Assembly: GCA_025603075.1 (NCBI GenBank) | Contig: MU626308.1 | Location: 1-64,000, forward strand | DNA from: Neoconidiobolus thromboides FSU 785 | Taxonomy: Eukaryota; Fungi; Entomophthoromycota | Direction of reading: 5' to 3' | Length of the DNA stretch: 64,000 nucleotides | Shown: positions 1-64,000 of the stretch, one piece after another | Layout: the number at the start of each line of letters is the position of its first letter | Position numbering within the stretch: position 1 is the first letter of the stretch | The notes under the pieces: generated by a model | The model's input: only the letters and a program-made list of their open reading frames with translations | Database searches by the model: none | What the model was told of the DNA's origin: nothing | Position numbers and translations under genes: made by a program

Positions 1-95
1 ACCCTAACCCTAACCCTAACCCTAACCCTAACCCTAACCCTAACCCTAACCCTAACCCTAACCCTAACCCTAACCCTAACCCTAACCCTAACCCT
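1..95 (-). repeat. Telomeric repeat array (TTAGGG)n, chromosome left end
   Basis: About 16 perfect CCCTAA units from base 1, ending abruptly at ...ACCCT|TGTGA. Confidence 0.98.
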
Positions 96-587
96 TGTGA
101 AATATTGCTTTGTCATTCCCATGCTTAATTATAGCATAATAATCGCCTAAGCTGTTGTGTTCTCGAGTTCAGAGGAAATCAATCCCATGTTCTTATTTTG
201 ATTTGTTATGAGAATTTCTAGCTCCATCCAAAAGAATATTATCCTCTCATTTTGATATTTATACCTTTCAGAGTATAAAAGAGTTTACAGAGTATAGTAG
301 TTCGAGGCTTTTTGACTGAATATTCCCTGATATCTCGAACACTTAATAAAGCCACTAAGTTTTCTTAATAGTATTTTACATAGATTTACATTAGTATTGT
401 CTATTATATTTGTCTTATATAGCTTGTAACCTATTACGTGCTATTTCTCATAATCCAAGTCTATCTTGGCCACATAAACTAAGACCTTTCGACTTATAGT
501 GTAGTCAACCCAGCAATAGCTGTTCTTGACTCCAACCACTGAGTACCAGATTTCACATCATTAAAATAGATCTCTTTAACATTATTT

Positions 588-686
588 GAGAGCATCTTTT
601 TTGACTTCATTATTTTTGCCATTTTTTAAGCGCTATTTAAGTGGAAAATTTGTTAGCAAAACTCTTAAACACAAAAATATATCCCC
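588..686 (-). mobile_element. ~98-bp MITE family copy (reverse)
   Basis: GAGAGCATC...TATATCCCC with the shared core (TTTTCCACTTAAATAGCGCTTAAAA on the - strand); flanks ATTT/GTTT. Confidence 0.8.
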
Positions 687-840
687 GTTTAGTAAATTTC
701 TTTTTATTAATATTAATTTCCAAAAACAAATATTAGATTTATAGAAAAAACTCCAAACTTTATATACTTTTATTAAACATTATAAGTTTGAAATCTGGTA
801 CTTAGCAGTTGGAGTTAAACAAAAAAATATCCTCAATTAC

Positions 841-920
841 TTTTGAGAATTCTGCTAATAGATTCCTGCATAAATAGCGTTTAAAAAAAAAGTAAAGTGA
901 TGAAGCCAAAAAAATATTCT
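841..920 (+). mobile_element. Degenerate, truncated MITE copy
   Basis: GAGAATTCTGCTAATAGATTCCTGCATAAATAGCGTTTAAAAAAAAAGTAAAGTGATGAAGCCAAAAAAATATT aligns to the family core; termini are eroded. Confidence 0.5.
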
Positions 921-1130
921 AAACAAAGTAATGCTACATGTAAATTAATTTATGTTTTAGTTATCTAAATACTTCCTATGCTTTATTTTTATATCAAAAC
1001 TTACATACTTTGTTTAATTTATTTTTTTTAATTCTATCTATTTTGATTGTACTTGTTTTTATTATTTTGAATGATTTATTAATAATCTAAGTTATTTTTT
1101 TGTCTTTTATAGTTTACATTATAATTACAT

Positions 1131-1228
1131 GAGGATGTTTTTTTCGATTTCATTACTTTTCCATTTTTTAAGCACTATTTGAGTGGAAAGATTGTCAGTA
1201 AAATTCTTAAACACAAAAATACATCCCC
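1131..1228 (-). mobile_element. ~98-bp MITE family copy (reverse)
   Basis: GAGGATG...CATCCCC flanked by the direct repeat ACAT/ACAT. Confidence 0.88.
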
Positions 1229-1325
1229 ACATGTTATATTTATAGATTACAGTTTATTTCAAATATGCAACTCAAAGTATATAATTACTAATTTTATTTA
1301 AAACCATAATGATGTGTAAATTTCT

Positions 1326-1380
1326 GTTTTTGTTTTTATTTTTATTTTTTTATTTTTATTTTTTTATTTTTATTTTTATT
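1326..1380. repeat. (TTTTTA)n-type low-complexity microsatellite
   Basis: Visible T-rich repeat; accounts for the spurious F/I/L-rich ORF 1309..1512. Confidence 0.8.
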
Positions 1381-1917
1381 ATTATTTTATATTTTATTAA
1401 ACGTTTTATATATTTTATAAATTTATCTAATAAGCTATTAAACTTTAATTTTTTGGCTTTCTATAATCGATATCAAGCAAATAAAACCAAAAAGCATTTT
1501 AGCATGGGTTGACCTAAAATTTAGTTTTTGAGCTCATGTTTATTATTTGTTATCAATTTTTTTAAACATCAATTATTTTTGATTTTGTATTTGCTTAATA
1601 TAAAAATAAGAATATTATTATATTTAAATATAAAATTTAGTAATTTGAATATTATTTTTGCTTTCAATAATTTGTTTACTCTTTGACTCATAAGACGATT
1701 ACAATCTACAACCTAATTCCTTTATTCTTTAATGGAAAAGCAAATTCACTGTTTATAGTTGCATAAATTCATTTAAATGCAAAAGTTAAAATATTTTAGG
1801 ATTTTAGTAAATTAACAATCCATCTAAAGGGATAAGCAAATCAAGTAACTTGATCCCATAATATTTCAAAATTTAACTTTACTTATTTTTAAATATTAAT
1901 ATTATCTTTTAATTAAA

Positions 1918-3089
1918 ATGTCATTCAATAAAAATCAAATCCTCAATTTGGATCTTGGAGGTTTATATTCTGGATTAAGTGCTAACATTAATGGAAGAAG
2001 CAACATCACACTACCACCAACATTAAATGTAAAAGTACATCCTGTAGTATTGTTTTCTATCCTTGATAATTATTTACGCCGCCAAGAAGGCCAAGATAAC
2101 GTTATTGGAACTTTACTTGGTGTTAGAAGTGATGATGCTACTACTATAGAAGTACGTTCATGCTTCCCAGTACCTCATTCAGAATCTGAAGAACAAGTAA
2201 CTATTAAACATTAAATTAAAATCGTAAAACTAAAGTTAGGTAAAGGTAGCAGTAGATATGGAACACCACAGAGCAATGTATGAACTTCATCAAAAAGTAA
2301 ACAAAAATGAAGTTATAGTTGGATGGTATATAAAATACATGTGATATAATAAAAGGTTTTAATCTTATTTAGGTATGCAACTGGATCTAATTTGAATACA
2401 TACTCTGCTCTTATTCAAGATTTTTATAATTCAGAAGCTGAGCCATTTGGCGCAATACATTTAGTAATGGATACTTCTCTCAAAGGAGATAACTTAGGTA
2501 CCAAAACATTTATTAGCAAGCCAGTTGGTATAGTTGAAAAAGTAGAAAGCTGTATTTTCCAACCATTACCTTGTGAAATACTTTTACAAAAAACTGAAAG
2601 ATCAGCACGTAATTCAAATTTAATTAATACAATATTAGATAACTTATTTAATTATATTAGTTGACATGCTTTCGTTAGCAAAAGATAATGGAAAGCACCC
2701 ATTATTATCGGATACTGACAACCTTATTCGCTCTATTCGACAATTACAATCTATGCTTGAAAGAGTTATAACATATGTACAATCAGTCATTGTAAGTTAT
2801 ATTATCATGAATTAGATTGATATTCACTTCAAATTAATAATAGGATGGCAATACTCCTTCTAATGCAGCCATTGGACGCTATTTGATGGATACAATTGCT
2901 ATGGTACCTAAAATCGATATAGAGCACTTTGATAAAATGTTTTCTTCTCATGTTCAAGTAATTAATATTATTTAATAGTCATAATACTTTAATCTTATCA
3001 TATTTTAGGATCTTTTAATGGTAGTATATTTATCTAACATTACTCGAGCACAATTAGCTATAACTGATTCCTTTAATACTCTTGTTTAA
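1918..3089 (+). CDS. eIF3f: Translation initiation factor eIF3 subunit F (MPN domain), multi-exon
   Basis: VKVHPVVLFSILDNYLRR...VIGTLLG...CFPVPHSE, then spliced [31 protein letters not shown]; GT-AG introns; TAA at 3087-3089. Confidence 0.92.
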
Positions 3090-3550
3090 AATAAAATATA
3101 CTAGATAAGTAAATAACTCCTATATTTTAGCAAGTATATCAGTTAGTAATACTTATTTATATACTGATTATTCTATGTTTTTAATCTTATGAATTTAAGT
3201 TCGATAACAAATAAGTGGCTAAATAGGTTTCAATCGACTTTTACAAACCATCTAATATAATATGAAATTAACTTAAATAGTTATAATAGAATTTGATATA
3301 GACAGCTGTATGAGCTATCCGTAATCTGAATTTAACTTTATTTTTGCTATTAATAAGAATGGAATGTAGACTATAATATAATAAATAAAATGATCTGTGT
3401 AGTTATTATTAAACAAAAAAATTATCATGCTTCTTTACTTGACATAAACTATATCGAATGTAATAAAACCAAAAGGAATTAAATGCATAGTTCGGGAATA
3501 AACAATGAAATTATTTTTATGTAAAAAATAAAAAGTCAATAAACTAATTT

Positions 3551-4948
3551 TTATTTTTTAGACACAAAATTAGCAGAAGATAAAAATGAAGTAATAACCC
3601 AATCATAAATAATATAATAGGGAATCATCTTATCAATAGGAGATAGCTGAATATCAATAGTTTGATTATATTCTTCTGACATATCATCATCTTCAGTTTT
3701 CTTAGTATTATCTTCTTCACCAAAATTGGAAGTTGCTTTAAATGAATGTAATAAATCTGCCGTTTCCAAGGAATCTGATGAAGATATTTCTGAAGTAGAG
3801 ATAATAATGTCGTTATCAAAATCATTGTCGTTATCACTTAACGAAGGAGGAGAGGCATTCCCTAAATTTAAAGTTGGACTTTTCAGTTTTAGATAAGAAT
3901 AAACCTTTGATTGTATTTCCTTTTTTATTGCGTTGTTCCATTTTTCAGTAATATTTTGTTTTAATGTTTTTGCTATTTTATGAATTGGATTATATTGCTT
4001 AGATAACTTACTGGGTAAGGTTATTAACTTTGTTTGATATTTGTCAATCTGAGCTTTACAAAATGTCGAGACGTTCTCAAGGTCTTCATTAACAACAAGC
4101 ATTTGCGGCTTCTTTTTGGGGTAGACGTATGGCCTATAAATAGTTTGGATCCAATTATAAAAGTTTTGAGGATCTACTAAAGCATTTTCTTGATATCCAC
4201 ATTGTCCTAAATTAGAATGTTCGATGTAGTCATGTGCCACTTCTACTTTAAACTTAGTATACTTTTCATTGCTAAAAGGGAATATTAAATAAGGTGGAAG
4301 TAAACTACCGTCTCCAGAAATACAAAAAATAGCGCCAAAACGAAAAGATTTTATTTCATTTAATATGTTAATATTGAAATCTTTATCTATAACATCCATT
4401 TTAGTTAACTGAGGAAGTTCAAACCATATAGGGAGGTATTCCATATAAATAATATCACTTTTTTCTGTTTTCGATATAATGTTTTTAAAAAATAAATCAA
4501 ATTTAGATTGAGCCTTTTCCTCTTTATTGTTAATAGCTTTGATCATCGTTCTTTTTAAAAATCTGTTTAAATAATTTCGTTTTTGATTCAAGTTAAATTC
4601 ATTAAAATATTTGTTACATTTCTCTGCATATTTGAGTAATTCTGAAATAGGAACTGATTCAAGTTTAAAGCGCTTTGACATGCAATAATTAATTAAGCTG
4701 TTATCCAACTCGTGGTATATGGGGCTTCCTGATTTTGTACATGTAGTATTGTTTTGATTATATTTGATCAACTTGCTCTTGTTCTTATTCCATCGGTAAA
4801 CTAAATCATATCTTAAATTGTACTTTGCTAATACTTCTTGTTTAGAAAAAGTAGAAGACTCCTGGTATTCTTTCAATATAGAAAGTTTTTCTTCAATAGT
4901 ATACCTTTTTCTTGCTTGTAATCTTTTGTTTCTCATATCAATAACCAT
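3551..4948 (-). CDS. pogo/Tc5-derived CENP-B-like protein (HTH + HTH_Tc5 + degenerate DDE_1 + acidic tail), probably domesticated
   Basis: RKRYTIEEKLSIL (HTH), GSPIYHELDNSLINY...YLNRFLKR (Tc5 HTH), GAIFCISGDGSLLPPYLIF (DDE_1 core). Catalytic Asp positions are replaced; intact 465-aa ORF; no TIRs seen. Confidence 0.8.
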   Translation of the reverse strand: MVIDMRNKRLQARKRYTIEEKLSILKEYQESSTFSKQEVLAKYNLRYDLVYRWNKNKSKLIKYNQNNTTCTKSGSPIYHELDNSLINYCMSKRFKLESVPISELLKYAEKCNKYFNEFNLNQKRNYLNRFLKRTMIKAINNKEEKAQSKFDLFFKNIISKTEKSDIIYMEYLPIWFELPQLTKMDVIDKDFNINILNEIKSFRFGAIFCISGDGSLLPPYLIFPFSNEKYTKFKVEVAHDYIEHSNLGQCGYQENALVDPQNFYNWIQTIYRPYVYPKKKPQMLVVNEDLENVSTFCKAQIDKYQTKLITLPSKLSKQYNPIHKIAKTLKQNITEKWNNAIKKEIQSKVYSYLKLKSPTLNLGNASPPSLSDNDNDFDNDIIISTSEISSSDSLETADLLHSFKATSNFGEEDNTKKTEDDDMSEEYNQTIDIQLSPIDKMIPYYIIYDWVITSFLSSANFVSKK

Positions 4949-5573
4949 GATTTCCTTTATTTTATTAACTATATAGTAAATAAACCCGTTTTCTAACTTA
5001 CCCCTTAAAAACCTTTAATGATGATGTAGCACAATAATCTAACCAATCAAATTTAAAATCGTTATTACATATGTTTACTTTTGTTTTTAGAATAAACTTA
5101 TTTTAAACAAAAAAAGTATCCCTTAAATACCATTATGTTTAATAACATTGAATTTTTTAATATATTTGATTATATTTTATTGTGTATTAAATATCTAAAA
5201 ATTAAAAAACATATGTCACATTAATAGTAATAAAAATAACAGTATATTATAGTTAACAAATAGTTAAAGAAATAAGTATGAGAAAATATATGCGTGTATT
5301 AGGTTTAGAGTAATATCTTTTGCCCTTAATCAATCGTTATGAATGATAATAGTTTTATCAACCTTATTGTTTATAAAAGGAAATTTAAGTAAAAGTTGAA
5401 AGTTAATCATTGTATAAAATAAATACTTTAAATATTATAACAATAAGAATCACTTTTACTAGACTATTATTTGACCATAAAAGTTTTAATACTATGGATA
5501 TTATTTTTACATGTAAAACTTCAATTAATATTTAAAAATAAAATTTAATTATGTAACTATTTATTAAATGTAT

Positions 5574-5879
5574 CTAGTTATAGAGAGAAGCTCCAGCAAT
5601 TGCTACTAAAGCAAAAGCTGCAGGGAGAGCGGTCTTAGCATCTGAAACTCCACCGGCTTTAGCAACTGAAGCGGAAGCACTAGAACCAGAGGAAGCGGGA
5701 TCCATTTTTTTCGCTTCACTTAAGGCTGAAGATGCTGAAGAAACAGCAGCGCTCTTAGATGCACTTACAACAGAAGAAACTCCGGAAGATGCGTCAGAAG
5801 CAATAGATGATACACTTGATCCAACATCTTGGGCAGATACAGCTAAGGCAAGACTCAATAAAGCATAAGTAAATTTCAT
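5574..5879 (-). CDS. Small secreted Ser/Ala-rich, probably GPI-anchored protein
   Basis: Signal peptide MKFTYALLSLALAVSA, S/A-rich body, hydrophobic C-terminus ALPAAFALVAIAGASLYN. Confidence 0.85.
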   Translation of the reverse strand: MKFTYALLSLALAVSAQDVGSSVSSIASDASSGVSSVVSASKSAAVSSASSALSEAKKMDPASSGSSASASVAKAGGVSDAKTALPAAFALVAIAGASLYN

Positions 5880-8133
5880 TTTAAAGTGTATATATATTAA
5901 ATTCGGGATATTAATAAACTGATAAGCTAGGATAGATGAGCCATTTATACTTTTTAATATTTCTGTTAGAGCAATTTAAAATTTCATGTTTGGTTATACA
6001 TCAATATTACTCCTCAAATTTCCGTTAAGATTTTATGTTAATCATATGGGAACTTTAATTAAGTATTTTTATTGTTAGCTTTAAATATTTTTTTGTTGGA
6101 GAACGTTCAAAAAACAAATATTGTTATAAACTTCATATGATATAGTAGTAAAGCAAAGTTTCCAGGTTAGGGCATTCATTACGAGACTTTCAGTTGAAAA
6201 CTGAAACAAATTTAACTTATTTTTAAAACAGTATTTTATTTTTAGTTATTTTTAAAAAGATAATTTATAAAAAAGCTCTTCTAAAATTGAACAATATCTT
6301 AAAAGTATTAATTAAGTATAATTATTATCTTTTTTTGAATAATATTTTAATTTGTAATTATACACATTGCAAATCTCCGATATTCATTATTATAGTATAT
6401 ATTATTTGTATATGGATTATCAAGTTAAGGAGATAACCTTTGAGCATCACTTAATTAAAGCATCCACTTTTTAAATACAACAATTCAATATAAAATTACT
6501 ATTTAAAAACTATAAAATTTTATTGTAAAAAACCATGAGTATTATAAAATCACTATATTTGGATAAGCCTTAAAGTAATTACATGATAAAATCTTTTAGT
6601 CGATATACAATAATTAGTTAGAATAATTGCTATAGATTTACTTCAGCTTAAGCTGTAAAGGTTTTAAATAAACATTCAACTAAATATATTTTTTTAAAAC
6701 AAAAAATTATATATTTAATGTTTTTTCCTTTTCAATATTTTGTTCACTTCTCATACAACATGAAAATAAAAAATATTATTAATGATAATGTTAAACAAAA
6801 AACATCTGCATTTGTTATTTTATATCATTATATAGAATAATATGTATATAATGAACAATGCTTTGGTTTTAAATAAAACAAAAGTTGTACTTTTAAAAAT
6901 TCTTTTTTACACTTATTAAGTTATAAAAACCTTAAAATAAAAAACCTCTTTTAATAATCAAATGTTTATTGACGCATATATAAAGTATTTTTTAATAGTA
7001 TAAAAAAAGTCGATTCCTACTTTCAGCTTAAATTCTCAGATATTTGAATAAGAACTTTCATTTCCGAGTCTAAACGAATATTTGTCTATGTTTATTAAAA
7101 CACAATGAATATATTCTTGATAATTTATTTTTAAATACGATAACTTAGAATTTCCTATAAATTAAATGCAGTGGTTGTTTAATCATTATGAAACACATTT
7201 AATACAATATAATATCTTCATTAGTCAATTTTTAGTTTACTATTATTATAATGAATGTACTATAATTTTATAATGAACAATTATATATCTAATATAATAT
7301 TTAAGTTTTTTAAAAAGTATTTAATTACCTTCTTATTGTATATTTTACTATTACTATCAAATTTATAAAATTCAATAAATTTAAAAACATTTTTAGTTTT
7401 CTCTTAATTTCTAAAAATTGAAAGATTGTTCCAAAAATAGTTCTAAAAATAGTTCAATTAGTGATAAAGCAGAACAATGCAAGATTCAATAACTTAACTT
7501 AGCTTGTGATATTAATGTTACATTCTATTCTCTTTTATATAGAAATAAAAAGACAACTATGTAAGATTTTTATAAGACCTGTATAATCCTTAAATGCTTT
7601 TAGAAGACAGAATATTACAGCAACAATGGTCAAACATAATATAAGCTTGAAATTACTTAAAAACAAGGCTTTATATTTCGACCCTCTTTTTTTTAAATAA
7701 AAAAATAACAACTTCGAATAAGTTACACTAATTGGTTATACTTTTTACTCTCTTTTCGATGAGTGAATTTAATTGGCTTTGAATATTAAATATTATTTTG
7801 ATTTGGTAGTTTGAAATGTGGCAGTAATCTTATTCCTTTATATTATATTAATCTGGTCATATGGAATTATCTTAAGCCAATTAATGTTCTAAGTTAGAAG
7901 TAGTATGTCGCATTAAATTATCAATTATTCTGAATTTTTTGCTTCTATGTATGTTTTAATACAATATAATTTATTATTAGATAGCTTCATATATTTTTTT
8001 TAAGATAATAAACTCATTCAAAGTAATTCTTCATCTATACGTACGTTTATTACATTACACATATTGTTAATCCAAAATTTAAAGCTTACTTTTTAGATAC
8101 CTTTTGCTTCTGTTAGTGCTAAATAAAGTTGAA

Positions 8134-9174
8134 ATGAGTACTTCATCAAACACAGACAATAGCACAGACAACCAATTTGTAGCTAAAGCAGTCATAATCG
8201 GAATAAGTCTTACTTTTACGGTTATACTTATTTTAATTGCCACCTTCTTTATTGTAACTTATTACCGCAACAAAGCTTCGAAAGGAAGGGCTGCGCAAGA
8301 AATTGTTTTATCTGAGACCAATAGGACAAGGAGAGAAAGGAGAAGAAACAGGATCCGACTTGAACCATATTGTAAATTTGTTGCAGATTCTGATGCGTTA
8401 ATCGTTGTTCGTAAATCTGTTGAGCTTGCATTCCCTGGATTTGTAAACTGCTCAGTAAAAACATCAGAGCCATTACCTTCGAGCCTTATTTCTTTTTATT
8501 TTGAAGTTGAGATTTTTGCTCTTGAAAATAATGTCAACTTATGTTGTGGATTTGGTTCAACAAGGCTTTCTAATTCTGTAATGCCAGGTTAGTTTTACTT
8601 ATTTATTTACTTATTTAAAAGATTATAACAAATTGTTTTAGGCTATGGCTTAAATTCAGTGGGATATTGCTCTTTAGATGGACAACTTTATGTAAATGGT
8701 TCACTTGATCATTACAATCCAGATCTTAAATATAGACAGGGGGATATTATTGGATGTGGTTATTTTCCTAGGAATCAAACACTAATATTTACTAAAAATG
8801 GAGAAAGGGAAATGTCAATTAAGTTCACTGCTTCTTTACTAGATGAAAATTGTTTTGATCTTTATCCGGTTATAGGTTCAACCGGTACTTGTATAGTTAA
8901 AGCTAATTTTGGTCAACACAAATTTATTTTCAAAGAAGCCAATCGAAACGCTTGGGGTATTGGCCCAAGCAATGCATTTGATACCAATGATTTAGTATCT
9001 CCTCCTCCAAGCTATGAATTAGCTAAAGATTCTGAGCAAGTACCACAGCCTGTTTCTTCTGGGCAAACCCAACAAGAAATGTCATATAGCTCAATAATTA
9101 CATATGAAGAAGGCAGTTCTTCAAGAACTTTAGGATATCCTTCATCGCGAACTGTTCAACCACCAAGTTATTAG
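8134..9174 (+). CDS. SSH4: Ssh4/Ear1-like TM-SPRY protein (Rsp5 adaptor type), 2 exons
   Basis: N-terminal TM helix; SPRY motifs YFEVEI, VMPG|YGLNSVGYCSLDG, GDIIGCGY, ANFG; C-terminal PPSY motifs; intron 8590-8641. Confidence 0.82.
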
Positions 9175-10309
9175 ATTTTAAAGTTTACCTTAATTTACTC
9201 CCATAAAGTTGTTATATTCTTAATCTCCTACCATCCATTTTCTATAATATTAGTTAATAAGTTCGTTCACATTATTTAATTTTATTTCAAATAAAAGTTC
9301 CATATTGTGCTAACTTAAAATACAGGTGTTAATACGCCAAAGCACTTTTAAACTGTATATTACATAATTATAGTATTTTATAAATATAAATTACCTATAT
9401 GATCAAAATACAACATACTAATCTAGTTAAATATTAAGACATCAATGCAAATTAAATTCATATTATTAAAAGCAATATTTTGGGTTAAAAACTTTATTTA
9501 AGACTACTTTTAAGTAAGTTGAATGTATTAAGACCATTTCCCAATATAAGAGTATGATATTAGAAGATAGAGCTTTTTCTATAAATATTATTTAAATAAA
9601 AATTGTTTGATTATTTATTCTTAATGAAATTGACTCATAAATCTAGCTACACACTATTACAAACCATTATATTGTACTATTATTCTATAATTTAATTGTA
9701 TATTTAAAACTTTATTATATATGGTAGCTTAATATCCATTACCTTTCATAGTTTTGAAGAATTAACTTATCTGTTCAAGAAATTTAGTACATATAATTAG
9801 AATCCTTAAGTAACAGATTTATGTTAATTATTTGATGAATGATAATGTAGAAAAAATCAAAGTTGATCAATTACATTTGTTGATGAAAGGTATGCCTTAT
9901 TATATTATTTAATACCTGTTTATGTAGTTACATTTCTTTTTAGCTATTTTTTGCAAAATAACATTGTAAAATAGAATTAATGCTTTTAATACACCTATTT
10001 ATATTATTTTTGTCAAATTTATTATTTTAGTTTTAACTATTATAATAATGTAGTCCCATGATCCAATTGGATGGAGTATGGCCATACTACTACGAATATA
10101 TTTACCAGTATCCTTTAAAATGAATAATTAATTACAAAACTCACCAATTGATTTAATTTGGTGGTTTAAGACGCATCTAAAAATAATTAGCAATAATTGA
10201 AGTAATATACATAAATTTTCTATTAATAGATATCATTAAATAAATGTTCTTTAAACTAGTAGTGATAAATAAAATATAGTTTGTTTTCTTTTTCTTTTAT
10301 CTAAGTAAT

Positions 10310-10909
10310 ATGTATATTAGAGACTTCTCACTCAAAGTTTTGGTACTTTGCGCTTTAGCAGGTTCAGCTTATTCAGAATATGCAATTAGCTCATCATCTA
10401 AAGCACGCTGCAAAAAGAAATCAACTACAAGAGAAATAGTGCACACAACTATGTCACCAGTTTACACTACTATTCCACCTAATACCCAAACCTATAACTC
10501 TTCAACTGTTTCACAAGAGCCACCTAAGACATCTTCAATTGCTTCTCAAGAGCCACCTAAGACATCTTCAATTGCTTCTCAAGAGCTACCTAAGACATCT
10601 TCAATTGCTTCTCAAGAGCCACCTAAGACATCTCCAACTGTTTCTCAGGAACCATCTAGTAGCACTTATGAAGTAATTAGCTCAAGTGAGAACTCAACCA
10701 AAGTAGAAAGTTCAACAAAAGCTAGTAAAACTTCAACTAATGAAACCTCAGCTAGCGAAACTTCAACCAGTGAAACTACAACTTCAGAATATGAAACAGA
10801 GTCAAGCTCCACACAAAAGAGAACAAGTTCCTCTTCCGCTTTAGCTTTAAGTAAGAGCAGTGCTCCATACTTTATTGCATTAGCATTAAGTTTATTTGCT
10901 CAATCGTAA
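10310..10909 (+). CDS. Secreted Ser/Thr-rich GPI-type surface protein with internal tandem repeats
   Basis: Signal peptide, (SQEPPKTSSIA)x4, S/T/E-rich stalk, hydrophobic C-terminus. Confidence 0.85.
   Translation: MYIRDFSLKVLVLCALAGSAYSEYAISSSSKARCKKKSTTREIVHTTMSPVYTTIPPNTQTYNSSTVSQEPPKTSSIASQEPPKTSSIASQELPKTSSIASQEPPKTSPTVSQEPSSSTYEVISSSENSTKVESSTKASKTSTNETSASETSTSETTTSEYETESSSTQKRTSSSSALALSKSSAPYFIALALSLFAQS
10511..10642 (+). repeat. 33-bp coding tandem repeat x4
   Basis: TCTCAAGAGCCACCTAAGACATCTTCAATTGCT units with few substitutions. Confidence 0.92.
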
Positions 10910-11056
10910 TATACTGTGTAGCAATTAGCGTTTGTTCATTAATTTAATTAAATTTTATATTTATACATATCTTTTTTCGTTTGATATTTCAAAATCTCTT
11001 TATACAATATTATGATATCAAACATACTTGTTTAGTTAACATTTTAATATATATAT

Positions 11057-11156
11057 GGGGGGGATGTATTTGTGTTTAAGAATTTTGCTAACAAATTTTC
11101 CGCTTAAATAGTGCTTAAAAAATGGAAAAAATAATGAAGTTAAAAAAGACACTCCC
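11057..11156 (+). mobile_element. ~98-bp MITE family copy
   Basis: ATAT|GGGGGGGATG...CACTCCC|ATAT. Confidence 0.9.
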
Positions 11157-11434
11157 ATATCTTAAAACTGTCCTCAACTTAATTTAATTTATTGCCCTTT
11201 AAATCAGTAGCGATAGAATATTTATTACCTAAATTCGTCCGCCAGATAAGCATTAAATTAAATGTTCTCCAACTATTTTAAGATACAAGTATTTAGATAA
11301 TAAAATAGACATTTAATGTAATTATGGTTTTAAAACATAAAGATGTTTCACTGTCTTTAATAGAATATTATTTATCAGGATAAGCAATTTACTATTGTGT
11401 ACTTGTAGAATTTATGACAGTTTTATAAGTATAT

Positions 11435-11525
11435 GGGGATTGTTTTTTATTTCACTTTTTATTTTTCAAGCGTTATTTAAGTAGAATAATGTTAATAAAA
11501 TTCTTGGACAAAAAAGTACATCCCC
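11435..11525 (-). mobile_element. MITE family copy (reverse, internally shortened)
   Basis: ATAT|GGGGATTG...ACATCCCC|ATAT. Confidence 0.85.
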
Positions 11526-11727
11526 ATATATATGATTTTTCATGAATAATCAGTTTTTCGATAAGAATTGATGGCGAAGGGACTGATTACAATATTGAAT
11601 TTTTTTTACTTCAGTAATTTTTGCCTCTTGCCATAAGAATAAATGCCATTGCAACCAATAATTTATTTCTTTAACTAAAGCACAAAGGTTGCTTATAAAA
11701 AGCTCCTATATTTAAGGTAGAGGATAT

Positions 11728-11826
11728 GGGAATGTATTTTTGTGTTTGAAAATCCTACTAATAATTTTTCCGCTTAAGTAGTGCTTAAAAGATGGAAAAA
11801 GTAATGAAACCAGAAAAATCATCCAC
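11728..11826 (+). mobile_element. ~98-bp MITE family copy
   Basis: ATAT|GGGAATG...CATCCAC|ATAT. Confidence 0.88.
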
Positions 11827-12227
11827 ATATACTACAATTTTTATAGTGTATTAACTAATTTGAAAATTAAAAACATTATTTTATAAAATAGATAGTGATT
11901 GAATCATCTAATTATTTCAATAAAATTAAAATTCAATAAACTTTAATGAATAAACTTTAAATTAAAATATCAATAATAGTTATTAAAAATAACAAATATT
12001 TAATTGAAATATATTAATTAAGCTCCAGATTTATTGCTAATAAAGGTGAAATATATATATATTATAGTTGCAATCATTTTAATTTTATTGTATTAAATTT
12101 TCTATCATTAATCTATCAAAAAATTAGTATTAGTATTGGTTTTAATATTAATTTATATAGTAATCATATATTGCTTCTACATACTATAAATACAATATTA
12201 GTTTTATTTTGAGTTTAATTTTTTAAA

Positions 12228-12844
12228 ATGTATCAGAGCTATAGCAACTGTTCTTATACATACTATGGTAAAACAATTTAAGTTACTTTAATCAAAATTA
12301 ATAAAAAATAGGTATTATAAAAGATGAAAATGACGCCAAAGAAATTATAGGTAGGGCTTCATAATGATTTTTATTACTTTTATTTATTTTTTTAGAGAAA
12401 TGCCATCATGGTCAACTAAAAATTATAAGAGACCGTTTAACAGAAAGTCAAAAGCAAAACATTGAACCTGGACATGTTTTTGTTCATATTAAAAGTAAGG
12501 ATGGTATAATAAGATGGACAGATGGCAAGTGCTGGACACCTTCAAAAGTAGTTGCCCCTTTTTTACTTTATTATGAACTGCTACGTAGATACCCCCGTTA
12601 TGGCATAAACAATTCAATACTTCACCCAGATGACGAAGATGATTTTAAGAGACTAAAAAAGGATCATAACTCAGGTATTCGAATCAATGAAGGAGGAATC
12701 GAAATAAAACAGAAGGGTTTTTTTCTTTATAAAAGTGAAGGGTTTTTAAAAAAGACATATACCTATGAAATAGATGGAATAGCTTATAAACTAATAGCAT
12801 ATGAAACTTATAGTGAGCCTTTATTAGAAAATAATAAAAAATAA
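12228..12844 (+). CDS. Gti1/Pac2 (WOPR-domain) transcription factor, 3 exons, 175 aa; not in the ORF track
   Basis: Exons 12228-12267, 12312-12350, 12396-12844 give TYYGIIKDENDAKEIIEKC...RLTESQKQNIEPGHVFV...GIIRWTDGKCWTPSK...FLLYYEL...GFLKKTYTYEIDGIAYKLIAY, matching the WOPRa and WOPRb motifs. Confidence 0.85.
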
Positions 12845-12944
12845 AAAAATAATCACTTTCTCTCCTTTTCTTCTACATTTTTCTCTTCCTTTGTTTGACA
12901 TAAGTACTTCCTTTACATTATTAAATTTGATGTGTAAAAATAGA

Positions 12945-13789
12945 TTAATTATTAATATTAGTATCATTATATTTATCTTTAAATATCCACGAATTTCCAA
13001 CCAAACCAACCCCTTGATCATGTGCCAATCTAAAATAATATGCTGCTTTGTTTTTATCCTTTTTTACTCCAATACCATTTAAATAACAGTGCCCTAATTC
13101 GTTTTGCGAATCTGGATCCCCTAACTTGGCAGCTATTTCAAAATAATAAGCAGCAGTCTCTTTATTCCTAGATACTCCCCAACCGTGGCTAAAACATATA
13201 CCTAGTTCATGTATAGCTATAGTTAATTCATGCTTTGCAACTGAACAATCTGAATTTTTTATTGTATTTAAATCAATTATTGCGGATTCAGCAGAATGTT
13301 GTAAACATTGAAATGCTAATAAAGTATCGACTTCACATCCCTATATGAAATAATAAATTATTAAATTTGTTTTGAAGTATATATAACTTAAAGTATTTCC
13401 AATTGATATATGTACAAAAAAATAATTACCCAACCATGTCTAAGTGATATACCTAATAAAAATAGGCCGAGAGGATGGTTTTGTGAAGCAGCTATCTTTA
13501 ATAATTCCGTTGCTTCCTCAAGTTTGCCCTCTTCATGGAGTAATAGTGCTTTATGGACACATTCATCCGGAGTAGGTAATTTATCGATTGTTGCTTGCGG
13601 AAATATTATACTTGGATCAAAATTTGATTTATTTATCAGATAGCGCAAATCTGGCTGAGAATTAGCCATTATAGTTTCGCGGTTATATCCCACTTTACTT
13701 TCTTCTACCAGAGACATTCTACTTGATGTTGTTTTAGTTCTCTTCAACCCAAAAGCACTTTTTAATAAATCCATTTTAAAGTTTTTCAA
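12945..13789 (-). CDS. Sel1-like repeat protein (Dsf2-like), 2 exons
   Basis: LFLLGISLRHGW|GCEVD, ELGICFSHGWGV, ELGHCYLNGIGVKKD Sel1 repeats after removing one GT-AG intron. Confidence 0.85.
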
Positions 13790-14117
13790 TAATTAAAAAA
13801 GTGTTAACTCCTCTCCTTTATTTAATTTATAATGTATTGACTTAAGTATAACTGAATCGCATAAACCAATTAGCAAAAAGCTCACTTTAATTTATTGGAA
13901 ATGACAAAATTTAATATAAGAAATGGTAGAACATGAAACTAAGTTAAGATTTAAGCAAGCTTGTTGTTAAGAATAAGATGTAATATATATATAATAGCAT
14001 ATTTACAGCAGTAGGTTAAAATTTAATCTTCGTTTTAAATATAACATATATCTTTTAGATACAATATCTAAAAAAGACACGTTTTTGGTTATTTTAAACC
14101 TTCTAAACACTAGAAAT

Positions 14118-14210
14118 GGTGATATATTTTTTATTTAAGAATTTCACTAACAATTTTTCTTCTCAATGGCGCTAAAAAATGGAAAAAGTGATGAAATAAA
14201 AATATATCCA
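14118..14210 (+). mobile_element. Degenerate MITE family copy
   Basis: AAAT|GGTGATAT...GGCGCTAAAAAATGGAAAAAGTGATG...ATATCCA|ATAT. Confidence 0.75.
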
Positions 14211-14447
14211 ATATACTACTATTCTTATTTTTAATTTAATGGAAATAATTTTGCAGTATTCTACTGCGTTATTATACTGGTTTTTTGCACTTATTTTACT
14301 GAATTGATATTTTGTGAAATTATTACACATTTTTATCTTTGATAATATTAAAGTGGATTCAAATTTGACTATTAAAAAAATAATTTATAGACATCTAAAC
14401 TTTATAAAGTACAATCAAATATAGTTAATTTTATTAAGTGCGAAAAC

Positions 14448-17251
14448 ATGACTGGTCAATCTAATAAGTAATGAGCTTTATATTTTAATTATGAACTTAT
14501 TAACATTTTTTAGTAATCCCTTTGACTTAAAATCAGATGCTAAAAAAGATTCTGAAAATCAGCCCACTTCTAGAGTAGAGAACAAATCATTATTTGGATT
14601 TAACACTAATCTAACAAACTTAACTAAGCCTTCAGATACCCAAGCTCAATCTACTACACCTATGTTTGGAAGTAAATCTACAACTAATACTTTTGCTTTT
14701 CAGTCACTTAACCCTTCATCATCAAATTTGTCTGAAAAACATACATCCAATTCTACAAATGAAGCTTCAAAAAATACCCAATTTAGCTTTGGGTCCATGT
14801 CAGCAAAAAGTCCATTTGGTGAAAAAAGTAGTTTCTTAAGCGCATCTGGAGACCAATCGAATGCAAGTAAAAGTAATGATATATCAAAAAATAGCTTGTT
14901 TGGTTCTCCATCTAATGCAAATACTTCTACAACAAATATCTTCAGTAACCAGTCAAAGCCTAATCTAACTTTTAGTGCTCAATCTGCTATAACTACATCA
15001 GGTTTATCATCCAAGCAAGAGCCATCTACTCCTTCCAAGGAAGTCTCATTCGGTGACCAATGGGGCTCTAAAGGTTCTGGATCAAATTCATTTTCTAAAC
15101 CACCAAGTAATATGTTTGGAAAGAATGTACTTGAAAATCAAGCTACAAACAATTCAAATGTAAAAAGCATGTTTGGAACACAAAATACCTCTTCAACCAG
15201 CTCACCTGGACTCTTAGGTAATCAAAGTAACTCTATTAATTCATTTCCTTTTGGAAACAATAGTGCTTCTAATACAGGTTTATTCAATACTCAAAATAAA
15301 TCAGAATCAAATGAAACAGAAAAACAACCTAGTAACACATTAAATGTAACCGAAAATCGCTCAACTACTACTACTCCTTCAGCGAATTTATTTAGTAATC
15401 AAGCAACTGGTAGCGCTTCTTCTTCTAATTTGTTCGCAAAGCAGCCAGCTGCTAGCGCTGCTCCTTCTTCTAATTTATTTGGAGGCCAATCAACTACTAG
15501 TACTGCTCCTTCTTCTAATTTATTTGGAGGCCAATCAACTACTAGTACTGCTNNNNNNNNNNNNNNNNNNNNNNNNNNNNNNNNNNNNNNNNNNNNNNNN
15601 NNNNNNNNNNNNNNNNNNNNNNNNNNNNNNNNNNNNNNNNNNNNNNNNNNNNAATCAACTACTAGTACTGCTCCTTCTTCTAGTTTGTTCGAAAAGCAGC
15701 CAGCTACTAGCACTGCTCCTTCTTCTAATTTATTTGGAGGCCAATCAGCAACCACTACTGCTCCCTCTCTAAATTTATTTGGAGCCCAAAACAGCCCTTC
15801 ACAAAGTAAAACCAACAGTCAACCCATGCCCACAACGAGCGCACAAGGGAGCCAGATCAATTCTACAAATGCAGCAGATAATAAAACTTCGAGTTTTCAA
15901 TTTCCTTCAACCACAGCCTCAACAGCTTTATCAGGAAATCAAGCTACAAATAATACAACCGCTACAGATAAACAAACATCGAATTTGTTTGGCTCCCAGA
16001 CAAATAGTCAACCAAAAACCACAAATAATATATTTGGAAGCCAAGCTGCTGCACCTTCTACTCAAGCGCCAACTTCATCACTCAATGCTAGGTAAATTCA
16101 ACTATGATATTATTACTTAATCTAATAAGCTTTAAGCACTTCGGCTGGATCAGTGACGACTCAAGCACCAACGAGTAATTTATTCGGAGAAAAAAGGTAA
16201 TCATATCAATTAACTTGAATATCTTAACGAATATAATAACTAGGTCATCCGCCTCTGAAAATCAATTTTCGGCTCAAGCACCTATATCAACTCAACCCAC
16301 GATAAGGTATTATTAATATTTATTATAAAGTAAGCAACTAATAGTTCAAACAGTACTACAAATGTACTTGGAGAAAAAGTAAGTGAACCCGCTTCTACTT
16401 CAGGAGTACCTGTAAGTAGCTCGACAGTCAATGCACTTGGATCTTCAACAAAGTAACGCTTTAAAATTAGTATAATATTCGATTATTTATTTGTTTGTTT
16501 TAGTATACAAGCTAATGCTTCAAATGATAAAAAAAATGAACATGTAGTTAAAGAGTATGATTTGAATCCAAATCAAACTGTTGGAGAATTTATGGCTGAA
16601 CAACTAAAAAGATTACAACAGCTTCAATCTCATTATAATACAAAAAGCGCAGAGTTATTTGAAATTGATAATAAAGTTAAACTTGATGGTGGAAAGGTAA
16701 TTATATTATTTAAATATATTGCCTAAAATACAAACTATTTTATTTAGATAAACAGAATTTATAAAACACTTGAGCAGTTAGAAAATAGCCAGAACACTAT
16801 TATTAATTATTTAGACTATATGGAAAAGGAACAAAAGGAGATAGAAACTATCCTACTTGAAGGCGAGCGTTCATTCCAAAATGCGTATGCCCTTAGAGAT
16901 AGTTACAAAAAGTCCGAAAGTTCCACTTTGACAAGTGCAGCCGTCATTAAAGATTTAGAAAGAGAAAAACTATATTCCATGGTAGACATTATTAACCATA
17001 GAGCAATTGAAGCAACAAAGGATCTATCAGAGCTTGCTTCTGCTTCAAATGAAATGATGTCTAAGATTTTTGAAGGAATTGTAGGTTTTAATTATTTATA
17101 TAGAATAGAGTATTGATTAATTATTGTTAAATAGGATCCATCGCTTAGACAAAATGTAGATGGATTCAAGTATGAAAGTAAATTGACTAGAAATATTGTA
17201 AGGGAAATGAAAAAAGAAGCTTCAATCATGGGTTTCAAAAATGAGCAATAA
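14448..17251 (+). CDS. NSP1: FG-repeat nucleoporin Nsp1/Nup62-like, multi-exon; contains an assembly gap
   Basis: SLFG/NLFG/MFG repeats followed by a C-terminal coiled coil (QTVGEFMAEQLKRLQ...EREKLYSMVDII); 20-nt first exon, then intron 14468-14513. Confidence 0.75.
15418..15780 (+). repeat. 45-bp coding tandem repeat (APSSNLFGGQSTTST) spanning a 100-N gap at 15553-15652
   Basis: Near-identical units on both sides of the N run. Confidence 0.9.
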
Positions 17252-17482
17252 AAATGTAACCACAAAAAAAACATTAAAACATCTATAGTTTTAATATACT
17301 CAAGCATTTTTAATAAAAAAAAGTATATATAAAGTATTTTTATTAACTGTCAATTTCATGTAAACGATAATGATTAAAATTATAAAAAAATAAAAAAATA
17401 AAATTGGTAGTATACGTTTAATAAAATTCAATTTGATTGAAATAAATAGTAAAAATCAAATCTAACATGTATAGCACTATAA

Positions 17483-19280
17483 CTAATGGAGTAGATTTGA
17501 GAGCCTTCTGAAAGTTTTCTTTTTGGCTGGAATGGTTGATGCAATTTCTGCAGGGGTTGGAACTTTTTCTTTAGTTAAAGGCATCATTTTTCTGCACCAT
17601 AATCTTCTTCGTGTAAAAGAATCAATTCGAGGGGAGTTACTTGGCCCTTCCCATAAATTATTATAATATACCCATCCATCTTTATCAGGTTGTATTGGTT
17701 TACACCACGTAGTATCTATTTGCCAACCTTCAGTAGCCCATTGGAAATCTTGGTCAGCACTTTGATTATAAATTGCCGAATACTCTTCATCTCCTTTAAA
17801 ATTACTCCATAAGGGACGCTCTGTCGCAAGTAATTGCTCTTTCCATCCTAAAATAGCCCACCATCTAAATTAATAGAAATTAATACCAAACTATATTCAT
17901 ATGTAATAATAAACGTATTAAAAATTACCTTTGATTTTCGAATACTTCTTTTATTCTTGGTCTTATTCCTGTTTTGATATCCGGAGATCCTAGACCAGAG
18001 GCTGAAAATACTTTTGATGCCCTACCTAAATGAGTTGAAAGTTCATCTACCAATAATGGTGATAATGTAACAAATATTGCCAGCATCAACGGGTTATTGG
18101 ATAGTAATACAACACACCCACCCATCATAAAAATATAATTTAAAGGTATAAGGTAAACAATTAAAAAAGATAATGGCAGTCCTATTCCAGTAAATAAAAC
18201 AGCATTTGGACTATTCAACTTTTGTTCAATTACTTCCCAATTGTCGGTAAAATAAGAATAGACCTCTGTATATGTGCCCATTAAATTCTGTACGAACTGC
18301 ATGTTTTGTGCATAAATCATGGTAGGAGATGCTTTATCTTTATCTTCTTGATTTACTTCCTCCAACAATATTTTATTTTCTTCTTTTCTGTAAGCTTTTA
18401 TATAACTATTACCTAAATAATACCAAAACCCCAAATGTGGTAATAATAAAATCCATAAAGGTCTATAACAGAATAGGCAATAAGCTGATAAAAAAATCCA
18501 AGTTTTATAAGGATATTCCCAAGTGATTAAAGATAATAATTGTTCATAGCCTAGACGCATTGGAGTTATACGCGTTATAAATTTAGTAAAATTCTGAGGA
18601 GTTGTGGTTAATAATCCCAATTTTGGCTGCTCTCTGACATTTCGAAGCTGTTTTTTATGATTAGCTGCCTGTTGAATAACATCTTTGAAAATAGTATCCA
18701 GAGTTGGTTTAACGTCATTATCTTTCGTTAAAGAAGAGTTAGTGAAATCACTACTAGCATAGCGCCTTAGGCTTTGTGATATGTTTTTATTGTATCCTAT
18801 ACTAGAATGAGATTTTGTATCACTTGTTCCTAAATTGTTATCCAAAGAAATATCATCGTTATCTATAGTTCCGTTTAAAGAGTCATCCTTAGAAATCTCA
18901 GACTCCATACTGTCATTAATCTCAGCGGTAACTATAACTTTATCTGGCAAGGCTGGAGCAACCCCTCCTTTAGGGTTTCCATTAACAAACTGATGGATCA
19001 AATTCTCTTTTGTTATATTCTCTTCTTTATTTAACCTTGGAGAAGAAACAGGAGTTAATATTTCTTCTATTTTATTTGAGTCTATTTCTACTTCTTTACA
19101 CGGAAGCTTTTCTACATCTTTAAGACAGGTTGGATGACATACAAAGCCGCATTTTTGGCACGTTAAACCTTGTTTCACTAAACCCCATAAAAATTTATCA
19201 CAATGATCACAACGTGTAAATTTGGAAAATGTAGTTCTTATCAACTTGTGTGTTTTAATTTCTTCTTTAGTATCATCCAT
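17483..19280 (-). CDS. C1 (DAG-binding type) domain + Pex24/Pex23-family peroxin with DysF-like C-terminus, 2 exons
   Basis: HKLIRTTFSKFTRCDHCDKFLWGLVKQGLTCQKCGFVCHPTC (C1); LITWEYPYKTW...TM segments; EVFENQR|WW...GWQID...DGWVY...FTRRRLWCR. Confidence 0.82.
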
Positions 19281-19829
19281 ATTGATATGATAAATAATAA
19301 AATTATTAAATTACTATACCACTTTTACTGAAAGTATATAATCGATTTTATATTTTGAAAAAATCAATTTTATAGTTCACTTTAATTTATGACGAAAGTA
19401 TTTCATTATACCTTTATTTGGCCATAATTATGTATTTGAATTTACTCTTAATTACCACTTAAAGCTGATCCATAAAGTATTCACTAATTTAAAGCTATTT
19501 AAGTTTGAATTAATGTTATTTAGCTATTCATTTTACAATAAAATTTTAGACGTAAATTCATGTTGCTTGTAAATTAGGCTCTAAAAAAATCAGCCAAATG
19601 AATGATTGCCGAAGAATTTTTGAAAAATTGCTCACTTAAACTTAAATGACTACATTCACAAAATGTTGAAAATGATTCTGATTGGAAAGTTCTGGAATAA
19701 AGTTATAACAAACTTATTAAAAATCAACTAATATCAAAAAGAATGATATTATAGAAGTAGAACAAAGATTGTTAAAAGACTACTTGTATCAAACTATTTA
19801 ATTATTTTACATTGTATAGTCAAATCATA

Positions 19830-22298
19830 ATGTCAATAAAAAGTAAATCCAATGGCAAAAACGAATTAGATGAAGAATATACTGAGTTAGGTAGATTTGA
19901 TGATGTACTTACTGTATTATTATTAGATCAACTTAATCTTTGGTTTAAAACGAGGAAATTTCATCCAAACCATTTATTGGTTAAAAAGCCACATATCAAC
20001 TTTATTTTAAATATACATAGCTTAATTTTTACTCTAGTAGTATTAAAGGGTAAATTGTTAGATGCAACTAATTTAATCATAAAGTAATTTAATTGTATAT
20101 CATATTTTAAAACTACTAACTTATTTAGCCTATTATCACAGAAAAAATTGGTTCTAAATAATCCTTATATTTCGACGAAATCAACTAAAGAGTAAATATT
20201 TTCTCATTTATTACTATAATATTGACAATTTTTAGACATATAGCACGTTATTTATCTATATATCATCCAGAAGCAGGCTTTGAAATAACAGATACTCACC
20301 AATACGAACAATATAAAACTAGCGATAATATCAATAAAAACTATGGACAAGCTAGAGTATTAGCTACAAAAAAATTCAAGACAGAAAGTATTATAACACA
20401 TTTGATGGGATTGTTTTCTCCTATCGACGAGGAACTATTAGATAAACTCAAATCAAAAGGTTTAGATTTTTCAGTCATGATATCAAGTCGTACAAATAAA
20501 AATTGTTTATTACTTGGGCCTGCTAGGTTTGTGAACCATGATTGTAACCCAAATGCAAAATTCCACTTTTTAGCACCACATATAATTACATTTAAAGTTA
20601 TAAGGAATATTCAATTTGGCGAAGAAATAACAGTATCATATGGTGATAATTATTTTGGTGAAAATAATAAAGAATGCTTATGTTCGACTTGCAAAAGGTA
20701 TAATATTAATTATTAATAAAGTAATTATTTAAAGAAGTATTTTTAGTAATAAAATATTAAAAGAAAATAAGGATTCACCAATAAAAAGGAAAGGATACAC
20801 CATGAGAAGACTTAAGGTGTTTAATAATGAAGAAATATCAATAGGTAAATAATATATATCATTATAAAAGAGTGATACTATTAAACTTAAAGATATAAAT
20901 TTGCTTCCAAAGGCATCGTCAAATATACCATATTTTGAACAAAGTAACAACAAAGCAAATAAAGGTAAGTATTACTTATATCCAAATATAGTTAACTAAT
21001 GATATTTCTAAATCAATAAAGTGAAACTATCCCCAGTAACTGAAATTAGTGACGATGACTCATCTTGTACTTGGTGTTATAACCCTTGTGAAACAGAAAT
21101 AATCACAATTAACAATAAGCCTAGAATATTTTTAAATGGGATAGAAGGCACTTTTATGGAGGGATTAGATGAATTAATTCATCCAGTTGATGAGCCAACG
21201 ACATGTTGTTTACGTTGCAGTCGTCATTATGAAATATTCGGATTACCATGGCCTCATCGCAAATACCCCAAAAAAATACTCCCTGATTTAAAAGCGATAA
21301 ATTTTGACTTAAAATTGACTAACAATAATAAACCAACAATAGTAACTCCAGTATCCAAAAAGGTATCAAAGATACTTCCACCAACTCCTTCACCAACCCA
21401 TTCAACTCCTGAATCCAGCCTTTCTATTAAAAAAGAAATTAATCTCTCAGATATACCAAAAGAATTATATGAAATAAATGAAGAGTACAATGAAAGGGAT
21501 TTAGTGTTTATAGACCCTTGGGATAAAGATGCTTCATGCTTTTGGCCAGCAATAGTAGTTCCTATCAAAGAAATTGATCGTAATACTATGATTCCCATCA
21601 AAGATAAAGAAAAATATTTAGTAGTCCGTAGACTTGATACTACAAGCTACCAAGTAGTTGACAAACGGGGTGTCTATAAATTTGATCCTTTTGGAGCTAC
21701 TTTTCAATCCTTTTTAAAACAAGATCCTTCTTTTATAGAGCGTTCCGGGATAAGGGCTTCTTTGTGTTACTATAAAACCAACTGCCCCCCGCCAAATTTT
21801 ATGTGGCGTAAGTGGCAAACCAAATTTGCTGCTGGGCAGTGGGATCATGATAGTAAAGATAACTTAGGCATAAAAAAAACGAAAAGTGTATTAAGTTATT
21901 TTGAAGAATTGGAAATTATTTCACGAAGGGAAGAGGAACTAAAAGAAACAACTACAAAATACCATCTTAGAGAGGATGAAACGGCCAATGCTATATTCCC
22001 AAAGGAAGGCTTTAGTGAACATGTAGTAAAAGTCAAAGAAGTAATATTTTGGAATGATACATTGGGATCAGATGCTAAGAAAGGGGTATTACCAGGCTTA
22101 AATTATTACGTTGAATTAATCGGAACTGATACACATCGGTATATTCAACCAGAACAAGTATTATCTTTAAATGCAGAAAATAACAAGAGAAAAAATAATT
22201 TAGAAGAAAATACAGCTACTAAGAAAAGAACAAAGTTACCTCAAAGAGGATTCATAAAAGAAAGACTGAGAAGTAGTACAAAATTAAATAAAAATTAA
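19830..22298 (+). CDS. SET9: H4K20 methyltransferase Set9/KMT5 with C-terminal PWWP-like module, multi-exon
   Basis: FDDVLTVLLLDQLNLWFKTRK; LLLGPARFVNHDCNPNA...GEEITVSYGDNYFGENNKECLCSTC; CLRCSRHYEIFGLPWPHR; later CFWPAIVVP. Confidence 0.88.
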
Positions 22299-22415
22299 TA
22301 AAATAAACGACTTAAATTAATGATTAAATCCAATGTATATTTATATAACTTTATACTTTTATTTCATTTTTCTCAAAGCTTGGTATAGATCATTTTTTAA
22401 AAAAATTGTACTATA

Positions 22416-22760
22416 CTATCTTTTAAATATTAATTGATCAAATAGTAATTCAGTAAACTTTTTCCTATACAGAGGCGACACTTCACTTAATAAAGAATCC
22501 ATGGATTCATATATATTTCCAACATAATTTTGTATAGGTTGAGAATTTTGAATCTAAACTAGTTATAAATAAATTAAATCTATAGATAAAATGTTTACTA
22601 AAAAGCCCCTATCAGATAATACGATAGTTAATTTAATATTCTCTAGTATTTCTATTTCTACTTTATTTTCACCTATTTGCTTAAAACTATCCACTTTGTA
22701 TCCATATTTGCCTATTTTTTTAATATCTTCAATTTCTTGTAATAAAAATTCTTGATCCAT
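22416..22760 (-). CDS. GSKIP-domain (DUF727) protein, 2 exons
   Basis: IEILENIKLTIVLSDRGFL|IQ...YESMDSLLSEVSPLYRKKFTELLFDQL resembles the GSKIP signature. Confidence 0.72.
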
Positions 22761-23128
22761 TTAAACTTAAAAAATAACTTTAATCTGAACTTTTAATACG
22801 ATTATTAACTAAATCATATAATTGCACATTTTAAACTGTTTGCAATTTAATCAGAATTATTTTAATTAAACTTCTCTCAGCAAAAGAAACTTTTAAATTT
22901 AATAATATGGTTTATTGATTATGTATTATTGGATTTATTAATAGTTTTACTTTTTGTATTTTGGTAATAAGCAGTAGCTTATTAATTTATTAAATTTATA
23001 ATGTCACATTAGCATATAAAGTTTTATTTTTTTATTTTTTTTATCTTTCAAAAATAAATATTAAAAAACTATTCATAACTAAATATAATAGTAACAACTG
23101 TTCTTAAAATATAAGGCTTCTAATATAT

Positions 23129-23227
23129 GGTGATGTTTTTTTGACTTCATTACTTTTTCCATCTTTTAAGTGCTATTTGGAGTGGAAAAATTGTTAGTAA
23201 AATTGCTAAATACAAAAATGCATCCCT
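23129..23227 (-). mobile_element. ~98-bp MITE family copy (reverse)
   Basis: ATAT|GGTGATG...CATCCCT|ATAT. Confidence 0.88.
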
Positions 23228-23248
23228 ATATCTTAAGATTTATTAAAT

Positions 23249-23346
23249 GAGGATATATTTTTGTGTTTAAGAATTTTACTAACAAATTTTCCGCTTAAAT
23301 AGCGCTTAAGAATGGAAAAAATAATGAAATCAAAAAAAACACTCCC
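23249..23346 (+). mobile_element. ~98-bp MITE family copy
   Basis: AAAT|GAGGATAT...CACTCCC|AAAT; the non-palindromic direct repeat supports a 4-bp TSD. Confidence 0.9.
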
Positions 23347-23374
23347 AAATTTTACTTACAAATATGTATTATAT

Positions 23375-23463
23375 GGGGATATATTTTTTTAAGAATTCAT
23401 TAGCAATCTTTCCACTCAAATAGCACTTAAAAATGAAAAGTGATAAAACTAAAAAACATCCCC
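23375..23463 (+). mobile_element. MITE family copy (shortened)
   Basis: ATAT|GGGGATAT...CATCCCC|ATAT. Confidence 0.86.
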
Positions 23464-24148
23464 ATATATTAATCTAGATTTATAAAGCAAACTAACTAGT
23501 TTAGGGACTAAGTAGTTAAAAGTAAAGAGGATAAGGAGAATGGAGATGTCATGTAAATGAAGAAATTCTAACTCAATACTATTGGTTGTAGGTTTTAGAA
23601 AATTATACTTCATTACTTGAAACCCAATCTCATACAAAGCAATCCCATTTATATCTAAGAATGACAGAAGCGTTACAATAAGCAATTTGTGGTCTGAGGA
23701 GAATTTCATACATATAAAGTGACTAGTCTAAGGATTTTTGATCAAGACGAAAGCTTGTTGTAGTGGGAGAAATAAATTAGGCTATTTTACTAGAAAAATA
23801 AAATAATCCATTTATTTATTATTAGTATATTTGATAGTTATATCATATTTAACATGAATCCTTAACTTTTAATTAACAAAAACAATATAAATATATAAGT
23901 AATAATATATATATGTTAATGAGGCTAATTGCAATTTATGAATATTTGCAATCATTAAAATGACGAATATGATTTAAAGTTCATATACATTAATATCTGT
24001 TAATTATTTTTATTAACTATAACTTTTATTAACTATATAGATATAGCTTTAGTTTAAGGATTATAAGCTAATTTTCTTATTGCAAAAATAATTCATGATA
24101 GTTATTAAATTAACAAAATAAATTATTGTTTGTTTGAAGTTATTATAT

Positions 24149-24245
24149 GGGGATGTATTTTTGTTTAAGAATTTTACTAACAAATTTTCCGCTTAAATAG
24201 CGCTTAAAAAATGGAAAAAATAATGAAGTCAAAAAAAACGGTCCC
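24149..24245 (+). mobile_element. ~98-bp MITE family copy
   Basis: ATAT|GGGGATG...CGGTCCC|ATAT. Confidence 0.9.
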
Positions 24246-26087
24246 ATATTGTACTTGAGAAAAGTAAGTTATTTTCCAATATAACACTTATATGAACTAA
24301 ATATTTTTTCTAAAACTTATTAGTTATAAGCTGAAATTATTTTTAAATATACAAGATAAGTATAGTTTTATTTAGAATGTGTCACTAAAATAGTCTGAAC
24401 GTGGTTTGTCTTATATATTTTGAAAGTTCTGTAAAATAAACGTAGGAATATAATTGATAAAATTGTAATTACAAAGCTCTATTTAGCTTATGGTATCTTC
24501 AAATTACGTAAGGGAAATCACATTTAAATTATTTCAGTAATATAAGCGAATTAATATCTAAAACTTTAACACATTTAACTATGTTTTCTTGAATTTTTAA
24601 TAAACATTTTCATTTTAAAAAACAAGAAATAGTTTAAGGGATATGTACGGTACGTGCCTTTTATTGAATATTTAAAACTTAAACTTTACTGGGGTAATAT
24701 TATTTCTAGTTTCAGCGAAAATAAAGTCTCCTAAATAATCTTATCCCTAATTTTAGACTGCCTACTTAGCTATGATTTCATAATTTCATTAAAAATACTA
24801 TTTAGGTTATTCTATGTATATATGAAATTAAATGTTTAATTAAAAATATCTTATTAATTTTATTTATATAAAATAGTATCTTAATGTATTATTTCTACTT
24901 AATTAAATGCTCAACTTGCATTCTTATATGCAAACCGACTTTTTTAATATTAAGCTTAATAAAAATGCTGAACTGTGAAAATTGAGGCGTAATTATGCAC
25001 ACTATAACATTTGTAAACCTTGGTATACATTTATATTAATAAGCTGTATAAGCCTAAAATTTAGGCAAAATAAAGTTATATATTCGTATATTATATATAA
25101 ATAAATGTTTCGAATTTTATGGATTTTTAATTTTATTTTTTCTTAATACTACTGATAGATAATAATTTAGAAGTTATATAACATATTCCTCTTTTGATGT
25201 TATAATTTATTAAAAATAGTCGTTTATTTTTTAATTTATATTTAAAGCATTTTTACTATTTATTTCAATTTCAGCTGAGAATAGAACGAGAGTGCCTTTT
25301 TGCCTAAACGAATTATGAAAATTTATCGCATTAAAAGACATTAAGGTTACATTATATAATAAGCTGTATAACAATATAGTTACTTAAAATTTATACTAAA
25401 CTCAATTCAATATATTCAGTTATTTTATTAGTTTTAAGCTATTAATTGATCCGCTTTTAGTTAAATGGTAATCGTTATTTCATAGTATATACTCTTTAAG
25501 ATAAAGGCAAGCTGGATTAATATTACAAAATAGTAAAATACATGTAGTAATTGTAATATATTTACACATACGATTAATACTATTTAACTGTAGTTAGAAG
25601 TTAAAAACTCTAAATTTAACATTCAGCCTGCTTTTTTTTAAGTTATTTAAGTGGGGCGGTATAGCTACACAAGAGTTTTGGACTGAAATAAGTGCAAAAT
25701 GAAGCCAAAATAAATAATTGATTGGTTAATTAATTGTTGATTAATTACCCTATGTAGTCTAAGGAATTAGTTCTTTCTAAACAGAGAAAAGGAGCATTAC
25801 AATTCCCTAAAATGGTTAATTCTCGTTTTAAGATTTATAGGAAAAAATAATACTAAATAAAAACAATGGGTTAAAAACCTAAGTAAATATTTGGAACTGC
25901 ATATAAATATAATACTTTAAGAATTTACTCTTCTTTTATTTAATTGAATCTTTTTTCAAAATTTATTAGGCATATTTCCCAAATCTTTATCAACCTCAAT
26001 TCTCTAACAACACGATTAATTTATTCGATATTTCGTCCCTTTTAAATTAAACGATCTTATACATAATACAATACACACTTTTAATTA

Positions 26088-27722
26088 ATGGCAAAATCAA
26101 TTTATTCAGTTGATTCATTTGGACTAGATAGCTTACAAGCTAACGAACCTGGATCAAGTGTTTACTCTTTGTATATAACTCAACAACCTCACAAAACGAG
26201 GGATGACTGTAATCTATCTAACTATAGTACATATACAACTCAAACTGACTCAGTTTTAAATTTCATAACGCCTTGTAATACTGTAGTAAACTCAGATCAA
26301 AGTTATGATGGTTGGGAGCCTTTAGTGGCATTAAGGCATACTGCTCAACAAATCATGATTAAAAATTTAATAAAGGATTTTAGTCATCGCCCTACCCTTA
26401 GTTCTAAAGTTACTTTATCTTCATCCGCTTCAGAGCATAGAACTTCTTTAACTAGCTCATTCTCAATAACATCATCTGATTTCTCTTTATCTTCAAATGA
26501 ATCCATAGTCAGTAACCAACCTATAAGTCCTACTGCTTCAGAGTTCTTTTTCGATATTTATGAATCAATACAGCCACCACTTTCTATTTGCAAAGAAAGT
26601 GATTTTATTCCCATTTCACTTAGAGAGCGTTCTTTGTCTCATTCTGGTGATTATTCAGAGATAAGCAAAAGCGATGAGCCTATCACATCGTCATTTATTC
26701 GTTCTTCTATGTACACAGGTCATACGAGTAGTGAACTTTCCCAAAGACAAAGATCTGCTTCGATAGCAACAATGAATACTGATATAGTGAATGATCAAGA
26801 TTTGTCTTTACGATATAATAGCAAAACTGCAGTTCGTTCTAGTGTAAAAGCTTCTAAACTTTTGGGTATTGAATCTATGGCTAGACAAAGAAGTGCATGT
26901 GAACTTAAGCCAAGGGTAGAATCCCTTCCAACAGCACGCTCTATATCTATGACTAATAGTAATCCATTATCGCCTCCAAAAACTAGTAAAACTAATAGAG
27001 CATCTCTTGCAGCCAAAAGCCTCAAAGATATGATGAATAGCAAAATAGGATCATTCAAGCGTACTCATAGGCCATCTATGCCTTCAATTGATGACGTCTC
27101 AATAAAATCGGTTACAAAAGGACACTCTGCATTAATAGAAGGATGGGCAGAGGTATATAAAGGTCAAAGTTCGGGATTTAAATCAAAACCAAAGTGGAAA
27201 AAACAATATTTGGTTTTAAATCAAGAATATCTTTATCTATTTGAGGACTTACACCCTACCACAATAACTAATGAAAAAATAAAGTTGACACCCGCAACCA
27301 TCATATGCGTTTCTGATTCAATTCCAAACTACAAATGGGTATTAGAAATCGCAGATTCTTATCAAACAAATTTTATTAGATTAAATGGGAAAATGGAATT
27401 ATTAGGATGGCTCAGAAAGCTCAAAGAGGCATCAAATTTAGCCAAGTTTACTAATAGGTCATTACCGTTGCCACCACCACAAATCGAATTAGATTTTATC
27501 CAAAACAATCTAGACAAAAACATAAATAACTCTGATGATATTGAAGTTTCAAGTACTTCAAGTGAACTAAAAAATAGATCATTTACTATTGTTGAGCAAA
27601 GTACTAAAGACAATTACAAAAGAGATCCTTATGACGTGACATTCTCTAAAAGTAATAGGTCATACAAAAATTCCCCAGCTTATATAGCTTATCCTTCTTT
27701 AGCAGAAGTACCAGAATGTTAA
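26088..27722 (+). CDS. Ser-rich protein with C-terminal PH domain
   Basis: EGWAEVYKG...KWKKQYLVLNQEYLYLF...LLGWLRKLKEA is a PH fold pattern; single 544-aa ORF. Confidence 0.8.
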   Translation: MAKSIYSVDSFGLDSLQANEPGSSVYSLYITQQPHKTRDDCNLSNYSTYTTQTDSVLNFITPCNTVVNSDQSYDGWEPLVALRHTAQQIMIKNLIKDFSHRPTLSSKVTLSSSASEHRTSLTSSFSITSSDFSLSSNESIVSNQPISPTASEFFFDIYESIQPPLSICKESDFIPISLRERSLSHSGDYSEISKSDEPITSSFIRSSMYTGHTSSELSQRQRSASIATMNTDIVNDQDLSLRYNSKTAVRSSVKASKLLGIESMARQRSACELKPRVESLPTARSISMTNSNPLSPPKTSKTNRASLAAKSLKDMMNSKIGSFKRTHRPSMPSIDDVSIKSVTKGHSALIEGWAEVYKGQSSGFKSKPKWKKQYLVLNQEYLYLFEDLHPTTITNEKIKLTPATIICVSDSIPNYKWVLEIADSYQTNFIRLNGKMELLGWLRKLKEASNLAKFTNRSLPLPPPQIELDFIQNNLDKNINNSDDIEVSSTSSELKNRSFTIVEQSTKDNYKRDPYDVTFSKSNRSYKNSPAYIAYPSLAEVPEC

Positions 27723-30664
27723 ATATTTATTAAATAAAAATATATTTTGATATAATTTAGTATAGTTTAGGATTTTTTTAAAGTTTTTTAACATTAACAA
27801 TAAAATCTATTTAAGACTATCTATTACTCAAAACAAAATTGTAAAATAATTATAAAGTTACAAGATTCAATTTATGAAATATAATTATGTATCCCTTATA
27901 AATCTATAAAAAGCTAATATTCATCTGAATTTTCCTCTTTTAATCATCTAAAATTGCTATTTAGTGAGGTACAGAACGTGTCACTCATAAAGTTATTCTT
28001 TAACAAAATTACATCAAGAATTATATACCACTAATGAGCCGTAGGTATATTAAGTGTTTTCTTTTACATTATGAAGATTCATCAAATTTTTATTATTCTA
28101 CCTCTTTTTAAAAGTTATTCAAGGTATTGCGAAATAGCAAATGGCTAGTATGCTAGAACAACTCAAGCCACTTTAAATGTTCTTTCAGATTGATCTTGAA
28201 TTTTGTTAATATATTAATTAATATTAATAATGTGTAATTTTCTAAATTAATGAATAAAATAACATCACATCTCATATTTATATAATAATAGTTCATTTAC
28301 TTTATTAATAAAATTAAAGACATATTAAGAATTATTAAAACTTTTTTAGAAAAAATGTTCTTATATCCTTATAAATTATAGATAATACTATAAATCGTAG
28401 ATTCACAAACTCAGTAAATAACAGTAATATATTAGTAGATCATCATAAAAACAGGAACATAAATCATGAATATTTAAACTTCATCATTTTTGAAAATTAC
28501 TATGTTACTTTATAACTATTGATAATTAATTATTAGATTGAATAAGTTGAATCTACTATCTTTATATTAAAAAATAATACAAAATCCAAATCAAACATGA
28601 CTTTTAAAAAAAAATCATAATATAGAAATAACATTTGTGAATAAGCTGTAAAATGTAAATTAGGCAATGTTATACAATAATAATAAAATAATTAATTAAA
28701 GTGTTAAACATAGAGCATGTGGAAAAATGAGTTTTTAAAAATAGTTATAATTTATACTTATAATATTTAAAACAATAAATTTCAAATATTTAATTAAAAT
28801 TGCTACTTTTAGATAGCTTAATTTACTATTAGATATATTAAAAATCTATGTAAAACTGCTTATAAACTTCATAAATCTAAAATATTTTAATATGATATAT
28901 TTATAAAGAAACATTCCACCATTAAATATATATGTGGTTCGTAAGATAAAAAATTATTTTAAAATAAATTCAATTTTTTAAATATATTTAGATTTTTATA
29001 TTATTATTCAAATAAAAAGTTATGATAGTTTAATTACTAAGTTATACTTAAAAATAGATTGTATTTTAATACTCTTTTATTTAGATTTAATACTAACTAA
29101 ACCAACAGTTTTATTATAAGCCTTTATATAGCCTCCTTATTTTTATATACATAAGCCATATATAATTTATTTAAATTATAGTTTAACTGGCTTCTAAAAT
29201 AAAAAAACTTGTATATAAATTATTAGTTCATTCATATAATAAACTATAAATAAAATAGCGTTTTATAAGTTTATTTTTGACTACATTTTGGTAAACTGTA
29301 AACTATAATATTTTATATTTGTGCGTTTTAATTGAGTCCATGAATAAAAATAATTCACACTATAAACTAAATAGAAGTAACAAAATATCAAAAATTGATG
29401 ATGGTTCTATTGCTTCCACCTTTTTTCCACTCTTGGATAGCGTTATACATAATAGAGTCTGCCCCTATAAAATTAAACTTGTTCAAATTCAAAACAGGTA
29501 AAGCTGAATTAATCAATTTCTCAGTTTTCTCTTAACTCTTTCCTCCTCTCCGCTAATGCTCCTTTCACTTATCATTCAGTTTCCTATACTTTTACTTATC
29601 TTCAACAATGAATCAGTTGAAGGTCTAACTTCATCAATTCAAAAAAAAATCAAAGTGACTTGAGGCTTCATTTTAATTAATAAAAAATAATAGAACATTA
29701 TAGTATTGCATTGGCATGATATTGTACTCTAATAATGATCAAATAAATTAAAAAATTTGTATTATCATAGTTTGATATTGAGCGACTCAAATGAGGGTAG
29801 ATACTATTGATAAAGTTAATAACTGTAAGCTATTAAATATTTTAAGCAAATAAGTATAAAATAACTTTTATAAAAGAAATGTAAGTAATTTAGATTAAAA
29901 GTGAACTATTAAAGTATGATATAATAATAGTTCAATCATCAATATCAAACCTTTTGATATAACAAATTCAAAGTACTAAAAAGAATATGATGATTTATGT
30001 CAAAAAGAAATTCTGCTACTTTATTAAAAATATTTAACTACAATATTAGTTAAATCAAAAACTAGATTATTGCATCAGCGTAAATTTAGAAAATAATTCC
30101 ACAACTTTTCTAATTTAACATTTTATAAATACAAAATCTAATTTATGTATTTATGCCTTTTCATGATTTATCTGTCTACAAGTTTCCTAAGATGCTCATG
30201 GTAAGATTCCTATATTTAAAACTCAATTTATTAAGTATAATACATAAAAACAATAGGCTTCATAAGATAATATAAAGTAGATATACTATATAGGATGTAA
30301 CTAATAGTATCGATTAACTCACTCATGTCATAATTGCTTATGAAATTCTATGTATAAATTGTTAAAATAAATCAATGATATACAAAAATAAGAGAAGACA
30401 AGATTATTTTTTTAGAGGATACGTATGCATTAGAGAAGAAAAAACATTTTACAAATAAATAGCTATCTATAATTAAGGATACTTTTGATTAATAAACAAA
30501 ACTTTATCCATCAATGAAATAAAAAATAAGGCTTTTATATAGCTATATGCTTGTCAAATAAATAGATTAATAATACTATAAGCATATACAAAATACAATT
30601 ATAAAACAAAACTTACTCTATAATATGAACTTGGCCCTTTTTTTAAAATAGAGTAGTTCTAAGT

Positions 30665-31440
30665 TTATTTATTAAGACGTTTACGAAGGGCACGGGTACG
30701 TTTGCGGAGCTTCTTGTATTTATGCTTATTCATCTTAAGTCGACGTTTTCTCAATACACTAGTAGTATAGTAACCAACACGCCTTCTTTTACTGCGTATG
30801 GGGTTATTCATAGAGTCTAATATATTATCTAACATTATATCTACTTGTGTATCCTTTAATGCCATTTCGTCATCATTATCCTTATTCTCTTTTTGAATAC
30901 TGAGTGCTATACTATTCTCATTTCCATTTATGTATTGAACTTCTAACGGGCCATCTTCTGGAATAGATTCGTGAAAACGCTCAAAGGCTGCTTCATATTT
31001 ATGAGCCTTTTCCAACTCTTAAAATTTTAAATAAATTAAAAGATTATTTACTATATAAATTTACCATCAAATACATCGTTAGTCTCTTTGGCATTAAATG
31101 CTAAGTTTACATCAAATTCTTCTTTGGTTAAAGATGGCATTAAAGCCCAATCTGTAATCGAGCCATCTTTTTTAATTCCTAAAAGCGGTTGATCCAAACA
31201 GTAAAATTTAGTGTTTGCTAACAACATATTTTGATATTTTCTATGATCTTTTAAATTAAACCCTTTTTTAGATAACGAGGTAATGGATGGCATTTCAGTT
31301 TCAATAGCAGAAGAATAACTGTGCTTACTGGCTACAAAGCGTCTAAAATTTATAAATTGGTTATTTCCTTTGAATATTACATGGTTGAGATTTCTTTCAA
31401 GGGACTTTAACATTCCCCTGCTGCTTGAAAATAATGTCAT
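30665..31440 (-). CDS. COX24: Mitochondrial Cox24/mS38-like protein (DUF1713 C-terminus), 2 exons
   Basis: N-terminal presequence-like region; C-terminal TSVLRKRRLKMNKHKYKKLRKRTR; the two listed ORFs join across a short GT-AG intron. Confidence 0.82.
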
Positions 31441-31926
31441 TTTGAATATTAAAAAATGCTATTCAAAATTGTATTGGAAATCCACGTTTTCGAAAGTACA
31501 AATTATGGGACAATTTTACAATTTTATTAAATTTTTGATGTTTAAAAGGTAGGATTTACCCAAAAGAACAAAACTTCTACCAAAAACAATTTGAGTTATT
31601 TATAAGCCAAGAGTTTGAGTTTAAATTTTGCAAAAGTACAATCCTCCACTGCAATCCAATTTACAACTAAAGCAACAAATAAGGGTGTATTAGTAATCAG
31701 GTGATAGGTGAGTTTAAGCCTCCTATCAAATATTATTGTATACTATATCCTGAGAAAATGATAGGTTGAAGGAAAGAAATTTGATATTTAACTTCATCCC
31801 TTAATTCCAGAAGTTTCTTGAGGCTTGAACCACTTTGAAAAAAGTACAAAACTGAATTGATTGAAATAATATTTTTAAACTTTAACATAGTATATAATTG
31901 TAATATAATATATTGAATTTATAAAT

Positions 31927-34626
31927 ATGGAAAGTAATACTGCAACAGAGAGGGATCAAAGAATTAACAAAAGATCAAAAATAATAAAAGATGGACTATC
32001 AATGAATGATCTTGAGTGGTTAATAATATTAGCTGGAAGTGCTAACTCCAAGTCGGACTTGAAAGAACATTTGAAAAGAATTGAATCAGGAGATGTAGAC
32101 ACAAACTTATATCCAGCACGTGAAGCTCTTCATGCAACAAATTTGATATTAGATGGTGATTACGAGGATATTATTTTATCAGACCAAAGTAAGGAGTTAT
32201 TGTATTCAGCAAAGTATTTCATAGAAAATAGCGAATTTGAACAAACAAGCATTGAAGAACTGGCTTTAAAGTACGAAAATAGACTTCAATCAAATGTCTC
32301 AAACTTTTTAAAAGGAAGCAAGGTTAACAAGTTCCTTATACAATCCTTAGGTATTTCTTTATTAAGTTTGTTCATTCAAATCGGGTGGACTGGACCTGAT
32401 TCAAAGTTAGATATAATGACATTACTACCTCTCGAACTAACTAGTGGTAATTCATCTTTGTTAAATAAGACAATTCTAGATAAGCTATCAGTTGACGGTG
32501 AAGAAGCTTATCATTTGACTCCAAAGCCAGTATTATTATGGTTGGCTTTGATATTATTTGATACCTTAATTAATGATGATGACGATGGTGACCTTGTAAC
32601 TTTATATTGGTGGTCATCTCGTTGTCATTGGATTAGAGAAAGAATTCTAGATAATCCAACTGGAAGCACTTTGGAAAAGTTAGAAGTTCAAATGAATAAG
32701 GCATTAACTACTTTACCCAGTTTTGGCTTAGAAGATGTTAGCGACTCAGAAAATTGTTTGAGTACCCAGCAAGTTCAAGAATTAAGAGCACGCTATTATG
32801 TTGAATTGGGATTGTACCATCATCATTTTTATAATGAAAAAAATGCAGTAGAGCAGTATACTAAAGCTCAAGAATGCACTGGGTTAAAATGGAAATTAAC
32901 AGGTGCCCTGGGAAAAAGAACAAAATTTCAACAAAATGATATTACACAATTAGTTCTCTGGGCTAAAAGTAGACCAGATGAAAATGATGAGCATGAAGTT
33001 GATACCAAATCCAATCATGATAGCTCACAAATCGTTCCAGAAACTTTAGATTTGAATGATGATACTCTTTTGGAGAAAGTAAAATTCTCAGAAGTTGCAT
33101 CAAAAGGAGATGAAGATGAGGTTGATGTTACTAACCAAACCACACTTAAAATCATTGATCAGTGTATTTTATTAGCATTATGCATTAACGTAAAAAACTC
33201 AAATCCTGTTACTGGACTTACTCGTGAAGAAATGTTTCCTTATGTTACTAGGGTTTTAGAAAACCCAATTAACTGGATGGTACATACTATGGGGCTCATT
33301 TTGAGATCTAGATTAGAAGGTTTCAAGTCACGTACAATTGAAAGATCTGTTTTTCAGTTACAGGCTTTAGTTGATCAATTTAATGATCGAGATGGACATG
33401 TAACTGAGAGAATGTTGGGTTTTTATTCAATTTTAATTCCTTCAAAATGGGAATTGGAAAAAGAATTAGCTGAAAAATTTATGTCTTTGGGTGTAATCAA
33501 ATCAGCATTAGAAATTTACGAAAAATTAGAGATGTATGAACAGATAATTGAATGTTATAAATTGTTAGAACAACCAGAAAAAGCTATCAAAGTAGTTGAT
33601 CATCAATTAGAAATTAACCCAAATTCCGCCAAAATGTTATGCCTTAAAGGTGATGTGTTAAATGAGCCAGAATGGTGGTACAAATCTTGGGAAGTTTCAA
33701 ACAATCGATTTTCTCGTGCTATGCGTGCTTTAGGAGCTCATTATTATGGTAAAAACGAATTTGGTAAAAGTAGAGATTGTTATTTAAACGCTTTAAAAAT
33801 AAATCCTCTCTTTGAGAACTCATGGTTTATTTGTGGCTGTGCTTCCATGCATATCGATGATTGGGATAGTGCACAAAAATGTTTCCAAAAGGTAACTTCA
33901 ATTGACCCTGACAATGGCGAAGCATGGAATAACCTAGCAACTATATATATAAGAAAAGGAAAAAAATCTGAAGCTTTGATATCTCTTCAACAAGCACTTA
34001 AGCATAGTCCTGGTAATTGGAAAATGTGGACAAATTTACAATACACTGCTGTTGATTTGGGCCATTTTAATTTAGTTATGAGAGCCATAAAACGTATTCT
34101 AGATTTAAGATGGGAGACTGTTAAAGATCAATGTATTGATAGAGAAGTATTATCAATCGTAATTAATTCTGTACAAACTGATATTGAAGATGGCTCAGGT
34201 AATGGATCCTCTAGACATGCTAATCAGTTGGAAACACTCCTTGATGATATTACGTCTAAAGTTGCTGGTAATAATGAAATATGGTTACTTAAAGCTAAAT
34301 TCTATACTCTTGGTCCAAAGCATGATCCTTCAAAAGCATTGGACAGTCATATAAAAGCTTATCGCTGTGTCCTTAATCATCCAGACCTTTTAACTTCACA
34401 CGATATATTTTCTTTATGTTCAACAACTGCAATCGATTTAGTTGATGCCTACTCTAATTTTGGTCCTCTAGATAACCCAAATTCTCCTGGGGAAATCGTA
34501 TGCAAAGACTGGAAATTTCAATCAAAAATGCTTTTGAAAAGTCTCATTTCAAGAACATCCGATTCATATGAGACTGAACCAGAACATGATATGCTAATTA
34601 AATCATTAAAGGAGTTGAACGAATAA
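31927..34626 (+). CDS. EMW1: TPR protein Emw1/TTC27 orthologue
   Basis: LTGALGKRTKFQQ, VLENPINWMVHTMGLILRSRLE, ALKINPLFENSWF...GEAWNNLA TPRs; 899 aa. Confidence 0.85.
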   Translation: MESNTATERDQRINKRSKIIKDGLSMNDLEWLIILAGSANSKSDLKEHLKRIESGDVDTNLYPAREALHATNLILDGDYEDIILSDQSKELLYSAKYFIENSEFEQTSIEELALKYENRLQSNVSNFLKGSKVNKFLIQSLGISLLSLFIQIGWTGPDSKLDIMTLLPLELTSGNSSLLNKTILDKLSVDGEEAYHLTPKPVLLWLALILFDTLINDDDDGDLVTLYWWSSRCHWIRERILDNPTGSTLEKLEVQMNKALTTLPSFGLEDVSDSENCLSTQQVQELRARYYVELGLYHHHFYNEKNAVEQYTKAQECTGLKWKLTGALGKRTKFQQNDITQLVLWAKSRPDENDEHEVDTKSNHDSSQIVPETLDLNDDTLLEKVKFSEVASKGDEDEVDVTNQTTLKIIDQCILLALCINVKNSNPVTGLTREEMFPYVTRVLENPINWMVHTMGLILRSRLEGFKSRTIERSVFQLQALVDQFNDRDGHVTERMLGFYSILIPSKWELEKELAEKFMSLGVIKSALEIYEKLEMYEQIIECYKLLEQPEKAIKVVDHQLEINPNSAKMLCLKGDVLNEPEWWYKSWEVSNNRFSRAMRALGAHYYGKNEFGKSRDCYLNALKINPLFENSWFICGCASMHIDDWDSAQKCFQKVTSIDPDNGEAWNNLATIYIRKGKKSEALISLQQALKHSPGNWKMWTNLQYTAVDLGHFNLVMRAIKRILDLRWETVKDQCIDREVLSIVINSVQTDIEDGSGNGSSRHANQLETLLDDITSKVAGNNEIWLLKAKFYTLGPKHDPSKALDSHIKAYRCVLNHPDLLTSHDIFSLCSTTAIDLVDAYSNFGPLDNPNSPGEIVCKDWKFQSKMLLKSLISRTSDSYETEPEHDMLIKSLKELNE

Positions 34627-34898
34627 ATTAACTGGTATTATCCTTTTGGCATAAAAGGATTTGATTTAATGATATAGATTGAATAAAATAATAACAGACT
34701 TTGTTTAGAGTTGAGTTTTTAAGGACTTTAATAAAATCAAAATACTAGATTATCACAAATGTATTAACTTATTTTTAATCTTATTAATATTCTAAACAGT
34801 TTTGTAATTTATAAATAGTTTAATTTTTTGGTTTATATTTTAGTTACAAACAATATGAAGTATAGTAATTTAGTAAAAGGGTCCCTTTGATACAGAAC

Positions 34899-35690
34899 TT
34901 AAACTCCAGTTTTATTTTTATTAGTCATGTTAACAATGCCATCAATAAATCCTTTATAAGAAGAAACACGAGTTTGGACACCTGGAAACTCGCTATGGCC
35001 ACATGTTTCACCAAAAGAAGTAACACCTACTAATATAAACTTATTGCCTCGCTTTACAAAAGCTGGGCCTCCAGAGTCACCTTGACAAGCATCTTTTTTT
35101 TGTTCATTATCCATCGTACAAAATTGAGCTTGTTTTATTAAAGTATTGTTATATTTTTTATTACACTTATCAAAGTCAATAATTGGTAAAACAACCTCTT
35201 GTAATATGGTTGCAACTTCTTTAGTATCAGTTATCCCCCAACCAATAAACTTAAGAGGAAATTCTGTTTGATTACTTATACTTCCATCATCAAGCTCAAT
35301 ACCAGCTTCTTTATTAAATGGTGCATCTAACTCCCAAACTGCTATATCATGTGCACCAGTAGTAAGATCAAATTTTGAATTGGTATAAACGGATTCAACT
35401 TGATGTTTCATACCACCTTCTTCTTTATAAAAAAGCTCAAGGTTATGACGATGGGTCTCTGCACTGTGAAGATGTACTTGGCCACTTTTTGGTGAGCAAT
35501 GAGCTGCAGTTATTACCATGTTACCATGATATAAAGTTCCACCACAGATATGAACGTCATTCTTTAATATAGAGACCATAAATGGGTATTTAAATGGTTT
35601 GCTGACATCTGAACCACCGACAATACGAAGATTTGGACGTGATAAAACTACACTGACCAGAGTGAGTAAGTATAAAACAAAAGCGTTCAT
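34899..35690 (-). CDS. Secreted trypsin-like serine protease (S1A)
   Basis: Signal peptide, R|IVGG, TAAHC, HDIAV, KDACQGDSGGP (Asp in the S1 pocket). Confidence 0.95.
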   Translation of the reverse strand: MNAFVLYLLTLVSVVLSRPNLRIVGGSDVSKPFKYPFMVSILKNDVHICGGTLYHGNMVITAAHCSPKSGQVHLHSAETHRHNLELFYKEEGGMKHQVESVYTNSKFDLTTGAHDIAVWELDAPFNKEAGIELDDGSISNQTEFPLKFIGWGITDTKEVATILQEVVLPIIDFDKCNKKYNNTLIKQAQFCTMDNEQKKDACQGDSGGPAFVKRGNKFILVGVTSFGETCGHSEFPGVQTRVSSYKGFIDGIVNMTNKNKTGV

Positions 35691-36367
35691 ATTAATTAAA
35701 AGACTAACAAAAAAGATATCAGTTTTATTAAAGTTACATTTATATTGGCAATAAATTATAATTTTAATGTTCTAATTCTGAAATTTCCTATTTTGGAATT
35801 CTTTGATTGGTGGTATCGTTAAATATTCAAATGAAATTTTACAAAGTATTAAACAAAGAAAAGATTATATGTAGTATTCAAAGTAAGCTTAGCTAAGGTA
35901 AAGTTTATTAATATCTAGTTATATAATGACATAAAGTATTGTTATACTACTGCTTGAGTTGAGTTGAGTATCTTCAATATATTTTATGACAAGAAATGCT
36001 CCATAATTTTTTTTAATTACTTTTAATTAATTGCCGCAAATGTATTTTCATTGATAGAGTTTTTTTGACCAACAGTTTTTATGATAGAGAGATTCAAATA
36101 ATTTAGATTATACTATATATATTAGTAGTATAGTAGACATTTAAAAGTGGATTAATATAAAAAATATTTAATGTTACTATTATACAAAACAACTCTAATG
36201 CCATCAAGTAAATTATTATCTGAATTGAATGTATCATGCTCTTTGGTTGACCAATCATATTGCTTTCTACTTTAATTTAGTAGATGATTTAAACAGTGGA
36301 TATTTAAATTTTATGAACATTGTTGAACCATTTAATTGCTAGCATCTAACACTATTTGTATAATAAA

Positions 36368-37531
36368 ATGGCAATTTCGCTTGATAATTCTTATGTATCT
36401 CCGACATTAGAGAGAAAAATTATATCTTATCCAGATTTCTTTAGATTTACTGGTTCAGTTATACCTTCAGTTATTACTCCAGTTATTTTTACCACCCTCT
36501 ATACAATTTTAATTATTTATATTAATCAAAATGTTTACCATGTTAACCTCCCAAATAGTATAGGTAAATAACTAAATTTGATCATTTATTGAGATTTGAC
36601 TCAACTATAATTTTTAGTTCCTTCCCTTTCTGTTGTTGTTGGTTTACTATTAGTATTTCGTACAAATACTGCTTATGACAGGTATTATGAAGGGCGTCGT
36701 TTATGGACTGTTATCAAATCTAGCATAAGAAACTTAGTTAGAGGAATTTATATGATTCCTACACAAAATAATAATGACATATGGGAAAAGATGGATGTCA
36801 TGAAGTATACTATAGCATTTGCGTTAGCAACTAAGCATTATTTGAGAGATGAGCTTGAATCTCGTCATCAAGAGTTGGATCATTTACTTCCAGTTGATAT
36901 TCGCTCTGAAAAATTCCAACCAGTTGATATGACCTACGGAGGGCCAACTCATGAACCTACTAGCTTACCAAATCTTACTAGTGTCAATGATTTTGGAACT
37001 AAAGAAAATAATGTATTAACACAACGTAAGTTTCATCAATCTGGTTATGGCTCTTTCAATTCTGATACTGCTTCGCTTAAGGTTGATTCTGATGCTGTAT
37101 CAGTTAATTTACCAATTGATATTATATTCTATATTAACAAATATGTATTTTCTAAACGTCAAAGTAATTTAATTGATCCTCAAACTAACAATGCTATGAA
37201 TGGGTATTTGACTAGTTTAGTTGACTCTTTATCTGGCTTAGAACGCATTATGCGTACTCCTATTCCACTTGCTTACCTTATTCATTTGAAGCAAGCTGTA
37301 ACTCTTTATTTGCTCTTTTTGCCTTTTACACTCACTGAGCTTAAATACTATGCTGTACCAATTATTTCTATTGTAGCATTTACCCTATATGGTATTGATG
37401 CTATAGGTCAAGAAATTGAGAATCCATTTGGTTATGATGCTAATGATCTTCCACTTGATGCTATCACCAACGAAATTGGTAATGAAGTAGTTGGTATTGT
37501 TTCTAAACTTGGTCAACAATTAGATCAATAA
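36368..37531 (+). CDS. Bestrophin-like (UPF0187/YneE-type) anion channel, 2 exons
   Basis: LLVFRTNTAYDRYYEGRRLW, ERIMRTPIPLAY, GQEIENPFGYDANDLPLD. Confidence 0.9.
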
Positions 37532-37700
37532 ATTAAAATATATTATTATATTATTATATTATTATAGTGTAAATCGATTTAATATTATTTGGCTCATTTT
37601 TGATTTCATTAATATTTAACAACAAATAAAATTAACAATATATATAATAGATAATATAAGATATTTTATGATTTTACTTTTATTTCATTTGTAAACTAAT

Positions 37701-38907
37701 TTATTCTTGGGTAATATCAAAGCCATTATTATGGTTGATACTTGACATTGGATTTGGTGGTTGCTGGTTTGTATCTGAAGAAATAATACTCATACATTTC
37801 CAATCTACTCCATGACTAGCTAAAAATAAATTTAATAAAATTAAACTATTGATGTTTTATTTTATCAATACCTTTATACAGCAACACCTTACCATCATCG
37901 CCTGAAGATGCTAAAATAGTGCCTAAAATATTAAACTCTACCTTCCATACTTCCATACTATGTTCACTAAAACTTGCAATAATATCAATCTCATAATTAA
38001 GTGTACTTTCTGAGTTGGAAGCATAATAAGTTGGATCAAAAAGTTTAAAAAGTCGTACTTTTGTGTCTTTACTGCCAGTAGCTATTAACTCGAACGACCT
38101 ACCAAAGTTAGGTGCCCAACTTACAGAATGAACTGGCCCTTCATGGTCAAATAATTTTTCTTTAAATTGAAACTTACCATTCGTTGACTGGTCGCTTCTA
38201 AGCAGTTTAACACAGTTGTCTGGACCACAACCAACTGCTATTTGTGGGGAACAAAACTTTGAGTGACACCAAGCTAAACAAAGCCCTTCTTGAAATCCTT
38301 CTTTATTGGTTGGTATATTTTCGATGGGTATCTCTTCCATACAACTCCAGTTATTTAAGTTGATGACATCCATAGCTTCATAGATCCTAACATAACCATC
38401 ACAGGAAACAGTTGCCTATTTATAAGCAATTGATAATAATATTAAATGTCTATTACCAATTTTAATCCTAAATGAGATGGCGCAAACTGAATATCCATTA
38501 CTGGGCCTCTTGACTCTATTAACTTAGCTCTTTCTACCCATCTCTTATTATTCGTTGTTCCAGATAAATTATTATAATTATGTTCCACTAAAGTCTCCTC
38601 AAATATTCTAACAGTTCTATCTGCTGAACAAGAAGCTATAATGGTACCAAACTCAGGATGAGCCCAGCATACTTTTAATATGGTTGCTTCATGTGCCTAA
38701 ATATTAATGATTTAAATTAATAATAAATAAAACTACTACTTTCCAGCTTTCAGATAACACCCAAGATAACTTTGTTGAATTAAAAGAGTAAACTTTAATC
38801 TTTTGATCTGTTGAACAAGACGCTAATTTAGTCCCATAAAAATCATAGCTTAGTGAATGTACCAAATCGTCATGGTTTGGCTCAAATCTTGATATTTGTT
38901 TCATCAT
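37701..38907 (-). CDS. SEH1: WD40 nucleoporin/GATOR2 subunit Seh1, multi-exon
   Basis: HDDLVHSLSYDFYGTKLASCSTDQKIKV, WAHPEFG, FAPSHLGLK, WAPNFGRSFELIATG, ILASSGDDG. Confidence 0.92.
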
Positions 38908-39134
38908 TTTGTTTTTTTTTGAAATAAAATTAGCTCTTTTTTTTTTGGTTTTTAAAATATAAATTCATGATAAATAATGACAAAAACAAATTGTATTTAA
39001 CAAATTCGTTAAATATCATTATTTGAATATTTAAAAAGATATTATAATAAATTAATGATTTTTAGTTGTAAATATTATTTTTTAAAATTATTTTTTATTC
39101 AACGTTTATTTTAATCAAGTTTTAAAATATAAAA

Positions 39135-41531
39135 TTAGTATTTACGCTCAAATGGAGGTACAGATTTGCATTCATTTTCATCTAAAGTATTTGCTTGGAC
39201 TCCACGGTATTCTAATTCTACTTTACCAGTCTCTGGATCTTGACGAGAAATGGTATGTTTCATCCATTCAACATCATCACGTTTCTATAAAAATTAATAT
39301 AAAAATTATTATTATAGTTATGTATAACATACCTGGAAATCTTCACGGGCATGAGCACCTCTTGATTCTTTACGAGCGGCAGCTGAAATCATAGTTTGAC
39401 AAGCATTTGTAAGTAAATTCTTGAGTTCCCATGTCTCAACCAAATCAGTATTCCAAATCATTGTACGATCTGTTACTTTAACATCTTTAAATAATTCATT
39501 GACCTTCATTATGTTAACTGAACCTTCATCAAGAGATTCTTGAGTACGGAAAACAGCAGCATCCCTTTGCATAGTCTTTTGCATTTTAAGGCGGATATCA
39601 GCAGTGCTGTGTTTACCATCAGCCATACGAAGCTTATGAAGTTCAGATATAGTTTCAGCGCCAGCAGTAGGTGAAAGTGGTTTATGTGGTTTACCTGGTT
39701 TATTGTTTTCAGCGATGTGAAGGGCACAGGCACGTCCAAAGACAACAATATCAAGCAAAGAGTTAGCACCAAGACGATTAGCACCATGGACTGATACACA
39801 TCCAGCTTCACCAGCAGCGTATAAACCAGGGACAATAGTATCTTTACCGTTCTAATATATGTAATTCAATTATTATTCTACAATATTATATATTAATTTT
39901 ACCTTATGATCAATTACTTCACCAGTGTAAAGGGTAGGGATACCACCCATGTTATAATGGACAGTTGGGATGACTGGAATTGGTTCTTTAGTAACATCAA
40001 CACCAGCGAAAATAGCAGCAGTTTCTGAAATACCAGGGAGACGTTCACGAAGAATTTCAGCAGGTAAATGGGAAAGTTGGAGGTAAATATGATCACCTTC
40101 AGGTCCAACACCACGACCATCACGGATTTCCATTGTCATTGAACGTGATACAACGTCACGAGAAGCAAGATCCTTAGCGGTTGGAGCATAACGTGTCATG
40201 AATCGTTCTCCTTCACTGTTGAGAAGATAACCTCCTTCACCACGAGAGCCTAAATTTACAATTAAAATTATTATCAAATATATGAAATAAATTAATACCC
40301 TCAGTGATTAAACATCCAGATCCATAAATACCGGTAGGGTGAAATTGAACAAATTCAAGATCTTGAAGTGGAAGACCAGCACGTGCAACCATAGCATTAC
40401 CATCACCAGTACAGGTATGAGCAGAAGTACAAGAAAAGTAAGCACGACCGTAACCACCAGTAGCAAGTACAGTTTGATGAGATTGGAAACGATGAAGAGT
40501 ACCGTCTTCCATATTTAAAGCAATAACACCTTTACATTCACCATCTTCCATGATTAAATCTAAAGCAAAGTATTCAATGAAGTAAGTGGTATCATAACGT
40601 AAAGATTGTCCATATAATGTATGCAAAATAGCATGACCAGTTCTATCGGCTACAGCACAGCAACGATGAGCTTGTCCACCTAATTATTTTATTATTAGTT
40701 AAATATAATAGTTTTGTCATAGCTCTACCTTTTCCATAATCTAAACTTTGACCACCAAAAGCACGCTGATAGACTTTGCCTTCTTCAGTACGAGAAAAAG
40801 GTACACCATAATGTTCAAGTTCGATAACAGTGTTAGGTGCTTCACGACACATATAATGAATAGCGTCTTGGTCACCTAATTTGTTTTGATATATGAAATC
40901 TTGATAAATAATAGAAGTTACCTAACCAATCAGAGCCTTTAACAGTATCATACATATGCCATCTCCAGTCATCTTTTCCCATATTTCCTAAAGCAGCATT
41001 AATACCACCCTTTAAATTGTAAGTAAGTTTGATAGTAATAATGGTAATTTAGATTACTTGGGCAGCTACAGTATGTGAGCGAGTAGGGAAGAGTTTAGTA
41101 ATACATGCGGTTTTAAAACCAGCTTCAGCTAAACCAAAAGCAGCACGTAAACCAGCACCACCAGCACCAACCACTACAGCATCATACTGATGATCAATAA
41201 TTGGATAATCTTTTAATAAAGACTAAAAGAATAAGTTTATTACTTTGGATTTGTTGTACATTTAATAGAAATTACTTCTGCTGACTTTGCATTTAATGGC
41301 TGTGAGCCAAAAATCTTATATGATGTTGAGGAGTTATGAAACCCAGAAGCTTTAATTAAAGACTCTATACAGTGCTATTAGTCGATCATTTTAAAAAAAA
41401 TAAAAACTACTTACTTTGAGACTATTGAATATAATAATTAAATTAGTTGTTGTTAGTTAATAACAAGTATAATTATATATAACATATATACTTACTTTTA
41501 AACAAAATTTCTTTGATAGTGTTCTAATCAT
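39135..41531 (-). CDS. SDH1: Succinate dehydrogenase flavoprotein subunit, about 10 exons including a 7-nt microexon
   Basis: [24 protein letters not shown]|[36 protein letters not shown]. Confidence 0.97.
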
Positions 41532-41565
41532 TCTAATAAAATAATAATTAGTTTATCGTACAAAT

Positions 41566-41799
41566 CCAATATATAGTCAATTACTTTATGGTCAAATAAA
41601 CCCACAAGTAACTTGAAGAATTGAATTAGCAATTATTTGATGTCAATACTTTAAATGTTTCCTCCAATCACCCATTTAATCTTATCAGGATTAGATCGAT
41701 AATCTAAGAATTAGGCCTAAATTGATTGGCTAACATCGAATCCTAATTTTGCGATTTTACTAGCTGTAACTTACTCCGATTTGCGTAAATCGAACCAAT
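41566..41799. promoter_or_regulatory. Cluster of four CCAAT boxes upstream of SDH1
   Basis: CCAAT at 41566, 41664 and 41795, and ATTGG at 41725; CCAAT-binding (Hap) control of respiratory genes is established in other fungi. Confidence 0.45.
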
Positions 41800-42159
41800 G
41801 TTGAATATTTAACCTATTTATTTTAATAGTTGTATTTAAATAAAATGTTAAATAATATTGCAATCAATTTCAAATGTCAATAGTAAATCAAAATAATGGT
41901 TTACTTTCTATTTACTTGTAAAGTATTGATACAGATAGTATGATTGAATTATTTCAATATAAAAACTAAAAATTTGTAAAGTGAGTATTCTTAAATCATA
42001 TATAAATTAGTTGTTAAAAAGTTATTCTAGTTATTAGTTGTAATCTTCATTTGAAGCTGTTACTTTCACCTGATCAAGACTATTTAAATATATTTACATA
42101 GCATTATAAATTAAATAAGTATATATAAAAACAAGGTTATACTATTACAATTATTTATT

Positions 42160-43572
42160 CTAAAATGAAGAATGAATAAGGATCTGATCATAACATATAT
42201 TAGCTATAGGACCCATTTCTAAAAAGTTTAGAATAGGAATCAAAACGATGTTAAAGCTAATTGGAGGTGTAATCATGCAAAGATACAATGAAAGGGCCAT
42301 AGTTGGACCAAAAGTTAACCAATTTTCAGTAAGGTGATATTTGTTTAACCAGAAAGCTATTTTTTCAATTTTACTGTGAATTAAATTTAAGTTAAGGGTA
42401 GGATGGAATTGTTTAATTCGGTTTAAAGCATATTCAGAAAGATAGGGTATTTGTTTTTCTTCGGTAGTATCCAACATGAATCTAAGATAATTTAGTGGTA
42501 TGTTTTTTATTTTAGCTCGTGTAATATCAACCAAATGAAATAACTGTTTATATGTTGTATAAATCCTTTTAGGATTAGCTTGAGCTTGTTGAATTACAAT
42601 TAGAGATTCAAACTTAGAAACTGGAAAATAAACTTTGAAGGGGGTAACATTGTTTTCCTGAATTAAAGCTTTAAACTGAATATCATCAAATGAATAACAT
42701 ACTGCCTTTTCATCCAAACAAGTCCCAAGAGTAAAGGATACTAATAGTAAATTATGCCATATTTTTTTATAGAGAGAAAGCTGAGTGTTGTTTTTGACAT
42801 TAAATTCCACCTCACTTGAACTTAATTTATACAATTCTAAAGTTTGTGCGTAATTGATAGCTGCTGATAATCTAGCTTTAAATTTAAAAATATGATTGTA
42901 TGAAAGTTCATAAAAAGCTAACAAAACTAGTGTTAATAAATTCTCAAAGGTTTGCATTAAATATAGGCTGGACACTTCCTTTTTAAGCCTTTGATAAACC
43001 CATTGACTTCCTTGTTGGTTCTTTTTACTACCAAACCTTAAAAAAATTAATAAAAATGCTAGTTTTAAATTATTATTCCCTTTATTTTTGAATATAGAAG
43101 TTAAATAACAAGTATTACTCCAAAACATAAACGGATCTGTCTTTTTAAAGTAATGCATAATTTCCGATTCAATAAAACTTCCATTAAAGCCAAGAATATT
43201 TAGTTCACATTCTTTTTTTAATATAATATCAGAATTGAGAAAATGTTGACATGTAGTTTCATTCCAATCTTTGATAAACTTGGAAGTAATAATATTTATT
43301 TTATTACTATTATCATTAAGTGTATTACTATCCTTTAATACTGATATAACCCATACTAAATAGTTGTAAAGATTGCTATGGTTGTTTCTATGATTATCCT
43401 CTCTTGATTGATTTCCGTTAACGTCGCTAATTAGTTTCAATTTTAGTAAATAGTTTTCAATTAGTTGAATCTTGTCAAACATCACCTCCATCCTACTTTT
43501 TTGATTCTTTAGCTTGACTCGGCCTCGTTTAAACGGCAGATTAGGATTATATTCCACTATAGTATATTCCAT
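42160..43572 (-). CDS. Fungal-specific transcription factor middle-homology (Fungal_trans-like) protein; no Zn2Cys6 cluster seen
   Basis: ENLLTLVLLAFYEL...LSAAINYAQTLELY...LYKKIWHNLLLVS pattern; KRGR near the N-terminus. Confidence 0.65.
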   Translation of the reverse strand: MEYTIVEYNPNLPFKRGRVKLKNQKSRMEVMFDKIQLIENYLLKLKLISDVNGNQSREDNHRNNHSNLYNYLVWVISVLKDSNTLNDNSNKINIITSKFIKDWNETTCQHFLNSDIILKKECELNILGFNGSFIESEIMHYFKKTDPFMFWSNTCYLTSIFKNKGNNNLKLAFLLIFLRFGSKKNQQGSQWVYQRLKKEVSSLYLMQTFENLLTLVLLAFYELSYNHIFKFKARLSAAINYAQTLELYKLSSSEVEFNVKNNTQLSLYKKIWHNLLLVSFTLGTCLDEKAVCYSFDDIQFKALIQENNVTPFKVYFPVSKFESLIVIQQAQANPKRIYTTYKQLFHLVDITRAKIKNIPLNYLRFMLDTTEEKQIPYLSEYALNRIKQFHPTLNLNLIHSKIEKIAFWLNKYHLTENWLTFGPTMALSLYLCMITPPISFNIVLIPILNFLEMGPIANICYDQILIHSSF

Positions 43573-44801
43573 TACAATTTAAAATTTTGATGTGAATAGT
43601 TTAAAATTTGTTTAAAAACAAATCACTATAGCTTAAGTTTAATTTAATTTGACTGGTTTTAAATAGTAAAAAAGCGATAGCTATCCTATAATCTCTTCAA
43701 ATTATGTGTTATTTAATTTTTATAACTTGATTGATACTAGATAATTAATCCCCATAGCCCAATATACCTCAAATCTATTGTTTGTTAAACTATATTAAAT
43801 ATTATTGAAATTTTGACTATGATTACTATTATAAACTAATTCTAAACACTTCATAATTTTATTTTATTAAATCAAATTAGATCAAAAATCAATTATTGAG
43901 CTTTAATCTTCAACATGAAATTGATCATTTAAAATTACTAGAAATTTCCAAATTTAAATTTAAATATATAATATTGAAATATAAAGATTGACCTATATAT
44001 TTTAATCAATATTTATTATGTAGTTTAATAAATAGTAGATTTGAAATTCATATATTATATAGACCAAGAAATTTATTTAATAATTGACCAAGTTGTTATG
44101 AAAAATCAGAATTTGAAATGAACAAAAGATTAATACTACTTATTTATATGGGCATGCTTTTGTATTTCAAACATTTATCTAATATTTATTAAATTTTAAA
44201 TTCCTTAAAAAATGAAAATATTATGGTAAGAGTATTATTATTGAACATTTGGTATTTGAGAAATAAAAGCTTTAAATATAGTTTAAGTAATTATACTAAA
44301 ATGAAATTTAAATGAACTTTTGTTTGATGTTTCTTCATTTCATTTTGTTTATTGATCAAATGAATATAACTTGATATTCTTTAACTGTAAACTATGAGAA
44401 AAAATATACTATAAATGGTATTTAGAGCAATATAGTACAATATAATAAGCTTTCCTATATTAGATTTAAATACAAAAAATCTCCTAAAATATTATAAATA
44501 ATGCTTCGAATATATAGATTATGAATATTCAAACTATTAATCTATAATTATGCTTTTGGCCTATACTCATCAAATTAGTTGATTTGTTTTTGTAAACAAT
44601 TCTCAAAAACTTCAATTCTTCGACCTTCGTAATATTTATTGACATTGGTAGTTTGTTATAACTTAATAAAAATCTACTTAACAATATTAAACGGTTAAAT
44701 AATTTTAACATTTACATTCACTATTAACTTTTTTTTAATTAAATTCGACAATTCCAATTCAAACATATTTATTTTAAATATCGAGAATCCTATTAATTTA
44801 T

Positions 44802-45306
<505 letters not shown>

Positions 45307-45614
45307 TCAATTAGATTTCTGACTAGTAATTTTCCATCTATTTTATGTCATCTCTTTTTTATAAATCCTTTGTTTCATCTCTTTGTTAATACTTTTGGAT
45401 TTTATATTGGATGCTTTTATTAATACTATGACCTACCTTCAACCTGTCACTGTTATTTCTGGGAAGTGAAAGAATTCTCCTTAATCGGCTACCCATATTT
45501 AAAATTCAGAAAAATACAAAATTTGGATTTTAAATTATTATGGGAATTATTAGCTTTTTGACTTATTTGATGATTTAACTTTTTAAAATTATCTTTCTTA
45601 ATTTATTAATTTAA

Positions 45615-46795
45615 ATGAAACGGATTCAAATAGTACGAGCAAAAAATACACATATTCAAACGCAATCCGCATTGATTATATCCTTTTAAAGCCTAAACCA
45701 TTATTGATAATTAATATCTTTAACTTTATATACGCTACAAATATTCAACAACCCAAAAGATTTAAAAAGGCAGATGTGACTGAAGTTAACAATTCAAAAT
45801 CTGAAAATGAATGTGAACTTAGTAATTATTTTTTATTTATAATTATAAAAAGACTATCTTAAAAAAAAGTCTTAGAGAAATTGAAGTTACTAGCTAATAC
45901 AAATGATGAGATGAAAATGAAAAATTTTAAAGTTTTATTTTTAAAGTTTTTAAACTACCCTGAATTTAAAGTAGGATAATTTATTATGAACATACATCAA
46001 GTTATATTTTTGTAGAACTATTTAACAGAACTTAAATGGGAATCTATGGATGAAGAAATTGTTTTGGAGGCATGTCAATTATTTTTAGATAAGGCTGAAC
46101 TTTCTAACTTTGAGTATGAAAGTTTAATTACTACAATTCTATTACCAAAAGTAATTTGATTTAAAAATGTACTTGATCTAAACTAAACTTTAAAAGTTTT
46201 TTAAACAAGTGATGTATCCTAGGGATTTAATTCATTGTTTAAATCAGTTCTTTAATCAACGACCACTATGTTCAATTAATGGTATCATTCTTCCTATGAT
46301 CCTTAATAAAAAATTGAGTAATATAATTTCGAGTGTTTGGCTAAATTTCATCTAATTTTCTTTAGATGAACAAACATTTGATATCATAAGTAAAGCAATG
46401 ACACTCGCATATAATGAATCTCATTTTGAAAAGCTTATTGAGTAATATTTTTTATATTTGAAATTTTATATTAACACGAATAAAGAGAGATTACTCATTG
46501 CGGAAGTGATAAGGTTAGGATTACCGATGATATAATATTATCGTTATTTCAATTCATATTAATGAAGCTAAATTATAAATTAAACTCAAAGGCTAGCTTA
46601 GGCTTATTAAACTTAATAGTTGATGAGTCATTGCAAATCAATAAGAATATTAAGCTTTCCAATTTACTTTTATCCATTCTAAAAAATGCCTTATTTAAGC
46701 TAAGTGAGGAGCTTAAAATTAAAGTGGTCAATATTGTTAACAAAAATCAAACTTATCTTAAAAGATCTCTTTTAAAAGAAATTAATAAATATTAA
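45615..46795 (+). CDS. FANCE C-terminal-domain-like protein, 7 exons, 295 aa; first intron is AT-AC
   Basis: Exons 45615-45677, 45734-45821, 45876-45970, 46016-46150, 46197-46317, 46366-46441, 46486-46795 sum to 888 nt without a stop. The C-terminus NKNIKLSNLLLSILK...NKNQTYLKRSLLKEI resembles the FANCE end. Confidence 0.7.
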
Positions 46796-46996
46796 TTATA
46801 ATTATTTAAGCATTTTTATCTTTAAATTTTACTCCTTCTAAAATATATTTAAACAGATTTATTAAAGCTACATATTTTATTAACATAATAATTTTATCAC
46901 ATACTCAATCTCAATAATAATACATAGGTTCACAAGGATGAAGTTAAACAGTGGGATGGATACTTTAATAAAAGGTTACAGTTTTCATAACTACTA

Positions 46997-47228
46997 TTAC
47001 AATTTTTTTGGACAACAAGTGGACGTTTTTCCTTCATCTAAGATTTTTTTGCAACACTCTCTTAAAGCAGTAATATATTCTTGACACTTAGCTTCTTGAT
47101 ATTGTTTATTTTGTAAACAAGTTTGTAATTGACAAGCTTCTTTTTGACACAAATTTTTATTGGATTTCTAATACTAGTTATATTCATTAATCAAATTTTA
47201 TATTGTTAATAGTTATTACCTCAGACAT
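46997..47228 (-). CDS. CMC4: Cx9C-motif mitochondrial protein Cmc4 (p8MTCP1-like), 2 exons; not in the ORF track
   Basis: MSE|KSNKNLCQKEACQLQTCLQNKQYQEAKCQEYITALRECCKK...CCPKKL*. Confidence 0.85.
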
Positions 47229-48009
47229 CTTTATCTTAATACAATTTTAAAGAAAGAACTTTTATCAATTATTGACGCTTTATTTTATACTATTTATGAT
47301 TTCATTCTAACAGTAAAACTCCATAATAGCCTTAATTTAATTCCAAAAAAATTCCTGTTTTTTCTAACTCAATTGAACTTAAAATTATCATCATTTTTGC
47401 ATTATTAATTTGGGCAGATCCTTTAGTTTAATTTTGATTGAAAAATTAATCCAAGAAATTATTAAAATTGCAATTTTTAAGGGATTTCTTTAAGACGTGA
47501 ACTCAAGAAAATCTACTTTTTATGACATCAGATAGAGGCACCCATAACTTATTGGATAAACTATCAAAATTTTCTTTCCCCAAACTAGAAAAGAAAGCAA
47601 TATTATTGGTTATTACATTCAAATCACCCATTTTTCCTAATTTTAAACCGAAAAAATAACGTGACTTAAATATCATTAATGTTTAAAGATAAGTCGGAGA
47701 CGACTACCTTTAGTTTATTGTTATAAAACTAAACTTAGGTATTTTATTATGCTTAATAGGATTTAAAAGCTTATAACTGATATTGAAAGTTTGATTTGAT
47801 AAAATATTAGCTACATATTTAAAAAGTTAAATAATTAACCATCCAAAAAAATATATAGTAAAATAAACGGTGATAGTAGGCGAATCAGATAACCAAATGC
47901 AAATTCCATACTCCGAGTATGATTGGTTAATTTAGAATTCATTAGATTATGAAAAAAATATAAAAGATGAAATATCAAAAACGAAACGTTTTTTTTAATA
48001 TAAAATTAA

Positions 48010-49536
48010 ATGACTCGTTTAGTTTCTTTATTTAAGGTAACATCTCCTTTACAATTATTGTACTTAATTTATCTTTATAATTAGAATTGCGCTACCCGCT
48101 CTGCTATCCCATCTCGTTTTTATTCTTCTGCCTCTGCTTCAGTGAGTTTATATTTAACTTATATTTATAATAACTAATCATACATTAGGGCTTAAAAGAT
48201 AGACTCGCTGAAATTATCCCTGAAAAACAAGCTGAAGTAAAGCATGTTAAAGCTGAGTATGGATCCAAATCCTTAGGTGAAGTTACTGTAGATATGGTAA
48301 GTTAAGTTATAATTTATTTAAATAAATATTAATAAAATATAGGCCTATGGTGGTATGCGTGGTATCAAAGGTATGATCTGGGAAGGTTCAGTATTAGATG
48401 CTGAAGAAGGTATTAGATTCCGTGGTTATACCATCCCAGAATGCCAACAAAAACTTCCAGCTGCTGAAGGTGGTTCTGAACCATTACCAGAATCTCTTTT
48501 CTGGTTATTATTAACCGGTGAAGTACCAACTGCTTCTCAAACTCGTGCTCTTTCTAAAGAATGGGCTGCTCGTTCTGAAATCCCAAAATTTGTTGAAGAA
48601 CTTATTGATTCTTTACCAAAAACTTTACACCCAATGTCTCAATTCTCCCTTGCTATCACTGCTCTCCAACATGATAGTAAATTTGCTAAAGCTTATCAAC
48701 AAGGTATCCATAAATCTAAATATTGGGATTTTGCTTATGAAGATTCTATGGATCTTATTGCTAAACTTCCAAATGTTGCTGGTCGTATTTACCAAAATGT
48801 TTATAAGAATGGCAAATTAGCTGAAATTGATCTTGATGCTGATTATGGTCACAATTTAGCTAAACTTTTAGGTTTCTCTCAAAACAAAGATTTTGTTGAA
48901 CTTATGCGTTTATACTTAACCATTCATAGTGATCATGAAGGTGGTAATGTATCTGCTCATACTACTCATTTAGTTGGTTCCGCTCTTTCTGATCCTTACC
49001 TTTCTTTCGCTTCTGGTCTTAATGGTTTAGCTGGTCCACTTCATGGTCTCGCTAACCAAGAAGTTCTCCGTTGGACTCAAAAGATGCAAGCTCAAGTTGG
49101 TAATGATGCCAGTGATGAAACTATTAAGGATTATATTTGGTCTACCCTTAAATCTGGTCAAGTTGTACCAGGTTATGGTCATGCCGTTTTACGTAAAACT
49201 GATCCAAGATACACTTGTCAACGTGAATTTGCTCTTAAACATTTACCAGAAGACCCAATGTTCCAATTAGTTAGCAAACTTTATAACTTAGTACCAGGTA
49301 TTTTAACTGAACATGGTAAAACTAAGAACCCATGGCCAAATGTTGATGCCCATTCCGGTGTCTTATTACAACATTATGGACTTGTTGAACAAGATTATTA
49401 TACCGTATTATTTGGTGTATCACGTGCTCTTGGTGTATTATCTCAACTTATTTGGGATCGTGCTTTAGGTTTACCACTTGAACGTCCAAAATCTCTTTCT
49501 ACTGAAGCCTTACTTAAATTGGTTAAAAAGAACTAA
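48010..49536 (+). CDS. CIT1: Mitochondrial citrate synthase, 4 exons
   Basis: [61 protein letters not shown]. Confidence 0.97.
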
Positions 49537-49822
49537 TCTATCTAAATGAAAATCTAATTATAAGATAAATAAATCACTCTTTTGTATAAAATAAATGTAC
49601 AAAAAAAATTAGACTTTTAAAACAAAAATTAAAAATCAAAATATTTAATTAACTAATAAAAATATAATGTATTAAGTATTAAAGATTCATTCAAAAAAAT
49701 AATTATAATAGAATAATAGAATATAAGTTTGTAAATTTATAAAATATAAATCAAATTTAAATTTAAAAAAATCAAATAAAATTTATTATTTATTTTATAT
49801 AAATTTCAATATAATCTTAAAA

Positions 49823-51512
49823 TTAAAAAAATTGATTATAAATGGGTATAATAATATAATAAAATAAAACTATAATAATAACCCAAGTTAAAAAGAGCAT
49901 CGGAATTTGAAAAATTTCAAAAAAATGTCTTAAAGAAACATTAATAATTGAAGGTTGATGTTGTACATCAGCATGAAAACAACCATGTTTATAAAAATGA
50001 TCTAAATATTCATCTTTTTCTTTCCATCTAAGTCGTAGCCAGTTACCAAATTCATCTTCATCAATAGGTATTTCATTTAATTTAAATCGACGTATATGTA
50101 TATGAATTTGTTGAGGATTTAATCCAATTACATACATTAAAGCTAATGTATAAATATATTGTGGAGATTCACCTGCTTTTACTCCAGGTATACCAATAGT
50201 TATATCATAAATATATTCTACACTTTCTTTTAAAGATTCAATACATTTAAATAATCCAAGACTTCTAGGTAATAATACATGTTTATAAGTTTCCTAAATA
50301 TTAAATAATATATTAGTTAAATATAATGAAATATATAATATATAATATATAATATATAACATAATATATATAATATATAACATAATATATATAATATATA
50401 ACATAATATATATAATATATAACATAATATATATAATATATAACATAATATATATAATATAAAATATATAATATAAAATATATAATATTTAATATTTACA
50501 TAACCATTTTTTTCAGCAAATATTTTAGATTTATATCTTGTATCTCCAGTTAATGTAGTACCTTCTGGAAAGATTAATAGCCACATTGGTTTAATAGATT
50601 GATTCAATTTCTTCATATGTGCCATAAAACTAAATTCATCTTTCGTCCAATTACGTTCTAAAAATATAAAATCAAAAAACCACATACCCTATTTATAATA
50701 ATTCTTATTAATATTCTATTCTATTATTTAATTGAATTTATTATAATTTACCCTAAAATAATAATATATATTAAATATTATATTTTATTTATATTTCATT
50801 TTATTTATTCTTACCATCCAAATACTGGTATCTTGGCTAAACTTTTTTTTAATATAATTTTTAAATCCCCGTGTCTTCTAGCAAAATAAGAAAAACACCT
50901 AAATAATTTAGATTATTTTCATTTAAATCAAATATTCAATTTTATACCATATATAAATCCAATCAGAATAAAGCTAAAGAAAATTAATTAATATAATATA
51001 ATATAATATAATATAATAATTTTTAAATTTAAAATAATAATTACTTGATGGTTACAAATAAGTAATAATCTCTCTGGTAAATTTAATTTCGTTTTATAAT
51101 CTTCAGGTGAATCAATTGATGCAGGATCTAAAGGGGTTTGAGAGTATAAGGATTCCTCAATAGAACTATCTTTATATAAAATAAAACTAGTAGGTGCAAA
51201 AAGTTGATGAAAAGCAACCATGGATATACCAAATAACTGTTGAGTAAAATGAATTATATTGTCAAATTTTTTTCGATCAAATAAAGCCAATGGTAAACAT
51301 ATTATTTGTAATGAATTAATAACAATAGCTGAAAATATAAACATAATTATAACAAGTCCCGTTTTAATATAAAAATGTATATTTTTTAAAATGTCTTTTT
51401 GATCAAATAATTTGCCTTCTGTTCCTGGTATTGGTAACTCATATTGTTTAGGTGTGAACTCATGAGTTAATTCATCAATTTCTGCTACTTCTTTCCCCAT
51501 CTTGGTTTCCAT
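49823..51512 (-). CDS. Lyso-phospholipid acyltransferase (Cst26/LCLAT1-like), multi-exon with a probable 1-nt exon
   Basis: CNHQ|LYSDWIYIW, LAKIPVFGW-GMWFFDFIFLERNW, LIFPEGT, HVLLPRSLG, YDITIG motifs. Confidence 0.9.
50339..50460. repeat. 21-bp AT-rich minisatellite inside an acyltransferase intron
   Basis: CATAATATATATAATATATAA repeated about 5-6 times; produces the spurious ILCYILY run in the ORF track. Confidence 0.88.
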
Positions 51513-54073
51513 TCTGATATTTTACTTTTATTATTCTAATATTTATTAATACAAAAGGTAAATTGAAATTAGTTTTATAATTAGAGTTTTATCTTTCAAC
51601 TGTAAAAGTTATTCTAAACCCTATAATTGAAATGATGTCACCAATTGAATTAAATGGTTTAAATATCTATTGATGTCATTGTTATTGCTATTAATCTATT
51701 ATTTTTAATATATAGACTATAAAATATTATATATATCTTATTATTAGTATTCTCTTAATAATAAATATATATAATTTTACAGTTAGAAAGACGTTTTTTT
51801 AACTATTAAATACATAATTTAATTATTTCTAGATTAAACAATAAGTGACTTTTATCATATTTTATCGAATTTTAAATCGTCTATATGGAATTATTTTTTT
51901 AGATATAAAAGTTAAAAATAAACACAATCTTTATTATAACAATCAACTCCGATACTTTAATAATAATCCGTCTCCATTTATAAATAACAATTGTTGTTTA
52001 TAAATAAAACTTCATAGAAAATTATATACGAGTTTCCTTAGTATAAAGTTAATATGAATACTTGTTTTATGATTATAGTTAATAAAAGTCACTAATTTGG
52101 TATTAAATATCTTAAATTTCATAATGTTAAGCAATTGTATATTTAAAAACATTAATTACCTATTTAATAGGAAGTGACTATTTTTTTTAAATTACAAGAA
52201 AAATTGAAAAATAAAACAGTATGATAATTGATTCGTATTATATAAGCCGCCAATTCTCCGTAATTATATAATATAAACTTATGAACTAATGTAATAGTGA
52301 AGATTATAAATATCTGTTTGTTAGTTTATAAAGTAAAAGATAAAATGTTCTATAACAAAACAGTTACTATTAACTTGTTTCTTATTTTTCAAAATCAGGT
52401 CGTTATTTATTACCTTTGGGAACACTATTTATATTTCTTCTGTTGTAGATGTTTCTTTACTAACAATGCCCAATTTGACTACTATAAAATAATTGAATAT
52501 TACTATAATACTATTATTGGTTAACTCATCTTACATGTATCTCGATCTCTTATTTAAATTCTTATAACCAAGTTTAATCAAATATATATTTGATAAGTAG
52601 CATTTATCTCGAATAATATATATTTTTTATAGTCATTATTTTGATATAAAATTCAAATATAACTATAATTATTAATAATATAAAATTGACTTACCAGATT
52701 ATCAATTCTATTTTAATTTTCAAGGGTCAATCTTGGTTTTGTATTAGCATTGACAGTATCTACTTTTTTTCCTTTCTTTTCATGTTATAGTCTATAAGTT
52801 TAATAAATGAATTGATAAGCAATATGCTATAAATCAATTCTTATATATGCATTTAACTGTAATAAATATAAACATAAATATAAAAATCATTATCATTATC
52901 ACCTTATTATTTTATCAAAACACTGTAATTGATTAGATTAAACTTAGAAACAAGTGAACTATTTACTTTGAAATTTGAAATCAACTAATGAGATGGGATG
53001 ACCCATGAATATTTATTCAATTACTCTGTTAGACTCATTTATAGAGATATATCTCTATTATTGATATACACTGTGTATACTGTTAACTAATTAAACGACA
53101 TCAAAATTCTTTTCAAGCGTAAATATTTTTAGATACTCTTATAGCTTGTTATTTAATCCTTTTATATGGAGTAATTAACTTGTATTTAATAAGAGTAAAC
53201 TTTTGAATAATGAGATATAATTTAATAAAAGGAATTTAAAGAGAAATATCAATAAAAAAGGTAAACTGAAAAAAACATTTTTAAAATGAGTGAGTTGTTT
53301 ATTAATAAAAATTATCAAATGTAATCGATATGGTTTTTCCCAACTATCACATGCACATAGTACATCCGAAAGGATATAGAATATATCGATCTGTAAAAAG
53401 AATAATATTAGAATAAAAGGAATTCAGTAAGAAATCAAAATAATACCACTTTTCATTACGAATCTTCGAAAAAACTCAAGTAAATCCAAGTTAAATAAAA
53501 TCTATCTTTCAAACGAACTCAACAATTAAACCTTTAACATTGATTCAATAGAAAATAAATTTTCTAATCCTCAAAGTTAAAAATTACTCTTAATACATTG
53601 TTCCATGACATAATTATAAGGCATCACCATTAATATATCTTCAGTTTGAAACTTAATTAAAAGTAAAAACTTCTAGATTAAATGATCTTTAAAATTATGT
53701 CGATAAAAAAAAACTTTGATGAAAAACTGGAGGCTTTTATATGTTTCTGAAGAATGAAGTTTATTGAAATTGTGGGTTGAATATATTAAAAATAAGTTTT
53801 CTATAATTCTTAAATGATTGGTTTATTTAATAACATTAAAAAAATTTTACCACCAATTCTGAAAATTAAAATTTTAAATTCTTAAGATTTATTGTTTTGG
53901 GGATTTGTAGAAAAAATAAACTTAAATTTTTGTTAAATTCGATTAGATTAAAATACTCTAGTACTTTCTATAAGTTTCTATATAAGTTTGATTTAAAAAA
54001 CTAATAATAAACACTAAGTAAGCTTAATGTTAAATGTTTCTTTTTCAACTAAGTTGAGTTTTAAAGTTAATAT

Positions 54074-54170
54074 AGTGAGGTTCTTTTGATTTCATCACTT
54101 TTTCCATCTTTTAGTATTATTTAAGTGGAAAAATTGTTAGTAAAATTCTTAAACATAAAAATACATCCCC
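54074..54170 (-). mobile_element. ~98-bp MITE family copy (reverse)
   Basis: ATAT|AGTGAGG...ACATCCCC|ATAT. Confidence 0.85.
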
Positions 54171-54559
54171 ATATTTTATAAAATTCCCTTTTCATATTTT
54201 TATCTAACAAGTTTTAAAGCAAATTTTTAATTTCAGCTAATCCTCTATTATTTTTCAAAAACTTTGTCCGCTAATTTTTTTAATCTGTCAGTCATCTAAT
54301 AATTCTTTGTTAATTAAAAAATTCCATTTCCAAGTTTTCTAAATAGATTTAAATAATAACTTTGGTAATCTTGAAATATTATTGCTATATAATAATTCTG
54401 TATAAATCTTAATTAAAAGTAAAAATTCTAATAAATAAATAAATAAAATATCAAATGTATAACAATATTAAGAAATCAATTATTTATAATTGTAAAAAAT
54501 AATAAGATTTAAAAAAAACTTTGATAAATGTTAAATTTATTATAAACTCAATGAAATAT

Positions 54560-54657
54560 GAAGATCTATTTTTGTGTCAAGAATTTTGCTAACAATTTTT
54601 CCACTTAAATAGACTTAAAAGATGGAAAAAGTGATAAAACAAAATAAAAACATCTTT
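54560..54657 (+). mobile_element. ~98-bp MITE family copy with eroded termini
   Basis: ATAT|GAAGATC...CATCTTT|ATAT; core conserved. Confidence 0.8.
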
Positions 54658-54894
54658 ATATGTTCAAATAGAATATTAATAAATTAACTACTAAATTTAG
54701 TAATTTCAGTTTAGTTTTATATAATAAAAAAATAAATTAAATTAATTAATTAGTGTAAAAATTTTGAACTCTAAATTTTACTATTACTATAATTATTAAA
54801 TAGCTTTATTTTGATTTATAATAAAAAATGATTAATATAAATAACACATTTATCTCATTTACTTTGATTTTTATTTCCAAACAAATAATTAATA

Positions 54895-55755
54895 ATGCAA
54901 TTTAAGACCATTTTAACATTAATAAGCTTTACTCTGGTTAGTGAAGTAATTTCAATACCAACTAACAATAATAATTCAATTACTTCTAATTCAAGTGGAA
55001 AAAAACGTAACTTTCGAATAGTTGGTGGAGAAGAAGTTAAAGACTCTAAACAATATTCTTCCTTTTTAGTTTCTTTAACTGAAAATGGTTCTCATTCATG
55101 TGCAGGTACCTTAATTCATGGTAATATGGTATTAACAGCAGCTCATTGTGCACCTGAACAGAATCAAATAATGGAATGGAAAGCAGTATTAAATCGATAT
55201 AATCAAAAAGTCTTACCTGAAAGTGAAGGAGCTACAATTTATGATATAATGGAAGTACATGTTCATCCTAAATTTGATAGAAAGAAAGCCAAAAATGATA
55301 TATCTTTATGGAAAATTAATAGGCCATTTGAACAAAAAGTGGGTGTATTATATGATATTAAGGATGTTTTAAATAAACAAGATAATGTTCAATTAAAAGT
55401 TATAGGTTGGGGTTTAACTTCAGAAGAAGGAGAACCTGCAGATAAATTAATGCAAGTTAATTTACCTTTAGTTAATAATCAACAATGTAATGAAATATTT
55501 AATAATAATAAAATAAAGATAGATAAAAATAGTCAATTTTGTGCTGGTGATTTAAAAGGTAAAGATGCATGTGAAGGAGATTCAGGTGGTCCAATTTTAT
55601 TAGATAATTTTAATGTACCTGTTATTACGGGTATTGTTTCTTATGGTATTAAATGTGGTAGTACTATTTATCCTGGTGTTTATACTAAAGTCAATCATTT
55701 CTTGAGTTATATTGCTGAAGTTGTTAAAAAGTCCAATCCAGAATTTGTTTATTAA
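54895..55755 (+). CDS. Secreted trypsin-like serine protease (S1A), second copy
   Basis: Signal peptide, KKRNFR|IVGG, TAAHC, NDISL, KDACEGDSGGP. Confidence 0.95.
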   Translation: MQFKTILTLISFTLVSEVISIPTNNNNSITSNSSGKKRNFRIVGGEEVKDSKQYSSFLVSLTENGSHSCAGTLIHGNMVLTAAHCAPEQNQIMEWKAVLNRYNQKVLPESEGATIYDIMEVHVHPKFDRKKAKNDISLWKINRPFEQKVGVLYDIKDVLNKQDNVQLKVIGWGLTSEEGEPADKLMQVNLPLVNNQQCNEIFNNNKIKIDKNSQFCAGDLKGKDACEGDSGGPILLDNFNVPVITGIVSYGIKCGSTIYPGVYTKVNHFLSYIAEVVKKSNPEFVY

Positions 55756-55788
55756 ATATCGATATTATTAATAGAATTGAGATAATAA

Positions 55789-56486
55789 TTATATTTGATA
55801 TATTATTTTTATCTTTTTTCGATTATTAATTATTGTTTCTTGATTATTATTATCAAATAATAGTAATAAAGTTAAACTTGGAAATGAATTAATATTATTA
55901 TTTAATTTATTTAATATTATTAAATTATTATTATTTATATTATTCCATTGATTATTAACTAAATTTAAATATTTTAATTTAATAAATTTATCTGATAATA
56001 AATTAATTAAATTATTTATTAAATGAGTAGGTAAATTGTTTAATGTATTTTTAAATTCTAAATGAGTTAATTGATTATAATGTGTACCTAAATGTTGTAT
56101 TAACTTAATATCTATTTTTAAACAATAATTTAATTTAATACAATATAAATATTTCATATAGTTTGTATTATTGTTATAATTTATAATTTCATATTCTTCA
56201 TAATCTTCCCAATCCTCTAATACTTTATTAGTTTGTTGATTATTTATTTTTTTACCTAAAAATTGAATTAATGTGTCTGAATTAATATTACATAAGGTAA
56301 AATCTAATAAATAATAATTATTATGATGTAAATTTAATAACAACTTATTTGGATTATTTAATTTTGATAAAATTATTGGTAATAATTGTTGTTGTATTTT
56401 TAACGTTAATTTTTGATAATTTTTTATTATTATAATTGTATAATAAATATTATTATTTATTAAATTAATTATTTTATTATATAAAC

Positions 56487-56550
<64 letters not shown>

Positions 56551-56922
56551 GATATTAAATAGTTGATTATTAGAGATTGAATATGAATTATTTAACCATG
56601 AGTTAGGAGCTGATGGCCCAGCAATTAATGATCGATAATTTATATTACTATTATTATTATTAAAAGTATCAAAATTATTATAATAATAATAACTATCATT
56701 GATATTATTAATATTAAAATTATTATTAATAATTTCTTCCCATGAATGTATACTATTTAATTTTTTTCTACTCTTATTCCTTAATAACTGTAAACTTTCA
56801 TTAACTGTATACTCTTGTTTATCTTTATCTTGTATTTTATTATCAAATTCATATTGTTTTTGATATTGAATTTGTTTTTCATAATATTTAACTTTACTTT
56901 TCAATTGGTATTTTCTTCCCAT
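55789..56922 (-). CDS. Asn-rich protein with possible C-terminal LRR/RNI-like repeats
   Basis: 377-aa ORF; LDFTLCNI, LNYCLKI, LTHLEF, LKYLNL LRR-like spacing; poly-Asn tract. Confidence 0.55.
56487..56550. repeat. (AAT)n microsatellite encoding poly-Asn
   Basis: About 21 perfect trinucleotide units. Confidence 0.93.
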
Positions 56923-57008
56923 TGTTAATTTACATAGTAATAATTAATAAGAACAGTATTGAGTTTAATTTAATTGAATTCAAAAATTTAATAAGAAATG
57001 AAGAAAGT

Positions 57009-58647
57009 TTATTTTTTAAAAAAAGAGAGTAAAAATTCAAAACATTGATGTAAAAATCCAACACATACAAAAATTCCACCAATAATACCACTCAATCGTA
57101 TTAAAAATTTAATTATTGATTCTCTTTTTTCAGTAATTCTAACTAAAATGGGTTCAATATTATATTGAAAAAATAGTCCTAAATAATATATATTTAATTA
57201 AATAAATGATTAAATATTATAATATTATAATATTATTATATTATTATATTATTATATTATTATATTATTATATTATTATATTATTAATATTACCTTGTGT
57301 TGATGAGCTAATAGATTGGATATCAGAACGATGATCAAGTACAGCATATTGATTAGTTATTAAAGCTTGATTATAGTTATCTAAGATATAAATTAATAAT
57401 ATATACTAATGTATCTTAATATAATATAATATAATAATTAATTACCAATATAAATGGTAGGGACCTAATAAATAAAACATTGTTAATAAATTATATTAAA
57501 TATAAATTATATTGGTAAACTTACTACTGAAATGTAATATTGAAATATATCCATAGCTAAATAAAATAAAATAAAATAAAATAAAATAAAATAAAATAAA
57601 AATTAATATTACTATTTTTTGAAATTGAATAAACATTATCTAATGGGTTAACTAATAACGGATAATGTTTACCGAAGGAAAATTTGTCAATTCGATGAGT
57701 AAAATTAAATGCTAAAATAAATAATAAATAACATAATAACATAATAACATAACAATAAAATAGAATAATAATAATAATAATGATAATAATAATAATTTAC
57801 CATTATGCGGAACATGCATACCACCATGGCCATGACCTTGTGCAGTTATATGAAAGTTACCTTGAACCTATAATAATAATAACAATGATATAAATAAATG
57901 ATATTAAATGAATATAAAATAATAACAGAATTTTACCTTTTTAACTTGAAATGAACCACTAACTCTACAAGAATCAATAATTTGTGCTAAATTAAAACAA
58001 TTTAATATTAATAATTAATCAAATAAAACAAACTCTAATTTTTTACTTTCAACTCCACTTTTTTCAAATTCTTCATCTTGATGATATTGTCCTTGTTCAA
58101 CTAAATAGCCAATATGTTGCTCAAGTTGTTTATTATCTCTATTATTTGATTTAATGTTTATTATCCTATTAACATGATTTTAAATTTCTTACTGTAGCAT
58201 CTTTGCTTTTCCTAAATCAAAATGAACCTATAATAATAATTAATATTATCAAACATTTAAATAATAATAATACTGGATATGTTTGAATTTGATTTTGCAT
58301 ATGAATTGAGTTTCCTGAAGCATCATGAACATCCACATTTAAATCTATACCCCAATTTAATATTCAATAATATATACATTCTAGATGAGCTTACAATTGC
58401 ATGGCATCCCAATCGTAATATCAACATTAATTTGTAAATCGTTATGACCTAAATCTCGATCTACAATAAATTCATAACTTTGTTTCAAATGAATAAAATT
58501 ATTGATTTCAAATATAGTTAAATAAAACAATATAATAACAACAATAAAGGTAAATAAGCCACCAGTTTTAGTTTTAAATTGATATTCTTCTTTAATCTTT
58601 GGAAACGCATCAAAATACTTTAATTTCTTTTCACTATTGCTTATCAT
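57009..58647 (-). CDS. ERV41: ER-Golgi vesicle protein Erv41/ERGIC2-like, about 10 exons (one of 19 nt)
   Basis: FDAFPK...GGLFT, INVDITIGMPC, CRVSGSFQVKKVQGNFHITA, NFTHRIDKFSFG, FQYYISV|VPTIY, FLIRLSGIIGG. Confidence 0.88.
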
Positions 58648-59271
58648 TGTCTCTAAGTTAGATACTTAAGTCTAAATCAATTATTATTTAAAATTTAAAA
58701 TTTTAGTTCTACATTATAACTCCATCCAATAACGTGGCATTGACTTATGCTTTATTTTATTAGTTCAATTGCCTATTATGTAATAAGAATTTGGTATTTA
58801 AAATTTTAATAATAGAAATTTATTTTAGTGTAACAATCGACACAAAACAAAAAGTCAAATAACAATTATAAGAGGTTTAAAAAGAAATATTTATTTCAAT
58901 GATAATACTAATATTATTATTATTCTACTATTATTCCAGTATTTTTCTTTTAAACTCGAAAATTCAACATACAATAAATATACAATTATAAAACATCGGA
59001 TATAAATTATCAGTTACTAAAAAAAATTCACATAAACAGTAATTTTCTATTAATGACATTAATTGATCTAGAATCAACCAATAAAAAGTATTTGAGTTCT
59101 AACTCAGGCGTGATATGACAACATTTTAAAAAATAAGTCAAACTCAAGTCACTAAAAAGTTAAATAAACTCAAATTAAATTAAGTTCATTAATAGTTTTT
59201 TATCTCTTTGTTTTTTTATTTATTTAATTAGTTTTACAAGTTATTAGTAGAATTTAAGAAAACATTACAGT

Positions 59272-61225
59272 ATGAATACTTTTCTTGTCACCTCGTCCAA
59301 TTTTCGGTTACCTAATTTTAATACCATAATAGAAGAACAAGCGGAAGATCACAATAAAATGGAAAAAGTAAATGCAATTTAAGTTTTATTTCGAAAAAGA
59401 AAATTTCACTAATAAAATTTTAAAACAATAGGGTATAATTTTAGTGAATGAATGGAATGATAACAATAATGAAAAAAAGGATAATTTATTAATTAAACTA
59501 GATAATTTAAAAAAGGTAATTTAATTGATTTTAATTTAATTTATTATTATATGATTTATTAGATAATACCAAATAAAACAAGTAGTAATGTAAATAGTTA
59601 TAGATATATATTAAACGCTTTAAATGGTAAGTTGAACATATAAATTACAATTTAAATTATAAATATATATTATATATTTTTCAGATGAAGTACCGGATGC
59701 CATATTATCCATACAATTAGCCATTATTCAACAAAGGATATATTCTAATGTAAGAAATATAATACATGAACAAGTAAATTATTAAGTTATCATTGTTATT
59801 TATTTTATTAAAAGAGTAATAAATAATTAGGCATTAGTAATATCAAACATTAAAAAAGTGGATATGATGGCTCAAAATTATAGCAAAGTAACAAATAAAT
59901 TAAAAAAAGACGTTAATAATTATCAAACTCAATTGATATCATGTAATATTATATTGTTTAACTTTGTTCATAATAATACTAATTTTTTTATTTTTTTTAT
60001 ATCTAATAAATGTATAGCTATCTCTTTATTACATCAAGAAGTAACAAAAACAAAATTTTATTTAACTCAAGTATTTATTAGTTTACATCAAGTGAAACAA
60101 CAATTGGATGATTTGTATCTCAACAATAATAACAATCAAGATAGTAATTCAATACAATTAAATATTAATCCACATAATTATCCCAATTTATATAAATTAA
60201 CATATAAACAACGAATAATTCGACCTAATTCTTATCATTATAATTATCAACAACAACAGCACTCATTCTTATCGGAGGTAATAACTAATGATTTTAAACC
60301 CCGTTCTAGTCTGGATTTACCATTGGAAAATAATAGTTGGAATAATTTTAAAGATAACCAAAGCATAAAATCATTCAATTCAAATTCACCTTATTTATAT
60401 AATAACAATAATAATAATAATTCTTCTACTTCCCTTAATCCAGAAGAGAATTTCAATTCCATTAACAATAATTCATCTTTAATTGCAGGTGCTATATCAA
60501 AAGTACATTTTGCTACATCAAAAGCTTATCGACAACCTCCACAATCCTTATCAGAAGCAATGAGTCCAATTCATTCAGGTTCAAGTGATGGTAGTATAAT
60601 CAATATAGCCAATACAACTAATAATAATTCTATGAATTCAGAAATTACTAATAAAAAGAAAGCATTTTCATTAAGGACAACTTTATCATTAGCAAATTTA
60701 AAATCATTAAAAAAATCAAGTGAAGGAATAACAAATACTACTACTATTACCACTAGTAGAGATAAACAAAAACCATTAAATGCCAAAGATAGATTGAGTC
60801 AAATTGCATCTTCTTCACCTAAACCCTCAAATGTTATATTATCTAAATGGATCTCTAATGTATTTCGTACACATGAAAGTAGCAATAACAATAACATTAC
60901 CACAACTTCAATGAAATCCCAATTAAACCAAGAAACCTCCCAATTATCTTATTCTGAAGCACCCAAATTACCTAAACTTGAAGGTATTGATTATCGAATT
61001 AATATTTCTACTGAAATCCCAGGAATGGAAGAAATTGATAATATTTTTATGGATAAAAATTTGAATGGGGAATTTAATTATTCTTTAAATTCTTCACCAA
61101 GATCTCTAACTAGATCTTTTTCATCAGCTTCTACAATGAAAAATAATTCAAAAAGAAGACCTTCATTAAGATCTTTATTATTAGATCACCCTTCCTTTTC
61201 TTCCCCTTCTCAGTTTCCTTCTTGA
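59272..61225 (+). CDS. Hypothetical multi-exon protein with coiled coil and Asn/Ser-rich C-terminal region
   Basis: Five GT-AG introns restore one frame from ATG 59272 into the long ORF ending at 61225; no recognisable domain. Confidence 0.6.
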
Positions 61226-61498
61226 TTAACGTTAATCGTTTAAGTGTGTGTTTAAATTGTAGATATCTAATTTATTTTCTATTTTTATTTATTGTAAATA
61301 TTATTATTCTCTATGTTAATAATAATATATAATCTATATTCTTTCTTTTCCTAAAAAATACACTTTCCCCATATTATTTATTAACTAGAAAACATTTAGA
61401 AATCAAATATTAAAATTAAACTTTTTTAATATATATAATTTGTATTTTATAATTTGTATTTTATAATTTGTATTTTATATTTTATACTTTTAATATAT

Positions 61499-61596
61499 GG
61501 GGATGTATTTTTGTGTTTAAGAATTTTACTAATAATTTTTCCGCTCAAATAACGCTTAAAAGATGGAAAAAGTAATGAAATCAAAAAAACACCCCC
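61499..61596 (+). mobile_element. 98-bp MITE family copy at the start of the phosphate-transporter 3' UTR
   Basis: ATAT|GGGGATG...CACCCCC|ATAT; the TSD lies 1 nt from the stop codon at 61602-61604. Confidence 0.92.
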
Positions 61597-61601
61597 ATAT
61601 A

Positions 61602-63980
61602 TTAAAATCCTAAAGCTAATAAAATACCATAACCTAATGAGATAATAACCCCATAAAGTAAAATAGAAGATGGGATCCCAGCTTTTAAAAAATCCTTAAC
61701 ACTTAAATATCGAGTGCCTGTTTCATCTTCCATCATAATAGCATTCATATTAGGAAACCCAGAAACTGGTAAACCCATTGCTGAAGAACACATTAAAGCT
61801 GAACTCTACATAATATATATTAATTATTGAAATTCCTAAAATTAAAATAAAGTGATAATATTTTACCATAACAAGTAACCTAGGATGGGGATCTGGAAGG
61901 GTAGTACCAATTTGAGCAATAATTGGAAAGATAATAACTGCTCCTACAGTATGTGAAATAAAAGTAGTTATACAAAGTACAAAGAAGCACATAATAGCCA
62001 TAATTTGAAATAAGTTAAAATTTAATATTAATTGCTTAACATTAATTGATATAATATGTAATAACCCAGAAGATTTAACTCCTTTACCTAGAGCAATACC
62101 GCCCATAGCTAATATAATAACTGTCCATAAAAAATTATTAAAATCATCTTTCGATAAAATCCCTGTACCAAAAAACAGTACTAAAGGTATTATAGCAATT
62201 ACTCCCATATCACCGATAATAGATTCTAATTGATGAGCTAAACACCATAATATAATTGTAAATAAAGTTACAAAACAAACAAATAATTGAGTATTATTAA
62301 ACTTTTCAGGTGTATATCGAATTTGGTTTAAAGTTAAATTATGACTACTAGGCTTATAAATCAATAACAAAGCCGACCAAACTAATATATTTCCAACTAA
62401 ACAAATAGGTATAGAAATAGCAAACCATTGTAGCCAAGTAGGAGCTGGATCCATATTACTAATAGCAATTATATTTTGAGGTGATGATATAGGGGATGCC
62501 ATACCACCAATATTAGAAGCTAATGCAATTCCCATAATTAAGCTTCTAGCATAAGGGCTTTTACTTGGTAATGTTCTTAGTAATGGTTGAATTAATGAGA
62601 AGCATAGGACTGGAGCAGCTACATTAGAAATCCACATACTAGCAAAAGTAGCTACCATCATATTAGCCAATAAAACTTTAGAAGGTTCAGAACCAGCATA
62701 AGATAAAACTGCTGAGGCCATTTTTTTAGCTATATGATGTTTCGATAGTGCTGAAGCTAATGAAAAGCCACCTAATAATAACATAATCACCGGTGAAAAC
62801 ATGGAAGCAAAGATTTCATGAGTGGCTTCAGGAGCAGTAAGTCGTCGATTTCCATTATCTTCTTTTAAAATTTTCAAAACTACAATTAAAAAGGGAATTA
62901 ATAAAGCAGTAACAAATAAAGGTATAATTTCTGAAGCCCATAAAAGAGATGCAAAAATTAATAAAGCAAAACAATTAGCTGGTTCACGTTCTGAAAATGG
63001 AGAGTAATTGATTAAAATTATAAAAAATACAGAAAATGTTAAAAACAATAATGAATTTTGCATGCCATCAGTGAAAGTGAAGCTAAATAAACTACTTGCT
63101 TTGATTTGAGTGGAAGTAGTTTGTGGTGTTGATTTTGGAAAAGATAATTGTTTTAAACCAACGGAATGTGCTTTACGTTCTAAAGATACCATATCTCTCC
63201 AAACGGTATTACGTTCCCAAACCAGATGTTCACGTAAATGAGATTTTAATTCTTCAAAAGCATGTTGTTGATCAATATTACGTAAGGTAGCATAGATTGT
63301 CTGTATACGAATAATTTGATCATCCAGTTTATTTTTAGTTGATTCTAAATAAGGATAAGAAGCTAACACAGTTTCATTCAAATAACGTTTGGTAATTGAT
63401 ACTCCAGTTACCTTATCATATTTTTTTAATATTTTACTAAATCCTGTATAATTTAATACCACATAATTTTTAAGTTCTGTTAATAATACAAAATGTTCGA
63501 TTACTTTTTTAGTTAATACAATGGCTTCTTCTTCAAATGAAATATCCATATTCATTTTATCATTACCTCCAGTTGATAATCTTCTTTCTATTGAATTAAG
63601 GATATTGGTATCTTTCTTTGGTGTTTCATAGAACGAAATCGAACGATGTTTAAGATTCTTATTATTACTTCGATTTAATGGACTTGGTTTTAAATCCGAG
63701 TTACTAGGCGAACCAGTTAATACACTCGATTGTAAAATAGCGCCTTCTGATTCAATATCAATTAAATCAGGAGAATTACTTTGCTGAGTACCTATACCTT
63801 CTTCAATAAGATGAGAAGAATCAATATCGTTACATCGACTTTCTAATATAAAAGCTTTATGACATAATTTTTCAACACTGGTATAAAGATCTGTTTCTTT
63901 TTTTGTATAAAAATTAATGATCTTTTTTAACTCTTCATCTAAAGCAGGCATAAAACTTTTATTTGCTATGGTATTCGCTC
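61602..63980 (-). CDS. SPX-domain low-affinity phosphate transporter (Pho87/Pho90/Pho91 family), 5'-partial
   Basis: ELKNYVVLNYTGFSKILKKYDK (SPX), VWERNTVWRDMV, LGGFSLASALSK, SNIGGMASPISSPQN, GLPVSGFPNMNA. A splice acceptor near 63981 implies upstream exon(s) outside the window. Confidence 0.93.
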
Positions 63981-64000
63981 CTAATAAGGTACATGTTTCA

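Follow-up and report, generated by a model that had tools for sequence, protein, structure and literature searches.

A probable U12-type AT-AC intron near the start of a gene of unassigned family in Neoconidiobolus thromboides FSU 785

A short segment near the start of gene K502DRAFT_364606 of Neoconidiobolus thromboides FSU 785, a fungus associated with insects (positions 45678-45733), is very probably a U12-type AT-AC intron, placed in phase 0 after codon 21 of a 295-codon gene with seven exons. Positions are those of the window, i.e., the whole stretch of 64,000 nt that was analyzed (contig MU626308.1, positions 1 to 64,000). The assembly of the host comprises 24.6 Mb in 799 contigs. The GC content of the window is about 26%, and a run of 100 N at 15553-15652 is possibly an assembly gap.

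The signals of a minor intron were read exactly where a first-pass annotation had placed them, i.e., a U12 5' splice site, a branch motif about 10 nt from the intron end and the final TATATAC (Table 1). Nine nucleotides lie between the branch motif and the 3' end of the intron, and the branch adenosine is located 10-11 nt from that end. Without removal of the segment, the first frame reads ATT ATA TCC TTT TAA, and its stop at 45687-45689 is the in-frame TAA that had been claimed for a read-through. Removal in phase 0 keeps the frame, and recomputation with an exon-border script yielded the same 888-nt ORF in seven exons that had been announced, i.e., 295 codons followed by a single terminal stop. 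The segment combines the 5' site, the branch motif with its spacing, AT and AC ends and a preserved frame. We infer that the RNA would be cut exactly at the borders 45678-45733.

Table 1. Positions of the gene models, the intron signals and the minor snRNA candidates (window positions, except for the snRNA candidates, which are given by contig).
Feature	Position	Strand	Remark
Proposed U12-type AT-AC intron	45678-45733	+	56 nt, 20% GC, phase 0
U12 5' splice site ATATCCTTTT	45678-45687	+	agrees with 5' consensus ATATCCTT
Branch-site motif TCTTTAAC	45717-45724	+	one C to T change vs consensus TCCTTAAC
3' terminal AC	45732-45733	+	segment ends in TATATAC
Exon 1, U12 model	45615-45677	+	ATG and 20 codons (MKRIQIVRAKNTHIQTQSALI), ends in phase 0
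Exon 2	45734-45821	+	starts with ATNIQQPKRFKK; common to U12 and U2 models
Exon 3	45876-45970	+	begins at 45870 in the deposited model
Exon 4	46016-46150	+	
Exon 5	46197-46317	+	
Exon 6	46366-46441	+	
Exon 7	46486-46795	+	stop included
Introns 2-6	45822-45875, 45971-46015, 46151-46196, 46318-46365, 46442-46485	+	GT-AG, 44-54 nt
Rival U2-type GT-AG intron	45633-45691	+	59 nt, in frame, GTACGA...TTTTAAAG; used by KAI9295886.1
U11 snRNA candidate	C14:11757-11880	minus	65.4 bits (Rfam cut-off 39)
U6atac snRNA candidate	C1:41699-41843		33.6 bits (Rfam cut-off 33)
U12 snRNA candidate	C12:151736-151892		34.7 bits (Rfam cut-off 53); below cut-off, full length
U4atac snRNA candidate	C25:43214-43362	minus	40.9 bits (Rfam cut-off 53); below cut-off, full length

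The specificity of these signals was determined in the whole genome with a strict pattern, consisting of ATATCCTTT, 20-120 nt of any sequence, the branch motif, a further 6-14 nt and AC; the reversed pattern served as the control. Seven instances were obtained with the branch TCTTTAAC, the segment 45678-45733 among them, and seven with the consensus branch TCCTTAAC, compared to none in the reversed control in either case. The strict pattern thus occurred 14 times in the 24.6-Mb genome, and the variant branch was as frequent among these AT-AC candidates as the consensus. The 9-mer ATATCCTTT alone was unspecific (1016 vs. 446 in the reversed control). The exact branch motif matters, since replacing it by the degenerate branch TYYTTAAY gave 54 instances vs. 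22 in the control. The roughly 570 copies of ATATCCTTT in excess of the reversed control are a hint of many further AT-AC 5' sites, whose branch motifs would be looser.

The 13 other strict instances were fetched, and each was tested for open frames joined upon removal and for coding log-odds. In nine of them, the joined frames are open for at least 26 codons to either side and the coding log-odds are positive; in a tenth (L039) the upstream frame is short. These ten intron-like instances are 63-78 nt long, have a GC content of 9-22% and show a spacing between branch motif and intron end of 8-16 nt. Since about 10 of the 13 behave as introns, the strict class consists mostly of real introns. 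The other three were not intron-like between open frames, namely L030 (G000:C56:59431-59500), L031 (G000:C72:95580-95677, minus strand; 98 nt) and L040 (G000:C310:15673-15794; 122 nt), the latter two with higher GC. These are probably chance matches, or are located in UTRs or flanked by very short exons. The rough false-positive rate of the strict pattern is accordingly 1-3 in 14. The segment 45678-45733 belongs to the motif family shared by the other 13 and agrees with the intron-like ones in GC content (20%) and branch spacing (9 nt), but no strict candidate is shorter (56 nt vs. 63-78 nt), and it lies in an orphan gene. Moreover, it carries AAAG after ATATCCTTTT, whereas a T-run follows in 10 of the 11 other short AT-rich candidates (9-22% GC).

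Removal of such an intron implies U11, U12, U4atac and U6atac machinery in this genome, as the first-pass annotation had pointed out, and a check of the whole genome with the Rfam models gave one full-length candidate for each of the four minor snRNAs (Table 1). The U11 candidate has the 5' end AAAAAGGGC and an Sm site, and the U12 candidate contains the box GUAAGGA. The U4atac candidate shows an Sm site and a 5' stem-loop with AAUGAA/UGAG, and the U6atac candidate shows the 5' end GUGUUG, the motif GAGAGA and a terminal U-run. Pairings were derived from an ungapped helix search; RNAduplex applied to whole snRNAs was uninformative. Nucleotides 2-14 of U4atac pair with nucleotides 38-50 of U6atac over 13 bp, and nucleotides 57-63 of U4atac (UGCCAAU) pair with nucleotides 24-30 of U6atac (AUUGGCA) over 7 bp. 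In both helices, each strand deviates from the Rfam consensus, in support of the two candidates as real partner genes.

The candidates also fit the intron itself. Nucleotides 2-8 of the U11 candidate (AAAAGGG) form 7 bp with UCCUUUU of the intron 5' site. The sequence UAAGGAUA of the U12 candidate forms 8 bp, one of them G-U, with UAUCUUUA of the intron (45715-45722), and the next A is unpaired. TA often precedes the motif TCTTTAAC, which lengthens the pairing with GGAUA of the U12 candidate. In the U6atac candidate, GUUGAGAGA replaces the Rfam consensus AAGGAGAGA; the usual AAGGA box is absent, so that AAGG is no longer available to pair with CCUU of the 5' site. The AGC triad reads GGC in this candidate, with a matching UGCCAAU in U4atac. 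Due to these two changes, the pairing between U6atac and the 5' site may differ in this fungus. A six-frame search for PDCD7 (PF16021) was blank in this genome and equally blank in all 14 control genomes.

Minor introns and snRNAs are known from several non-Dikarya fungal lineages and from none in Dikarya (Larue and Roy 2023, PMC10639083). Numbers of minor introns were given for Basidiobolus meristosporus, a member of the Zoopagomycota (n=249), and for Rhizophagus irregularis (n=205) (PMC10639083). The proposal that the minor spliceosome has been retained in some early-diverging fungi is in line with this survey, which documents retention for Zoopagomycota; the host is an early-diverging fungus. 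N. thromboides is not named in the text or supplement of PMC10639083, and Conidiobolus with minor introns found no mention in the searchable literature. The segment 45678-45733 shares with the U12 AT-AC introns of non-Dikarya fungi the AT-AC ends, the rigid 5' site ATATCCTT, a branch resembling TCCTTAAC near the 3' end and, with regard to the host, the phylum Zoopagomycota. It differs in its branch, whose C to T change equals the consensus in frequency in this genome, and in its very short length. In human and animal AT-AC introns, U11 binds the 5' site and U12 binds the branch with a bulged A, at a short distance from the 3' site. Judged by its signals, the segment 45678-45733 would follow the same recognition logic; the difference lies in the U6atac candidate, with GUUGAGAGA and GGC vs. 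AAGGAGAGA and AGC in the consensus.

The deposited protein of the locus (KAI9295886.1, here P0001) is a hypothetical protein of 296 aa, with an identity of 100% over exon 7. Its N-terminus reads MKRIQI/PKPLLIINIFNFIY/ATNIQQ, i.e., 45633-45691 was removed. Thus, the in-frame U2-type intron that had been named as the alternative exists and is the one used in the deposited model, which misses the AT-AC intron in the manner anticipated for predictors restricted to GT-AG. The junction is GCATTGATT/GCTACAAAT in the U12 model and ATTCAAATA/CCTAAACCA in the U2 model. P0001 is probably wrong at the junction of exons 1 and 2, having been built with GT-AG rules. The two models also differ at intron 2, where two in-frame acceptors lie in tandem at a distance of 6 nt, TCTTAG ending at 45875 and AAAAAAAAG ending at 45869. 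The former was used here; the deposited model uses the latter and thereby gains two residues. An acceptor weight matrix slightly favors 45875 (3.5 vs. 2.2 bits). Upstream, a ubiquitin gene with an intron lies on the minus strand (45000-45296). Its ATG is about 320 nt from the ATG at 45615 and the two genes are divergent, so a short bidirectional promoter region is probably common to both. The locus is flanked by this ubiquitin gene and a small neighbor on the minus strand.

For searches and fold analysis, single exons were used or P0001 as a proxy for exons 2-7. No Pfam family was found exon by exon or with P0001, and the FANCE profile FA_FANCE (PF11510) gave no match to the exons or to P0001 at E-values up to 10. 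When 1.84 billion representatives were scanned in full by HMMER with exon 7, only P0001 and two low-complexity matches were returned. Word searches returned nothing for exon 7 and only P0001 itself for P0001, whose 90% cluster has one member; the protein collections held no transcript-derived version. No paralogue of P0001 was found in its own genome, no orthologue in the protein collections searched, no match to a 30-mer of exon 2 in metagenome contigs and no meaningful relative in a PDB sequence search. The nearest ESM Atlas clusters were proteins with the FANCE C-terminal domain (cosine 0.94, 216 shared features; TM 0.70 by query). A single-sequence AlphaFold model was all-helical, with a pLDDT of 54.5 that is too poor to identify the fold. 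With this poor model, Foldseek returned generic armadillo and HEAT repeats, and chain 7kzq_E of the human FA core-ID complex ranked 40th (E 0.058). By these predictions, the product is a helical-repeat protein, and kinship with FANCE may be taken as a lead, not as a result. A Fanconi core-complex subunit in a fungus of zygomycete grade would merit dedicated profile and structural analysis.

The deposited model could nevertheless be right, so that the major spliceosome removes 45633-45691, 45692-45733 is coding (PKPLLIINIFNFIY) and the U12-like signals arose by chance. This reading is unlikely, though it has the structure of KAI9295886.1 on its side, as well as an intact frame, a typical length of 59 nt and a TTGAT branch-like motif about 15 nt upstream of the acceptor AG. 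Its splice sites were compared with 79 U2 introns inferred ab initio from 277 kb (the window and 200 kb of contig 1), a sample selected in part with the very weight matrix used for scoring and therefore biased toward the consensus. In this sample, the donor ATA/GTACGAGC (GTACGA; 3.8 bits) fell on the 6th percentile and the acceptor (3.6 bits) on the 11th. The U2 donor consensus was GTAA[GAT]T; position +4 was A in 65 of the 79 introns, while the C found there in the rival donor is rare (3/79, about 4%). Site strength alone does not decide the matter, because several accepted introns of the gene score similarly; the values of introns 2, 5 and 6 are close to those of the rival. Codon statistics, based on codon and non-coding trinucleotide models built from the window, put the U12 model ahead by about 9 bits. 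The stretch 45633-45677, which is coding under the U12 model only, is exon-like (+5.6 bits, 36% GC), whereas 45692-45733, which is coding under the U2 model only, scored -3.3 bits with 19% GC, like the other introns of the gene. The rival model moreover introduces the hydrophobic sequence LLIINIFNFIY into an otherwise hydrophilic, basic N-terminus, in a protein that elsewhere resembles a soluble one built of helical repeats. As to chance, 1-3 of the 14 strict patterns in the genome do resemble chance matches, but about 1-2 strict patterns per genome would be expected by chance, and none appeared in the controls.

Use of both introns is also conceivable, with minor and major spliceosomes competing to give two in-frame N-terminal isoforms. 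Competition is proposed because the U2 acceptor AG (45690-45691) sits in the region of the U12 5' site; both introns keep the frame and have usable signals. It is considered quite unlikely, and as the segment specific to the U2 model lacks a coding signature, a second isoform, if made, would more likely reflect noise than serve a function. More speculative still, and at best a slim chance, is that this region of about 80 nt acts as a spliceosome switch, giving a FANCE-like protein either a basic, NLS-like N-terminus or a hydrophobic, anchor-like one; if true, minor-spliceosome activity would be coupled to the localization of a DNA-repair factor. Finally, translation might start not at 45615 but within exon 3, at one of its in-frame Met codons, which would place the AT-AC segment in the 5' UTR and leave the protein unaffected. 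Such codons are present there, exons 1 and 2 are without homologues, and the coding signal of exon 1, a short exon, is modest (+3.9 bits). However, the frame is open from 45615 across three exons with matching phases, and the strongest coding signal per codon in the gene is that of exon 2 (0.49 bits). This start is highly improbable.

Under the preferred reading, i.e., a U12-type AT-AC intron at 45678-45733, the 5' end of the U11 snRNA would pair with UCCUUUU of the 5' site, and the U12 snRNA would pair with UAUCUUUA, leaving the branch adenosine bulged at 10-11 nt from the 3' AC. U4atac/U6atac would enter next, the intron would be removed and ...GCATTGATT would be joined to GCTACAAAT... The predicted product would carry a hydrophilic, basic N-terminus, followed by an all-helical repeat protein with a possible relationship to FANCE.

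If RNA confirms the intron, one more minor intron would be added in a fungus of the Entomophthoromycotina, and the deposited N-terminus would be corrected, with 14 wrong residues replaced by 15 others. The known distribution of the minor spliceosome would be unchanged, as it is already documented in Zoopagomycota. The case would also illustrate a systematic error, by which GT-AG-only prediction swaps AT-AC introns for nearby in-frame GT-AG pairs. Thus, surveys of annotated introns would undercount minor introns in such genomes.

What the first reader, a model, noticed from the sequence alone, without database searches (positions are those of the whole stretch)
50689..50814. Apparent one-nucleotide exon in the acyltransferase gene
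On the - strand the coding sequence stops at ...CCA GTA TTT GGA TG|GTAAG (donor 50814) and resumes at AAATAG|GGT ATG TGG TTT TTT GAT (50688). Removing one 126-nt intron frameshifts the conserved IPVFGW-GMWFFDFIFLERNW motif. Midway, the sequence reads TTTTAG|G|GTAAAT: an acceptor and a donor enclosing a single G (50752), which splits the region into two normal-sized introns of 62 and 63 nt. Including that G gives TGG GGT ATG TGG (W-G-M-W) exactly. Single-nucleotide internal exons have been reported only rarely and need a special splicing order.
Basis: partly seen in the sequence, partly recalled or inferred. Interest (0 to 1): 0.8.

Follow-up and report, generated by a model that had tools for sequence, protein, structure and literature searches.

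The report
Ancient one-base exon in acyltransferase gene
A single G lying between two ordinary short introns is very probably a real exon of a lipid acyltransferase gene in the fungus Neoconidiobolus thromboides. The same one-base exon sits at the same codon in five distantly related fungi, and many public gene models get this site wrong.

Summary
On the minus strand the coding sequence stops at ...GGATG|GTAAGA (donor at 50814) and resumes at AAATAG|GGTATG (50688). Removing all 126 nt breaks the frame. Keeping G50752, which is flanked by TTTTAG| and |GTAAAT, gives an intact 412-aa PlsC-type acyltransferase reading ...IPVFGWGMWFFDFIFLERNW.

The decisive evidence is comparative. Five other genomes were checked: Diversispora eburnea, Gigaspora rosea, Mortierella alpina, Jimgerdemannia flammicorona and Rhizopus microsporus. 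Each has the same one-base shortfall at the same codon. Each also has exactly one AG|G|GT inside an otherwise unalignable intervening sequence. Three basidiomycete-type loci keep only the downstream (phase-0) intron. Coemansia and Pyronema have no intron there.

Spliced cDNA contigs of relatives read GW-GM without interruption. The NCBI models for N. thromboides, G. rosea and R. microsporus already translate through the site. At least 20 other public models skip exons, read into the intron or stop there.

Nuclear one-base exons are published only for Arabidopsis APC11 and Fusarium CYP621A. This scan earlier noted one in the PDK gene of the same genome. Verdict: a new and unusually ancient member of a known, very rare kind.

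The parts
49823..51512 (-). Whole coding region of the acyltransferase gene: six exons, 412 aa, stop included
   Evidence: Gene model built. Pfam Acyltransferase PF01553 and Acyltransf_C PF16076 score above cut-off on the NCBI model P0001. P0001 maps to the same 1399-nt span.
51045..51512 (-). Exon 1 (468 nt), ending ...ICNHQ
   Evidence: The phase-0 donor after NHQ is shared with seven other fungal loci: Diversispora, Gigaspora, Jimgerdemannia, Rhizopus, Cantharellus and Pyronema directly, and Mortierella as implied by its public model.
50974..51044 (-). Intron 1, 71 nt, GTAATT..TTTAG
50948..50973 (-). Exon 2 (26 nt), LYSDWIYI + TG
   Evidence: Collinear with relatives' cDNA proteins P0151 and P0002.
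50899..50947 (-). Intron 2, 49 nt, GTATAA..TTTAG
50815..50898 (-). Exon 3 (84 nt), ...KSLAKIPVFG + TG (first two bases of the Trp codon)
50753..50814 (-). Upstream intron of the pair (phase 2), 62 nt, GTAAGA..TTTTAG, with a TTAAT branch-like motif 18 nt from its 3' end
50752..50752 (-). One-base exon: G, third base of the Trp codon TG-G (C on the + strand)
   Evidence: Restores the frame. An AG|G|GT sits at the same codon in five other genomes.
50689..50751 (-). Downstream intron of the pair (phase 0), 63 nt, GTAAAT..AATAG, with a TTAAT branch-like motif 19 nt from its 3' end
   Evidence: An intron at this same position is the only one kept in Cantharellus and two basidiomycete-like contigs.
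50500..50688 (-). Exon 5 (189 nt), GMWFFDFIFLERNW...EKNGY
50294..50499 (-). Intron 5, 206 nt, GTAAAT..TTTAG, swollen by an AT-rich tandem repeat
49823..50293 (-). Exon 6 (468 nt plus stop), Acyltransf_C domain and C-terminal hydrophobic tail

Best explanation
G50752 (minus strand) is a constitutive one-nucleotide exon of a PlsC/AGPAT-type lysophospholipid acyltransferase gene of Neoconidiobolus thromboides FSU 785. It is flanked by two ordinary U2-type GT-AG introns of 62 and 63 nt, one in phase 2 and one in phase 0 of the neighbouring codons TGG-GGT. The G supplies the third base of the Trp codon in the conserved IPVFGW-GMWFFDFIFL block.

Shown: the layout is inherited. It is present at the same codon in Entomophthoromycota, Glomeromycota, Mortierellomycota and Mucoromycota (Endogonales and Mucorales).

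Inferred: it dates at least to their common ancestor. Basidiomycetes have lost the upstream intron and kept the downstream one. Ascomycetes and Coemansia have lost both.

Inferred mechanism: these fungi recognise short introns across the intron, so exon length is not limiting. However, the 3' splice site AG|G of the first intron and the 5' splice site G|GTAAAT of the second overlap physically. The two introns must therefore be removed one after the other, as at a recursive-splicing ratchet point that leaves one base behind. If the upstream intron goes first, the product is ...ATGG|GTAAAT, an intact donor. If the downstream intron goes first, the product is TTTTAG|GGGTATG, an intact acceptor. 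Upstream-first, during transcription, is my guess.
For: (1) Including the G gives an uninterrupted 412-aa ORF. Omitting it gives a stop 10 codons later.

(2) D. eburnea L004, G. rosea L006, M. alpina L007, J. flammicorona L005 and R. microsporus L008 all end the upstream exon on two bases of a codon (TG, or AC in Rhizopus). All start the downstream exon on GGN or GCC. Each has exactly one AGGGT in the intervening 94-449 nt, followed by GTAAGA, GTGAGT, GTATGT, GTAAGT or GTATGT. Sub-intron sizes are 208/140, 98/276, 338/110, 125/87 and 48/45 nt. The product of the per-species shuffle probabilities is about 7e-10. In all six genomes +G restores the motif and -G gives an early stop.

(3) Spacing across the site is invariant in 13 aligned fungal proteins: P121, G124, G126 and M127 are invariant columns.

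(4) Intron-less cDNA-type contigs read the junction contiguously: L002 and L003 (61% and 57% identical to this protein; GGT TGG GGC ATG) and the Paraglomus-like L013 (GGA TGG GGA ATG).

(5) The NCBI models for N. thromboides (KAI9295889.1 = P0001), G. rosea (RIB20980.1) and R. microsporus (PHZ15791.1) translate GWGM or GTGM. This is impossible without the extra base.

(6) RNA-type runs X1-X5 hold 0.53-0.64 of the 31-mers of the gene region. The expectation for fully spliced mRNA is 0.61-0.67, so the gene is expressed and its introns are absent from those contigs.

(7) The same AG|G|GT signature defines the published Fusarium one-base exon (PMC12940212).
Against: No read or cDNA of N. thromboides itself was examined across the junction.

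The mature sequence GGATG-G-GGTATG would look the same if one 125-nt intron with GT..TA or TA..AG ends were removed. The three correct public models may rest on transcript mapping, but their exon coordinates could not be seen. The splicing order is pure inference. Branch-point motifs are weak evidence in such AT-rich sequence.
Confidence: 0.9

Rival explanations
1. One 125-nt intron with non-canonical ends (GT..TA or TA..AG) is removed in a single step. The internal TTTTAG|G|GTAAAT is irrelevant.
For: It would give the same mRNA, because the bases next to both outer junctions are G. mRNA or protein evidence alone cannot exclude it.
Against: All six genomes keep exactly one AG|G|GT with a good donor hexamer inside otherwise unalignable intron sequence of very different length and composition. 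The sub-introns have normal sizes for each genome: 45-63 nt in Rhizopus and Neoconidiobolus. Every other intron of this gene is GT-AG. In basidiomycetes the downstream intron exists alone, with canonical ends, at exactly this phase-0 position.
Confidence: 0.03
2. Assembly error: the genome really has one more G at a junction (GGGG for GGG), so there is a single ordinary 126-nt intron.
For: The missing base lies next to short G runs. Base-level DNA reads could not be inspected.
Against: Five other assemblies, from different projects and technologies, show the same one-base deficit at the same codon together with the internal AG|G|GT. Chance occurrence of AGGGT in this 126-nt stretch is 0.35%.
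Confidence: 0.02
3. The gene is a frameshifted pseudogene, or is rescued by ribosomal frameshifting, and the middle motif is fortuitous.
For: Removing the 126 nt as one intron leaves a frameshift.
Against: Both halves stay open and conserved: 61% identity to a relative's cDNA protein over the full length. RNA-type runs hold the exon words. The same 'defect' would have to persist in six lineages.
Confidence: 0.02
4. The one-base exon is real but facultative. A share of transcripts skip it by joining the outer donor to the outer acceptor. This gives a frameshifted, nonsense-mediated-decay-prone RNA that tunes enzyme output.
For: The outer sites are canonical and could pair. Skipping gives a stop after 10 codons. 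In the potato invertase experiment cited by Guo and Liu, an artificial 1-nt exon was skipped in 33% of transcripts.
Against: No RNA data here. Long retention is also explained by simple inertia in intron-rich lineages.
Confidence: 0.1

Closest known systems
Fusarium CYP621A one-nucleotide exon (Nelson and Syed 2026, PMC12940212)
   Same: Nuclear fungal gene. A single G between two short GT-AG introns, with the identical AG|G|GT core. The G is needed to keep a conserved motif in frame. The combined intervening length is about twice the normal intron size. Automatic annotation misses it.
   Different: That case is confined to one genus and a P450 of unknown function, and there the G is the middle base of a Gly codon. 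Here the exon lies in a PlsC-type acyltransferase, supplies the third base of Trp (Thr in Rhizopus), and is shared by four phyla of early-diverging fungi.
Arabidopsis APC11 single-nucleotide exon A333 (Guo and Liu 2015, PMC4674806)
   Same: A constitutive one-base exon required for the frame. The authors likewise propose intron definition plus sequential ('recursive') removal of the two introns.
   Different: The base is an A in a 422-nt intervening region. It was proven by substitution and deletion constructs. Rice paralogues lack the introns. Here there is no experimental proof, but conservation is far deeper.
Recursive splice sites / ratcheting points (zero-length exons, AG|GTAAGT) of Drosophila and human long introns (PMC6110456, PMC2773006 listed; details from general knowledge)
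   Same: A 3' splice site sits directly against a 5' splice site. The two are used one after the other, and the first ligation regenerates a usable donor.
   Different: Ratchet points leave nothing in the mRNA and serve very long introns. Here one base stays in the mRNA and both introns are about 60 nt.
Stwintrons and the one-nucleotide intron shift model (Fekete et al. 2017, PMC5587772)
   Same: Fungal complex intervening sequences that need two consecutive splicing reactions. They explain orthologous introns one base apart.
   Different: In a stwintron the inner intron interrupts a splice signal of the outer intron, and everything is removed. Here the two introns abut rather than nest, both have complete signals before any splicing, and one base is retained. 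Differential loss from this layout is a second route to introns one base apart.
One-base exon in the pyruvate dehydrogenase kinase gene of the same genome
   Same: Same organism. A single G between two short introns, also reported as shared with distant fungi and mis-modelled in public annotation.
   Different: A different gene on another piece of the genome. I did not re-test it.

Membership tests
Spliceosomal one-nucleotide exon | Exactly one base lies between the AG of one canonical intron and the GT of the next | tested here: met
   TTTTAG|G|GTAAAT at 50753/50752/50751. Both introns are GT..AG, 62 and 63 nt.
Spliceosomal one-nucleotide exon | The base is needed to join the flanking exons in frame and to preserve a conserved protein motif | tested here: met
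   +G gives KSLAKIPVFGWGMWFFDFIFLE. -G gives a stop after 10 codons. Motif spacing is invariant in 13 fungal proteins.
Spliceosomal one-nucleotide exon | Orthologues keep the same candidate exon and splice signals | tested here: met
   Five further genomes in Glomeromycota, Mortierellomycota and Mucoromycota have a single AG|G|GT at the same codon.
Spliceosomal one-nucleotide exon | mRNA of the organism carries the base at the junction | tested here: inconclusive
No transcript-derived protein of this species was found. Indirect support: the NCBI model P0001 reads GWGMW, relatives' cDNA contigs are contiguous, and RNA-type runs hold an exon-sized share of the words.
Spliceosomal one-nucleotide exon | Changing or deleting the base changes the mRNA accordingly (the Arabidopsis standard of proof) | not testable with these tools
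   Needs minigene or genome-editing experiments.
Recursive splice site (zero-length exon) | 3' and 5' splice sites are directly juxtaposed (AG|GT) with no base retained | tested here: not met
   One G separates AG and GT and is required in the mRNA. It works like a ratchet point but is not one.
Stwintron (spliceosomal twin intron) | An internal intron interrupts the donor, branch or acceptor element of an external intron, which exists only after the first excision | tested here: not met
   Both introns have complete GT and AG ends in the primary sequence and abut rather than nest. The definition is from PMC5587772.
PlsC/AGPAT-type lysophospholipid acyltransferase with Acyltransf_C tail | Pfam PF01553 and PF16076 above gathering score, with the NHQxxxD (HX4D) catalytic motif present | tested here: met
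   P0001 scores 73.9 bits on PF01553 (cut-off 23) and 60.5 bits on PF16076 (cut-off 26.5). NHQLYSD is present, and N86, H87, Q88 and D92 are invariant columns. The substrate was not tested.

The most novel reading that the evidence does not exclude
The pair of introns one base apart was already present in the common ancestor of Entomophthoromycota, Mucoromycota in the broad sense, and Dikarya, which would make this the oldest one-base exon known. It has been kept not merely by inertia but because it acts as a splicing checkpoint: joining the outer sites skips the G and yields a frameshifted, decay-prone transcript, so the level of this membrane-lipid acyltransferase is tuned by splicing order and kinetics.
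Probability: 0.1. Interest if true: 0.8.

Novelty: new member of a known kind. Interest (0 to 1): 0.68.

Why it matters
In the library searched here, nuclear one-base exons are documented for only two genes, Arabidopsis APC11 and Fusarium CYP621A. This one lies in a housekeeping-type lipid enzyme and is shared by fungi that separated several hundred million years ago (dating from general knowledge). So the spliceosome has handled a one-base exon faithfully over very long times.

It offers a natural series for testing splicing order and steric limits: six genomes, with intron sizes from 45 to 338 nt and GC from 9 to 47%.

Basidiomycetes keep only one of the two introns. This shows how differential loss from such a pair could create orthologous introns one base apart, without invoking intron sliding.

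There is also a practical consequence. At least 20 public gene models mis-handle this site: Glomeromycota, Mortierellomycota and Apophysomyces models plus Mucor flavus, and 9 of the 11 named entries in the Rhizopus microsporus cluster. They lose the catalytic acyltransferase domain or split the gene. Annotation pipelines for these fungi need an explicit AG|N|GT rule.

Tried and rejected
(1) Read laying. So there is no read-level RNA or DNA check.

(2) Transcript-derived proteins of N. thromboides. Searches with P0001 (294 aa) and with its 113-aa junction piece found none.

(3) Metagenome scan with a 13-protein alignment. It gave 40 loci, almost all Dikarya without an intron at the site. The useful ones were the Paraglomus-like cDNA L013 and two basidiomycete-like loci.

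(4) A crude script to find other one-base exons in the window, requiring at least 45 open codons on both sides. It was too strict: it recovered only a spurious variant around G50752 and was dropped.

(5) Branch-point motif search (yTnAy). Motifs are present in most sub-introns but not discriminating in AT-rich sequence.

(6) Solved structures: none related by sequence.

(7) Stwintron and zero-length recursive-site readings were considered and rejected on anatomy (see the membership test).

(8) The Logan member P0296 of the Rhizopus cluster looked like possible cDNA, but it starts inside the downstream intron and may be genomic. It could not be fetched because the look-ups were exhausted.

Full report
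**What is in the window**

The window is AT-rich (19-32% GC). It matches contig MU626308.1 of Neoconidiobolus thromboides FSU 785, assembly GCA_025603075.1. This species belongs to Entomophthorales.

On the minus strand between 51512 and 49823 lies a gene for a PlsC-type acyltransferase. Pfam Acyltransferase and Acyltransf_C both score well above cut-off. I built the model by hand:
- Exons: 51512-51045, 50973-50948, 50898-50815, 50752 alone, 50688-50500, and 50293-49823.
- Introns: 71, 49, 62, 63 and 206 nt, all GT..AG.

Exon 3 ends ...GTA TTT GGA TG. The next long exon starts GGT ATG TGG. The 126 nt between them contain TTTTAG|G|GTAAAT. With the G the CDS is 1239 nt (412 aa) and reads ...AKIPVFGWGMWFFDFIFLERNW. 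Without it a stop follows 10 codons after GW.

AGGGT is the only AG-N-GT in the 126 nt. It turns up in 0.35% of shuffles of that stretch.

**What mRNA alone cannot settle**

The first base of the upstream intron is G, and so is the first base of the downstream exon. The mature sequence GGATG-G-GGTATG would therefore look the same in two cases: a one-base exon, or a single 125-nt intron with GT..TA or TA..AG ends. A missing G in the assembly would also repair the frame. So I looked for evidence that bears on the internal AG|G|GT itself.

**Read evidence failed**

RNA-type runs X1-X5 hold 0.53-0.64 of the sampled 31-mers of 49800-51550. The expected share for a fully spliced transcript is 0.61-0.67. 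The gene is therefore expressed, and its introns are absent from those contigs.

Searches for transcript-derived proteins of this species found none. There is no read-level test of this junction in this report.

**Comparative evidence**

A search of the protein representatives with the last exon returned the NCBI model of this very gene, P0001 = KAI9295889.1. It is 294 aa, partial, and already reads IPVFGWGMWFFDF.

The same search returned two visibly broken models. P0003 (Diversispora eburnea) jumps from NHQ straight to GMQFF. P0004 (Jimgerdemannia flammicorona) has out-of-frame text between NHQ and the FIFL block. Fetching those loci and three more gave the key result:

| Species (locus) | Upstream exon end and first intron | One-base exon | Second intron and downstream exon | Intron sizes (nt) |
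|---|---|---|---|---|
| D. eburnea (L004) | GGATG\|GTAAGT..TATTAG | G (3247) | GTAAGA..AATAG\|GGAATG | 208 / 140 |
| Gigaspora rosea (L006) | GGATG\|GTACGT..TATTAG | G (1310) | GTGAGT..AATAG\|GGGATG | 98 / 276 |
| Mortierella alpina (L007) | GGCTG\|GTAACG..CCACAG | G (1669) | GTATGT..ATATAG\|GGTATG | 338 / 110 |
| J. flammicorona (L005) | GGATG\|GTCAGT..CATCAG | G (954) | GTAAGT..CACTAG\|GCCATG | 125 / 87 |
| Rhizopus microsporus (L008) | GGAAC\|GTAAGT..CAAAAG | G (1027) | GTATGT..GCTTAG\|GGAATG | 48 / 45 |

In Rhizopus the G completes a Thr codon, ACG.

In every genome there is exactly one AGGGT in the intervening stretch. The surrounding intron sequence is unalignable and ranges from 9 to 47% GC. 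The product of the per-species shuffle probabilities is about 7e-10. In all six genomes, adding the G restores the conserved motif and omitting it gives an early stop.

The phase-0 intron after NHQ is also shared, which confirms a common gene structure. Six independent assemblies with the same one-base shortfall and the same internal signal rule out an assembly error and a chance motif. A single non-canonical intron becomes very unlikely.

**Distribution**

- Coemansia spiralis has an intron-less gene (L009).
- Pyronema omphalodes has no intron at the site (L012).
- Hyaloraphidium has none there, but has a different intron 5 nt downstream (L010).
- Cantharellus anzutake (L011) and two basidiomycete-like metagenome contigs (L049, L051) have one intron only. 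It sits exactly at the phase-0 position of the downstream member of the pair: TGG|GTAAGT..CAG|GTT or GCA.

By NCBI taxonomy the one-base exon is thus present in Entomophthoromycota, Glomeromycota and Mucoromycota. It is also present in Mortierella; assigning that genus to Mortierellomycota is from general knowledge.

The most economical reading is an inference that rests on the usual fungal tree. Both introns were present in the common ancestor of these groups and of Dikarya. Basidiomycetes lost the upstream intron, and ascomycetes lost both.

**Transcript-type evidence from relatives**

Three contigs are intron-less throughout, so they are spliced transcripts, and all read the junction without interruption:
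- L002 and L003 are Logan contigs from SRR29032805 of 1468 and 1383 nt. Their complete ORFs are 61% and 57% identical to this protein. Both read GGT TGG GGC ATG.
- L013 is a 1488-nt JGI contig. Its ORF is 97.7% identical to the Paraglomus occultum model P0228 and lacks the otherwise conserved intron after NHQ. It reads TTC GGA TGG GGA ATG.

The two P. occultum public models, P0299 and P0228, stop and start exactly at this site.

**Public annotation**

The correct models are those for N. thromboides, G. rosea (RIB20980.1), R. microsporus ATCC 52813 (PHZ15791.1), one R. irregularis model (P0219) and Glomus cerebriforme.

Wrong models fall into three groups:
- NHQ|GM exon skipping: D. eburnea, Acaulospora, Entrophospora, Ambispora, Scutellospora, a second G. 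rosea model, a second R. irregularis model, Mortierella alpina, Podila, Entomortierella and Apophysomyces.
- Reading into an intron: Funneliformis (GW-VRIVYDYDY-GM), Geosiphon, Dentiscutata and Mucor flavus.
- Rhizopus microsporus/azygosporus cluster: 7 entries delete GMKFFDFIFLKR or more, and 2 stop at ...YGT.

The readings W-V-R, W-V-S-K and L-V-N-K are what one gets by splicing the first intron to the G and then running into GTAAGA, GTAAGT or GTAAAT. This indirectly extends the layout to those species.

**Mechanism (inferred)**

These fungi have short introns, which are defined across the intron, so exon length as such is not limiting. However, the AG|G of the first intron's 3' site and the G|GTAAAT of the second intron's 5' site share the same few nucleotides. 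Two spliceosomes cannot sit there together. The introns must therefore go one after the other.

On paper both orders work. Upstream first gives ATGG|GTAAAT. Downstream first gives TTTTAG|GGGTATG. Guo and Liu reached the same 'intron definition plus recursive' view for Arabidopsis. They also cite a potato 9-nt exon whose downstream intron goes first. I favour upstream-first because it is transcribed first, but nothing here tests it.

**Comparison with known cases**

Full-text searches found two nuclear spliceosomal one-base exons:
- Arabidopsis APC11 A333, proven by mutagenesis (PMC4674806).
- Fusarium CYP621A, also AG|G|GT, supported by 20 orthologues and SRA reads, and presented as the second example and the first fungal one (PMC12940212).

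The present case is not a recursive ratchet point, because a base is retained. It is not a stwintron, because the introns abut rather than nest (PMC5587772). It works like the former.

This scan had already noted a one-base exon in the PDK gene of the same genome (s1-263557). I did not re-test that note.

**Verdict**

- Observation: confirmed.
- Novelty: a new member of a known but very rare kind. It stands out for its phylogenetic depth and for the amount of public annotation it breaks.
- Main gap: direct RNA reads of N. thromboides across 50689-50814.

Noticed in passing
window 51101-51166 (- strand): The NCBI model P0001 removes a 66-nt in-frame piece of my exon 1 (KD|SSIEE...SPE|DYK becomes KDNYK) as a GT..AG intron. 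The piece has exon-like GC (0.39, against about 0.1 for real introns here). Relatives' cDNA proteins keep a segment of the same length. It is either an exitron-type alternative splice or an annotation artefact.
   Followed up: partly
window 50294-50499 (- strand): Intron 5 is 206 nt, three to four times the size of the other introns of the gene. It is swollen by an AT-rich tandem repeat of TATATATTATGT-like units.
   Followed up: no
L011 967-1052; L049 near 3055; L051 near 2012: Cantharellus anzutake and two basidiomycete-like metagenome contigs carry a single ~50-nt phase-0 intron exactly where the downstream intron of the pair sits (TGG|GT..AG|GTT or GCA). This is the state expected after precise loss of the upstream intron only.
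   Followed up: partly
Proteins P0003, P0217, P0218, P0220-P0223, P0225, P0227, P0228, P0023, P0123, P0231, P0232, P0234, P0235, P0237, P0284-P0293, P0299: Systematic mis-annotation at this site in Glomeromycota, Mortierellomycota and Mucorales: exon skipping NHQ|GM, read-through into an intron, deletion of GMKFFDFIFLKR, or genes cut in two. Many of these models therefore lack the PF01553 catalytic domain in databases.
   Followed up: partly
L002 and L003 (Logan SRR29032805): One sequencing run holds two full-length paralogous transcripts of this acyltransferase, 61% and 57% identical to the N. thromboides protein. This suggests a related entomophthoralean with a duplicated gene. The organism was not identified.
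   Followed up: no
L010 700-860: Hyaloraphidium curvatum has no intron at the W|G site but has one 5 nt downstream, inside the ATG codon of GMW (AAT|GTGGGT..TTCCAG|G). This is a nearby but distinct intron position.
   Followed up: no
window 48355-49536 (+ strand): The neighbouring convergent gene is citrate synthase, with CMC4 beyond it. The same three genes appear in the public record around P0001.
   Followed up: no
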